Part shown: positions 1-9,137 of the stretch, one piece after another
Layout of the letters: each line of letters starts with the position of its first letter
Position numbering within the stretch: position 1 is the first letter of the stretch
IMG/VR virus record: IMGVR_UViG_2648501165_000018
Coordinates: 1-9,137 of that record
DNA length: 9,137 nucleotides
DNA from: a virus
Lineage: Duplodnaviria > Heunggongvirae > Uroviricota > Caudoviricetes
Reading direction: 5' to 3' (one strand)
The notes under the pieces: generated by a model
Told to the model about the DNA's origin: nothing
What the model saw: the letters and a program-made list of their open reading frames with translations, nothing else
The model's database searches: none
Made by a program: the position numbers and the translations under genes

Positions 1-528
1 ATGCTAAATGTAAGGTTTGATTCAGAAAAGGCTTTAGAGGCCATTCTGTACGTCGCCTCTAAAGCACCGATCCCAGATATCTATCATGTCGGAAAAATTC
101 TTTATTATGCTGACAGGTTTCACCTTGAAAGTTTTGGACGCCTCATAACGGGCGATCACTATAACGCTATGAAGGATGGGCCTGTAGCAAGCAACACATA
201 CGATATTATAAAAATTGCTCGTGGAAATGGACGTTACATTCCTAATGGTTGTGATGTCGATTCTGTGCGAAAAGCATTTTCTGTATCAGGTATGACGATT
301 GTGCCGAGCCGTGAAGCTGATGAAGACTTTTTTAGTGACTCAGATTTAGAGTGTATTGATAAGTCTATCGCGATGCTTGGAAACATGTCCTTTGAAGCTA
401 TCAGAACCATGAGCCATGACGCGGCATGGGAACAGGCAGATCACAATGGTGAGATGTCTTTGGAATCGATAGTTGCACAGCTAAAAAATAGCAAATTAAT
501 ACTGGATTATCTGAAGAACGGATATTGA
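1..528 (+). CDS. Panacea-domain (DUF4065, SocA/PanA-like) protein, putative antitoxin or immunity component
   Basis: 175-aa ORF starting at the first base of the window, so the true start may lie upstream. The N-terminal half (…KALEAILYVASKAP…YHVGKILYYADRFHLESFGRLITGDHYNAMKDGPVASNTYDIIK) matches my recollection of the DUF4065/Panacea signature (KLxKLLYyAd…HL…g.pl…Y.A…GPV…Y). Stop TGA at 526-528 lies 5 nt before the first ATG of the next ORF. Family assignment is from memory, not from an HMM search. Confidence 0.6.
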   Translation: MLNVRFDSEKALEAILYVASKAPIPDIYHVGKILYYADRFHLESFGRLITGDHYNAMKDGPVASNTYDIIKIARGNGRYIPNGCDVDSVRKAFSVSGMTIVPSREADEDFFSDSDLECIDKSIAMLGNMSFEAIRTMSHDAAWEQADHNGEMSLESIVAQLKNSKLILDYLKNGY

Positions 529-533
529 TACTT

Positions 534-995
534 ATGCTGGGTGATTGTTTCCCTCCTGATTTTAAGGCTAATTTTAGTCGTGAAAGAGGTATATCACCCG
601 GTGATGTATTGTATCTTCATTGTGATTTTACGACCCCACCTAAAGTAAAATATATGGTGGTTGTTTGCTGTGAACCTCTTTTAGTTCTTCTAATAAATTC
701 AGATATAAATGAATTTATTAAGAGAAACAATGATCTTATGGCTTGTCAGGTCGAAATTAATAGAGAGGACCATGATTTTCTTAAATGGGACTCATTTGTT
801 AATTGCATTGAGGCTCATGCTGCTTTCGATCTTGAAATTATTAAAGAGAAAATAGCCATCCAATATGGTGACGTGCTAAAAGGTCGCATTACAGATCATT
901 GTATGAGACAAGTTCGATGTGCAGTTGAGATATCTAAAACTATGGTTAAACGGCATAAAAAACTGATACTCGCTGCTCTTCAACATTATGAATAA
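534..995 (+). CDS. hypothetical protein, candidate toxin/effector partner of the Panacea-domain gene
   Basis: ORF track gives 525..995 with a TTG start that overlaps the upstream stop; the first ATG is at 534 (MLGDCFPP…, 153 aa). No strong Shine-Dalgarno, consistent with translational coupling. Visibly AT-richer than the phage genes to its right. No catalytic motif recognised. Followed immediately by a hairpin terminator. Confidence 0.5.
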   Translation: MLGDCFPPDFKANFSRERGISPGDVLYLHCDFTTPPKVKYMVVVCCEPLLVLLINSDINEFIKRNNDLMACQVEINREDHDFLKWDSFVNCIEAHAAFDLEIIKEKIAIQYGDVLKGRITDHCMRQVRCAVEISKTMVKRHKKLILAALQHYE

Positions 996-1015
996 ACCCA
1001 TCTTTGGATGGGTTT
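994..1015. terminator. bidirectional intrinsic terminator between convergent operons
   Basis: Perfect 9-bp inverted repeat AAACCCATC (994-1002) / GATGGGTTT (1007-1015) with a TTTG loop. It is followed by TTTATTCAT on the plus strand and by an equivalent U-rich run on the minus strand. It sits between the stop of the + ORF (993-995) and the stop of the minus-strand PrtN-like ORF (1029-1031). Confidence 0.5.
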
Positions 1016-1028
1016 ATTCATATTCTAT

Positions 1029-1301
1029 TTAAATGAGCCTTTGTTTATGGGTTCTGACCCTTTCCCACTCAGCACGCCCTTCTTCTCGCCTTTTGTCTAT
1101 GTATTCCGCAAGATCCTGAATATTGATGCAACGTTTTGCTTTTTGTGATGTGCCGATGCGATATGTTGGAACGGGCAACTTACAAGCGTTTGCTTTTGCT
1201 TCTGCCGTGGCTGGACTCATGCCAAAGTACTTTTGGCTAACTGCTGAGAGTTCAATGTTAGGGGTATTGAATTCAGCCATCAGTAAAAACAAGGTGTTCA
1301 T
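1029..1301 (-). CDS. PrtN-like (pyocin-activator family) small DNA-binding protein
   Basis: The ORF track's 99-aa version begins at a GTG (1328). I prefer the ATG at 1301 (MNTLFLLMAEFNTPNIELSAVSQKYFGMSPATAEAKANACKLPVPTYRIG…), which is preceded by GGAGA 5 nt upstream; an ATG at 1313 is an alternative. Sequence resembles the PyocinActivator/PrtN family as I recall it. Last gene of the minus-strand operon. Confidence 0.5.
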   Translation of the reverse strand: MNTLFLLMAEFNTPNIELSAVSQKYFGMSPATAEAKANACKLPVPTYRIGTSQKAKRCINIQDLAEYIDKRREEGRAEWERVRTHKQRLI

Positions 1302-1337
1302 AATTTTCTCCATCAAAACCGGCTGCACCCGGGAAAA

Positions 1338-1910
1338 TCATAATTCTGTGCTGGTGGCAGGAATTAGTTTCTGCCAGATAGCGGAAACATATTTTGCCTG
1401 ATGACGGGCATCAGCCAGGGCGTTGTGCCGTTCGCCATCGAAAGGCATGTCCATTTTTGGGTCGAATCCGATGGAACGCCCAAGCGTAACGATCGTGCGT
1501 ACATCGTGGTCATTCCAGTACGCCCACGGGCAGATTTGTCCTGCTCGCTCGTAAGCTCCACGTAAAATTACGTTGTCGAAGGTGGCCCCGTTACCCCAGA
1601 CTTTTAAATATTTTGTATTGTCTGCATGCTGATTAATGAAATGGCTCAGTTCAGAGAGTGCATCGCTGATCGACAAAGTATCATCAATACAGATTGCAGC
1701 TCGTGCTTCAGAGCTCTGTTTCAACCACCACAGGATGGTATCGCCGTCAGGTGTAGCTCCTTGCCCCATAGCACTTTCCAGGCTAACAACCGTATAGAAT
1801 TCTTGTCCGATGTCTCCGGTTTCTGGAGTGAAGAACACCGCGCCAATGGAAACGATCGGTGCATCCTTATTTTTCCCCATCGTCTCAAGGTCGATCATTA
1901 AGTTATTCAT
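1338..1910 (-). CDS. DEDDh-type 3'-5' exonuclease (DnaQ-like fold)
   Basis: 190 aa. N-terminal MIDLETMG carries the Exo I D-x-E motif and HNALADARH near the C-terminus carries the Exo III H-x4-D motif. SD GGAGGTGA lies 5 nt upstream of the ATG at 1910. The start overlaps the upstream stop by 1 nt (TAATG). Confidence 0.7.
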   Translation of the reverse strand: MNNLMIDLETMGKNKDAPIVSIGAVFFTPETGDIGQEFYTVVSLESAMGQGATPDGDTILWWLKQSSEARAAICIDDTLSISDALSELSHFINQHADNTKYLKVWGNGATFDNVILRGAYERAGQICPWAYWNDHDVRTIVTLGRSIGFDPKMDMPFDGERHNALADARHQAKYVSAIWQKLIPATSTEL

Positions 1911-2221
1911 TACTTCACCTCCTGCGTTTCTTTGCTGCTGTGAATTCGCCAGTTACCGACGCCTTCCCATTCAAACTGGCGGTTACTAATTCGCGTCCAG
2001 CCCCTGCCGAAAAGCAAATCCAGATACCAGTATTTTAAAGTTCTGATAATTGCTCTTACAGTTGGTTTGCATCCAGAAGTCTTTGATGCGCAAATAAAGC
2101 ACCGAGTTATGCTCATGGCTTCTACAAAAGGCCAGATAAACCAAACCCAGATGCAAAGAGCCACGAACAACATGAGCGCGATGTTAGCCACTAAGCCAGA
2201 CCAGTACAGATAATTGCTCAT
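1910..2221 (-). CDS. hypothetical small membrane protein with Cys cluster
   Basis: 103 aa. A hydrophobic N-terminal segment (LVANIALMLFVALCIWVWFIWPFV) predicts one transmembrane helix, followed by CFICASKTSGCKP. The start at 2221 overlaps the upstream stop (ATGA-type junction). Confidence 0.5.
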   Translation of the reverse strand: MSNYLYWSGLVANIALMLFVALCIWVWFIWPFVEAMSITRCFICASKTSGCKPTVRAIIRTLKYWYLDLLFGRGWTRISNRQFEWEGVGNWRIHSSKETQEVK

Positions 2222-2601
2222 TGGTTGCCTCCACCTTGGCTCTGAAGCATGGCAGCGCGGCAGGCGTTCCAGCCATCAACATACCCAGCCATGATATATC
2301 GATTAAAACCCACCTCTTTCTGTGCGCGTGCCAGATTCATTTCCTCCGGCACGTGTACTGGCTGAGCTATATATAGCGGCTGAACATACCAACCCTTTGA
2401 TAACCAACTGTCAGCAACGTTTTTACTCCGTGTTATTGCCGGAATACCTAAGCCATTGTCTGAATGCAGCCATGCCACCGGTTCTGCTTCCAGCGATGCC
2501 AGCGTAATCCGTGCAAGTTCCATTTGTTCACCACGGGTAAGCCCGTTTTCAAGCGGATTTTTAATGAATAATTCGATACGTTCTTTGGTAATAGAATTCA
2601 T
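2218..2601 (-). CDS. hypothetical phage protein
   Basis: 127 aa. The ATG at 2601 is preceded by AAGGTG 7 nt upstream and lies 1 nt after the upstream stop (TAG C ATG). No domain recognised. Confidence 0.5.
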   Translation of the reverse strand: MNSITKERIELFIKNPLENGLTRGEQMELARITLASLEAEPVAWLHSDNGLGIPAITRSKNVADSWLSKGWYVQPLYIAQPVHVPEEMNLARAQKEVGFNRYIMAGYVDGWNACRAAMLQSQGGGNQ

Positions 2602-2602
2602 G

Positions 2603-2794
2603 CTATTTCACCTTAATCTCAACATTTCGCAGCTTTATGTCTACTGGTAGGTCTGACTTTCCTGTTAACGCTAATGCGAGATTTTCAGGAGTAATGAGAG
2701 CAGTTATTGTTTTCCCCATCGCCAGACGAATAATCATTCGTATCTCGCGATCGTCACATGCTCCCGGTCGAACAATTGAGATTTGTCCGTTCAT
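2603..2794 (-). CDS. hypothetical small phage protein (63 aa)
   Basis: ORF track gives 2603..2824 with a TTG start. The ATG at 2794 (MNGQISIVRPG…) has a strong SD AAGGAGAG 6 nt upstream and lies 1 nt after the upstream TGA, so I take 2794 as the start. Confidence 0.45.
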   Translation of the reverse strand: MNGQISIVRPGACDDREIRMIIRLAMGKTITALITPENLALALTGKSDLPVDIKLRNVEIKVK

Positions 2795-2795
2795 C

Positions 2796-3383
2796 TCACT
2801 CTCCTTTGATGCGAATGCCAGCAAGCCAGTTTCTTATGCCGATATATTCAGCGTTCCTGAAACCGCTTTTTACATATATAAATGGCAAGCGAAGATTGTG
2901 ACCGTTGGCTGCCAGGTAGTCTTTACAACCCTGTTCGGTGAAACAGCAGGTAACGAATTCATCAATATCTTTCACAGCAACGCGCCGCCATTTTTCTGGT
3001 GGTTCCCGAAAGTTTTCATGAAGTAGTTCGAGACGACGACTTTGGAGTTTATTGGCTTCATTGCCATCTTCATCAACCCAGACAATCCGGTCATAGTCAT
3101 AATCAGCATCAACAACAATTTCGCGCTTTTGATACACACAAAACATAGGGTCTGACGTTATTCGATTATCCTGTGTTCGAATATTTTCACCGATGATGCC
3201 AAACGAATCTGGCGTAGGTTTTGTCTGTAACTCTTCGATACGTTCAGCCAGCGCCGCGCACTTGGCCTCAGCTTCAGCAAATTTACGCACCAGGTACTCA
3301 GCGTTTGTTTCGTTCACTTTCAGATCTCGCGGTACACATTTCCCGCGAAGAAACCCTTCCATTTCGAAAACATTCATGCGCAT
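2796..3383 (-). CDS. hypothetical phage protein with N-terminal coiled-coil-like segment
   Basis: 195 aa from the ATG at 3383. An alternative ATG at 3377 forms an ATGA overlap with the stop of the upstream HD-domain gene. The N-terminus contains a helical, charged stretch (AEAEAKCAALAERIEELQ) and the C-terminus is acidic (DADYDYDRIVWVDEDGNE). No family recognised. Confidence 0.55.
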   Translation of the reverse strand: MRMNVFEMEGFLRGKCVPRDLKVNETNAEYLVRKFAEAEAKCAALAERIEELQTKPTPDSFGIIGENIRTQDNRITSDPMFCVYQKREIVVDADYDYDRIVWVDEDGNEANKLQSRRLELLHENFREPPEKWRRVAVKDIDEFVTCCFTEQGCKDYLAANGHNLRLPFIYVKSGFRNAEYIGIRNWLAGIRIKGE

Positions 3384-3910
3384 TTGCGTAACCCCGATAA
3401 CTCGTTAAAACGTTCCATAAACATCCCGTAGGCATGGCCTGGTGACAGTGGAATAACTTTGAACATCTCTGTCGCCGGGATACCTTCCAGTACAGGCCAG
3501 AAAGAGCCATCATCAAGCCCGAGATCGCGGCGTTCGGTTGCCAGCATAATGAGATCGGCATATTTCACAGGCGTGCTCATAACCGGGGGTAACCCGTATT
3601 TCTCACGGATTACGGCGTCTATTTTTTCTTCCATCCGTTTATAGTCAGGAAGAAGGCGTTTCAGTGGCGCGGGGATGTCCTGGCAATACGCTTCTGTTGC
3701 ATCATGCATTAACGCTTCAAAAGCAAATTCCTGTGGCACCAGCTGGCTGCAAAGCACCGCATGTTGGGCGACGCTGTAGAAGTGTGAAAGATGTCCTGCA
3801 AAGCGACAGATATTTGAAAGGGAAACCGCGATATCGTTAATCACGATGTCGTCTTTATTTATCCTGTCATAATAAAAATGCTTCCCGGAAAAAGTTTTAA
3901 TAAATGACAT
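3374..3910 (-). CDS. yfdR: HD-domain phosphohydrolase, YfdR-like (5'-deoxynucleotidase family)
   Basis: ORF track starts at a GTG (3940). The ATG at 3910 (MSFIKTFSG…) has SD GGAGAA 4-5 nt upstream and gives 178 aa. HD-domain signature residues are present (…ICRFAGH…, …LMHDATEAY…). Length and synteny with a 274-aa and a 120-aa gene match the yfdP-yfdQ-yfdR block of the E. coli CPS-53 prophage as I recall it; the symbol is assigned from recalled length, synteny and motif, not from alignment. Confidence 0.65.
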   Translation of the reverse strand: MSFIKTFSGKHFYYDRINKDDIVINDIAVSLSNICRFAGHLSHFYSVAQHAVLCSQLVPQEFAFEALMHDATEAYCQDIPAPLKRLLPDYKRMEEKIDAVIREKYGLPPVMSTPVKYADLIMLATERRDLGLDDGSFWPVLEGIPATEMFKVIPLSPGHAYGMFMERFNELSGLRKCA

Positions 3911-4003
3911 TTTGTTCTCCACGTAAATGTGTTGCACCACGCTGAATTCTGGTAAAAGGAAGCCCTCACCATCCGGTGATTATTGAGTTAATTACGTTTC
4001 CAT

Positions 4004-4025
4004 AAATGCCCCCGCAGGGGCATTT
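4004..4025 (-). other. intercistronic RNA hairpin between the yfdQ-like and yfdR-like genes
   Basis: AAATGCCCC (4004-4012) / GGGGCATTT (4017-4025) forms a 9-bp stem with a 4-nt loop, 13 nt downstream of the yfdQ-like stop. The downstream sequence on the minus strand is only moderately U-rich, so it is more likely a stability/processing hairpin or weak attenuator than a strong terminator. It lies in an unusually long (127-bp) spacer in an otherwise overlapping operon. Confidence 0.3.
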
Positions 4026-4037
4026 GCAGTAATGAAA

Positions 4038-4862
4038 TCAGGCGGTGAAAGTACCAATAAAGGTTTCTACTTTGCTGTCTTTGAATTTCTCAACAAGCAG
4101 ATCACGAAATTCGTTAGCCATTTCCTCCTGCACTGCTTCCAGCTGAATAATGCGCAGAACCAGTACAGGACGATCGCCAGTGATAATGCTGAGGCGTAAT
4201 TTAAACGGACGTTCTTTCAGGCCTTCAAACGGAACGCATTTGAATTCAAATGCCACTGGCATAATGTCTTTGGTTTTCGCTTCGACAGACTCCATCAGGG
4301 AGCGTTTGCCGCTGAAGTCATTGTCTTCAAAATCAGCGGTCTGGTTTGCTTCAATCGTGATTTTACGGACTGCCGCAGCTGCTTTTGTTGCCTGAATAGC
4401 GTCACCATTAGCATCAAAGCCCACAAGGTAGTCCGCCCAGTCTTCAATCCATTCTGCCAGTGACTTCTGGGAGTTACGCTCGCCATTAACAGACAACAGA
4501 GCAGAGAACGGTGCTGTCTTTTTCAGTTTGAGAGTGGCGGTGTTATCTGCGTGGCCTGGTTCATCAATAGTACCAAGATTAAGCACACTGACAGCACGCA
4601 TATTATCAGCATCGATAAAGCAGCGGGTGCCTTCATCTGCAAGATCTTTAGAATAACGGGTAAAGTCATCGATGCTGGCAGTGGAAAGCGCACCACGGAA
4701 ACGGAAGCGATTTAAATTAAATTTTTCCAGATCATGAATGCGGAAATTCTCAGGCAATGCCACAGCATCAGCACCAATCTTACTGATAATTTCATTAACA
4801 CCCTGAGCAGAAATAAGGGCATGGATTTGATTAATTGCAGTTGCGTCTAAGTTCTGAGACAT
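4038..4862 (-). CDS. yfdQ: YfdQ-like protein (DUF2303 family), function unknown
   Basis: 274 aa. The ATG at 4862 has SD GAGGA 6 nt upstream. Length and position between the YfdP-like and YfdR-like genes match the CPS-53 yfdP-yfdQ-yfdR arrangement. Assignment is by recollection, not alignment. Confidence 0.6.
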
Positions 4863-4927
4863 AATAAGTCCTCACTATATAAAGATATTCAGTGATGAGA
4901 TAAAAAATCAGTTTATTAAGAACGATA

Positions 4928-5290
4928 TTAACGACCTGCTGCGCGGAGTTTTCCGTCAGGTTCACCGGCAAGAGTCAGTAATTGTCCCTGGTCTTCCTGC
5001 AGAATAGTCAGACGACCACCGCGATTGACATACATCGGCGTTTCGGTGGTGTCTTCTTCGGAAATTTTCCCGCGGTTAGTCGGGCGAACATATGAGAGTT
5101 TGTGTTTGATTTTCACACGGTTCTCATCAAATGGTTCGATTTCCAGGTTGAGTGAGACCTTACCTTTGGTTTTCGTGTTCATCACACCGGAAGCGACTTC
5201 ACTGAGAACTGCGCCGATTTTGGTTTCAAATACGCCGCCGTCCAGCTCCCCGATAAATGCCTGCACATCAGTACTGCGTTCGCTAGCCAT
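4928..5290 (-). CDS. YfdP-like hypothetical phage protein (120 aa), first gene of the early-left operon
   Basis: ORF track extends to a TTG at 5476 and runs through a terminator hairpin. The ATG at 5290 (MASERSTDVQAFIGELDGG…) has SD GAGGAG 6-8 nt upstream and gives 120 aa, the length I recall for YfdP. Confidence 0.55.
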   Translation of the reverse strand: MASERSTDVQAFIGELDGGVFETKIGAVLSEVASGVMNTKTKGKVSLNLEIEPFDENRVKIKHKLSYVRPTNRGKISEEDTTETPMYVNRGGRLTILQEDQGQLLTLAGEPDGKLRAAGR

Positions 5291-5338
5291 TTTGCTGCTC
5301 CTCATCATATCGACCCTGCAAGGTCGGTTGGTTTCTCC

Positions 5339-5427
5339 ACAAAACAGAGAAGAACACCTGCGGTGGCAGCCGCCCGGATGGATTGGGTTATGAGCCCGTC
5401 GTCCGGTGATGCTCTTCTCTGTTTTGT
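5339..5427. repeat. 89-bp element bounded by perfect 15-bp inverted repeats (ACAAAACAGAGAAGA … TCTTCTCTGTTTTGT)
   Basis: Positions 5339-5353 are the exact reverse complement of 5413-5427. The 59-bp interior is GC-rich and holds further short palindromes (CCGGA…TCCGG, GCGG…CCGC). It lies in the untranslated leader just upstream of the YfdP-like RBS and directly downstream (on the minus strand) of the terminator U-tract. Confidence 0.6.
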
Positions 5428-5434
5428 AAAAAGA

Positions 5435-5473
5435 GCGGTACCAGCCGGAAGCAAGTGTACAAACTGGTACCGC
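5435..5473 (-). terminator. intrinsic terminator in the early-left leader
   Basis: 10-bp GC-rich stem GCGGTACCAG (5435-5444) / CTGGTACCGC (5464-5473) with a 19-nt loop. On the minus strand the 3' arm is followed directly by TCTTTTTAC (reverse complement of 5426-5434). Confidence 0.5.
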
Positions 5474-5904
5474 CAAAGCAGTGGCTGTTGTGGTGATCGG
5501 TGATGATCTCCGGCTTGCGGTTATTTCAGACTCTCACGGGCATTTAATTGCCCCGCCGAACAGCTCTTTTCCGCAATAGCTGCAATGTCTTTCGCGCATC
5601 AGCCTGCGCATTCACCACAACGCTGAGAGCACTTAGCCAGTTACGGCACCACACTTTGTCGCGGTTCCATAAATGCCCTCATAGTTGCACCCTGGTCTCT
5701 TCCCAGGCGTCAAACCGAATCGCCACGCTGGTTAGGCGTCTTATCAGCATCATCATTGACTTGCACATTCCGGCTACCTGGTTTGTTTGCCCGAGCAAGG
5801 AGTGGATTGTCCCCTTTAACGTCCCCAGACCGCTAACGACGCATGTGCCATACGCCGTGTTACAACCAAATTTTGTTAGTACCTTGTTTGTTGGTCTGGA
5901 AAGA

Positions 5905-5957
5905 AAGATAAAATGAAGTTGCGCATTATGCAAGTATTTTTGTTGCGAGATATGCAA
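5905..5957 (-). promoter_or_regulatory. candidate OL operators and PL-like leftward promoter
   Basis: Two copies of a 15-bp motif TTGCG-N3-TATGCAA (5919-5933 TTGCGCATTATGCAA; 5943-5957 TTGCGAGATATGCAA), centres 24 bp apart. The same motif with one mismatch occurs in the cI/cro intergenic region. On the minus strand a -35 TTGCAT (5928-5933) and a -10 TATCTT (5905-5910) are 17 bp apart and overlap the first site. Promoter assignment is by eye only. Confidence 0.35.
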
Positions 5958-5974
5958 TTTGATGGGTAATGAAA

Positions 5975-5992
5975 AGCCACCTTCGGGTGGCT
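5975..5992 (-). terminator. intrinsic terminator downstream of the cI-like repressor gene
   Basis: AGCCACC (5975-5981) / TTCG loop / GGTGGCT (5986-5992), 20 nt after the cI stop. On the minus strand it is followed by TTTCATTAC. Confidence 0.5.
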
Positions 5993-6012
5993 AATTGATG
6001 AGGAGGTAAGGG

Positions 6013-6705
6013 TTAATTGTGTCGCTTAAGGGTTTGTGACTGGCTGATTAAGACCTTTCCAAAGACCATAAACCGGTGTTCATTTTCGCTGGTAATTCCC
6101 CATTCACGATAAATCTGGTTATCAGAAATCACCAGTAGTTTGTCAGGTATCATTTGCAGTCGTTTGACATAAATTTTATCATCAAAACCAAATACATAGA
6201 TACCATCTCCATCAAACTGATTGATACTGACATCAACGAAGATGAGATCTCCTGGCTCAATGGTTGGACACATACTGTCCCCACGAACGTTGATAACTTT
6301 AATGTGATTTGCTGGCCGTCCGCCAAACATCGATACAGCATTATCAGTTCTGTATTCAATGGCATGAATCACATCAATGACATCTCCGCCCTGGATAAGG
6401 CCATTTCCCGCACTGGCACTGATATCCAGCATTTCAATACGGAATACATCCTTCACCTGCGCAATATCCTCACTAATACTGTTTTTACATACAGTATTAC
6501 TTTTGAAGTCTGAGGTAAAGAGATCAGCAATATCAACACCTAAGCTCCTGGCAATATTACTCAGGGCTTGTTCAGTGAATTGTTTCTGCTTACCTGTTTC
6601 GAGGCGCGAGATATTCGCCGCATCCACTCCTATTGCTTCAGCGAGATCGGCGATTTTCATGTTCTTCGCCTGGCGAAGTTGTCTGACTCGATTTCCTATG
6701 TTCAT
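6013..6705 (-). CDS. CI-like prophage repressor (HTH-XRE N-terminal domain + S24 LexA-like autopeptidase domain)
   Basis: 230 aa. N-terminal HTH (VRQLRQAKNMKIADLAEAIGVDAANISRLETGK). C-terminal S24 signature with the catalytic Ser in RGDSMCPTIEPGDLIFVD and the Lys in IYVKRL, plus an Ala-Gly candidate cleavage site (SASAGNG). Divergent from the Cro-like gene. The -10-like TGTAAT ends 6 nt before the ATG, suggesting a leaderless or short-leader mRNA as with lambda PRM. Confidence 0.8.
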   Translation of the reverse strand: MNIGNRVRQLRQAKNMKIADLAEAIGVDAANISRLETGKQKQFTEQALSNIARSLGVDIADLFTSDFKSNTVCKNSISEDIAQVKDVFRIEMLDISASAGNGLIQGGDVIDVIHAIEYRTDNAVSMFGGRPANHIKVINVRGDSMCPTIEPGDLIFVDVSINQFDGDGIYVFGFDDKIYVKRLQMIPDKLLVISDNQIYREWGITSENEHRFMVFGKVLISQSQTLKRHN

Positions 6706-6802
6706 GCGTTTATTACATTTCTTTATTGCGCGTTAAGCAAATCAACTTGCGCAAAATATTTGCGTGAAATAATATGCTCATCACGCAATATGTGGAGGTT
6801 AT
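6706..6802. promoter_or_regulatory. divergent immunity control region (OR-like operators, PRM-like and PR-like promoters)
   Basis: Operator-like sites: TTGCGCGTTAAGCAA (6726-6740), the palindromic TTGCGCAA (6747-6754), and the inverted repeat TTGCGTGA (6760-6767) / TCACGCAA (6781-6788). Rightward candidate promoter: -35 TTGCGC (6747-6752), 17-bp spacer, -10 TAATAT (6770-6775). Leftward candidate promoter: -35 TTGCTT (6735-6740 on minus), 17-bp spacer, -10 TGTAAT (6712-6717 on minus). SD GGAGG (6794-6798) precedes the cro-like ATG at 6803. Confidence 0.45.
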
Positions 6803-7063
6803 ATGCAATCACCATTACGGAATGTGCGTAAGGCGCACGGATTTACTTTGCAGCATGTTGCTGCGGGCGTTCAGGTCAATCCAGCGACGCTGAGTCGTAT
6901 TGAAAGACTGGAACAAATTCCATCTATCGAGCTTGCAGAACGTCTGGCCAATTTTTTTAAGGGAGAAATCAGCGAAATGCAGATTCTCTATCCTGCACGC
7001 TTTCAATCTAGTCAAAACCGGAATGAGTTAAAACCACAGGAACAGGAGGTAAGCCGTGGGTAA
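6803..7063 (+). CDS. Cro-like HTH-XRE transcriptional regulator
   Basis: 86 aa. HTH (LRNVRKAHGFTLQHVAAGVQVNPATLSRIERLE). First gene rightward of the repressor, preceded by GGAGG. Confidence 0.7.
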   Translation: MQSPLRNVRKAHGFTLQHVAAGVQVNPATLSRIERLEQIPSIELAERLANFFKGEISEMQILYPARFQSSQNRNELKPQEQEVSRG

Positions 7064-7607
7064 GCATCACTGGAAAGTGGAAAAACAGCCTGAGTGGTAC
7101 GTGAAAGCTGTCAGAAAAACTATCGCGGCGTTGCCGGGGGGTTACGCTGAAGCTGCTGAGTGGCTGGATGTAACAGAGAACGCTTTATTCAACCGCCTTC
7201 GTGCCGATGGCGATCAGTTTTTTCCGTTGGGATGGGCAATGGTTTTACAGCGTGCGGCTGGTACTCACCACATTGCGGATGCTGTCGCACAGTCTGCTGG
7301 TGGGGTGTTTGTATCACTTCCAGAAATTGAGGAAGTAGAGAACGCCGATATAAACCAGCGCCTGCTGGAAGTCATCGAACAGATCGGGAGTTACTCAAAG
7401 CAGATTCGTTCGGCAATCGAAGATGGGGTAGTGGAGCCACACGAGCAGACAGCAATTAATGATGAGTTGTATCTGTCAATTTCGAAGCTCCAGGAGCATG
7501 CAGCACTGGTCTACAAAATCTTCTGCGCTCCAGAAAAGAGTAACGCCCGCGAGTGTGCAGCTCCGGGCGTCGTGGCGTTTTGTGTCTGTGGAGAAACTAA
7601 CGCATGA
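7056..7607 (+). CDS. CII-like phage regulatory protein (186-CII/CP76-type, positional CII equivalent)
   Basis: 183 aa. GTG start at 7056 with a strong SD AGGAGGT (7044-7050) 5 nt upstream; overlaps the cro-like stop by 8 nt. Putative HTH GGYAEAAEWLDVTENALFNRLRADGDQ, followed by a …FFPLGWAMVLQRAAGTHHIADAVAQ… segment reminiscent of the phage 186 CII family as I recall it. Same position as cII in lambdoid layouts. Confidence 0.55.
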   Translation: MGKHHWKVEKQPEWYVKAVRKTIAALPGGYAEAAEWLDVTENALFNRLRADGDQFFPLGWAMVLQRAAGTHHIADAVAQSAGGVFVSLPEIEEVENADINQRLLEVIEQIGSYSKQIRSAIEDGVVEPHEQTAINDELYLSISKLQEHAALVYKIFCAPEKSNARECAAPGVVAFCVCGETNA

Positions 7608-8764
7608 ACAGTTTAACGGCAAATAACCGTTTGTCGCAACAGCTGGTGGTCAGTGTCGCTGCACACCTGTTGTTACGGCATGAATGCAGATTACCAAATC
7701 ACCTGGCTGTAAGTAACCACAGAGAACTTTACCTGACTGTGGGGGGCGAGTTGTGCAGGAACTTAACCGCTGGTTTCGTGACGGAAGAGGACTTTATGTT
7801 CATGTTATTCGTTGGGAGCCAGAAACACAGCGCGTTATCTATCTTCGCAAAGACTACCCGCATGAGTGCTTTAGTCCTTTGTGGAAATTCAGGCGTGATT
7901 TTGTTGAGTGTGAAGGACCACCAGCATATTGATTCTGCAATTCCGGGACGTTACACTGTTCAGGCACCTTATAAAGCGGGTGCCGGGATTGGCGTCCTGA
8001 AATTGTCAACGGCGATGTATGACGCGCCAGCGTCTTTTTTATCGTCCGCATTTGCTCACATCCAGATTATGGTGGGCTGGGCGGGGGCACCGAAAGGTGC
8101 GCCGGTCTCCGTTGACGCCGGTTACGCCAACCCCGTCCAGTTCACCACCAGTGAAATTGGCGTTTCCGGTGGTGGAAGTTTTTCACTGTCAACGGAGGCT
8201 GCCATCATGGCTACGATCCAAGCCCTCACTCAACCTGAAATCACCATTGACAACGGCCAGGCCGTTACCACTTCTTTGGCTGTTGCCAACTTCTTCTCCA
8301 AGCGTCACGACGATGTGCTGAAAAAGATCCGCACTCTGGATTGTTCCCCTGAGTTTTGTGCCCGCAATTTTGCGGAGACATCGATTTCGGTAAATCAACC
8401 GAACGGTGGTACACGCAAGCTCCCTTGCTATCAAATCACACGAGACGGTTTTGCGTTTCTTGCTATGGGTTTCACGGGTAAACGTGCTGCCCGGTTCAAA
8501 GAGGCATACATCAATGCCTTTAACCAGATGGAAAAACTGCTTTCAAAGCCATCCACGCTGAGCGATGCCGCAGATAACGCCAGCGTGCTTTACTCCCACC
8601 TGTCGGTAATCCACAAGGTCTGGCTGCAGCAGCTTTATCCTATGTTGGCAAAAGCTGAATCTCCGCTGGCTGTTAGCTTATATGATTATATTAATGATGC
8701 TTCGGCGCTGGCCTGCCTCATAAATTTGTCGCTGAACCCTTCAGAGGTAAGGGGGCGCAAATGA
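7604..8764 (+). CDS. Rha-domain phage regulatory protein (antirepressor-like); N-terminal extent uncertain
   Basis: The C-terminal ~185 aa (from the ATG at 8207, MATIQALTQPEITIDNGQAVTTSLAVANFFSKRHDDVLKKIRTL…ITRDGFAFLAMGFTGKRAARFKEAYINAFNQME) matches the Rha family as I recall it, and that ATG has a strong SD GGAGG 8 nt upstream. The frame is nevertheless open back to the ATG at 7604, which forms an ATGA junction with the CII-like gene; codon usage and the R/P/S-rich shadow frame argue that at least 8019-8206 is coding in this frame. The reported span is the full open frame. 8207..8764 is the conservative core. Confidence 0.5.
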   Translation: MNSLTANNRLSQQLVVSVAAHLLLRHECRLPNHLAVSNHRELYLTVGGELCRNLTAGFVTEEDFMFMLFVGSQKHSALSIFAKTTRMSALVLCGNSGVILLSVKDHQHIDSAIPGRYTVQAPYKAGAGIGVLKLSTAMYDAPASFLSSAFAHIQIMVGWAGAPKGAPVSVDAGYANPVQFTTSEIGVSGGGSFSLSTEAAIMATIQALTQPEITIDNGQAVTTSLAVANFFSKRHDDVLKKIRTLDCSPEFCARNFAETSISVNQPNGGTRKLPCYQITRDGFAFLAMGFTGKRAARFKEAYINAFNQMEKLLSKPSTLSDAADNASVLYSHLSVIHKVWLQQLYPMLAKAESPLAVSLYDYINDASALACLINLSLNPSEVRGRK

Positions 8765-8985
8765 TCCGGAATATTTTCAAACGGTTTACCAATCAGACTT
8801 TCCGTTGTCCTCGTCCGGGTCAGTGGTACACCACACCTGCAGGGCATGTTCTACGTGTTAGCCTGGTTGACCGTGAATGTCAGAAGGTGATTTGTGAACC
8901 GCTTGGCCGTAATTACCGCGTCAGTATGCCGCTTATAGCCTTTCGCTCCGGAAAAAACATGAAGCATCTCGGAGGTGCAGCATGA
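8761..8985 (+). CDS. hypothetical small phage protein (74 aa)
   Basis: ATGA overlap with the Rha ORF stop at 8761-8764 and a second ATGA overlap with the next gene's start at 8982-8985. Basic, Cys-containing (RCPRPGQW…RECQKVICEP). No domain recognised. Confidence 0.45.
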   Translation: MIRNIFKRFTNQTFRCPRPGQWYTTPAGHVLRVSLVDRECQKVICEPLGRNYRVSMPLIAFRSGKNMKHLGGAA

Positions 8986-9137
8986 GTATGGAGCTGATGG
9001 TTAAAGCGATGAAAATTCGAGTGGGTAATCCATTGCGAAAACTGGTTCTGATCAAGCTGGCTGATAATGCCAGCGATCAGGGTGAGTGCTGGCCCAGCTA
9101 CCAGCATATTGAACCGCCCCGGGTTTCCTGGAGAGTA
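8982..9137 (+). CDS. phage replication-initiation-type protein, N-terminal HTH fragment (truncated by window end)
   Basis: ATG at 8982 with SD GGAGG (8971-8975) 6 nt upstream. MSMELMVKAMKIRVGNPLRKLVLIKLADNASDQGECWPSYQHI… resembles the N-terminal winged-HTH of phage replication proteins (the …KLVLLALADHANDDGECFPS… pattern). Runs off the end of the window. Confidence 0.5.
   Translation, partial: MSMELMVKAMKIRVGNPLRKLVLIKLADNASDQGECWPSYQHIEPPRVSWRV

Follow-up and report, generated by a model that had tools for sequence, protein, structure and literature searches.

A conserved Panacea and MazF-fold gene pair, a predicted toxin-antitoxin system, in the terminal cargo region of an Escherichia coli prophage

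Organization of the panA-panT locus

The window, the whole 9,137-nt stretch of viral DNA that was analyzed (IMG/VR record IMGVR_UViG_2648501165_000018), opens with two closely spaced genes on the plus strand. The first, panA (ORF1, positions 1 to 528), encodes a predicted standalone Panacea (DUF4065) antitoxin of 175 amino acids, and the second, panT (ORF2, positions 534 to 995, with the ATG at 534 and the stop codon at 993 to 995), encodes a protein of 153 amino acids, a predicted toxin of PanT cluster T5. The initial annotation had read a Panacea/DUF4065 domain in ORF1, and the Pfam search recovered it: PF13274 (SocA_Panacea) matches residues 32 to 143 with an E value of 2.4e-20 and 74 bits, against a cutoff of 25.7 bits. 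Among the PHROGs families, phrog_1281 matches the same protein (E = 8e-21). The NCBIfam SocA equivalog NF047745 gave 18 bits against a cutoff of 190, and no defense model of PADLOC-DB v2 matched. The AlphaFold model of ORF1 (37 homologues; pLDDT 94.3, pTM 0.90) folds all 175 residues into one compact helical domain with small beta hairpins and has no separate N- or C-terminal domain, helix-turn-helix, or disordered tail. With a single predicted domain, the protein fits the category that Ernits et al. (2023) call "standalone Panacea" antitoxins.

RefSeq places the start of ORF1 54 nt further upstream, outside the window, giving a protein of 193 amino acids. We take the ATG at nucleotide 1 as the true start, judging from sequence conservation, because the 54-nt extension is unconserved and because equivalents of MLNVRFDSEKA form the N terminus in Proteus, Serratia, Rahnella, and most database relatives, which are 175 to 180 amino acids long. 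Since the window begins exactly at this ATG, the panA promoter and ribosome-binding site lie outside it. In E. coli strain UTAK-1, a sigma-70 promoter of the form TTGACC-18-TAAGAT (L001, 11905 to 11934) can be proposed about 67 nt upstream of panA, beyond the window; it is a candidate only, because sigma-70-like sites upstream of panA are no more numerous than expected by chance in that region.

The junction of the two genes (525 to 536, plus strand) is as tight as the initial annotation had described it. The panA stop codon TGA occupies 526 to 528 and the panT ATG occupies 534 to 536, leaving a gap of 5 nt, and an alternative panT start, TTG at 525, overlaps the panA stop codon and would make the two genes overlap by 4 nt. 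The lack of an independent Shine-Dalgarno sequence for ORF2 also held up, the only trace upstream of the ATG at 534 being a weak GGA at about -12. Because a strong Shine-Dalgarno sequence is absent there, panA and panT are likely to be translationally coupled. The intergenic gaps in homologous loci range from -1 to 12 nt.

At 987 to 1022, overlapping the panT stop codon, lies a hairpin with a perfect 16-bp stem (TATGAATAAACCCATC-TTTG-GATGGGTTTATTCATA). Its predicted folding energy is -26.2 kcal/mol (z = -6.6), and none of 200 shuffled sequences was as stable. Immediately beyond it, and convergent to panAT, is a PrtN-family excisionase-type gene, xis (1029 to 1301, minus strand; PF11112, E = 2.9e-23), which is followed in the same operon by a gene for a 3'-5' exonuclease, exo. 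A bidirectional terminator had been proposed between panAT and this early-left operon. The hairpin does separate the two transcription units, resembling an intrinsic terminator and setting panAT apart from the xis-exo genes that converge on it; the terminator scan called it on the plus strand only, the tail on the minus strand being less rich in T, so that action in both directions is plausible rather than established.

A 1,100-bp region spanning the pair is present in 54 of 5,426 complete E. coli genomes, in every case on the chromosome, and the protein cluster of ORF2 also includes Salmonella. The sequence is 100% identical in UTAK-1, where a lambdoid prophage of roughly 50 kb is integrated within the 5' end of dusA and the pair comes first after its attL, about 200 nt in. 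To the left of the pair is a fragment of dusA of 35 codons, and the integrase gene lies at the far end of the prophage, diverging from the restored dusA. The pair thus sits at the prophage arm in a cargo position, as had been suspected, and the slot that it occupies is variable. The xis-exo module occurs in 741 genomes, and homology ends just beyond the xis stop codon. In the same slot, O157:H7 strain EC4115 and O145:H28 strain RM13514 encode hypothetical proteins of 177 and 57 amino acids, and O2:H6 strain PG20180057 carries another Panacea gene, 29% identical to panA, whose partner is an unlike protein of 128 amino acids. The GC content of panA is about 41% and that of panT about 35%, compared with 43 to 50% in the adjacent phage genes. 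The low GC content and the variable contents of the slot among related prophages indicate that panAT is accessory cargo that can be exchanged and that brings transcription signals of its own.

Family, fold, and conservation of the pair

ORF2 had initially been left without any assignable motif, and this was true of family models: no Pfam, NCBIfam, or PADLOC family matched it, and the subthreshold matches to PADLOC PDC-M02B (E = 0.016, 12 bits) and phrog_29007 (E = 0.0087) were dismissed. It did not hold at the level of fold and published clustering, which make the protein a predicted MazF/PemK-fold member of PanT cluster T5. Its close homologues number 41, are 148 to 157 amino acids long, and, apart from Idiomarina, belong almost without exception to Enterobacterales. 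Searching 1.84 billion representative proteins, clustered at 50% identity, with a profile extended the family to 1,246 representative clusters at an E value of ≤1e-3 and 621 at ≤1e-10, spread over Proteobacteria, Bacteroidetes, and other phyla with conserved length. When 98 diverse members were compared with the Pfam PemK_toxin model (PF02452), none matched at an E value of ≤1, and no other family matched consistently. A direct link to the published toxin clusters comes from WP_054475897.1 of Photorhabdus heterorhabditis, a listed T5 toxin, which falls in the 90% cluster of a protein (P0033) that is 53% identical to ORF2 (E = 9e-51); P. namnaonensis PB45.5 and P. khanii NC19 are likewise common to the loci examined here and the published T5 list. 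Sequence similarity therefore places ORF2 in the T5 cluster as defined by Kurata et al. (2022).

The AlphaFold model of ORF2 (pLDDT 90.9) has a beta-barrel core with one added helix at the N terminus and two more at the C terminus, residues ~20 to 118 forming a MazF/PemK-fold core of the SH3-like barrel type seen in MazF and Kid. Foldseek returned MazF-mt3 and MazF-mt1 as the top matches in the PDB and, among viral protein models, a "PemK-like protein" and an "Endoribonuclease." Because the predicted structure and both Foldseek searches agree, ORF2 is assigned to the MazF/PemK/CcdB fold class, within which it is highly diverged. When PDB sequences were searched with a profile, the matches were chance ones only (an augmin subunit and a bungarotoxin), and aligning the 98 family members by hhalign to six MazF-type sequences, three of them from Photorhabdus loci, yielded nonsignificant E values of 0.076 to 0.1. 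That alignment serves to set the residue register only, and with low confidence.

Across the 98 family members, K39 and S87 are invariant, and G23, F32, K37, N55, S56, Q72, F82, L83, and C91 are nearly so. In the weak hhalign register (E = 0.1), which fits the order of secondary-structure elements, G23 of T5 corresponds to G6 of Bacillus subtilis MazF, K39 to R25, N55 to T48, and D86-S87 to D72-S73. We take R25 and T48 of the B. subtilis enzyme to be the catalytic Arg, in the beta1-beta2 loop, and the catalytic Thr, at the end of beta3, and the Ser of D72-S73 contacts RNA. On this alignment, Lys39 and Asn55-Ser56 of T5 proteins probably occupy the positions of the catalytic Arg and Thr of MazF, so their chemistry or target may differ. 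The panT product is the predicted toxin of the pair and probably an endoribonuclease.

The pairing with a Panacea gene is real and conserved. All 37 ORF2-homologue loci with enough upstream DNA, drawn from species-representative genomes and IMG/VR, have an ORF1 homologue directly upstream (phmmer E values of 4e-119 to 5.5e-34), usually 3 to 12 nt away. These loci span about 11 lineages, including Photorhabdus, Proteus, Serratia, Atlantibacter, and Idiomarina, and their flanks vary from multicopper-oxidase-like and hpt-like ORFs in Photorhabdus (as judged from ORF translations) to phage genes. Five distant ORF2 relatives of about 30% identity, picked at the far end among the profile matches listed, all have a PF13274 gene directly upstream with gaps of -1 to 5 nt, in contexts unrelated to one another, such as beside an integrase gene or between PAP2 and glycosyltransferase genes. 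The pair is also present in an isolated phage, Serratia phage OS31, and the recurrence of ORF2 homologues beside Panacea genes, put forward at the outset as a check on the pairing, was thus borne out. The arrangement agrees with that used to define PanAT systems (Kurata et al. 2022): a PF13274 partner on the same strand, no more than 100 nt away, and a pair kept despite differing flanks.

On the antitoxin side, two PanA relatives look like orphans; in one locus (L063), an uncalled T5-like ORF of 124 codons directly follows panA, and in the other (L064), the corresponding gap contains a weak T5-like match. In Photorhabdus, panT is N-terminally truncated in one locus (L010) and frameshifted in another (L013), with panA intact in both, and in a third (L015) both genes are decaying. 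Among E. coli alleles of panT, a C-terminally frameshifted form of 112 amino acids occurs on 82 contigs, and an N-terminally truncated form of 113 amino acids was also found. Decay of panT beside an intact panA is what would be expected were panT the harmful partner.

Relationship to published PanAT systems

PanAT systems were defined by Kurata et al. (2022, PNAS 119:e2102212119), who sorted their predicted toxins into 88 clusters. T5 is labeled there as a putative "MazF/EndoA" toxin, HHpred of a T5 representative having given EndoA/MazF/PemK at ~99.5%, and WP_054475897.1 is entered in their Dataset S1 with the antitoxin-first order and a 3-nt gap. An earlier proposal concerned Serratia phage vB_SspS_OS31, in which p23 carries DUF4065 and p24 is MazF-like (HHpred 98.9%); its authors put the two genes forward as a new toxin-antitoxin system yet to be validated (Int J Mol Sci 2020, 21:6709; PMC7556043). 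The suggestion in the initial annotation that the partner might be an undescribed toxin was not supported by these comparisons: folding ORF2 with AlphaFold and searching the model with Foldseek gave a MazF/PemK fold, its family has been on record as T5 since 2022, and the homologous OS31 pair was proposed in 2020.

The pair described here shares with published T5 systems its toxin family, the antitoxin-first order, a standalone PanA ("noNTD"), and gaps of a few nucleotides. It differs in that the E. coli/Salmonella member is absent from the table of Kurata et al. (2022), where the E. coli entries belong to T1 and T3. One of these, the E. coli MOD1 entry of their Table S1 ("mRNase, not toxic"), was considered as a possible record of the present system and rejected, since it belongs to cluster T1 and has different accessions. 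OS31 p24 shares 46% identity with ORF2 across 97% of its length and forms a translationally coupled pair in a temperate phage, as is likely here, but p23 and p24 are flanked by the Q antiterminator on one side and a methyltransferase/lysis module on the other, away from an att end, and their junction is a 1-nt overlap of the panA-type stop codon and the ATG rather than a 5-nt gap.

Experimental data on PanAT pairs are mixed. The sole T5 member tested, from Chryseobacterium bovis, encodes a toxin that is toxic in E. coli and a PanA that is toxic too (Kurata et al. 2022); because the PanA is itself toxic, no rescue was demonstrated for this pair, and a working toxin-antitoxin function has been demonstrated for no T5 pair in the literature examined. 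The T6 pair of Pseudomonas moraviensis and the T25 pair of Bifidobacterium ruminantium were validated and inhibit translation, and the T6 toxin copurifies with its PanA (Kurata et al. 2022). Like the present pair, both combine a Panacea antitoxin with a MazF/PemK-like toxin, but they belong to other toxin clusters, and T25 is recognized by the PemK model, whereas T5 is not. Eight PanTs were nontoxic in E. coli, including the MazF-like T8 member from Flavobacterium xanthum and two T1 members labeled "mRNase" that come from prophages or phages (Kurata et al. 2022). The same authors concluded that PanAT pairs are type II systems acting via direct complexes, and Ernits et al. (2023) reported that standalone Panacea antitoxins neutralize toxins directly through the globular domain. 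A full-text literature search for newer Panacea work returned nothing past these two PNAS papers.

Compared with the classical MazEF, Kid-Kis, and PemIK systems, the pair differs on both sides. The antitoxin of those systems is an AbrB/MazE-type DNA-binding protein with a disordered tail, whereas a globular Panacea domain takes that place here, and ORF2 has no significant sequence similarity to their toxins. The T5 model differs further from MazF in its additional N-terminal helix and its two additional C-terminal helices, and probably in the residues at the catalytic positions.

Predicted function and alternative explanations

The best explanation, to which we give a probability of roughly 0.7, is that panA and panT form a type II-like PanAT toxin-antitoxin operon carried by a prophage. 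The operon would be transcribed from its own promoter just inside attL and translated in a coupled fashion. The strong hairpin would isolate it from the leftward early operon, and panAT could therefore be expressed in the lysogen as accessory cargo. Free PanT would cut RNA at specific sequences, as MazF does, and so stop translation and growth; PanA would bind PanT directly through its globular Panacea domain and hold it inactive, and the toxin would be set free once PanA was lost or inactivated. Phage infection and prophage loss are candidate triggers, and abortive-infection phage defense and prophage addiction are both plausible roles. The toxin-antitoxin reading is supported by the conserved pairing, the T5-like ORFs behind seemingly orphan PanA relatives, T5 membership with its published HHpred match to EndoA/MazF, the toxicity of a T5 member, the validated T6 and T25 systems, the direct neutralization reported for standalone Panacea antitoxins, the earlier decay of panT, and the cargo signals of the locus; it is weakened by the toxicity of the one T5 PanA tested, the eight nontoxic PanTs, the nonsignificant MazF homology, the Lys and Asn-Ser substitutions, and the absence of a PADLOC match.

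Could the pair be conserved for another reason? A first alternative, which we consider unlikely, holds that the pair does not constitute a growth-arresting toxin-antitoxin system in E. coli. PanT would then be an altered or nontoxic RNA- or protein-binding factor with a MazF fold, for example a regulator or a phage-cued effector, and PanA would be its partner or sensor instead of its antidote. That prophage-borne PanTs are among the eight found nontoxic in E. coli, that the tested T5 PanA is itself toxic, that Lys and Asn-Ser seemingly replace the catalytic Arg and Thr of MazF, and that the extra terminal helices are absent from MazF would all fit such a factor, and Ernits et al. (2023) favor a sensory role for Panacea. 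This alternative has to contend, however, with the one T5 member that is toxic, with the invariant polar residues at the positions expected of a MazF-type active site, with the loss of the toxin first in Photorhabdus, and with an operon whose tight, coupled, antitoxin-first layout is typical of type II systems.

Two further alternatives keep the toxin and change the mechanism. In one, PanT would poison gyrase in the manner of CcdB, which belongs to the same fold superfamily, instead of cleaving RNA; we regard this as very improbable. The other, which we rate just as low, is a type VI system resembling SocAB of Caulobacter, in which PanA would be a ClpXP adaptor that delivers the toxin for destruction and does not block it by binding. 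The Panacea domain is the SocA domain, shared with the SocAB antitoxin, and RefSeq/NCBI names close homologues "SocA family protein." However, ORF1 scores far below the SocA equivalog cutoff, its partner has a MazF fold and does not resemble SocB, and the direct complexes concluded for PanAT pairs in general (Kurata et al. 2022) lead us, by analogy, to expect direct binding here in place of ClpXP delivery. Accidental adjacency, or the possibility that ORF2 is no real gene, had nothing in its favor beyond the lack of a database family match and is refuted by the 41 close homologues, the 1,246 clusters of conserved length, the confident fold prediction, and a pairing that is invariant across unrelated contexts.

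Overall, the pair is real, conserved cargo of the toxin-antitoxin type at the end of an E. coli prophage, and its ORF2 family was already cataloged in 2022 as MazF-like, with a predicted toxin-antitoxin function. Current concepts are unchanged by it; a node of the predicted PanAT network is filled in. T5 is large, yet it lacks a Pfam model, and the present member has a native, genetically tractable host in E. coli, and also occurs in Salmonella, which makes it a convenient test case for the cluster. The questions it could serve are whether the toxins of T5 act as RNases, in what way a MazF-fold toxin would be blocked by a globular Panacea domain, and whether prophage PanAT systems shield lysogens against other phages.

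A more specific idea, which we put forward tentatively as possible rather than probable, is that T5 is a functionally distinct offshoot of the MazF fold, marked by Lys and Asn-Ser and by its helical module and so far seen only beside standalone Panacea. In E. coli and Salmonella prophages it might form an abortive-infection or superinfection-exclusion module expressed in the lysogen, with Panacea sensing a phage cue. If so, the dusA slot between attL and xis would be a hotspot in which PanAT cassettes are swapped.

Alternative cargo of the dusA attL-xis slot

Related prophages carry alternative cargo in the same dusA attL-xis slot, the cargo position between attL of the dusA-integrated prophage and the convergent xis-exo module, where the stretch equivalent to window positions 1-1028 corresponds to positions 2519-3422 in two loci (L059 and L060) and 2221-3422 in a third (L061). 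The xis-exo module is present in 741 of 5426 genomes, and the panA-panT pair of the window in 54. The slot of O157:H7 EC4115 and O145:H28 RM13514 encodes hypothetical proteins of 177 aa and 57 aa, for which a Pfam search returned no match. O2:H6 PG20180057 carries a different Panacea gene here, with a product 29% identical to the PanA of the window, together with a partner of 128 aa that also differs; the 57-aa ORF is present in this slot as well.

Disrupted and overlooked panT genes

Natural disrupted alleles of panT, the predicted toxin gene (window 534-995), exist in E. coli (proteins P0196 and P0201). A 112-aa allele, found in 82 contigs, is a C-terminal frameshift variant, and the product annotated in strain ACN002 has 113 aa and starts at Met41.

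Several Photorhabdus species have a decaying chromosomal panA-panT copy between a multicopper-oxidase-like and an hpt-like ORF. The toxin gene is N-truncated in one locus (L010, 4001-4390) and frameshifted in another (L013, 3992-4461), both with an intact panA, and in a third (L015, 3562-4162) both genes are truncated. In some of these loci there is also, 1-1.5 kb downstream, a canonical pair of the PemK/MazF type whose antitoxin is AbrB-like.

An apparently orphan Panacea gene of 205 aa (locus L063) is followed by an uncalled 124-codon ORF (2627-3001, plus strand) with weak similarity to PanT cluster T5 (tblastn E value of 0.001), and a similar weak T5 match is seen in locus L064. Some divergent PanT genes are overlooked by gene callers, so that the number of "solo" PanA genes is probably overestimated.

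A Rha-family reading frame over C4 and isrK RNA matches

Two gathering-level Rfam matches on the plus strand, isrK (window 7964-8040, 62 bits) and C4 antisense RNA (8065-8152, 81 bits), lie within a 386-aa ORF (7604-8764) named "Rha family phage regulatory protein" in RefSeq. The Rha domain of this ORF begins only at residue 222, and the same stretch as the RNA matches is spanned by Pfam Phage_ASH (residues 117-212). The annotated reading frame may have been called too long, running across a C4/isrK immunity RNA locus of the P1/P7 type that lies upstream of a shorter Rha/antirepressor gene.

State and other cargo of the prophage

The last nucleotide of the window, 9137, corresponds to position 21137 of the locus from E. 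coli UTAK-1 (L001), where an IS3-family transposase (21152-22365) directly after the window end breaks the helix-turn-helix gene of the prophage replication region. Several early-left genes of this prophage carry partial annotation (DUF551 and a hypothetical), and the UTAK-1 copy may be defective.

In locus L058, the same prophage has a tRNA-Ile/Arg/Arg cluster downstream of Q (4129-4380) and, near the tail-fibre end, effector-like cargo (33439-35190), namely a DUF1076 protein and EspS, the latter frameshifted.

Follow-up and report, generated by a model that had tools for sequence, protein, structure and literature searches.

Bases 1 to ~1048 of the DNA analysed here (the window, 9,137 nucleotides of a virus sequence, IMGVR_UViG_2648501165_000018:1-9137), together with ~100 bp upstream, are likely a horizontally exchanged moron that carries a PanAT toxin-antitoxin pair of toxin cluster T5 at the left end of a dusA-integrated lambdoid prophage, with PanT likely acting as a MazF-like RNase. 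This reading is built on direct observations: an AT-rich island whose border is also a recombination boundary, the domains and folds assigned to the two proteins, their conserved gene order, and five different cassettes that occupy the same slot in related prophages. The cassette sits 60-105 bp inside attL and is transcribed towards xis and the early-left operon, with the probable terminator hairpin just before them. The features of the window are listed in Table 1.

In strain OkiPb01711, a lambdoid prophage of ~50.5 kb has the region at its left end, in the order zur, a DUF2713 pseudogene, an orphan dusA 5′ fragment, panA, panT, xis ... tail fibres, effector genes, dinI, int and an intact dusA; the prophage end lies ~194 bp upstream of window base 1. 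Integrases specific for dusA replace the 5′ end of the gene with sequence supplied by the element, and the integrase is the only universal feature of such elements (Farrugia et al. 2015, PMC4482086). Here the phage has supplied the 5′ end that is now joined to dusA, and the orphan fragment matches it at 83% identity, the signature of a dusA-specific integrase. The prophage is integrated in the 5′ end of E. coli dusA, and int lies beside the intact dusA at the far end. It thus has in common with the described elements its integration in the 5′ end of dusA, the orphan fragment at attL, the 83%-identical replacement 5′ end at attR and an integrase divergent from dusA, and it differs from them in its attL-proximal toxin-antitoxin slot, which is absent from that paper's description (PMC4482086).

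The leftward genes from base 1029 are the PrtN-family excisionase gene xis, a 3′-5′ exonuclease gene and homologues of yfdR, yfdQ and yfdP, and these are followed by cI-like repressor, cro-like, ymfL and Rha genes. Of these, xis is the first conserved phage gene; it forms the right border of the slot and lies outside the cassette.

Table 1. Features at the left end of the window, with coordinates counted from window base 1
Feature	Coordinates	Strand	Description	Basis
AT-rich replaceable cassette (moron)	1..1048, left edge ~90-133 bp upstream of window	+		GC change point and BLASTN homology breaks
panA (gene 1)	1..528	+	Panacea-domain antitoxin, 175 aa	PF13274 SocA_Panacea; PGAP "Panacea domain-containing protein"
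panT (gene 2)	534..995	+	Putative toxin, 153 aa, MazF/Kid/CcdB-type fold with C-terminal helical extension	PanT cluster T5 (Kurata et al. 2022)
Inverted repeat	987..1022		Perfect 16-bp repeat, 4-nt loop	Terminator scan hit on + strand; RNA folding
xis	1029..1301	-	PrtN-family excisionase	PF11112 E 3.9e-23; PHROG 1300 excisionase E 6.9e-40; PGAP coordinates

Composition and borders of the island

An earlier reading of the sequence alone had proposed that a two-gene module in the first ~1 kb is AT-richer than the adjacent phage operon, and the base composition bears this out. GC content is 38.1% in 1-995, as against 46.1% in 1030-5300, 47.2% in 1030-9137 and 46.2% in the window as a whole, and none of the 995-bp windows of 1030-9137 reaches so low a value. 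The second half of the module, which had been called markedly AT-rich over 534-995, is indeed 34.7% GC (529-995) and is equalled by no 467-bp window in 1030-9137; the first half, which had been called moderately so, is 41.1% GC (1-528), and 2.8% of the windows in 1030-9137 are equally low. A base-level 2x2 test gave chi2 = 20.6 (p = 5.5e-6).

Third codon positions also distinguish module and phage genes. Gene 1 has a GC3 of 0.369 and gene 2 one of 0.227-0.229, below the 0.40-0.54 of the nine early-left genes; when pooled, the values are 0.305 and 0.460, a gap with p ~5e-5 by codon permutation and p ~2e-4 when synonymous codons are permuted within amino-acid classes. A CAI-like index with ten flanking host genes as reference sets the module apart only weakly (0.54 and 0.48, as against 0.40-0.68 for the phage genes), and GC3 was used in its place because the index discriminates poorly. 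Bases 1-995 are therefore distinguishable from 1030-5300 in both GC content and codon usage, the difference in the latter being carried by GC3 and hardly by codon adaptation.

A maximum-likelihood search for a single GC change point puts it after base 1048 both for 1-5300 and for 1-9137 (log-likelihood ratios, LLR, 12.4 and 17.3, respectively, matched by none of 300 shuffles of 50-bp blocks), with 37.7% GC to its left and 46-47% to its right. A weaker step lies inside the module at ~481 (42.6% on the gene 1 side, 33.7% on the gene 2 side). When the source locus (L002) was compared by BLASTN with five sibling dusA prophages, homology was lost after L002 positions 5866-5910 (window -134 to -90) and resumed at 7040-7051 (window 1040-1051), within the last xis codons. 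The change point, which was found independently, falls within this interval of resumption.

The border had also been placed at a bidirectional terminator. A hairpin does stand there, 26 bp from the change point; it has a GC core (ACCCATC/GATGGGT) between AATAA/TTATT arms, takes in the panT stop codon (993-995) and ends 7 bp short of that of xis. Its RNA folds at -26.2 kcal/mol on the + strand and -27.3 kcal/mol on the - strand (z = -6.6 and -7.0), and none of 200 shuffles was as stable. It is probably an intrinsic terminator at which the panAT and the early-left transcripts, running towards each other, both end. The position of the border thus holds, and bidirectionality is the part of that claim which we infer, from the palindrome having one A-rich and one T-rich arm. 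A promoter-like TTGACC-18-TAAGAT straddles the left junction of the cassette at L002 5905-5934, 66-95 bp upstream of the window, and such matches are no commoner there than in shuffles. The proposal of an acquired cargo cassette that forms a transcription unit of its own is supported, with the hairpin as its predicted terminator and a chance-level consensus match as its candidate promoter.

The whole 50.5-kb prophage is 50.7% GC, and 4% of its 995-bp windows are as low as 1-995 or lower. There is a stronger AT island elsewhere in the prophage, outside the window.

Alternative cassettes in the attL-xis slot

The sequence-only reading had asked whether the slot holds different cargo in related prophages, and it does. 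To the left of the slot, the five siblings at the same site have in common the chromosomal flank, the remnant of dusA and then 60-105 bp that belong to the phage; to its right, they have in common xis, exo and further genes. Both flanks are 92-98% identical, and the DNA between them is unrelated. The points of exchange would lie within the last xis codons on one side and ~60-105 bp from attL on the other, and the cassette has been swapped independently of int and xis.

Five fillings were found. Cassette a is the window's pair (panA and panT); cassette b encodes another Panacea protein, a 128-aa protein and a 57-aa protein; cassette c (O157:H7) encodes a 177-aa protein and the 57-aa protein of b; cassette d encodes a third Panacea protein and a 182-aa protein with a hydrophobic C-terminus; and cassette e encodes a 179-aa protein and a YafO-family toxin. 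The three Panacea proteins (a, b and d) are pairwise 20-31% identical over the regions aligned by BLASTP, and their partner proteins are mutually unrelated. Every cassette closes with a GC-core hairpin at this place, and the hairpin differs from one cassette to the next.

This type of xis is present in 741 of 5426 E. coli genomes, and the genome counts of the cassettes add up to a very similar number (46+208+358+79+52 = 743). This suggests that the five fillings cover nearly all prophages of this xis type, adjacency having been checked in the six loci that were opened. The first 1030 bases of the window occur at 99-100% identity in 46 of the 5426 complete E. coli genomes, always in the chromosome; the phage collection, searched with it at nucleotide level, and plasmids, searched at protein level, gave no match.

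The moron of the lambdoid phages, the accessory DNA concept of Juhala and Hendrix (summarised in PMC4378225), is among the closest known counterparts of the cassette. The two have in common a deviant base composition, an own predicted terminator, a candidate promoter, and insertion between otherwise conserved genes of related phages in opposition to the flanking operon. The cassette differs in that it comprises two genes and not one, and in that its slot was never seen empty, only alternative fillings being present among the loci compared.

The panA-panT pair and the fold of PanT

PanA matches Pfam PF13274 with E 2.4e-20 and 74 bits (cut-off 25.7) over residues 32-143 of its 175, and found no match among the PADLOC-DB v2 defence models. 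Its start is placed at the ATG at base 1; PGAP prefers a start that lies 54 nt before it and outside the window, and the Morganella and Serratia-phage orthologues begin at the Met encoded at base 1. The panT gene begins 5 nt past the panA stop codon. This arrangement, in which the gene of a small toxin follows that of a Panacea (DUF4065, PF13274) antitoxin by a few nt, is that of the PanAT systems. These were defined by Panacea antitoxins with 88 toxin clusters, antitoxin first in most; they are mobile elements and are often carried by prophages (Kurata et al. 2022, PMC8832971). According to Dataset S1 of that study, the Photorhabdus heterorhabditis protein WP_054475897.1, with PanA WP_054475899.1, belongs to PanT cluster T5. 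A homologue of gene 2 (P0033, 53% identical, E 9e-51) falls in the same 90% cluster as WP_054475897.1, and PanT is on this ground assigned to T5. Neither the accessions of the window's pair (WP_046123654.1 and WP_000900143.1) nor those of a sibling cassette turned up in the searched part of the Kurata et al. supplements. What sets the window's pair apart from the PanAT systems described in that paper is its prophage slot and cassette exchange.

No usable family match for gene 2 was obtained in Pfam, NCBIfam, PHROGs or PADLOC, the sole match in PADLOC-DB v2 being PDC-M02B at 12 bits and E 0.016. Its homologues are all ~150 aa long and without a Pfam domain; a word-indexed search gave 41 homologue clusters, mostly from Enterobacterales, and an exhaustive profile search gave at least 1246 clusters at 50% identity (E <= 1e-3). 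Among 74 diverse family members K39 and S87 are invariant, and G23, F32, N55, S56, L68, F82, L83, C91 and G117 are nearly so.

PanT has the SH3-like barrel fold of MazF, Kid and CcdB. The HHpred results that Kurata et al. (2022, PMC8832971) give for a T5 representative are 99.5% to EndoA/MazF and 98.3-98.6% to CcdB, and the cluster is annotated there, by HHpred, as EndoA/PemK/MazF-like. At the level of sequence, PanT is without detectable similarity to the MazF/PemK/Kid family (PF02452; PDB 4mzm, 6kys and 1m1f). PF02452 matched neither PanT nor any of the 74 family members, and the family profile found only chance matches among PDB sequences (augmin and bungarotoxin, E 0.4-3). With hhalign, the PanT family gave a probability of ~1% against a small alignment of four MazF/Kid sequences, which a homologue search confirmed as PF02452 members; the 120 matches listed in that search were all near-identical Bacillaceae NdoA, and the diversity of the profile was not increased. 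PanT is also ~40 residues longer than MazF, with N-terminal helices and two C-terminal helices, and its antitoxin is a Panacea protein and not one of MazE/AbrB fold.

The catalytic residues of MazF are an Arg (Ec R29, Bs R25) and a Thr (Ec T52, Bs T48). MAFFT and hhalign, in alignments that are both non-significant, arrive at the same register, in which K39 falls on the Arg, N55(-S56) on the Thr and S87 on Bs S73, so that PanT would have Lys and Asn-Ser in place of Arg and Thr. As a placement of the active site this register is suggestive. A more far-reaching reading, which we hold only tentatively, is that the attL-xis slot is a natural cassette-exchange site with fixed recombination points and that, in addition, the T5 PanTs are a distinct branch of the MazF fold whose catalysis has been re-tooled (Lys/Asn-Ser/Ser), with their own specificity or target, which would serve the prophage as abortive-infection effectors.

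The same features could be taken to mean that the cassette is as we describe it and that PanT is not an RNase at all, acting instead on gyrase or on another nucleic-acid or protein target. The fold is common to the gyrase poison CcdB, and the Lys, the Asn-Ser and the extra C-terminal helices of the family could serve such a target. We consider this unlikely, and prefer a MazF-like RNase.

The pair is found well beyond E. coli. The order panA-panT is kept in Morganella (3-nt gap), Idiomarina, Serratia phage vB_SspS_OS31 and Photorhabdus; the toxins are 51%, 42% and 46% identical to the window's PanT in Morganella, Idiomarina and the Serratia phage, respectively, and PanA and PanT diverge in parallel across these three. 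The Morganella pair lies between dinI and a dusA-type integrase gene, and that of the Serratia phage between Q and the lysis genes. In all three, that is in every context examined, the pair is AT-richer than its flanks.

These contexts bear on what the AT-richness means. The neighbouring integrase gene, which in the circular phage lies next to attP and to the slot, is itself AT-rich (41.9% GC, GC3 0.336), so AT-richness alone is insufficient proof of cargo status, and it is the comparative evidence that provides the proof. All five cassettes are AT-richer than their flanks (38.5-43.2% GC), and in several of them the toxin gene is the AT-richest member. One could thus suppose that low GC is a property of a larger int-attP-slot region, or a product of selection (H-NS silencing, low toxin expression), and does not reflect foreignness. 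This is quite improbable, since the change point sits at a recombination boundary, the cassette is exchanged independently of int and xis, and the pair is AT-richer than its flanks in other slots (Q-lysis in Serratia phage OS31, dinI-int in Morganella) and, in Idiomarina, in another order of bacteria. Selection and foreign origin are in any case not mutually exclusive. The AT-richness travels with the module and marks its foreignness to the surrounding phage operon.

The prophage contains PGAP-flagged pseudogenes and an IS3 insertion just past the window, and the two ORFs might accordingly be decaying or functionless passengers of a defective prophage whose composition is a relic; this is very unlikely, as both are intact and >=99% identical in 45 of the 46 E. 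coli genomes, both also occur in Salmonella, where proteins identical to that of gene 2 or 99% identical to it are found, length and invariant residues are maintained throughout the at least 1246 clusters of the toxin family, and panA-panT synteny is kept across bacterial orders. Equally little credence is due to a system like SocAB of Caulobacter (type VI), with PanA as an adaptor delivering the toxin to ClpXP: PF13274 is named after SocA and NCBIfam NF047745 matches PanA weakly, but at 17.5 bits against an equivalog cut-off of 190 we reject SocA identity and the SocAB-type reading with it, the partner has the MazF fold and is not SocB, and all PanAT pairs tested by Kurata et al. (2022) form stable type II-like complexes.

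Proposed mechanism and significance

By analogy with characterised PanAT pairs, the window's pair would be a toxin and the antitoxin that neutralises it. Validated pairs neutralise by direct complex formation, and both inhibition of translation and binding to the cognate PanA are described for the MazF-like PanTs of clusters T6 and T25 (Kurata et al. 2022, PMC8832971). For T5, the same paper describes the test of one member, Chryseobacterium bovis WP_076782181.1, which was toxic in E. coli; its cognate PanA was toxic as well, and the neutralisation of a T5 toxin is therefore not demonstrated there. A stand-alone Panacea protein can also neutralise directly, and a sensor role has been proposed for the domain (Ernits et al. 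2023, PMC10440598).

In the mechanism that we propose, both genes would be expressed from the repressed prophage, via the promoter candidate beside attL. PanA would bind PanT directly and keep it inactive in the type II manner, as in the pairs of Kurata et al. (2022) and Ernits et al. (2023). When PanA is lost or triggered, PanT would act as a MazF-like endoribonuclease and translation would stop, as its fold and aligned residues suggest, with K39, N55-S56 and S87 possibly standing for the catalytic Arg, the catalytic Thr and an RNA-contacting Ser of MazF. The benefit to the prophage may be stabilisation, abortive-infection defence against other phages, or both.

The pair is an additional E. 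coli/Salmonella member of the catalogued PanAT family in a known kind of prophage, so its novelty is limited and current concepts are unchanged by it. What the analysis does show is that a change point seen by eye can locate a recombination boundary to within a few bases, the cargo so marked being a toxin-antitoxin pair. A T5 representative from E. coli and Salmonella, in a genetically tractable host, is useful to researchers of toxin-antitoxin systems and phage defence. The most interesting by-product is the five-way polymorphism of the attL-proximal slot, in which three of the five cassettes are Panacea-based with unrelated partners; five cassettes in one slot form a natural system for the study of Panacea partner swapping and prophage-borne defence.

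Cargo of the attL-xis slot

The slot occupied by the AT-rich toxin–antitoxin cassette panA-panT, between attL and xis of a lambdoid prophage integrated in dusA, holds four other cassettes in sibling prophages (see table). Two further Panacea antitoxins are found among these four, and their partners are unrelated, one being 128 aa long and the other 182 aa, the latter with a hydrophobic C-terminus. Summed over all five cassettes, the number of genomes is 743, compared with 741 in which this xis occurs.

The pairing of PanA with a PanT of cluster T5 also occurs in different moron slots. In Morganella it is flanked by dinI and a dusA-type integrase, and in Serratia phage vB_SspS_OS31, a sequenced temperate phage, the Q and lysis genes flank it. 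These orthologs bear on the start of panA, which PGAP places 54 nt 5′ of the window (L002, the source E. coli locus, 5947-6001) to give a 193-aa product. Because the Met encoded at window base 1 is the first residue of the Morganella and Serratia phage PanA proteins, and because the PGAP start would leave a leader of only about 6 nt from the candidate -10 element, the 175-aa form is the more likely one.

Features of the prophage inside and outside the window, and related cassettes at other loci
Feature	Locus	Position	Strand	Details
Unannotated stretch	window	5291-6012		722 bp
Rha family ORF	window	7604-8764		386 aa
isrK Hfq-binding RNA	window	7964-8040	+	Rfam match at gathering level, 62 bits
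C4 antisense RNA	window	8065-8152	+	Rfam match at gathering level, 81 bits
AT-rich island	L010 (same prophage, beyond window)	7832-9292	minus (genes)	GC 29.5-32%, GC3 ~0.28-0.31
dusA-type integrase	L010	42604-43701		GC 41.9%, GC3 0.336
PanA-PanT(T5), different moron slots	L006	1431-3536
	L011	3444-4474
Other attL-xis cassettes	L003	3721-4922
	L004	4019-4922
	L007	2912-3956
	L008	2962-3952

Early region and prophage integrity

No gene is annotated between yfdP and the cI-like repressor gene; the left part of this stretch is the GC maximum of the window (52-55%), and one sibling prophage has a 164-aa ORF at the equivalent position. Further along, both Rfam RNA matches fall within the ORF that PGAP names "Rha family phage regulatory protein." A non-coding immunity leader of the c4/isrK type probably makes up the N-terminal half of this ORF, ahead of a shorter ant/Rha gene with a probable start near 8200.

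An IS3-family transposase gene begins about 15 bp past the window end and splits a helix-turn-helix gene of the replication region (window 8982-9137 and L010 2373-4500). Several early-left genes carry PGAP pseudogene flags, so the prophage is probably defective.

Other low-GC regions

Outside the window the same prophage has an AT-rich island that is stronger than the panAT cassette. Of all prophage windows, 4% are as AT-rich as that module, and most of these are due to the island. It contains three hypothetical genes, with the Q antiterminator gene immediately upstream, and is probably another moron. The dusA-type integrase gene is itself AT-rich and would adjoin attP and the cargo slot in the circular phage, and thus the low-GC domain extends past the cassette.

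Follow-up and report, generated by a model that had tools for sequence, protein, structure and literature searches.

The window analysed here, a 9,137-nt stretch of phage DNA, contains a gap of roughly 700 bases (5291-6012) that separates the repressor gene of the phage from its first early-left gene. Read along the minus strand, this gap holds, in order, the cI terminator, two operators and a putative early-left promoter (PL), an RNA domain that we call M1, a helix (P0), a second RNA domain (M2), an intrinsic terminator (T1), a large hairpin (M3), and the start of a YfdP-like gene. The individual features are as follows:

5975..5992, minus strand: cI terminator hairpin (AGCCACCCGAAGGTGGCT, then TTTT), found by the terminator scan 20 nt past the cI stop
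5919-5933 and 5943-5957: left operator (OL), two exact TTGCN7GCAA palindromes 24 bp apart
5897..5933, minus strand: putative PL, with -35 TTGCAT (5933-5928), a 17-nt spacer, -10 TATCTT (5910-5905) and a start near 5897
5685..5861, minus strand: M1, structured RNA domain, defined by alignment, pair counts and nhmmer (E = 3.6e-34), single copy in the window
5617..5684, minus strand: P0 helix, (CAAC)UAUGAGGGCAUU / AGUGCUCUCAGC(GUUG) around a variable apical insert
5487..5621, minus strand: M2, cloverleaf-like core
5621-5614 / 5494-5487, minus strand: closing stem P1 of M2, GUUGUGGU / ACCACAAC
5613-5594, minus strand: GAAU and hairpin 1 of M2 (GCGCA-GGCUGA-UGCGC), followed by a 79-nt insert
5514-5495, minus strand: hairpin 2 of M2, with two disruptive substitutions in the window copy
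5429..5622, minus strand: sRNA-17 orthologue (M2 + T1), to which the primers of PMC7719688 map with 0-1 mismatches
5427..5474, minus strand: T1 intrinsic terminator, 13-bp stem GGCGGUACCAGUU/GGCUGGUACCGC (5474-5434), then UCUUUUU
5334..5432, minus strand: M3, imperfect hairpin of roughly 25 bp, 99 nt long, starting at the T1 U tract
5326-5311, minus strand: small hairpin CGACCUUGCAGGGUCG ahead of the YfdP-like start
within 5289..5326, minus strand: Shine-Dalgarno GAGGAG and the YfdP-like ATG at 5291
4928-5291, minus strand: YfdP-like coding sequence, as annotated in mEp460 and PhiR63_1

None of the mechanically called ORFs in 5291-6012 matched Pfam above the curated cut-off, and three published annotations of near-identical phages conflict on both strand and frame across the interval. 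In other phages, the M1 segment (5861-5685) and the variable P0 and M2 inserts have copies that differ by compensatory changes and by indels that are not multiples of three, which rules out conserved coding in these parts. The preliminary description of this DNA as an ORF-poor gap without a credible protein gene is thus borne out, and its further observation that no N-like gene is present holds for the rest of the 9,137 nt as well as for the gap. The region is also unlike chance sequence, as seen in the M1 profile match and in the fold of M3 (-59.5 kcal/mol, z = -6.2). It is non-coding, and M1, M2, T1, and M3 are structured and conserved.

At the upstream end, the two OL palindromes share the form of the OR site at 6726-6740, and a copy with one mismatch lies at 6774-6788. 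The putative PL overlaps these exact palindromes, and the same layout of -35, -10, and operator recurs ahead of M1 in the related contigs L373, L413, and L427. Its match to the consensus extends to only 8 of 12 positions, which placed it below the threshold of the promoter scan. A start near 5897 is nonetheless plausible on this layout: the operator overlap and its recurrence in relatives speak for the promoter that had been placed near 5900, while the site itself stays a prediction with an 8/12 match. A leftward transcript from this point would meet a genuine terminator after about 470 nt, in agreement with the terminated RNA of that length that had been proposed.

M1 lies about 40 nt past the putative PL start and 210 nt ahead of T1. 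It spans approximately 175 nt and comprises five helices and a pseudoknot: the H1 hairpin (5857-5837), a long-range H2, a variable H3, H4 with the CACC/GGUG-type pseudoknot, and H5 (CCUGG/CCAGG), along with an invariant single strand, GGUAGCCGGAAUGUGCAAG, at 5778-5760. More than 250 copies were found. Of the cells in an alignment of 40 diverse copies, 97.5% are paired, and at 13 of 28 pairs both sides have changed; these values were reached in none of 500 shuffles, and slid controls gave 28-53%. The structure is a manual model backed by covariation, which replaced the default RNAalifold fold; the latter was dropped because it paired two invariant blocks (GGCACAU/AUGUGC) with no covariation. 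Taken as a single sequence, the M1 region has a minimum free energy that is not significant (z = -1.5). Rfam searches at gathering and permissive thresholds, covering the window and 30 or more related loci, returned nothing for M1, which is a previously undescribed and unannotated RNA family, absent from Rfam. Thus, of two checks proposed earlier, the covariance-model search gave no match for either M1 or the canonical M2, whereas the comparative alignment did uncover compensatory changes, in the M1 pairs.

The genomic contexts of M1 show a recurrent architecture. In other phages, M1 is usually followed by one or two terminators, and these abut cargo genes that lack a promoter. In the Uetakevirus cassette of Tyrion, for instance, the order is promoter, M1, M2, two terminators, and gp53. 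A first ORF was called at 66 M1 loci. In 59 of these, one or more terminator-like hairpins stand between M1 and the ORF, and in 35 there are two or more; the start codon follows the last terminator stem by only 16-24 nt in 22, and in 26 such a hairpin ends no farther than 60 nt from the ATG, compared with 9.3% of control ORFs. At 12 of 73 loci, the 75 nt upstream of M1 contain a promoter that matches 9 or more of 12 positions, against 1.3% of control windows. Phage P1 carries M1 directly before ban, with no terminator between them, and the M1 profile search found no copy in SfV, ST64B, or IME207.

Downstream of M1, the P0 helix (-31.2 kcal/mol, z = -3.0) is kept through compensatory changes such as AAGAGC/GCUCUU, and its GUUG end overlaps the 5' strand of helix P1 of M2. 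The M2 core consists of this closing stem, GAAU, two invariant hairpins with complementary loops, and a variable insert, and it was found in phages and prophages of Alpha-, Beta-, and Gammaproteobacteria. Counted in a fixed register with only the hairpin-2 loop required, the inner six pairs of P1 are 89-95% paired (51.5% in the partner-shuffled control), with all four Watson-Crick pair types at 5 of the 6 positions. Distinct 5' strands of P1 number 57. Variants of the hairpin-1 stem (GCACA/UGUGC, GGCGG/CCGCC) retain the loop GGCUGA. Kissing between the two loops would involve invariant sequences devoid of covariation, as loop 1 never varies. The disruptive hairpin-2 substitutions of the window copy, which may impair it, occur in only 2 of 42 window-type copies.

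The same Rfam searches returned nothing for the canonical M2. Full-text searches with the invariant sequence strings, as DNA and RNA on both strands, found no paper, and keyword searches of the literature on tRNA-like phage motifs and antiterminator RNAs returned nothing relevant. A tRNA or tmRNA identity was rejected, as ARAGORN found no genes in the window and Rfam no tRNA or tmRNA matches in the region; M2 resembles a cloverleaf in layout only. Two loci gave weak permuted-tmRNA matches upstream of M2, for which T-arm-like hairpins are the probable source. M2 also precedes a YfdP-like gene in L210, where a terminator was called, and in the Martelella genome L295, where none was. In P22-like contigs it co-occurs with a canonical nutL and an N gene, which makes M2 itself an unlikely substitute for N.

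T1 has a free energy of -21.2 kcal/mol (z = -3.6; 2 of 200 shuffles fold equally well) and was missed by the consensus terminator scan because its loop exceeds the 8-nt limit of that scan. The stem recurs with a different loop in Enterobacter phage Tyrion and SfV, while ST64B has a different terminator at this position. The intrinsic terminator previously recognized at 5435-5473 therefore proves sound, with a stable, conserved stem and a U tract at that place. The window, SfV, ST64B, and L373 were also inspected by eye for pairing of the T1 5' strand with the 3' part of M2, as a possible antiterminator; such pairing was too inconsistent to retain. In M3, the apical part contains GGGCUCAUAACCC, resembling the tRNA-Met anticodon arm, and the flanks (UUUUACA.. 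/ ..UUGUGGAGAA) enclose different stem sequences in ST64B, L371, L373, and L413. The block of M2-like RNA, terminator, M3, and yfdP is kept in SfV and ST64B, with differing terminator sequences.

The M2-T1 segment has a published counterpart. sRNA-17 of Escherichia coli K1 RS218 was detected as a 193-nt RNA by RACE and Northern blot, and it is encoded in a near-identical mEp460-like prophage (PMC7719688). Its full-length primers match 5429-5460 and 5590-5622 perfectly. The Northern probe, oriented so as to detect minus-strand RNA, has 1 mismatch to 5511-5560, and the deletion and promoter primers map with 0-1 mismatches; T1 coincides with the RACE 3' end. These matches identify M2 + T1 as the published sRNA-17, ends included. 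The authors of that study regarded it as an independent, ArcA-regulated, trans-acting sRNA with its own promoter (PMC7719688). The promoter they assumed falls within 5623-5873, which corresponds to the M1 RNA domain in our analysis. The published 5' end may still be a primary start rather than a processed one. Their study does not cover the place of this RNA in a PL leader, how it folds, which RNAs it is related to, or how widely it occurs, and its RNA-seq read counts for sRNA-17 are single-digit, making the expression evidence thin (PMC7719688). When 5479-5596 was replaced by a cassette in RS218, yfdP and yfdR reads rose (PMC7719688 Table 1), as would fit a cis effect. DNA-damaging stress induces the ncRNA STnc1310 of the ST64B prophage together with two genes that are described as downstream of CI (PMC7067206).

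Comparison with known RNA families brings out STnc100 (RF02076) and its relative PasD as the closest in layout. When the model alignment was inspected against window positions 5621-5427, STnc100 and M2 + T1 both showed a closing stem xxUGGUG, AAU, a hairpin, and variable hairpins, continuing with a CCGG(G)-loop-CCGG hairpin, C, ACCAxx, a linker, and an intrinsic terminator; the window stretch has this architecture throughout. Both RNAs are prophage-borne, and an STnc100-like RNA occupies the exact M2 slot in SfV (39.5 bits) and ST64B (35.1 bits), scores that lie below the gathering threshold of 47 bits. However, the STnc100 covariance model gave no match at E up to 10 in 5200-6100, the invariant M2 hairpins GCGCA-GGCUGA-UGCGC and GCCGG-AGAUCAGCA-CCGGC depart from the Rfam consensus, and the M2 core, unlike STnc100, reaches far beyond the Gammaproteobacteria. 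The role of STnc100 has itself been described as unclear (PMC12370729). The Pas sRNAs were rejected as a match: mature PasA is 84 nt, the group is largely restricted to pathogenic Escherichia/Shigella, and PasA, PasC, and PasD have late-region (Q, lysis) neighbours (bioRxiv 2026).

The C4/CI antisense RNAs of P1/P7 and P4 (clan CL00128) resemble M2 in having a closing stem around GCGC- and GCCGG- hairpins, and M2 would be like them in being a small structured RNA cut from the leader of the operon it precedes; C4 RNA is reportedly processed by RNase P. In contrast to the M2 loops, which are invariant across phages, C4 loops are matched to a target in the same operon, and the C4 model (RF01695) found no match in 5200-6100. 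Elsewhere in the window, a true C4 lies at 8065-8152 on the plus strand, the sole C4 match. The lambda PR'-6S RNA-tR' unit and the N leaders of lambda and P22 share with the present leader the succession of a promoter, an untranslated terminated RNA of a few hundred nucleotides, and genes reached by read-through, which in those phages depends on protein Q or N. No Q or N gene or site of that kind was identified within the window. The same long closing stem is found in P22, where it lies between nutL and gene 24 and encloses an inner domain that differs from that of M2.

Taken as a whole, 5291-6012 is best explained, with moderate confidence, as the untranslated leader that heads the early-left (PL) operon in a lambdoid phage of the SfV/mEp460 type. 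Judged by the sequence comparisons, this leader appears to be a mosaic of mobile, self-contained structured-RNA modules that also circulate among unrelated phages. Upon derepression, transcription would proceed from about 5897 through M1, P0, and M2, and T1 would halt much of it, leaving a primary RNA of about 470 nt. From this RNA, a cut at the base of the closing stem of M2 (5622) would free sRNA-17, which is stable, about 193 nt long, and STnc100-like in layout. The evidence supports a regulatory RNA, terminated or processed, from this leader; processing at 5622, rather than a separate promoter there, and an attenuator role of T1 are what we infer from the arrangement. T1 would accordingly play a double part, forming the 3' end of sRNA-17 and attenuating transcription into yfdP-yfdQ-yfdR and the genes farther on. 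Those genes would depend wholly on read-through for their expression; the interval from T1 to the ATG shows no promoter of its own. More speculatively, a cis-acting leader RNA may help this read-through; M1 is the candidate, as it heads units elsewhere in which terminators abut promoterless cargo genes.

It is possible, if rather doubtful, that the locus is a plain sRNA gene with a leaky terminator, read through passively and in part with no dedicated antitermination. M1 and M2 would then be stable structured RNAs that act in trans, for instance as tRNA-like decoys or as binders of a conserved host or defence factor, and would sit at the operon head only for early synthesis. M2 followed by a terminator does occur as a stand-alone unit in many phages (38/173); M2 and tRNA-Arg are interchangeable in one slot of Uetakevirus cassettes, M2 often lies ahead of tRNA genes, and its variable parts contain T-arm-like hairpins or even a whole tRNA. 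Furthermore, an exact M2 20-mer is conserved across proteobacterial classes, suggesting a conserved trans partner, and M1 and M2 are mostly independent, with M1 carried by only 7 of the 235 loci fetched with M2 and missing from SfV and ST64B. Such a locus would, however, not account for the retention, in M1 cassettes, of one or two strong terminators directly ahead of the start codons of cargo genes without promoters, and no trans target or partner is known.

Returning to the operon leader, processive antitermination, acting mainly through M1, is a plausible inference, to which the comparative cassette architecture lends new, indirect support. The nearest precedent is HK022 putL/putR: as with M1, the RNA element belongs to the PL leader of a lambdoid phage that lacks N and is followed by terminators that must be passed, and M1 lies between the putative promoter and T1 just as put lies between its promoter and the terminators it suppresses. 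putL is promoter-proximal (PMC9378689), as M1 often is. The two differ in form, put being about 70 nt with two stem-loops. put RNA works in cis on RNA polymerase, through the beta' zinc-binding domain, and suppresses termination with no need of protein factors. Comparison of the M1 and M2 blocks with the HK022 nun-cI region gave no match within 4 mismatches; for the HK022 PL-nun leader, blastn returned only chance matches and the M1 profile none at E up to 1. Of the suggestion that the gap encodes a cis-acting, terminated, or antiterminating RNA, the non-coding, conserved, structured, and terminated or processed parts are supported, whereas antitermination is a candidate role, and no similarity to put was found. 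The case for antitermination by M1 is weakened by SfV and ST64B, which keep the M2-like/T1/M3/yfdP block without M1, and with IME207 also devoid of it, M1 is no general requirement for passing T1. The joint proposition that M1 constitutes a new class of cis-acting processive antiterminator RNA, and the M2 core a tRNA-shaped processing or punctuation signal or decoy, must be considered tentative and, on the present comparisons, unlikely.

We regard as improbable a further alternative in which a phage-encoded N-, Q-, or NusG-like factor loads onto RNA polymerase at a site in the leader and passes T1. The candidate site would be the boxA-like UGCUCUCA in the P0 3' strand (at about 5633-5626) together with hairpin 1, whose 5-bp GC stem and 6-nt loop are similar in size to P22 boxB GCGCUGACAAAGCGC. 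GCUCUU(U/A) does recur in P0 3' strands (33 of 250 M2 contexts, as against 0.4% of control windows), and M2 is present in the N leaders of P22-like phages. Against this, the window encodes no N-like arginine-rich ORF, the boxA-like bases are paired within P0, and the contigs with an N gene have a separate canonical nutL upstream of M2. Even less probable is a promoter of the yfdP operon's own, downstream of or overlapping T1, which would leave T1 merely ending a separate RNA gene with no coupling to the operon. The 8/12 match of PL itself indicates that the scan can miss weak promoters; nevertheless, no sigma-70-like site was found on the minus strand between 5430 and 5291, a stretch occupied by the M3 hairpin and the second hairpin, only 16-24 nt lie between the last terminator stem and the ATG in 22 related cassettes, and yfdP and yfdR are silent in the RS218 lysogen. 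Finally, small proteins, such as those of a 36-aa ORF (5544-5654) or a 92-aa ORF (5679-5957), can practically be dismissed, for although such mechanical ORFs exist and some are labelled hypothetical proteins in related records, these lack Pfam matches above the curated cut-off, the records disagree in strand and frame, homologous copies carry the out-of-frame indels and paired compensatory substitutions across both ORFs, and in M2 it is the nucleotide sequence of the core that is conserved, around inserts of 26-181 nt.

To our knowledge, early-left gene expression in the N-less lambdoid phages of the SfV/mEp460/ST64B group is not understood, and we know of only a handful of RNA-only antitermination systems (put, EAR, conAn). 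M1 offers a concrete antitermination candidate, with a covariation-supported structure and a recurring order of promoter, M1, terminators, and cargo, and M2 + T1 emerges as a member of a widely distributed motif with an STnc100-like layout. sRNA-17, published as a 'virulence sRNA', is recast as a module of a phage early leader, so that its deletion phenotypes, such as the up-regulation of yfdP and yfdR, may be cis effects. As M1 and the canonical M2 core are absent from Rfam 15 and their segments are now often annotated as hypothetical proteins, models of both would improve phage and prophage annotation. If the joint proposition were true, M1 would be analogous in function to put and EAR but unrelated to them in fold, marking transcripts from its own promoter as privileged so that RNA polymerase passes one or two insulating intrinsic terminators; the cargo behind it would include morons in epsilon15-like phages and the early-left operon here, and the M2 core would be common to phages of at least three proteobacterial classes.

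The window corresponds to the immunity and early region of a lambdoid phage of the SfV/mEp460 type, with positions 5200-6100 sharing 99% identity with Escherichia phage PhiR63_1 and 98% with mEp460. Its principal genes are as follows.

Left side: genes for YfdQ/DUF2303 and a YfbR-like nucleotidase
4928-5291, minus strand, left side: YfdP-like gene
6013-6705, minus strand: cI, with HTH and S24 peptidase domains
6803-7063: cro
7056-7607: CII-like gene
From about 8168: Rha-type gene

On the PR side, an isrK-like RNA with its own terminator (7964-8040, plus; 62 bits) adjoins a C4 antisense RNA (8065-8152, plus; 81 bits). Both lie within a 386-aa ORF (7604-8764) that related records call a single antirepressor or Rha protein, and the Rha domain begins only 3' of the two RNAs. 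Positions 7964-8152 and the Rha-type gene look like an RNA-controlled antirepressor module of the P1 c4-ant or Gifsy isrK type. The far end of the early-left region carries, on the opposite strand, a candidate PanA-type toxin-antitoxin pair (1-995): an antitoxin-like gene with a SocA/Panacea domain (1-528, plus; E = 2e-20) and, overlapping it by 4 nt, a 156-aa ORF without a Pfam match (525-995, plus).

The 722 bases from the cI stop to the YfdP-like ATG contain mechanical ORFs only. None matches Pfam above the curated cut-off, and annotators of near-identical phages picked differing ORFs on differing strands, bearing out the preliminary description's view that this leader holds no convincing protein gene. 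In distant BLAST searches, separate segments of 5292-5900 matched intergenic DNA of unrelated phages: the trnI-ban interval of P1, the terminase-portal interval of epsilon15-like Uetakeviruses, T1-like and other phages of Klebsiella and E. coli (some with genomes of 157-160 kb), and SfV and ST64B. Judged from these comparisons, the leader is a mosaic of non-coding modules, in the following minus-strand order behind its upstream signals.

5943-5957 and 5919-5933: exact TTGCN7GCAA palindromes, identical in form to the OR site at 6726-6740
5933-5905: -35 TTGCAT, 17-nt spacer and -10 TATCTT, read from the sequence and overlapping the palindromes
5861-5685, minus strand: M1, a structured RNA
5684-5487, minus strand: helix P0, then M2, a second structured RNA
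5474-5434, minus strand: T1, an intrinsic terminator
After T1: M3, a long hairpin (-59.5 kcal/mol, z = -6.2)

The same palindrome and -35/-10 arrangement stands 5' of homologous leaders in other contigs, and we infer that these elements constitute OL/PL, with a start near 5897. In SfV, an unannotated ORF starting ATGACTTTTGATGAAAAAGAAC (L487 about 2035-2260, plus) is convergent on the leader; the record shows only a 'putative terminator' there.

Copies of M1 were collected by two exact-word scans of IMG/VR, each returning at least 120 loci, and clustered into 76 representative types; 40 diverse copies were aligned (alignment A3) and given a manual structure with these elements.

H1: 9-bp hairpin
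H2: long-range helix around variable hairpins
Invariant 19-nt single strand: GGUAGCCGGAAUGUGCAAG
H3: variable hairpin
H4: 4-bp helix whose loop pairs downstream (CACC/GGUG), forming a pseudoknot
H5: hairpin

Across the 40 copies, 97.5% of cells are paired and 13 of the 28 pairs have changed on both sides, values attained by none of 500 shuffles, while slid registers are only 28-53% paired. The compensatory changes that the preliminary description had suggested looking for are present in M1; no Rfam family matches it. A sequence profile finds a single copy in the window (E = 3.6e-34) and none in the fetched stretches of HK022, P22, SfV, ST64B and IME207.

P0 and M2 have the following layout.

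P0: helix GAUGAGRGCAUU / AGUGCUCUCAGC, with a variable tip
M2 closing stem P1: GUUGUGGU/ACCACAAC in the window
After the P1 5' strand: GAAU, then hairpin 1, GCGCA-GGCUGA-UGCGC
Insert: 26-181 nt, between hairpins 1 and 2
Hairpin 2: GCCGG-AGAUCAGCA-CCGGC, then one C and the P1 3' strand

An exact 20-mer over GAAU and hairpin 1 occurs in at least 120 viral contigs and at least 120 bacterial species genomes, including Rhizobium, Massilia, Comamonas, Burkholderia, Pseudomonas, Xanthomonas, Dyella, Halomonas and enterobacteria. When only the hairpin-2 loop motif was required and the register was fixed, the inner six pairs of P1 were 89-95% paired, against 51.5% in a partner-shuffled control, with all four Watson-Crick pair types seen at five of the six positions. 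P1 strands number 57 distinct sequences. The hairpin stems also covary, with loop 1 invariant; the two loops are complementary (GCUGA/UCAGC) and may pair with each other. This four-helix layout resembles both a tRNA cloverleaf with its loop-loop 'elbow' and the C4/CI RNAs. Fitting the tRNA comparison, Uetakevirus cassettes carry a genuine tRNA-Arg in the M2 slot, tRNAs are frequent 3' of M2, and its variable parts hold T-arm-like hairpins or a full tRNA. In the window copy, two substitutions in hairpin 2 (5495-5514, minus; CAGCA to CAUCA and CCGGU to CCGAU) disrupt one pair each in the stem and in the putative loop-loop contact. They occur in only 2 of 42 window-type copies, the other carrier being L126 alone and the remaining 40 otherwise near-identical; M2 of this prophage may thus be slightly impaired.

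Several further observations concern M2 and its surroundings. The insert of locus L137 (minus strand; 20-mer at 3821-3840) contains a sequence with the hammerhead ribozyme core, CUGAUGAGGCCAUAAGGCCGAAAC, and flanks CUACGC/GCGUAGUC, and that of L232 (20-mer at about 7022-7041, plus) an apparently complete tRNA. The P0 3' strand carries a boxA-like core, UGCUCUCA (about 5626-5633, minus), which reads UGCUCUUU or UGCUCUUA in other loci and is base-paired inside P0; in 33 of 250 contexts M2 has a GCUCUUW no more than 32 nt away, compared with 0.4% of control windows. The GUUG that opens P1 (5617-5621) can pair either with CAAC before P0 (5681-5684), as it does in the MFE fold, or with ACCACAAC further downstream (5487-5494); as the P0-extension and P1 helices are mutually exclusive, a co-transcriptional switch could operate. 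Weak permuted-tmRNA matches (26 bits) about 200 nt upstream of M2 (L164 958-1012; L186 1003-1110) probably reflect T-arm-like hairpins in P0 tips. The moron island of Tyrion has an above-threshold int-alpA RNA (L128 536-600, minus; 44 bits).

Of 173 distinct M2 instances, 51 lead into a ribosome-binding site plus ORF (N-like arginine-rich, RecT-like and YfdP-like proteins among them, one of the YfdP-like ones in a Martelella genome), 38 into a terminator and 12 into tRNAs. P22-like contigs place M2 between a canonical nutL and the N gene, making it a frequent PL-leader element rather than an N substitute. At that position, between nutL and gene 24, the N leader of P22 itself (L369 2160-2320, minus) forms the long closing stem (UUUGGxxUGGxx / xxCCAxxxCCAAAG) of the M2-bearing P22-like contigs (L144 8560-8790, plus), but around a different inner domain. 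At the tip of this conserved leader stem, the M2 core behaves as an exchangeable cartridge.

The hairpin earlier read as a terminator, T1, is indeed a strong one (13-bp stem followed by UCUUUUU; -21.2 kcal/mol, z = -3.6), which a simple scan misses because its loop exceeds 8 nt. SfV, ST64B and other contigs keep the order M2-like RNA, terminator, M3 and yfdP even where terminator and M3 stem sequences differ, and this retention argues that termination at this site is functional. The tip of the M3 hairpin, which spans 5334-5432 (minus), contains GGGCUCAUAACCC, identical in form to the tRNA-Met/Ile2 (CAU) anticodon arm, and ST64B has GGGCUCAUUACCC at the corresponding site; the tip could be a tRNA relic or mimic.

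Part of this leader has already been described experimentally. All primers of the study on sRNA-17, a 193-nt RNA of E. coli K1 RS218 (PMC7719688), map to it; the RACE-defined RNA equals 5429-5622 (minus), that is, M2 plus T1, and the supposed promoter fragment, 5622-5871, is M1. Although that study did not tell primary from processed 5' ends, an end one base beyond P1 fits processing from a longer PL transcript. On deletion of sRNA-17 (cassette for the equivalent of 5479-5596), reads rose from 0.5 to 47 for yfdP and from 0 to 8.5 for yfdR (PMC7719688 Table 1; 4928-5291 and 3374-3940 in the window). The authors attributed the rise to regulation in trans; it is more simply explained by an effect in cis, or by read-through, on the neighbouring operon. 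The variant RNA in the M2 slot of SfV and ST64B matches Rfam STnc100 (RF02076) just under threshold (39.5 and 35.1 bits), and the STnc100 consensus (xxUGGUG-AAU-hairpin ... CCGGG-AGGCA-CCCGG-C-ACCAxx plus terminator) has the same layout as M2, so sRNA-17 and the M2 core share the STnc100 layout. In the ST64B prophage, peroxide and nitric oxide induce STnc1310, an ncRNA, together with two genes said to lie downstream of CI (PMC7067206).

Antitermination was the other function proposed for the leader. HK022 put, an antiterminator RNA, has no similarity to it, yet the architecture of M1 units is suggestive of put-type 'privileged' transcription logic. At least one terminator-like hairpin separates M1 from the first called ORF in 59 of 66 units, and two or more do so in 35; in 22, the ATG follows the last terminator stem by just 16-24 nt, leaving no room for a promoter. 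Such a hairpin ends no more than 60 nt from the ATG in 39% of units (26 of 66), compared with 9.3% for other ORFs of the same loci, and M1 is enriched just downstream of strong promoters (12 of 73 loci, compared with 1.3% of control windows). However, SfV and ST64B retain T1, M3 and yfdP without M1, and in P1 M1 directly precedes ban with no intervening terminator. For these reasons the predicted M1-mediated antitermination seems to us possible but unlikely.

The leader finding is real. Neither Rfam 15 nor the searchable literature contains M1, the wide spread of the M2 core or the recurring leader-terminator-cargo architecture. M2/T1 is already published as sRNA-17, with a layout resembling STnc100. 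The earlier proposal of a regulatory or terminated RNA, with antitermination as a possibility, is partly right. The best explanation, and the more conservative one, takes the region to be a PL leader that yields an sRNA of STnc100-like layout; the terminator of this sRNA would attenuate the early-left genes.

Follow-up and report, generated by a model that had tools for sequence, protein, structure and literature searches.

On the minus strand of the window, as we call the whole stretch of 9,137 nucleotides of viral DNA analysed here, positions 5339-5427 specify a three-way-junction RNA that is conserved in many prophages. One of its two interior arms ends in a near copy of the anticodon stem-loop of the initiator tRNA, and its core is found in three different genomic contexts. 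As a tentative explanation, we propose that the element is a structured-RNA gene within the pL transcript of a lambdoid prophage of the SfV/e14 type, whose core would be released by RNase III and would act on a host factor.

An inverted repeat in the leader of the leftward operon

The ends of the element, ACAAAACAGAGAAGA (5339-5353) and TCTTCTCTGTTTTGT (5413-5427), are perfectly complementary and form a 15-bp inverted repeat, with an imperfect extension to 25 nt at 84%. When the window was shuffled 200 times and inverted repeats with loops of up to 100 nt were searched, the longest perfect repeat was 14 bp (obtained three times), and not one of the 200 shuffles yielded 15 bp. The real window contains only one longer perfect inverted repeat, the 16-bp terminator hairpin at 987-1022. 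The original prediction, that a repeat of this length exceeds chance and is placed between the U-tract of a terminator and the ribosome-binding site of a YfdP-like gene, was thus confirmed, the placement on reading the minus strand. It had also suggested an RNA with a long closing helix around a structured GC-rich interior. The helix, the structured interior and the position in the leader of the leftward operon are supported; the interior is, however, not simply GC-rich, it forms a specific junction of two arms instead.

The features of the region are listed here in the order of transcription from the minus strand. The promoter region, the terminator and the Shine-Dalgarno sequence with its start codon were read from the sequence; for the other features the basis is given in brackets.

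5905..5957, minus strand: putative promoter pL (-35 TTGCAT, -10 TATCTT) with two putative operators, TTGCATATCTCGCAA and TTGCATAATGCGCAA
5428..5474, minus strand: DicF-like terminator hairpin, GGCGGUACCAG ... CUGGUACCGC, with the U-tract UCUUUUU, abutting the element
5339..5427, minus strand (sense): whole element, an 89-nt three-way-junction RNA (fold, covariance model R1, covariation)
5408..5427, minus strand: 5' strand of the closing helix, ACAAAACAGAGAAGAGCAUC, directly 3' of the terminator U-tract (RNA pairs 1-20 with 70-89)
5374..5406, minus strand: arm 1, with a 7-bp stem CCGGACG/CAUCCGG, an internal loop AC / AAUC and GGG-CUCAUAA-CCC (fold and covariation)
5383..5399, minus strand: tip of arm 1, ACGGGCUCAUAACCCAA, a copy of the initiator-tRNA anticodon stem-loop (15/17 identity to tRNA-fMet)
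5360..5373, minus strand: arm 2, a variable hairpin GCGG-CUGCCA-CCGC (covariation, length variation)
5339..5358, minus strand: 3' strand of the closing helix, GGUGUUCUUCUCUGUUUUGU (fold and covariation)
5311..5338, minus strand: conserved 3' flank GGAGAAAC(C/U)AAC, then a small hairpin CGACC-UUGCAG-GGUCG (comparison of class A copies)
5288..5303, minus strand: Shine-Dalgarno sequence GAGGAG (5303-5298) and ATG (5290-5288) of the first delayed-early gene

The transcript bearing the element would be driven by the putative pL at 5905..5957, and the same layout of pL and operators is kept in ST64B, phiNP and Flotzy. At its other end, the element is located 37 nt upstream of a Shine-Dalgarno sequence, GAGGAG, that belongs to the first delayed-early gene. 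The product of this gene, of 120 aa (phrog_204), is 100% identical to SfV orf32. The 3' flank with GGAGAAAC and the small hairpin follow nearly all copies of the window type (class A, see below), irrespective of the next gene. We also considered the element itself as an intrinsic terminator and rejected this, since its helix runs into GGAGAAAC on the minus strand and into AAAAAGAG on the plus strand; the neighbouring hairpin at 5474-5428 is the true terminator.

The minus strand folds into a covarying three-way junction

The minus-strand fold of the 89 nt has a free energy of -45.5 kcal/mol (z = -7.3), a value equalled by none of 200 dinucleotide shuffles. It contains a closing helix of 20 bp, the lowest 15 base pairs of which are perfect, and RNAalifold recovered the same fold independently. 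In 30 class A homologues, 93.9% of the cells that should pair are paired, versus 37-53% when the partners are slid, and 11 pairs carry changes on both sides. The covariation score was 0.189 (0.093 in shuffles) and was reached by none of 500 shuffles. Stable folding and covariation, the checks that the original prediction had called for, are thus both found.

Changes on both sides affect 6 of the 20 pairs of the closing helix, for which 95.2% of the cells are paired in the 30 class A homologues. The length of this helix is conserved, with covariation, across all 30, and many class A copies contain one or two mismatches within it. Arm 2 is changed on both sides at three of its four base pairs and ranges in length from 14 to about 40 nt among the homologues, and the stem of arm 1 reads CCUGAUG/CAUCAGG in Klebsiella phages. 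The homologues of the second type (class B) are paired in 97.5% of the cells, again with covariation in arm 2. It is well supported that compensatory changes back all variable helices. When classes A and B were aligned jointly with MAFFT (A2), the closing helices came out of register, and this alignment was left out of the pair counts. The best-conserved part of the element is the interior arm, ahead of the helix and of the region near the ribosome-binding site.

Because it includes G-U pairs, the covariation holds on one strand only. In addition, the covariance model R1 scores the minus strand with 104.1 bits versus 40.5 bits for the plus strand. By both measures the minus strand is the sense strand. 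Two further structural readings were discarded: a kissing interaction between the loop of arm 2 and the downstream hairpin (UUGCAG/CUGC) is incompatible with the CAGUCA variant, and GCUCUU was rejected as a boxA/nut site because this motif varies among variants.

One core in three genomic contexts

Copies of the element are present in 2809 of 5426 complete E. coli genomes, with 1 to 5 copies per carrier (median 1), all of them in prophage DNA and at one syntenic position. Prophages of at least 14 enterobacterial genera carry it. Searching whole SfV and whole GZ7 with R1 gave one copy each. The homologues have lengths of 89, 90, 91, 93, 97, 108, 112 and 114 nt, and one phage contig with 60% GC has kept only the initiator-tRNA-like arm, as a plain hairpin, which suggests that the family reaches past Enterobacterales.

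In class A, the type of the window, the core comes directly after the terminator hairpin located ahead of the first delayed-early gene. In class B, found in Klebsiella phages, it is the last unit of tRNA arrays and has a 6-bp stem and an NCCA tail. The third context is that of Pantoea phage PA-1, where the core is preceded by tR' and followed by the holin, with a Q-like antiterminator as the upstream gene. The next gene downstream is orf32 here and xisE in e14, and other genes or none in other phages, so that a control specific to the YfdP-like gene, as originally considered, is not supported. None of the window proteins has a homologue in phage GZ7, although GZ7 carries the core. The core is independent of its neighbouring genes.

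The tip of arm 1 copies the initiator-tRNA anticodon arm

The sequence ACGGGCUCAUAACCCAA is identical to the anticodon stem-loop of E. coli tRNA-fMet, UCGGGCUCAUAACCCGA, at 15 of 17 positions, 14 of them consecutive; the tRNA-fMet sequence itself was checked and matches at 100% in all 5426 E. coli genomes. As in a tRNA, a 7-nt loop (CUCAUAA) with U33 and a purine at position 37 is set on GGG/CCC pairs. These pairs are invariant in class A (30/30) as well as in class B (33/33). A search of IMG/VR for variants of the middle A of CAU with the flanks kept returned just two unrelated GC-rich matches. A few copies, including those of e14 and ST64B, have the altered loops UUAAUAA and CUCAUUA.

The element is not a tRNA. 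ARAGORN reported no gene in the window and did not detect the element in bacterial or mitochondrial modes; in GZ7 it called just the two neighbouring tRNAs and not the core (calls made after lowering the threshold to 80% were inconsistent and were discarded). The Rfam tRNA model (RF00005) did not match the element even at E values up to 10. In a global alignment of the class B RNA with tRNA-fMet and with the adjacent phage tRNA-Met, similarity was confined to the loop region, and the same was seen with tRNA-Ile2 (ileX) and elongator tRNA-Met (metT).

Class B cores start 6 nt after the CCA end of a tRNA, in arrays of varying composition. A terminator follows about 80 nt further on, and no ORF is adjacent. 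Of the class B copies, 76 of 78 end in NCCA, a conservation of limited weight since the class B sequences are closely related. The window version has no 3' NCCA, here the helix is followed by GGAGAAAC. Three points were absent from the original prediction: the interior as the best-conserved part, the copy of the initiator-tRNA anticodon arm and the recurrence in tRNA arrays of unrelated phages.

A closing helix of RNase III length

RNase III accommodates about 22 bp of double-stranded RNA (PMC6212723), and the closing helix, with 20 bp, has the length of about two turns (roughly 20-22 bp) expected of a substrate. By analogy, the helix is probably cut by RNase III, within 5339-5358/5408-5427. 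The analogy leads to the dicBF operon of prophage Qin. R1 has a match of 22 bits (E 1.5e-5) to a long stem in the Qin dicBF leader (L264 1291-1376), which is weak and covers the helix only. The 3' strand of this Qin stem coincides with the 5' end of an RNase III-dependent DicF species of 190 nt, the cut being positioned by length arithmetic from the 190-nt product. A site marked as a known RNase III site is located 36 nt after dicF in the dicF-dicB spacer, within the domain 3' of the dicF terminator. Of the functions listed in the original prediction, RNase III processing is thus the one that receives indirect support. Among the sites listed in the accessible part of Table S1 of Gordon 2017, there is none in ymfH, xisE or the e14 element; e14 is repressed.

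Comparison with known RNA families

The window, GZ7, phiNP, SfV, e14, ST64B, Flotzy and Qin were searched against Rfam 15, at the gathering score and at E values up to 10, and no family covers the element. Matches to ar7, the hairpin ribozyme and MIR1094 were noise. Neither DicF (RF00039) nor STnc100 (RF02076) matches the element or the window leader, and the terminator hairpin at 5428-5474 has no Rfam match. Sub-threshold matches to DicF and STnc100 were limited to the flanks of the element in e14, SfV, ST64B and phiNP; for DicF, the hairpin equivalent to the window terminator reached 28.5 bits in e14 and 20.5 bits in phiNP. The sRNAs known as Pas all end in terminators and are thus RNAs distinct from the element.

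The window does contain a genuine C4 gene, found by the C4 model at 8065-8152; the same model does not match the element. A complement of the conserved loop is absent from the window, which makes an antisense RNA with a nearby target unlikely. In the literature, an exact-sequence search found no paper, and no description of the element emerged from searches on ymfH, prophage tRNA-like sRNAs, mEp021 antitermination, the SfV/ST64B early operon and tRNA-like decoys.

Alternative explanations

The element might be a purely cis-acting leader element that governs mRNA stability or translation for the first delayed-early gene and yields no trans product, for instance by stabilising the 5' end left by processing or by masking or freeing the ribosome-binding region. 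The RNase III hairpin of the lambda N leader is a precedent for such a role. The distance of 37 nt to the Shine-Dalgarno sequence is consistent with it, as are the GGAGAAAC motif and small hairpin that nearly all class A copies have between element and ribosome-binding site, the same arrangement before the holin in PA-1 and the helix of RNase III length. We nevertheless consider it somewhat unlikely, since the downstream gene varies (orf32, xisE, others) and conservation peaks in the interior arm, not in the helix or the ribosome-binding region. In class B the core is located at the end of a tRNA array with no adjacent ORF, thus a gene-specific leader role cannot explain its conservation. A second alternative is processive antitermination of the put type (HK022), in which the two hairpins bind RNA polymerase and confer resistance to terminators farther along the early-left operon in a phage without a recognisable N. 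In its favour, the annotation of SfV shows no N-like gene, the element contains two hairpins at the head of a long operon, and the class B copy is located upstream of a terminator. However, put RNA consists of two stems in an open V (PMC9378689), whereas the element is a junction closed by a 20-bp helix, and R1 finds nothing in whole HK022. Furthermore, the element comes after the gate terminator in class A and in PA-1, SfV has a single copy and no putR-like partner in the rightward operon, no strong minus-strand terminators follow downstream within the window, and GZ7 and PA-1 encode Q. Antitermination, which the original prediction had listed among the possible functions, is therefore very unlikely: the element stands behind the terminator, in one copy per phage, and is missing from HK022.

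That the element is a decaying tRNA gene, a functionless relic of tRNA-Met or tRNA-Ile(CAU) that has lost its D and T arms, would explain the last position in the array, the tRNA-like spacing, the NCCA tail and the anticodon-loop sequence with its CAU anticodon. It is highly improbable in view of the compensatory changes that preserve helices not found in tRNAs, a core conserved in at least 14 genera and three contexts, the lack of alignable tRNA similarity outside the loop region and the failure of tRNA finders to detect it. The perfect inverted termini and the occurrence in more than one genomic context could also indicate a palindromic mobile element (MITE/REP-like) or a site acting at the DNA level, such as a cruciform, a single-strand initiation signal or a recombinase site. 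This is scarcely credible for an element with a median of one copy, always in a prophage and at the same syntenic place, that has no flanking direct repeats, a strongly strand-asymmetric R1 score and G-U covariation on one strand only. Empty sites were not found among IMG/VR contigs, the sole pattern match being unrelated. The small mobile element of the original prediction, for which multiple copies and insertion polymorphism had been the proposed signs, is thereby not supported, and its failure to see a match to REP or ERIC is upheld, as the element does not belong to either. REP, ERIC and MITE-type repeats were rejected on the same grounds (1 to 5 copies, prophage only, no empty sites). Finally, ORFs annotated over the match in many RefSeq and GenBank records would make the element part of a small protein-coding gene ('hypothetical protein' or ymfH). 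The chance of this is negligible: the length differences between homologues are not multiples of three, the overlapping ORFs of the window start with TTG or GTG and have no ribosome-binding site, and conservation tracks base pairs and not codons.

Proposed mechanism and significance

In the explanation that we tentatively prefer, RNA polymerase would read through the terminator and the closing helix would form right behind it. Host RNase III would then cut the helix and so part the regulatory leader RNA, upstream, from the delayed-early mRNA, whose new 5' end would be situated a few bases ahead of GGAGAAAC. At the same time, the junction core would be freed as a discrete and stable small RNA of roughly 65-70 nt. 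This core would be the conserved payload. The Klebsiella-type version, which ends a tRNA array and combines a 6-bp stem with a 6-nt spacer and an NCCA tail, would be released by tRNA-maturation enzymes instead. Long-stem versions after terminators and short-stem NCCA versions after tRNAs thus fit two release routes for the same core.

Once released, the core could serve as a mimic or decoy for host machinery that reads the anticodon arm of the initiator tRNA. In its strongest form, this would be a dedicated small RNA of temperate enterobacterial phages that copies this arm, is freed by RNase III from early or late transcripts or by RNase P from tRNA arrays, and acts as a decoy or competitor, a proposal that we regard as decidedly unlikely at present. 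Candidate factors for such a decoy are the tRNA-fMet-specific VapC/MvpT toxins of Shigella and Salmonella virulence plasmids and the 30S P site with IF3.

The carriers of the element include Stx2-converting phages and Shigella serotype-converting phages, and in current databases it is unannotated or labelled 'hypothetical protein' or ymfH. With alignment, structure and covariance model in hand, it is a defined and testable RNA family that can be submitted to Rfam, and a family definition would correct this recurrent mis-annotation. The element also extends, by one module, the view of early-operon leaders in prophages as series of processed RNAs (DicF, STnc100, Pas). Should the initiator-tRNA arm prove to be a functional mimic, the element would be the first RNA of a phage to be directed at the machinery for initiator-tRNA recognition, and one system would then join the tRNA arrays of phages with RNase III processing and with toxins that target tRNAs. 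Should the decoy reading be true, it would represent a new class of RNA-based counter-defence or translation takeover.

Comparison with known systems

The element shares with tRNAs the anticodon-type 7-nt loop CUCAUAA on three G-C pairs, and in class B also the location in a tRNA array at tRNA spacing, G+1, U-1 and the 3' NCCA. The closing stem together with arm 2 amounts to about 12-13 bp, comparable to an acceptor/T minihelix. Unlike a tRNA, it lacks both the D arm and the T loop, its anticodon-type arm is built of 7 bp, an internal loop and 3 bp, and in the window version the stem is 20 bp long and CCA is absent. The mascRNA at the 3' end of MALAT1 is a tRNA-like processing module, and modules of this type can be grouped with tRNA as a comparison for the anticodon-type loop and the NCCA of class B.

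C4 of P1/P7 and the CI RNA of P4 (CL00128) are likewise small RNAs of phages, built from a closing stem plus two hairpins and excised from longer transcripts, C4 being released by RNase P. The element differs from them in that the C4 model does not match it and the window holds no target complementary to its loop. Like HK022 put, the element is a structured two-hairpin RNA that belongs to the early operon of a lambdoid phage lacking N and would act without a phage protein; it differs in its single copy per genome, in the lack of a sequence or structure match, in the long closing helix and in its position after a terminator.

Cleavage of the RNase III hairpin in the lambda N leader and of the T7 R sites reshapes mRNA ends and expression. 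Here the similarity consists in an irregular long helix in an early transcript, between the regulatory leader and the first gene; these sites, however, have no conserved apical junction that recurs elsewhere without the helix. In the Qin dicBF operon, the long stem at L264 1291-1376 that resembles the window helix in sequence is located upstream of dicF and has an AU-rich interior without a tRNA-like arm, and the domain after dicF is STnc100-like and not the three-way junction of the element. Nevertheless, in both cases a DicF-type terminator hairpin is followed directly by a domain that a long helix closes (5427-5339 in the window, approximately L264 1563-1710 in Qin), and both are leaders of a repressor-controlled early operon in a lambdoid prophage.

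Setting of the inverted repeat

The window comes from an SfV/e14-type lambdoid prophage, of which it is the immunity and early region. In this window lies an 89-bp element that is 100% identical in SfV, mEp460 and several Stx2/Stx2c phages. The sequence ACAAAACAGAGAAGA at 5339-5353 has its exact complement at 5413-5427, and at 84% the repeat reaches 25 nt. The original prediction that a perfect 15-bp inverted repeat is longer than chance would produce was borne out: in 200 shuffles of the window, searched for perfect inverted repeats with a loop of up to 100 nt, the maximum was 14 bp (three times) and none had 15 bp. The real window has just one longer perfect inverted repeat, the 16-bp stem of a terminator hairpin at 987-1022, whose loop is 4 nt long (TATGAATAAACCCATC TTTG GATGGGTTTATTCATA). 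The order of the neighbouring features on the minus strand shows that the element is read on this strand, co-directionally with all its neighbours.

Features surrounding the element (window coordinates)
6803-7063, plus strand: cro
Plus strand: CII-like gene; Ash/Rha gene
6013-6705, minus strand: S24-peptidase repressor gene
After the repressor gene and before the probable promoter (5957-5905), minus strand: terminator
Between the probable promoter (5957-5905) and the hairpin (5474-5428), minus strand: leader of ~420 nt with no convincing ORF
5474-5428, minus strand: hairpin with U-tract
5427-5339, minus strand: element
After the element, minus strand: GGAGAAAC, then a small hairpin, then GAGGAG-ATG (ATG 5290-5288)
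From ATG 5290-5288, minus strand: gene for a 120-aa phrog_204 protein, product identical to SfV orf32
Next after the orf32-like gene, minus strand: DUF2303/YfdQ gene

Two palindromic operator-like sites of 15 bp each, TTGCATATCTCGCAA and TTGCATAATGCGCAA (5905-5957, minus strand), lie immediately to the left of the repressor gene and overlap a promoter (-35 TTGCAT, 17 nt, -10 TATCTT); these are likely pL/oL. The layout is common to ST64B, phiNP and Flotzy, with different half-sites. On the plus strand, isrK (7964-8040, 62.2 bits) and the C4 antisense RNA (8065-8152, 81.4 bits) match above their Rfam gathering scores, both enclosed by a 386-aa ORF with Ash and Rha domains (7604-8764). This region has the appearance of an antirepressor module of the P1/P7 c4-ant or Gifsy-1 isrK type, and the isrK and C4 pair is also present in SfV and ST64B.

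A strand-specific, covarying junction

More than 160 distinct versions of the element, all with the same junction fold, came out of exact-core scans that covered IMG/VR and one genome for each species.

Structure of the element (RNA numbering, position 1 = window 5427, minus strand)
1-20 with 70-89: closing helix
21: unpaired A
22-54: arm 1, a 7-bp stem CCGGACG/CAUCCGG, an internal loop (AC versus AAUC), then GGG-CUCAUAA-CCC
55-68: arm 2, GCGG-CUGCCA-CCGC
69: unpaired A

Fold prediction and covariation, the checks suggested with the original prediction, both speak for this structure. The minus-strand fold of the 89 nt has -45.5 kcal/mol (z = -7.3). Covariation was analysed in an alignment of 30 class A sequences, the homologues with a long stem (20-bp helix) located after terminators. 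Paired cells amounted to 93.9%, versus 37-53% with the 3' partners slid by 1-3 columns, and two-sided pair changes numbered 11 versus 6.3 in shuffles (six pairs in the closing helix, two in arm 1 and three in arm 2). The covariation score was 0.189, versus 0.093 in shuffles, and was reached by none of 500 shuffles; RNAalifold alone yields essentially the same structure. G-U pairs, which would be mismatches on the other strand, are frequent in class A (for instance U19-G in 29 of 30), and the covariance model of the element scores 104.1 bits on the minus versus 40.5 bits on the plus strand. Thus, what folds is the minus-strand transcript, as RNA or at least as a single strand, and not the DNA as a cruciform. 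That the element is a functional structured RNA we regard as very probable.

The perfect 15-bp repeat itself belongs to the SfV-type state; in most other versions, the helix is interrupted by a C-C or G-G mismatch. Arm 2 is genuinely variable, with a length of 14 to ~40 nt and a sequence that changes freely among homologues. The 'hypothetical protein' and ymfH annotations that cover the element in many records are excluded by the homologue lengths (89, 90, 91, 93, 97, 108, 112 and 114 nt). The hexaloop UUGCAG is found both in the small hairpin before the ribosome-binding site (window 5311-5326, minus strand) and, on unrelated stems, in arm 2 of homologues such as L144, L132 and L130. It could be a protein-binding or loop-loop contact site; a simple kissing model was rejected because it does not accommodate the CAGUCA variant of arm 2.

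Resemblance to the initiator tRNA

Three consecutive G-C pairs beside a CUCAUAA loop are the hallmark of the bacterial initiator tRNA. The element's ACGGGCUCAUAACCCAA and the anticodon stem-loop of E. coli tRNA-fMet, UCGGGCUCAUAACCCGA, are identical at 15 of 17 positions, 14 of them consecutive; the tRNA sequence was confirmed with 100% identity in 5426 of 5426 E. coli genomes, annotated as tRNA-Met. The G-C triplet and loop of arm 1 show no variation in the 30 class A sequences, and in 33 class B sequences (the short-stem Klebsiella-type homologues) only the innermost pair varies (G-U). With the flanks fixed, an IMG/VR scan for a non-A middle base of CAU returned two GC-rich sequences, both unrelated, and nothing else. 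Even so, the element is not a tRNA: neither ARAGORN (bacterial and mitochondrial modes) nor the Rfam tRNA model detected one, and alignment to tRNAs showed no similarity outside the loop.

Genomic contexts and distribution

The conserved element occurs in three contexts. In the early-left leader, the class A helix starts at the first base past the U-tract of the terminator hairpin, and is followed by GGAGAAAC, a small hairpin and the first delayed-early gene, which varies by phage (orf32 in the window, xisE in e14, others elsewhere). In the Pantoea phage PA-1, the order is promoter, ~110-nt leader, terminator, long-stem element and holin. Here ORF044 (L005 3235-3849), whose deposited name is 'class II holin', encodes a Q-like antiterminator (PHROG 753, E 3.9e-51), and the holin (PHROG 1350) is encoded by ORF045 (2182-2430), for which the deposited label is 'hypothetical'. 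Since the upstream gene is the Q-like antiterminator, the PA-1 element follows tR'. In Klebsiella and Raoultella phages, class B units have the same arm 1, a covarying arm 2 and a closing stem of only 6 bp (GGCCUG/CAGGCC). They lie 6 nt past the CCA of the last tRNA in an array, a spacing equal to that between the tRNAs, with a terminator ~80 nt downstream. The arrays differ in composition (Asn, Phe, Thr, Arg, Gly, Met), and 76 of 78 class B copies have an NCCA end. No homologues of the window proteins were found in GZ7, a Klebsiella phage with a class B core; thus, the RNA core is not tied to phage proteins in its spread, and this suggests a host partner.

The versions come from phages and prophages of Escherichia, Shigella, Salmonella, Citrobacter, Enterobacter, Kosakonia, Mixta, Buttiauxella, Leclercia, Phytobacter, Pseudescherichia, Pseudocitrobacter, Raoultella, Erwinia, Klebsiella and Pantoea. 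A viral contig of 60% GC (L261, ~7960-8045, minus strand) carries the GUGACGGGCUCAUAACCCAACCCACC arm as part of a plain long hairpin that lacks arm 2, ~50 nt upstream of tRNA-Ala, beside replication genes and downstream of a repressor-like ORF; this copy hints at a family range beyond Enterobacterales.

A small mobile palindrome or repeat family had also been considered for the element, with multiple copies and insertion polymorphism as the signs to look for. The data speak against it: the 2809 of 5426 complete E. coli genomes with a match have 1 to 5 copies (median 1), and there is exactly one copy in the whole of SfV and one in the whole of GZ7. No empty site was seen in IMG/VR, where the pattern of terminator tail plus GGAGAAAC (gap up to 25 nt) retrieved one unrelated sequence, and no direct repeats flanking the element were found.

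The leader and its Qin counterpart

By analogy, the neighbourhood of the element would be a chain of processed RNAs. The hairpin preceding it resembles the 3' part of DicF, UUGGCGGUA(C/U)CAG ... CCGCCCUUUUU, and the equivalent hairpin gives sub-threshold DicF matches in e14 (28.5 bits) and phiNP (20.5 bits). Sub-threshold STnc100 matches (29-39.5 bits, gathering score 47) lie upstream of the hairpin in the leaders of SfV, e14 and ST64B, and also in Qin, where the STnc100-like domain sits between dicF and dicB. Rfam gave no DicF or STnc100 match in the window's own leader, which shares with the SfV/e14/ST64B leaders only a 21-nt block and a conserved long-range pairing of GUUGUGGUG and CACCACAAC (5621-5613 with 5495-5487, minus strand). 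This pairing brackets ~115 nt just before the terminator hairpin.

Equivalents of the long-range-paired domain
SfV (L001): 5087-5302
e14 (L002): 4087-4308
E. coli K-12 Qin (L264): 1551-1760

A 75-nt stretch of the leader (5486-5560, minus strand) shares 94.7% identity with phage P1 (near plp), P1-like phages and phage IME207 and is not present in SfV; thus, the leader is a mosaic.

Qin shows a similar arrangement: directly behind the dicF terminator comes a domain that leads to dicB and is closed by a long helix (GAAUUUUGUGAUG/CAUCACAAAAUUC). Gordon et al. 2017 mark a site 36 nt downstream of dicF as a known RNase III site and list a further one within the e14 leader; their Table S1 places this RNase III-dependent site at MG1655 1202212, in the ymfJ-cohE spacer of e14, the first part of the early-left leader. 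The region around 1202212 is a block common to SfV, ST64B, phiNP and Flotzy (AGCGAACAGGCAGGACGCCCACGAAGUAGCC ... UUCGCU). Upstream of dicF, the covariance model matches a ~22-bp stem (L264 1291-1376, 22 bits, E 1.5e-5) whose strands resemble the window helix, but its interior is AU-rich and lacks the tRNA-like arm. For Qin DicF, a 190-nt species that depends on RNase III has been observed (bioRxiv 10.1101/2023.04.14.536235); by our own length arithmetic, and not from the published figure, 190 nt back from the DicF 3' end falls in the 3' strand of this stem.

Possible function and alternatives

We propose that, when the terminator hairpin is read through, RNase III would cut the 20-bp helix, parting the leader RNA from the delayed-early mRNA and freeing the core. 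In tRNA arrays, RNase P and 3' trimming would free the same core. The main internal argument for core release as the purpose is that long stems come after terminators, and a short stem with NCCA after tRNAs. We see RNase III processing of the element as an evenly balanced proposition. The freed core would act on host machinery recognising the initiator-tRNA anticodon arm, with candidate partners being the 30S P site with IF3, MetRS, or the tRNA-fMet-specific VapC/MvpT toxins, which are found on Shigella and Salmonella plasmids (PMC4705866). A released trans-acting RNA is a tentative reading that we hold to be somewhat doubtful, and a mimic or decoy of initiator tRNA seems improbable.

It is possible that the helix and the GGAGAAAC-hairpin flank have a role in cis only, within the leader, but this would leave the class B copies unexplained. 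Antitermination of the type exerted by the put RNA of HK022 is unlikely, since the element does not match HK022, is present once per phage and lies after a terminator, strong terminators are missing further downstream in the window, and the class B and PA-1 phages possess Q. A tRNA pseudogene, a mobile palindrome, a DNA site and a coding sequence are contradicted by covariation, copy number, strand asymmetry and the indel pattern.

The element had no match in Rfam 15, with tRNA finders or in a full-text literature search, and the Pas, DicF and STnc100 RNAs of such leaders are different molecules. A family that combines an initiator-tRNA-like arm with dual packaging appears to be undescribed; its kind is a known one, that of processed phage RNAs, RNase III stems and tRNA-like modules.

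Follow-up and report, generated by a model that had tools for sequence, protein, structure and literature searches.

The window, by which we mean the whole 9,137-nucleotide stretch of DNA analysed here, is part of a lambdoid E. coli prophage with immunity of the mEp460/SfII type, and the 15-bp palindromes on both sides of its repressor gene very probably serve as operators in a lysis/lysogeny switch of the lambda type, in the immunity group that comprises mEp460, SfII, PhiR63_1 and some Stx2a phages. The cI-like and cro-like genes are divergent, and the same palindromic site recurs between them and past the 3' end of cI, which is the lambdoid immunity layout (Table 1). Overall this is an ordinary lambda-type switch, whose only unusual element is a conserved site inside cro.

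Table 1. Genes, proposed operator sites and predicted promoters of the immunity region (positions in the window; bits are weight-matrix scores)
Feature	Sequence	Positions	Strand	Remarks
Putative leftward early promoter PL		5905..5933	-	predicted from conserved hexamers
OL1, PL-proximal operator (putative)	TTGCGCATTATGCAA	5919..5933		exact motif; top matrix score, 19.8 bits
OL2, PL-distal operator (putative)	TTGCGAGATATGCAA	5943..5957		exact motif; 19.1 bits
Intrinsic terminator of cI transcript, between cI and OL		5975..5992	-	terminator scan
cI-like repressor gene, 230 aa		6013..6705	-	Pfam HTH_3 + Peptidase_S24
Putative PRM		6712..6740	-	predicted from conserved hexamers
OR3, cI-proximal operator (putative)	TTGCGCGTTAAGCAA	6726..6740		exact motif, 13.8 bits; overlaps PRM -35 and spacer
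OR2 position		6747..6761		half-site TTGCG only in window; coincides with PR -35
Putative PR		6747..6775	+	predicted from conserved hexamers
Extra TTGCG half-site, clade-specific		6760..6764		left arm of TTGCGTGA-N13-TCACGCAA repeat
OR1, cro-proximal operator (putative)	ATGCTCATCACGCAA (reverse strand TTGCGTGATGAGCAT)	6774..6788		11.8 bits
cro-like gene, 86 aa, HTH_3		6803..7063	+	Pfam; divergent from cI
Operator-like palindrome in cro codons 8-12	GTGCGTAAGGCGCAC	6824..6838		10.2 bits; 50 bp from OR1 centre

The motif TTGCG-N3-TAWGCAA, which the original prediction placed twice downstream of cI and once between cI and cro, is present at all three places, and these three exact copies compare with 0.01 expected by chance in the window; three or more copies were reached in none of 200 dinucleotide-preserving shuffles. 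When relaxed to TTGC-N7-GCAA with one mismatch allowed, the pattern shows no window-wide enrichment (5 seen, 7 expected), so that the significance of the motif lies in its full form and in its positions. The motif is thus real and enriched, with the qualification that its N3-TAW part is specific to the window: the family consensus is TTGCG-N5-CGCAA (TTGCGTAATACGCAA), which is perfectly palindromic over its 15 bp and W-rich in the centre. The window was also scanned with a weight matrix built from the sites of relatives, the arm weights of which are circular because the training sites were picked by arm match. The five proposed full sites are the top five matches of the window, set against shuffle maxima with a median of 5.9 bits and a 95th percentile of 13.0 bits; the fourth and fifth, OR1 and the site inside cro, individually fall inside this shuffle range.

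The search of other prophages by which the original prediction proposed to define the immunity group was made over about 1.24 kb in 30 clade representatives with less than 95% mutual identity and repressors 66-100% identical to the window cI, a sample in which counts are not independent because the clades share descent. Matches with at most one arm mismatch are found almost all at six fixed positions, namely -133, -83, -56 and -35 from the cI start, and +48..57 and +70..80 after the stop codon, and these recur across the 30 repressor clades. They correspond to one site in cro codons 8-12, three between cI and cro (OR), and two after the cI terminator (OL); two matches lie elsewhere, and just one of these is inside cI. 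The information profile of the clades shows arms and -10 blocks conserved at fixed spacing, with variable spacers. A similar pattern is seen at shorter range among 68 unique near-identical modules, in which 4 of 36 arm columns are variable versus 18 of 24 central columns (Fisher p = 8.5e-7) and 68 of 169 other non-coding columns (p = 9e-4).

The operator sequence also appears to follow the repressor, and sequence comparison supports an operator specificity that tracks the recognition helix. All clades with the helix D(A/G/S)AN(I/V)SR(L/V/M)ETGKQK keep TTGCG-N5-CGCAA, the Cronobacter phage ENT47670, at 50% identity and with the helix DVGNLSRLERGMQ, carries ATGCG-N5-CGCAT, and Turner and BTP1 (43% identity, with other helices) have unrelated repeats. 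The fixed positions, the contrast between arm and centre variation, and the tracking of the recognition helix all support the OL/OR layout that had been suggested from the window itself. In the literature searched and in GenBank annotations we found neither a published operator for the mEp460/SfII/PhiR63_1 group nor any binding, footprinting or transcription-start results on this repressor or its close relatives, and an older description is possible.

The gene assignments made earlier also hold: the repressor has HTH_3 and Peptidase_S24 domains, and the divergent gene encodes an HTH_3 protein. In cI the two domains span residues 7-62 (E = 1e-10) and 104-218 (E = 6.5e-19), and the protein has the sequence features of a lambdoid CI: besides the HTH and S24 domains, a candidate autocleavage site at Ala99-Gly100 in the linker, and a putative catalytic dyad formed by Ser144 (in GDSM) and Lys181 (in VKR). 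It is 97-99.6% identical to the cI of PhiR63_1, 1720a-02 and Stx2a_WGPS2. A PDB sequence search with CI gave no close solved relative, the sole matches being distant ones to dh434 (an engineered 434-type domain, E = 2e-4), SinR and ClgR, and to UmuD for the C-terminal domain. The cro-like gene, annotated as Cro in PhiR63_1 and SfII, is preceded by a GGAGG ribosome-binding site (6794-6798) and followed by a gene that Pfam identifies as CII-like. The Cro helix ATLSRIE resembles the CI helix ANISRLE, a resemblance that is only local, since BLASTP gave no overall alignment between the CI N-terminal domain and Cro.

On the OL side, a site at the OL1 position is found in 27 of 30 clades, with arms invariant in the 68 alleles, and an OL2-equivalent site is found in 23 of 30, at 22-24 bp from OL1 (24 bp centre to centre in the window) and with variation only in the central bases. 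In OL1 the minus-strand arm, TTGCAT (5933..5928), would serve as the -35 of PL, followed after a 17-nt spacer by the -10 TATCTT (5910..5905), with a predicted start at about 5898; both the TATCTT block and its 17-nt distance to the operator arm are kept in 28 clade representatives. The sequence further left is mosaic, with a breakpoint immediately to the left of PL, so that OL moves together with cI. Between OL and cI, the terminator (RNA fold -11.8 kcal/mol, z -4.1) has a counterpart in all relatives, each with a hairpin and T-run, and it is annotated as a terminator in SfII.

On the OR side, all 30 clades have the OR3 site, at -35 from the cI start, and none of its 9 arm columns varies among the 68 alleles. 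Its arm provides the predicted PRM -35 TTGCTT (6740..6735), separated by 17 nt from the -10 TGTAAT (6717..6712), and this hexamer and its distances to the operator and to the ATG are near-invariant in the 30 clades. The predicted PRM start coincides with the A of the cI ATG (6705) or with a neighbouring base, and a leaderless cI mRNA is therefore predicted; no Shine-Dalgarno sequence is seen upstream of cI in the window. For PR, the -35 TTGCGC (6747-6752) and the -10 TAATAT (6770-6775), with a predicted start at about 6782, are kept in 30 clades with their 17-nt spacing, and the spacer sequence varies. OR1 overlaps the end of this -10 as well as the predicted start; 28 of 30 clades have a site here (-83), mostly as the near-perfect palindrome TTGCGTAATACGCAT, and 1 of its 9 arm columns is variable among the near-identical alleles. 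Taken together, OL1, OR3 and OR2/OR1 are each overlapped by a conserved hexamer pair with a 17-nt spacer. A generic sigma-70 consensus scan called none of PL, PRM and PR in the window, because their -35 hexamers match only TTG (3/6), and the promoter predictions rest on conservation for this reason.

The OR2 position is degenerate in the window. The middle OR site of the family is a 15-mer at -56 that ends in the universal palindrome TTGCGCAA (6747-6754 in the window) and is found, with at most one arm mismatch, in 14 of 30 clades, and TTGCGCAAGT is near-invariant in all clades; in the window, the half-site sits in TTGCGCAA and the right arm reads TATTT. A 15-bp 'everted' palindrome in the window, CGCAAAATATTTGCG (6750-6764), which lies at the centre of a 32+32-nt dyad, was considered as OR2 and rejected, being specific to the window's clade. 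The original prediction had also pointed to an inverted repeat, TTGCGTGA (6760-6767)-N13-TCACGCAA (6781-6788), over the candidate rightward promoter. The repeat exists and does overlap the best rightward candidate, the putative PR (6747-6775), but we rejected it as a functional unit, as only its 5-nt cores are kept in SfII and L003-L005. It is better read, on the comparison of relatives, as OR1 combined with a clade-specific half-site; most other clades lack this half-site, which the window shares with SfII, L003-L005 and the 68 near-identical alleles.

The remaining fixed position lies within the cro coding sequence. The window has here its only TGCG-N5-CGCA, with the core intact and the two outermost bases off consensus, and a site with at most one mismatch is found at -133/-134 in 27 of 30 clades, perfect in nine. 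The codon choice in cro across clades is strongly biased at this place: Leu8 is TTG in 24 of 24 cases (background 16%), Ser11 is TCG in 25 of 25 (background 9%) and Arg9 is CGN in 27 of 27 (background 65%), next to an Arg6 that is AGR in 19 of 27 and a Leu5 that is TTA in 23 of 27, and the codon positions under the N5 centre vary freely. Such a site had not been listed in the original prediction. This is probably a fourth OR-side site, which would add cooperative or roadblock repression of PR. We see an about even chance that it is an obligatorily conserved operator in the first 40 nt of cro, held at a fixed 50 bp from OR1, where bound repressor would either stop the elongation of PR transcripts or cooperate with OR1 by way of an extended oligomer or short loop. 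If this is true, the constraint fixes three Cro codon choices even between clades with repressors that share only 66-75% identity with that of the window.

The conservation inside cro could also result from the Cro amino acids themselves (L/V-R-K-S/A-H/Q, in HTH helix 1) or from an mRNA hairpin, a possibility that we take seriously while judging it somewhat improbable. The site is coding, and the window RNA forms a moderately stable hairpin at 6824-6838 (-8.2 kcal/mol, z -1.95), for which the window clade has both outer bases changed symmetrically (T..A to G..C), with pairing kept. However, 17 of the 27 site-carrying clades have, in the cro sense, U.U or U.C as the outermost pair, and the arms match the operator sequence rather than just any pairing-competent sequence. 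As to the amino acids, similar L-R-x-A-K codons in cI (codons 10-14) give a 15-bp palindrome as well (CTTCGCCTGGCGAAG, + strand, 6664-6678), and coding alone can therefore yield such palindromes; yet the one in cI has TTCG arms, no match to the operator, and was missed by the site scan. Moreover, the synonymous choices in cro (TTG, CGN and TCG, without exception) are fixed at the operator arms and free at the N5 centre. In our view, the operator-like site in cro is a directly testable case of regulatory DNA constraining codon choice.

Regarding the sites as a whole, it is quite unlikely that they are true protein sites bound by something other than CI, such as Cro alone, a CII-like protein of the YmfL family or a host factor. 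CI was assigned as the binding protein by sequence comparison rather than by direct identification, and a CII-like gene is nearby; lambda CII recognises TTGC repeats, binding TTGC-N6-TTGC. The sites described here, on the other hand, are inverted and not direct repeats, the motif co-varies with the cI/cro module and not with the cII-like gene, and the mosaic boundary leaves OL with cI. Prophage e14 of K-12 has YmfL, yet its repressor is 24% identical and its repeats are of the GGTACA type. The middle of OR superficially resembles a LacI/PurR-type box (ACGCAAA...TTTGCG), which was rejected since its 6+3+6 spacing does not fit the 16-bp PurR box. Binding of Cro to the same sites belongs to the CI-operator model itself and is not an alternative to it.

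Still less likely, and in our estimate very improbable, is that only promoter architecture is conserved, with the TTGC blocks kept for RNA polymerase as -35 elements of PL, PRM and PR and the palindromes incidental. Each putative promoter does take its -35 TTG from an operator arm, and three sites in the window share the same orientation, their minus strand reading TTGCAT or TTGCTT. Nevertheless, CGCAA, the arm distal to the promoter, varies no more than the TTGC arm does, OL2 and the site inside cro keep both arms with no promoter suitably spaced from them, OR1 falls on a -10 and a start site and not on a -35, and the consensus, perfectly palindromic and W-rich in the centre, is what is expected of a dimeric HTH protein. 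Chance recurrence of a short word of mixed AT/GC composition, although the pattern shows no enrichment in its loose versions, is effectively refuted by the excess of exact copies over expectation and shuffles and by their identical positions in 30 diverged clades.

We thus return to operators bound by CI, in a mechanism of which we infer the binder, the ranking of the affinities, where the promoters start and any looping. CI, with a 434-type HTH and a LexA-like S24 domain, would most likely bind as a dimer to the 15-bp sites, with TTGCG as the half-site, and the divergently encoded Cro-like HTH protein would probably use the same sites, as suggested by lambdoid precedent and by the short helix resemblance. 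OL2 and OL1, past the cI terminator, would control PL, whose -35 TTG is part of the OL1 arm. At OR, the proposed sites would cover the PR -10 end and start (OR1), the PR -35 (OR2 position) and the PRM -35 (OR3). Occupation of OR1/OR2 and OL would keep early lytic transcription off, whereas cI would be turned off when OR3 is occupied by Cro, or by CI at high concentration, and RecA-stimulated cleavage at Ala99-Gly100 would lead to prophage induction.

The immunity region, or most of it, is found in 673 of 5,426 complete E. coli genomes (~12%), as well as in Shigella SfII and some Stx2a-converting phages, with related versions in prophages of Salmonella, Citrobacter and Klebsiella. With the operator consensus and the site map, immunity groups may be predicted from sequence, and the consensus indicates which prophages, toxin-converting ones included, are expected to be homo-immune. 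The site map also gives exact targets for footprinting and reporter assays.

Compared with known systems, the window most resembles lambda in its organisation: cI and cro are divergent with a multi-site OR between them, OL lies beyond cI at the putative leftward early promoter, the putative operators would overlap the predicted PR, PL and PRM, with a site spacing of ~21-27 bp, the cI mRNA from PRM is predicted to be leaderless, the S24 repressor has the Ala-Gly, Ser and Lys residues, and a CII-like gene follows cro. Lambda has 17-bp operators (TATCACCGC...), three OL sites, rexAB and an OL-OR distance of 2.3 kb. In contrast, the window operators are 15 bp, cI abuts OL without rexAB, OL and OR are ~0.8 kb apart, and both CI and Cro have DNA-binding domains of the HTH_3 type (434/P22-like) and not of the lambda type. 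An N-like gene was not seen downstream of PL in the window, OR2 is degenerate, the putative PRM has a recognisable TTG -35 within OR3, and there is the extra site inside cro. The lambda number of three OR and three OL sites is not reproduced either, the window having two OL sites and, at OR, two full sites and a half-site; this does not exclude a lambdoid switch, because site number varies among lambdoid phages.

Phages 434 and P22 have operators that are palindromes of 14-18 bp with a non-contacted centre, in the case of 434 ACAA-N6-TTGT. The HTH_3 fold class of both CI and Cro is shared with these phages, and their short palindromes with conserved outer arms and an A/T-rich centre match the arm-versus-centre pattern described here; the operator sequence is different, and there is no significant sequence relationship past the fold (E ~1e-4). 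The e14 region (YmfK, YmfT (CroE), YmfL) matches the window in gene order and encodes a homologous YmfL, which is CII-like, and NCBI's PGAP names the CII-like gene of the window ymfL in matching genomes. We rejected e14 as a member of the same immunity group: YmfK has only 24% identity to the window repressor, over 170 residues, and the repeats that flank it also differ, so e14 has a different immunity specificity.

In the lactococcal phage TP901-1, the CI of which has the operators OR, OL and OD, the OD operator is located downstream of the lytic promoter, inside mor (the cro analogue), and supports cooperative or looped binding. To our knowledge, no OD-like element has been described for lambdoid coliphages. 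The host of TP901-1 belongs to another phylum, there is no sequence relationship, and the site inside the window cro is just 50 bp from OR1. The TP901-1 CI is described as a hexamer without an S24 domain (PMC7250872; PMC4941734). As in OD, a consensus site lies in the cro gene and appears conserved past coding needs, with two outer mismatches in the window, and by analogy OD may be its closest precedent.

The motif TTGCG-N3-TA(T/A)GCAA occurs in the window at exactly the coordinates and in the number of the original prediction, twice downstream of cI (5919-5933, 5943-5957) and once between cI and cro (6726-6740), with no further copy in the whole 9,137 bp; 0.01 copies would be expected, and none of 200 dinucleotide-preserving shuffles contained three. 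The accompanying assignments of repressor and cro also hold, a gene with HTH_3 and Peptidase_S24 domains being followed by a divergent HTH_3 ORF (Table). Since the repressor has a candidate cleavage site at Ala99-Gly100, Ser144 within GDSM, and Lys181, it should be RecA-cleavable, by analogy with the LexA/lambda CI family.

Table. Genes, candidate operators and putative promoters of the immunity region, with operator matches among 30 clades and family weight-matrix scores in the window
Feature	Position	Strand	Description	Place relative to cI	Clades matched	Score (bits)
PL (putative)	-35 TTGCAT 5933..5928, 17 nt, -10 TATCTT 5910..5905	-	from conservation
OL1	5919-5933			+70..80 after stop	27/30	19.8
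OL2	5943-5957			+48..57 after stop	23/30	19.1
Intrinsic terminator of cI transcript	5992..5975	-	lies between cI and OL1/OL2
cI-like repressor	6705..6013	-	230 aa, HTH_3 + Peptidase_S24
PRM (putative)	-35 TTGCTT 6740..6735, 17 nt, -10 TGTAAT 6717..6712	-	from conservation
OR3	6726-6740		cI-proximal	-35 from start	30/30	13.8
OR2			middle	-56 from start	14/30
PR (putative)	-35 TTGCGC 6747-6752, 17 nt, -10 TAATAT 6770-6775	+	from conservation
OR1	6774-6788		ATGCTCATCACGCAA, cro-proximal; covers PR -10 end and predicted start near 6782	-83 from start	28/30	11.8
cro-like gene	6803..7063	+	86 aa, HTH_3
cro-internal site	6824-6838		GTGCGTAAGGCGCAC; cro codons 8-12 (V/L-R-K-A/S-H/Q)	-133/-134 from start	27/30	10.2
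CII-like gene	7056..7607	+	Phage_CP76 / CII family

The search of other prophages that had been proposed alongside the motif was based on 237 loci encoding repressor relatives, reduced to 30 representatives with <95% mutual identity and 66-100% identity to the window cI. Their recognition helix, D(A/G/S)AN(I/V)SR(L/V/M)ETGKQK, is near-invariant, and the remaining protein diverges. Scanning cI together with 400 nt before it and 150 nt after its stop codon for TTGCG-N5-CGCAA, with at most one mismatch over the ten arm positions, gave matches at six fixed places and only two elsewhere, one of them within the 690-nt cI genes. The symmetrised family consensus is a perfect palindrome, TTGCGTAATACGCAA, with near-invariant arms and an A/T-rich yet variable centre. 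Thus, judging from the alignments, the TTGCG arm of the predicted motif is the family half-site, whereas N3-TAW is particular to the window; the predicted OL/OR layout fits these fixed positions, with their conserved arms and variable centres. The next-best weight-matrix match in the window scores 7.9 bits, and the maxima of shuffled sequences have a median of 5.9 and a 95th percentile of 13.0. OR as a whole forms an imperfect 32+32-nt dyad centred at 6757. One comparison locus, a Pseudescherichia MAG (L007), has a perfect TTGCGTAACGCGCAA far from the usual positions, 927 nt ahead of the cI start codon, and lacks OL sites and a recognisable cro ORF; this prophage may have been rearranged or be decaying.

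The same pattern appears among near-identical alleles, where 84 loci with a repressor at least 95% identical to that of the window yielded 68 distinct module sequences. Only 4/36 arm columns of the four full intergenic sites are variable, against 18/24 of their central six positions (Fisher p = 8.5e-7) and 68/169 of the other non-coding columns, which include the 24 central ones (p = 9e-4). Such conserved arms around a free centre are, in terms of sequence variation, the classic pattern for an operator bound by an HTH dimer. Across 91 loci (L011-L090 included), OL (5900-6012) is far more polymorphic than OR (6706-6802), with 59 vs 31 distinct sequences, and one-base length changes in the OL1-OL2 spacer among near-identical prophages give a spacing of 23-24 bp.

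Aligning the 30 representatives also revealed three hexamer pairs that are conserved at a spacing of 17 nt, an operator arm providing the TTG of the -35 in each, and from this conservation we infer PL, PR and PRM. A generic consensus promoter scan of the window called none of the three, because their -35 hexamers match only 3/6. OL1 covers the -35 and spacer of the putative PL, with OL2 24 bp upstream, OR3 covers the PRM -35, and the OR2 position holds a universal palindrome, TTGCGCAA, that contains the PR -35. The ribosome-binding site of cro is GGAGG at 6794-6798; six nt separate the PRM -10 from the cI ATG, and no Shine-Dalgarno sequence precedes cI in the window, so the cI mRNA is predicted to be leaderless, as for lambda PRM. 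OR2 is reduced in the window to a half-site, TTGCG plus TATTT, and an additional TTGCG (6760-6764) in the window's clade forms the left arm of an 8-N13-8 repeat. This inverted repeat, TTGCGTGA-N13-TCACGCAA, is present as predicted (6760-6788), but only its 5-nt cores survive in SfII and Citrobacter relatives, so a half-site combined with the outer arm of OR1 describes it better than a single unit does.

Both motif and helix are kept in Salmonella 118970_sal3 (83% identity), Klebsiella phage 1 LV-2017 (71%) and Escherichia phage Eeyore (67%). Cronobacter phage ENT47670 (50%, helix DVGNLSRLERGMQ) has ATGCG-N5-CGCAT at the corresponding places, and Turner and BTP1 (43%, unrelated helices) have repeats unrelated to TTGCG-N5-CGCAA. 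The K-12 prophage e14 has the CII-like YmfL in common with the window, but its repressor YmfK is 24% identical to the window cI and GGTACA-type repeats replace TTGCG-N5-CGCAA; thus the motif follows the cI/cro pair and not the neighbouring genes.

A prophage of E. coli strain UTAK-1 matches the region at 100% identity. PhiR63_1, mEp460, phiSTEC1575-Stx2k, 1720a-02 and two Stx2a phages share 96.5-98% identity with it, and Shigella phage SfII ~90%; 673 of 5,426 complete E. coli genomes contain at least 80% of 5477-7060. Operators are annotated in none of the database records inspected, and the SfII record marks the terminator only. The segment 5477-5877 is the sole part matching many other prophages and some ~100 kb plasmids (about 95-102 kb), and recurs beside other immunity modules; in SfII-type phages homology starts at ~5830-5855, the shared part lying only rightward of about 5850. 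This boundary just left of the OL sites places a mosaic joint at ~5830-5880, directly downstream of the predicted PL start, so that the OL sites move with cI.

Further left, 5429-~5621 matches sRNA-17, a RACE-mapped, ArcA-repressed RNA of 193 nt from an mEp460-like prophage in E. coli K1 RS218 (PMC7719688). A strong intrinsic terminator (5476..5425, minus strand; -21.2 kcal/mol, z -3.9, then TCTTTTT) ends this stretch, so the sRNA-17-like RNA is probably co-directional with PL, with a start about 275 nt beyond that promoter; the interval from PL to the terminator shows no evident N-like ORF. A leader, CAGCGAACAGGCAGGA(C/A)GCCCACGAAGTAGCC, lies downstream of PL in many clade representatives and in loci L091, L093 and L009, is kept across immunity types, including e14 (L097, about 2640-2675) and SfII (L001, 2450-2475), and may represent an element, RNA or DNA, that early-left transcripts have in common; it is absent from the window, whose left arm differs. 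On the right, the 386-aa ORF 7604..8764, 'Rha' in the mEp460 annotation, has a Pfam Phage_pRha domain only from residue 222 onward, an in-frame ATG at 8208 preceded by GGAGG, and internal gathering-level Rfam matches to isrK (7964-8040, plus strand, 62 bits) and C4 antisense RNA (8065-8152, plus strand, 81 bits). The 7964-8152 region resembles the RNA-controlled antirepressor modules of the P1 immI / Gifsy isrK type, and the ORF probably combines two RNA genes with a shorter Rha/Ant coding sequence; such a module, if real, would be a second layer of regulation, 1.2 kb to the right of OR.

In our view, the motif set is, as far as sequence can tell, a well-supported annotation, marking a lambda-type switch whose specificity is new; we found no published operator for this immunity group in the literature searched, older SfV/ST64B genome papers lying outside its coverage. 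CI dimers on OL1/OL2 and OR1 (plus OR2) would occlude the -35 or start sites of PL and PR, Cro or excess CI on OR3 would occlude the PRM -35, and RecA-stimulated autocleavage of CI would lift repression. Cro is proposed to bind the same sites as CI because of lambdoid precedent and the likeness of the helices (ATLSRIE in Cro, ANISRLE in CI); BLASTP found no overall similarity between the two proteins. Within this scheme we infer occupancy, affinity order, OL-OR looping (~0.8 kb apart) and PRM activation.

The one feature that specialists might find unexpected is the conserved candidate operator inside cro, in the window the sole TGCG-N5-CGCA. Codon choice at the site is skewed: Leu8 is TTG in 24/24 cases, vs 16% for the remaining Leu codons of these genes and TTA for Leu5 in 23/27; Arg9 is CGN in 27/27, vs AGR for Arg6 in 19/27; Ser11 is TCG in 25/25 (9% background) and Ala11 GCG in 2/2 (15%). 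The N5 centre, which runs from the third base of codon 9 through codon 10 to the first of codon 11, is free to vary throughout. This usage argues for a constraint at the DNA level. An mRNA hairpin is a possible explanation of the conservation, and the window RNA can form one (-8.2 kcal/mol, z -1.95); however, 17 of the 27 clades carrying the site have a mismatch in the outermost pair, read in cro sense, and the arms are the operator sequence itself, not merely pairing-competent. On these comparisons we lean, with moderate confidence, towards a real protein-binding site, whose role, speculatively, might be to cooperate with OR1 at a distance of 50 bp or to act as a roadblock for transcripts from PR. 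Mirroring it in position, a 15-bp palindrome with 7-nt arms and a central base, CTTCGCCTGGCGAAG (plus strand, 6664-6678), spans cI codons 10-14; it derives from the L-R-Q-A-K codons (CTT CGN ... GCG AAG in most relatives), has TTCG arms unlike the operator, was missed by the operator scan, and is probably a coding by-product. As for known systems, the operator OD of the lactococcal phage TP901-1 is located inside mor, and it is, as far as we know, the nearest precedent for the cro-internal site. Three CI operators, OR, OL and OD, are described for that phage (PMC7250872).

Follow-up and report, generated by a model that had tools for sequence, protein, structure and literature searches.

A putative c4/IsrK-type antisense-RNA immunity switch between the DUF4222 and Rha genes of a lambdoid prophage, within a 386-codon open frame

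A 386-codon open reading frame in the early operon of a Caudoviricetes prophage appears to span three things and not one protein: a separate DUF4222 gene, an RNA immunity switch, and a Rha-family antirepressor gene that begins at 8207, with the long frame as the counterpart of P4 eta. We put the probability of this reading at roughly 0.7. Positions refer to the window, the whole 9,137-nucleotide stretch of IMG/VR record IMGVR_UViG_2648501165_000018 that was analyzed, and the features are collected in table 1. From its ATG at 7604 to its end at 8764, the frame runs across DUF4222, which it overlaps out of frame, then across a putative internal promoter, an IsrK-like RNA, a c4 RNA with its targets, and finally Rha. 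A sequence-only reading of the same DNA had reported the 386-codon frame, the G6 run and an open frame in another phase, and we recover all of these at the positions it gave; it missed that the stretch between DUF4222 and Rha corresponds to a c4/IsrK antisense-RNA immunity module.

Table 1. Positions of genes, RNAs and short motifs in the window
Feature	Position	Strand	Basis or remark
CII-like regulator gene, YmfL, Pfam Phage_CP76	7056..7607	+	Pfam E = 3.9e-15
386-codon composite frame	7604..8764	+	P4 eta analogue (proposed); ORF listing
G6 run, Shine-Dalgarno-like	7741..7746	+	6 nt upstream of GTG 7753
DUF4222 gene, 59 aa, GTG start	7753..7932	+	Pfam PF13973, phrog_1343, pN/pS
Putative sigma-70 promoter	7929..7957	+	-35 TTGATT 7929-7934, 17-nt spacer, -10 TACACT 7952-7957
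IsrK / P4 seqA-like RNA	7964..8040	+	Rfam RF01394
Target b1	7989-7995	+	In second hairpin of IsrK-like RNA
Target a1	8005-8012	+	Single-stranded, IsrK-like RNA
Intrinsic terminator	8021-8040	+	Terminator call, 8021-8034 plus T run
c4 / P4 CI-like antisense RNA	8065..8152	+	Rfam RF01695
Conserved AUG at c4 5' end	8069..8071	+	Homologue of the first AUG of Gifsy-1 orf45
Recognition loop a'	8107-8116	+	In c4
b', single-stranded	8124-8130	+	In c4
Target b2 (TTGGCGT)	8157..8163	+	Complementary to c4 b'
Target a2 (GTCAACGGAG, 8188-8197)	8188..8198	+	Complementary to c4 a' loop
Rha-family antirepressor gene, 185 aa	8207..8764	+	Pfam Phage_pRha E = 7.7e-28; P4 kil analogue, nested

The G6 run and the DUF4222 gene

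Read in the alternative phase, the DNA has no stop from 7717 until a TGA at 7930-7932, and the first start codon there is the GTG that opens the 59-aa product. This product matches Pfam PF13973 (E = 9.4e-14; 51.1 bits vs a gathering threshold of 27) over profile positions 4-51 of 53, its match to phrog_1343 covers positions 1-58 of 59, and in related genomes the gene is annotated as DUF4222 by PGAP. Variable columns fall 4/20/5 by phase, the third codon position being the highest (20/29), and pN/pS, 0.31 in the DUF4222 frame, rises to 1.56 and 1.24 in the remaining frames. The suspicion that this frame encodes a plausible small protein was well founded, and DUF4222 can be considered a real, separate gene under selection at the protein level. 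Its start position is kept in the E. coli K-12 element e14 (TTG) and in Citrobacter (GTG), where the Shine-Dalgarno sequences differ. The predicted fold is a small SH3/KOW-like beta-barrel (AF2 pLDDT 85); a sequence search of the PDB with the protein returned nothing meaningful, and Foldseek comparison of the model with the PDB gave a generic likeness to small beta-barrels (KOW/SH3/Tudor) at E values of at least 0.047.

By its placement, we identify the G6 run as the predicted Shine-Dalgarno sequence of the DUF4222 gene and not as a frameshift scar. The equivalent place before the DUF4222 start is occupied by AAGGAG in e14 and by GGAGGG in Citrobacter. G6 is the normal allele, carried by 61 of 64 unique homologues; among the IMG/VR contigs, at least 119 have G6, whereas G7 (3 contigs) and G5 (1 contig) are rare. 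The run is therefore variable in length, as had been suspected from the homopolymer.

One explanation offered for this arrangement was a single gene of about 110 aa, made up of the N-terminal piece that begins at 7604 and DUF4222, in which one missing G separates the two parts, the gene being either a pseudogene or misassembled. Its geometry is correct, in that one more G would join the 7604 start to the alternative frame, yielding exactly 109 aa; the three natural G7 alleles encode this very fusion, and the protein database contains a 109-aa cluster with 19 member sequences. We nevertheless consider a split gene very improbable. The G6 allele dominates both the contigs and the unique homologues, the 59 aa of DUF4222 form a complete domain whose start and Shine-Dalgarno are conserved, and the ORF upstream of DUF4222 is likewise out of frame with it in e14 and Citrobacter. 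The 48-aa N-terminal piece matched no family in a profile search and is conserved over its first 14-22 residues only, and the remaining “full-length” database matches are frame-hopping chimeras or come from error-ridden contigs.

Database homologues of 100-119 aa were considered as support for a 109-aa protein and set aside, since in alignment most of them switch frame, at differing positions; the frame-switch check at the DNA level covered these homologues apart from P0013 (114 aa). P0057, a nominally full-length homologue, was also rejected, since the single-base indels that set it apart from a clean Citrobacter locus are of the kind that assembly errors produce.

The same geometry would also serve programmed -1 frameshifting or transcriptional slippage on G GGG GGC, producing a 109-aa YmfM-N::DUF4222 fusion beside other products. 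The heptamer does fit the X XXY YYZ pattern in the zero frame, a -1 shift from it enters the DUF4222 frame, and the homopolymer varies naturally in length. However, the structure expected downstream of the heptamer is absent (fold z = -0.87), the e14 and Citrobacter lineages do not have the heptamer, and the G run is better explained as the Shine-Dalgarno of GTG 7753. G-rich heptamers also shift poorly in E. coli. We give slippage almost no credence.

The antisense-RNA module and the Rha gene

The stretch from 7952 to 8240 is assigned to a c4/IsrK antisense-RNA immunity module and not to protein sequence, based on matches to RNA families and on covariation. The IsrK-like RNA matches Rfam RF01394 at 62.2 bits (gathering threshold 50) and RF03163 at 21.6 bits, which is below gathering, and consists of a 5' hairpin, a second hairpin that contains target b1, a single-stranded a1, and an intrinsic terminator. 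The c4 RNA matches RF01695 at 81.4 bits (gathering threshold 45) over its full length (model positions 1-87 of 87).

A putative promoter precedes the IsrK-like RNA, with the DUF4222 stop codon inside its -35 element and its -10 element ending 6 nt before the predicted start site at approximately G7964. It matches the consensus at 8/12 positions only and was not called by a consensus scan of 7500-8300, which returned nothing, so the promoter is proposed solely from where it lies and how well it is conserved. Across 42 unique homologues the stretch hardly varies (alignment A1, columns 10-34), and in all 19 modules that we compared from different genera, the spacing between a -35/-10 pair and the IsrK 5' end is the same.

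Pairing between c4 and its targets is perfect in the window, over 10 + 7 pairs downstream (a2/b2) and 8 + 7 pairs upstream (a1/b1), and it is maintained by covariation. In the 42 unique homologues of alignment A1, the upstream helices (a'-a1 and b'-b1) are 99.5% paired with compensatory changes in 13 of 15 pairs, and the downstream helices (a'-a2 and b'-b2) jointly are 94.7% paired with compensatory changes in 11 of 17. The a'-a2 helix taken singly is 98.6% paired across homologues, with 7 of its 10 pairs compensatory. Slid controls for these target pairings are 33-51% paired, and the covariation scores of 0.637 (downstream targets) and 0.743 (upstream targets) compare with at most 0.149 in slid controls. 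The stems of c4 itself are 97.4% paired, including nine pairs changed on both sides (slid controls approximately 40%). About nine a specificities and four b specificities can be told apart by eye, and all three sites agree in each case. The transcript 7964-8215 has a fold z of -4.43, and its minimum-energy fold pairs a' with a2 in cis.

Target a2 overlies four of the five bases of the Rha Shine-Dalgarno GGAGG (8194-8198), which precedes ATG 8207. The Pfam Rha domain occupies residues 222-311 of the long ORF and begins 20 codons after this ATG, and PHROG anti-repressor/Rha families match the 8207-8764 gene. The proposal that Rha has a start of its own is borne out by these features.

The same segment scores as protein in domain databases. 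Pfam Phage_ASH (PF10554) matches residues 117-212 of the long ORF (7952-8240) at 73.7 bits against a gathering threshold of 26, and several PHROG families also match there. This would suit a genuine multidomain protein, either of 386 aa or a shorter Ash-Rha product from 7862, 7895 or 8015, in which “Ash” works as a domain and the RNA genes are merely embedded. P4 and this locus use the same frame, PGAP and published literature take Rha/Ash proteins as real, and P4 Eta is translated, according to the account of P4 in PMC10111431. Against a domain protein, pN/pS over IsrK-c4 is 0.86 in the Ash frame and much the same in the other two (0.85 and 1.01), and the variable columns do not show three-base periodicity; by these two measures, there is no amino-acid constraint over the IsrK-c4 RNA region in any frame. 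Amino-acid changes instead track the compensatory changes of the RNA, for example GWAGAPKGAPVSV to GRAGPTSVGPGSL. One homologue (L026) carries a compensating pair of 1- and 2-nt indels that shifts the frame internally and later restores it, and the putative promoter and the intrinsic terminator both lie inside the “Ash” segment. The Phage_ASH match coincides with the isrK and C4 RNA matches, here and in P4, and is attributable to conservation at the RNA level. We consider a multidomain protein unlikely.

By analogy with experiments on P1, P4 and Gifsy-1, the direction of regulation is very probably as follows. The putative promoter at approximately 7929-7957 would start transcription near 7964, and the IsrK-like terminator (8040) would stop most transcripts. 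Read-through transcripts would carry the c4-like RNA (8065-8152), whose a' and b' would pair with a2 and b2 just downstream, hiding the Shine-Dalgarno of Rha (ATG 8207) and keeping the antirepressor off. The identical upstream targets a1 and b1 in the IsrK-like RNA would compete for the c4 loops and could relieve the block. When transcription comes from the upstream early promoter, ribosomes coupled in from ymfL might, with less certainty, translate through the terminator, c4 and the targets, and this passage would render antirepressor expression insensitive to both termination and RNA immunity.

Conservation and role of the 386-codon frame

The start of the long frame lies on the stop codon of the upstream CII-like gene (7056-7607), forming an ATGA overlap; homologues of this upstream gene are labeled ymfL in RefSeq. 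ATG 7604 is kept in 64/64 unique homologues, and the frame that it opens is uninterrupted in 62 of them. All indels in 8042-8206 among the unique homologues preserve the frame, and stop triplets over 8069-8206 number 0/25/36 by frame. The AUG at the 5' end of c4 lies 46 codons before the Rha ATG in the same frame and is present and in frame in 64/64 unique homologues, with a freely variable encoded peptide; the profile of phrog_4908 begins at this codon.

The long frame stays open more often than chance predicts. Estimated from shuffles, the probability of meeting no stop over 7607-7753 is 0.069; across the DUF4222 overlap the estimate is 0.038 by synonymous randomization, and for 7933-8068 it is 0.14. 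These multiply to approximately 4e-4 if the stretches are taken as independent, and the kinship among the homologues behind the frame statistics means that the chance estimates overstate independence. Over 7608-7752, pN/pS (window vs Salmonella sal3) did not tell the frames apart.

A c4 5' AUG is also found in all 19 modules from diverse genera. The frame of this AUG enters a long downstream gene in 9 of the 19, and in 8 of these 9 it reaches upstream beyond the IsrK 5' end, compared with 3 of 9 for each of the other two frames. Some distant class A modules have their own Shine-Dalgarno and ATG approximately 50 nt upstream of the IsrK 5' end. In the other 10 modules the frame is closed within c4, so a nested long frame is not universal to the RNA switch.

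We see even odds that the long frame is translated as an eta-like override of termination and RNA immunity. Its 386-aa product would then be genuine only in the sense of P4 eta, the frame being translated for its regulatory effect and not for a domain. Of the earlier suggestion of a true 386-aa protein, only a regulatory frame like P4 eta may be retained. The sequence-only reading had also set conservation of the long frame with its G6 run against support for the alternative frame. Homologues do keep the long frame and its G6 run, yet selection at the protein level acts in the alternative frame, so its refuting condition holds only by half. More tentatively, the long frame might act as a “ribosome conveyor” of irrelevant amino-acid sequence, kept open across DUF4222 and the RNA switch, by which transcripts from the early promoter would escape the IsrK terminator and c4 repression.

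It is also possible, if somewhat doubtful, that the frame is functionless and a pure annotation artifact, open through shared ancestry, GC-rich RNA sequence and luck. Outside DUF4222 and Rha there is neither amino-acid constraint nor codon periodicity, and half of the diverse c4 modules are without such a frame. Most homologues are close relatives, in which conservation of the frame over 7604-7932 is inherited and not independent. Five natural variants (three G7, one G5 and one single-G deletion) cut the frame just before DUF4222; the link from 7604 may thus be dispensable, or the variants may be homopolymer sequencing errors. Such an artifact would nevertheless have to overcome the combined chance estimate, the frame-keeping indels of an otherwise variable RNA region, the lack of stops over 8069-8206 in this one frame, and the upstream extension of the frame in distant class A modules. 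P4 eta, which according to the description in PMC10111431 has been studied by experiment, is moreover of the same design. In e14 and Citrobacter the same frame, annotated as YmfM, is open with no c4 module downstream, and its upstream part in those lineages is not accounted for by an eta-like role.

Related immunity systems and annotation

The locus belongs to a known type of RNA immunity, represented by P1 c4, P4 CI and Gifsy-1 IsrK. As summarized in the part of PMC10111431 that deals with P4, the P4 immunity region comprises the promoter PLE, seqA, the CI RNA, seqC, and nested eta and kil (Forti et al. 1995, 1999), and eta provides translation-dependent anti-termination (Forti et al. 1999). 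The order of elements is the same in the window: promoter (putative here), seqA (matched by the isrK model), CI (matched by the C4 model), and then targets beside the Shine-Dalgarno of a nested gene. In P4 itself the Rfam C4 and isrK models match CI and seqA, and Phage_ASH matches the ORF containing the CI RNA. P4 eta is a 199-codon ORF that is ATGA-coupled to orf88 (ATGA at 8767 of P4). Both systems have a long ORF coupled in this manner to the gene before it; this ORF runs across seqA-CI-seqC and the internal promoter (putative in the window) and shares its frame with the nested gene. The block from Shine-Dalgarno to ATG, GGAGGCTGCCATCATGGCTAC, is identical before Rha and before P4 kil. The two differ in the nested gene, which is the 65-aa Kil in P4 and the 185-aa Rha antirepressor here, and in setting, P4 being a satellite whereas the present locus follows a cII-like gene in the early operon of a lambdoid prophage. 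The long frame here also has an extra 116 codons that overlap the separate DUF4222 gene in another frame, and the distance from the ATTATGG motif to CI is approximately 70 nt longer in P4.

The immI operon of P1 and P7, with its c4 antisense RNA, icd and ant, was reportedly described by Citron and Schuster in 1990. As there, c4 a' and b' are complementary to a1/b1 upstream and a2/b2 downstream (Rfam RF01695, RF03163), the downstream targets overlap a ribosome-binding site that gates an antirepressor, and short sequences set the specificity of immunity. Between c4 and the antirepressor of the window we found no Icd-like ORF of the P1 type; the ATG after a2 opens Rha directly. The target here instead covers the Shine-Dalgarno of the antirepressor itself, the antirepressor is of the Rha type and not P1 Ant, and c4 lies inside a long open frame. 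Icd-like genes do follow c4 at other E. coli loci.

In the isrK-orf45-anrP region of Salmonella Gifsy-1, antirepressor expression depends on orf45, a translated frame in which the nucleotides and not the amino acids are conserved (Hershko-Shalev et al. 2016; PMC4825925). Shared with the window are an IsrK RNA with its own promoter (here putative) and a leaky terminator, an AUG approximately 106 nt from the IsrK 5' end that opens a frame across c4-like sequence with an antirepressor downstream, and pairing of IsrK with the c4-like region (here predicted). In Gifsy-1, the stop codon of orf45 and the start of anrP overlap as AUGA (translational coupling), whereas the frame of AUG 8069 is fused into Rha in 64/64 homologues and is also open far upstream.

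The e14 element resembles the upstream part of the locus in having a cII-like ymfL, a stop-overlapping ORF that starts MNSLT, and DUF4222 inside it in another frame. It differs in that no c4 module or Rha follows, the frame-0 ORF ends after 112 codons (annotated as YmfM), and the place of the G run is taken by the Shine-Dalgarno AAGGAG. The SOS-inducible division inhibitor SfiC of e14 has been assigned to this 112-aa frame. If the long frame does act as a conveyor of ribosomes, SfiC could be the nested 59-aa DUF4222 protein, which raises the question of which e14 ymfM reading frame carries the division-inhibitor activity. Database “Ash family” or “Rha/Ash” proteins would on the same premise describe an RNA module and an override frame, not a domain.

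The RNA switch would give lambdoid and Stx-type prophages a second determinant of immunity, this one based on RNA, and could govern cross-induction between co-resident prophages, with the a and b motifs as a simple sequence read-out of specificity. The chief value of placing the locus in this type is the correction of annotation, and recognizing an RNA switch with exchangeable specificity loops in the middle of the ORF fixes the gene model. Published work on Stx phages takes “Rha/Ash” to be a protein with two domains (PMC8951638), and annotations of this one sequence disagree across thousands of E. coli genomes. Database records of the exact 386-aa protein, from approximately 1000 contigs, name it “Rha family regulator,” “peptidase” or “antirepressor,” and near-identical loci are split into “DUF4222” and “ash family protein.”

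Immunity region and the DUF4222 gene

The window covers the immunity and early region of an e14/SfV-type lambdoid prophage. An E. coli chromosome contains an identical stretch, and related DNA occurs in the SfV, cdtI, 2H10 and Stx phages as well as in 3052 of the 5426 complete E. coli genomes. The coding ambiguity upstream of the Rha domain is real and its resolution ordinary: genuine DUF4222 and Rha genes are separated by an antisense-RNA immunity switch of a known type. The sequence-only reading described the elements correctly: a G6 tract (7741-7746), a second frame that stays open from 7717 until a TGA (7930-7932), a 109-aa fusion created by one added G, and a Rha gene with its own start at 8207. 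That start is a good GGAGG-ATG, with the Pfam Rha domain beginning 20 codons further on. At the upstream end, the ymfL stop and the ATG at 7604 overlap as ATGA.

Features of the immunity region, in window coordinates
Feature	Position	Strand	Detail
CI-like repressor	6013-6705	minus	
Cro-like gene	6803-7063		
CII-like gene, YmfL/Phage_CP76 family (ymfL)	7056-7607		
386-codon ORF (long frame)	7604-8764	plus	follows ymfL
Putative -35/-10, TTGATT-17-TACACT	7929-7957		upstream of IsrK 5' end
IsrK RNA	7964-8040		Rfam 62 bits (gathering score 50)
a1	8005-8012		matched by eight a' bases, 8109-8116
C4 antisense RNA, full-length	8065-8152		Rfam 81 bits (gathering score 45)
c4 hairpin loop a'	8107-8116		complementary at every base to a2, 8188-8197
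b', single-stranded	8124-8130		complementary to b2, 8157-8163, and b1, 7989-7995

The second frame, proposed earlier as a plausible small protein, is a genuine gene encoding a 59-aa DUF4222 protein from a GTG at 7753. It contains a complete DUF4222 domain (Pfam E = 9.4e-14) and matches a 59-position PHROG profile end to end. Among 64 unique homologous sequences from IMG/VR and phage records, 29 columns vary within 7753-7929, and 20 of them are third codon positions of the DUF4222 frame, not of the long frame. Set against the more divergent copies from e14, Citrobacter and Salmonella, the DUF4222 frame has a pN/pS of 0.31 and the other two frames have 1.56 and 1.24; the window shares with e14 37/60 residues in the DUF4222 frame and 18/59 in the long frame. 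The 59 residues look like a self-contained domain because AlphaFold confidently predicts a small beta-barrel (pLDDT 85); comparison of this model with the PDB gave no significant match.

The DUF4222 start position is conserved across lineages, with differing start codons and upstream purine-rich elements (AAGGAG...TTG in e14, GGAGGG...GTG in Citrobacter, and GGGGGG, six bases and GTG in the window). Judged from sequence, the G6 run appears to be the ribosome-binding site of this gene. Run length does vary among IMG/VR contigs: G6 is found in at least 119, G7 in three and G5 in one. One further sequence lacks the G following the run, and the GTG-started DUF4222 gene is intact in all of these variants. 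The N-terminal 48-aa piece has no family match and is alike across lineages over its first 14-22 residues only. No RNA structure was detected downstream of the run (z = -0.87) and the slippery heptamer is absent from e14 and Citrobacter, which leaves a pseudogene, a sequencing error and programmed slippage all with poor support.

Database proteins of 100-119 aa at first suggested a longer ancestral gene, but this support mostly falls away, P0013 (114 aa) being a possible exception. Most of these proteins switch frame, at differing positions, and the source contig of P0057 has additional single-base indels. Two blocks in the ymfL-DUF4222 spacer, GAATGCAGATTACCAAAT and GTAACCACAG (window 7675-7725; about 2400-2460 in compared locus L214; also L003), are shared by E. 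coli, Salmonella sal3 and Citrobacter amid diverging spacer sequence on either side, a conservation accounted for by no reading frame.

An RNA switch beneath the 'Ash' segment

An RNA switch makes up the 'Ash' part of the long ORF. The Pfam Phage_ASH match (residues 117-212, 7952-8239) lies exactly over the IsrK and C4 RNAs. The IsrK element ends in an intrinsic terminator, the a1/b1 target family gives a weak Rfam match in the window, and a2 takes in four of the five Shine-Dalgarno bases of Rha. By eye, 42 unique homologues carry about nine a sequences and four b sequences, and all three copies of each specificity covary. Pairing is retained in 97.4% of cells for the c4 internal stems (9 compensatory pairs; slid controls about 40%), 94.7% for a'-a2 plus b'-b2 (11 of 17 pairs compensatory; controls 35-47%) and 99.5% for a'-a1 plus b'-b1 (13 of 15; controls 33-51%). 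Variation in switch specificity is rich and can be read from sequence. Over the same stretch we found no amino-acid constraint in any of the three frames (pN/pS 0.86, 0.85 and 1.01) and no periodicity of variable columns. The transcript 7964-8215 is strongly structured (z = -4.43), with a' paired to a2 in the minimum-energy fold. The putative promoter is almost invariant among the 42 homologues and was not called by a simple consensus scan; a -35/-10 pair stands at equal distance from the IsrK 5' end in 19 modules from Citrobacter, Edwardsiella, Brenneria, Dickeya, Mixta, Pseudomonas and P4.

By analogy with P1/P7, P4 and Gifsy-1, we infer that c4 keeps Rha off: the c4-like RNA would mask the Rha ribosome-binding site, leaving the antirepressor untranslated, and the IsrK-like RNA, bearing the same target sequences, would compete for c4.

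Some prophages carry two tandem IsrK-c4 cassettes within about 1 kb (L011 and L017, 2529-2911; L227, 2013-2200 and 3017-3205); the second cassette of L011 and L017 matches the window module at 99.5-99.7% identity, and their first is of another specificity type. About 1.3 kb downstream of c4, Brenneria and Mixta loci carry an EFASI RNA (L220 3486-3616; L226 3416-3546), and the Mixta locus has an sRNA-Xcc1 match just upstream of IsrK (L226 1766-1850).

The long open frame and its proposed P4 counterpart

P4 has the same element order as the window. The isrK model matches seqA, the C4 model matches CI RNA, Phage_ASH matches the ORF containing both, and the block GGAGGCTGCCATCATGGCTAC precedes P4 kil as it precedes Rha. 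The 199-codon P4 eta ORF begins in an ATGA overlap with an upstream alpA-like gene, runs through the constitutive promoter, seqA, CI and seqC, and terminates as kil. The passage of PMC10111431 that cites Forti et al. 1999 has full-length Eta translated only from an upstream promoter, its translation preventing termination. In Gifsy-1, IsrK RNA is made from a promoter of its own and its terminator is leaky; the downstream orf45, conserved in nucleotides and not in amino acids, pairs with IsrK and is translated, and antirepressor synthesis requires this region (PMC4825925).

Several results argue against the 386-codon ORF being a chance artefact. Of the 64 unique homologues, 62 have the long frame open, and all indels in the variable RNA part preserve it, in one sequence as a 1 + 2 nt pair. 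All 64 have an AUG at 8069, within the 5' end of c4, that is homologous to the Gifsy-1 orf45 start and always in frame with the antirepressor ATG; between 8069 and 8206 the three frames hold 0, 25 and 36 stop triplets. The estimated probabilities of openness for three upstream stretches are 0.069, 0.038 and 0.14. Across the 19 modules, the c4-AUG frame runs into a long downstream gene in nine, and in eight of these it reaches upstream past the IsrK 5' end, in some cases with its own SD-ATG about 50 nt beyond; each of the remaining two frames does so in three of the nine.

Frame conservation, stop counts, the P4 precedent and these eight modules therefore tilt the balance towards an eta-type frame in the window. 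Under transcription from the early promoter the long frame would be translated, carrying ribosomes from ymfL across the terminator and c4 structure into Rha. Against this, the long frame is interrupted in the G5, G7 and single-G-deletion alleles, such a frame is missing from 10 of the 19 modules, the homologues are related and hence not independent samples, and e14 and Citrobacter keep the same frame open with no c4 module downstream. The frame joining DUF4222, switch and Rha is probably regulatory and not protein-coding in the usual sense.

A Shine-Dalgarno, ATG and first 10 or so codons (MAT-I/T-...-Q/H-PE) are common to otherwise unrelated downstream genes: Rha (window 8194-8231), P4 Kil (L085 about 8340-8380, minus) and short post-c4 genes of other genera (L216-L230). 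Similarity of the window to SfV-type loci stops near 8231, and this shared start seems to mark a module boundary or to belong to the regulatory RNA.

Annotation and the SfiC question

These results correct annotation that is in wide use, the status of the Pfam 'Ash domain' included. P4 epsilon, equated with Ash in some papers, belongs to a different family, PF25738. In P4, Phage_ASH (PF10554) hits the eta ORF and the old 'cI gene product' (L085 8168-8767, minus) and does not hit epsilon; at least one survey took it as the epsilon profile (PMC8628076). RefSeq is inconsistent across near-identical loci (window 7604-8764 versus L086, L087 and L088): one genome has a single 386-aa 'Rha family' protein with DUF4222 unannotated, and in others DUF4222 is annotated alongside an 'ash family protein' or a 'Rha family' gene, with starts equivalent to window 7895 or 7862.

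The analysis also raises the question of which e14 ymfM frame encodes the division inhibitor SfiC. K-12 ymfM (112 aa, UniProt YMFM_ECOLI) is reported to be this SOS-inducible inhibitor (bioRxiv 10.1101/2020.11.19.390815). In e14 (L089 1561-1919; window 7604-7932), ymfM is the ATGA-coupled frame, and it encloses the whole of a DUF4222 ORF that starts at a TTG behind an AAGGAG Shine-Dalgarno of its own; a clone of the 'ymfM ORF' therefore contains both. Of the two frames, DUF4222 alone shows conservation at the protein level, and the active SfiC product may be DUF4222.
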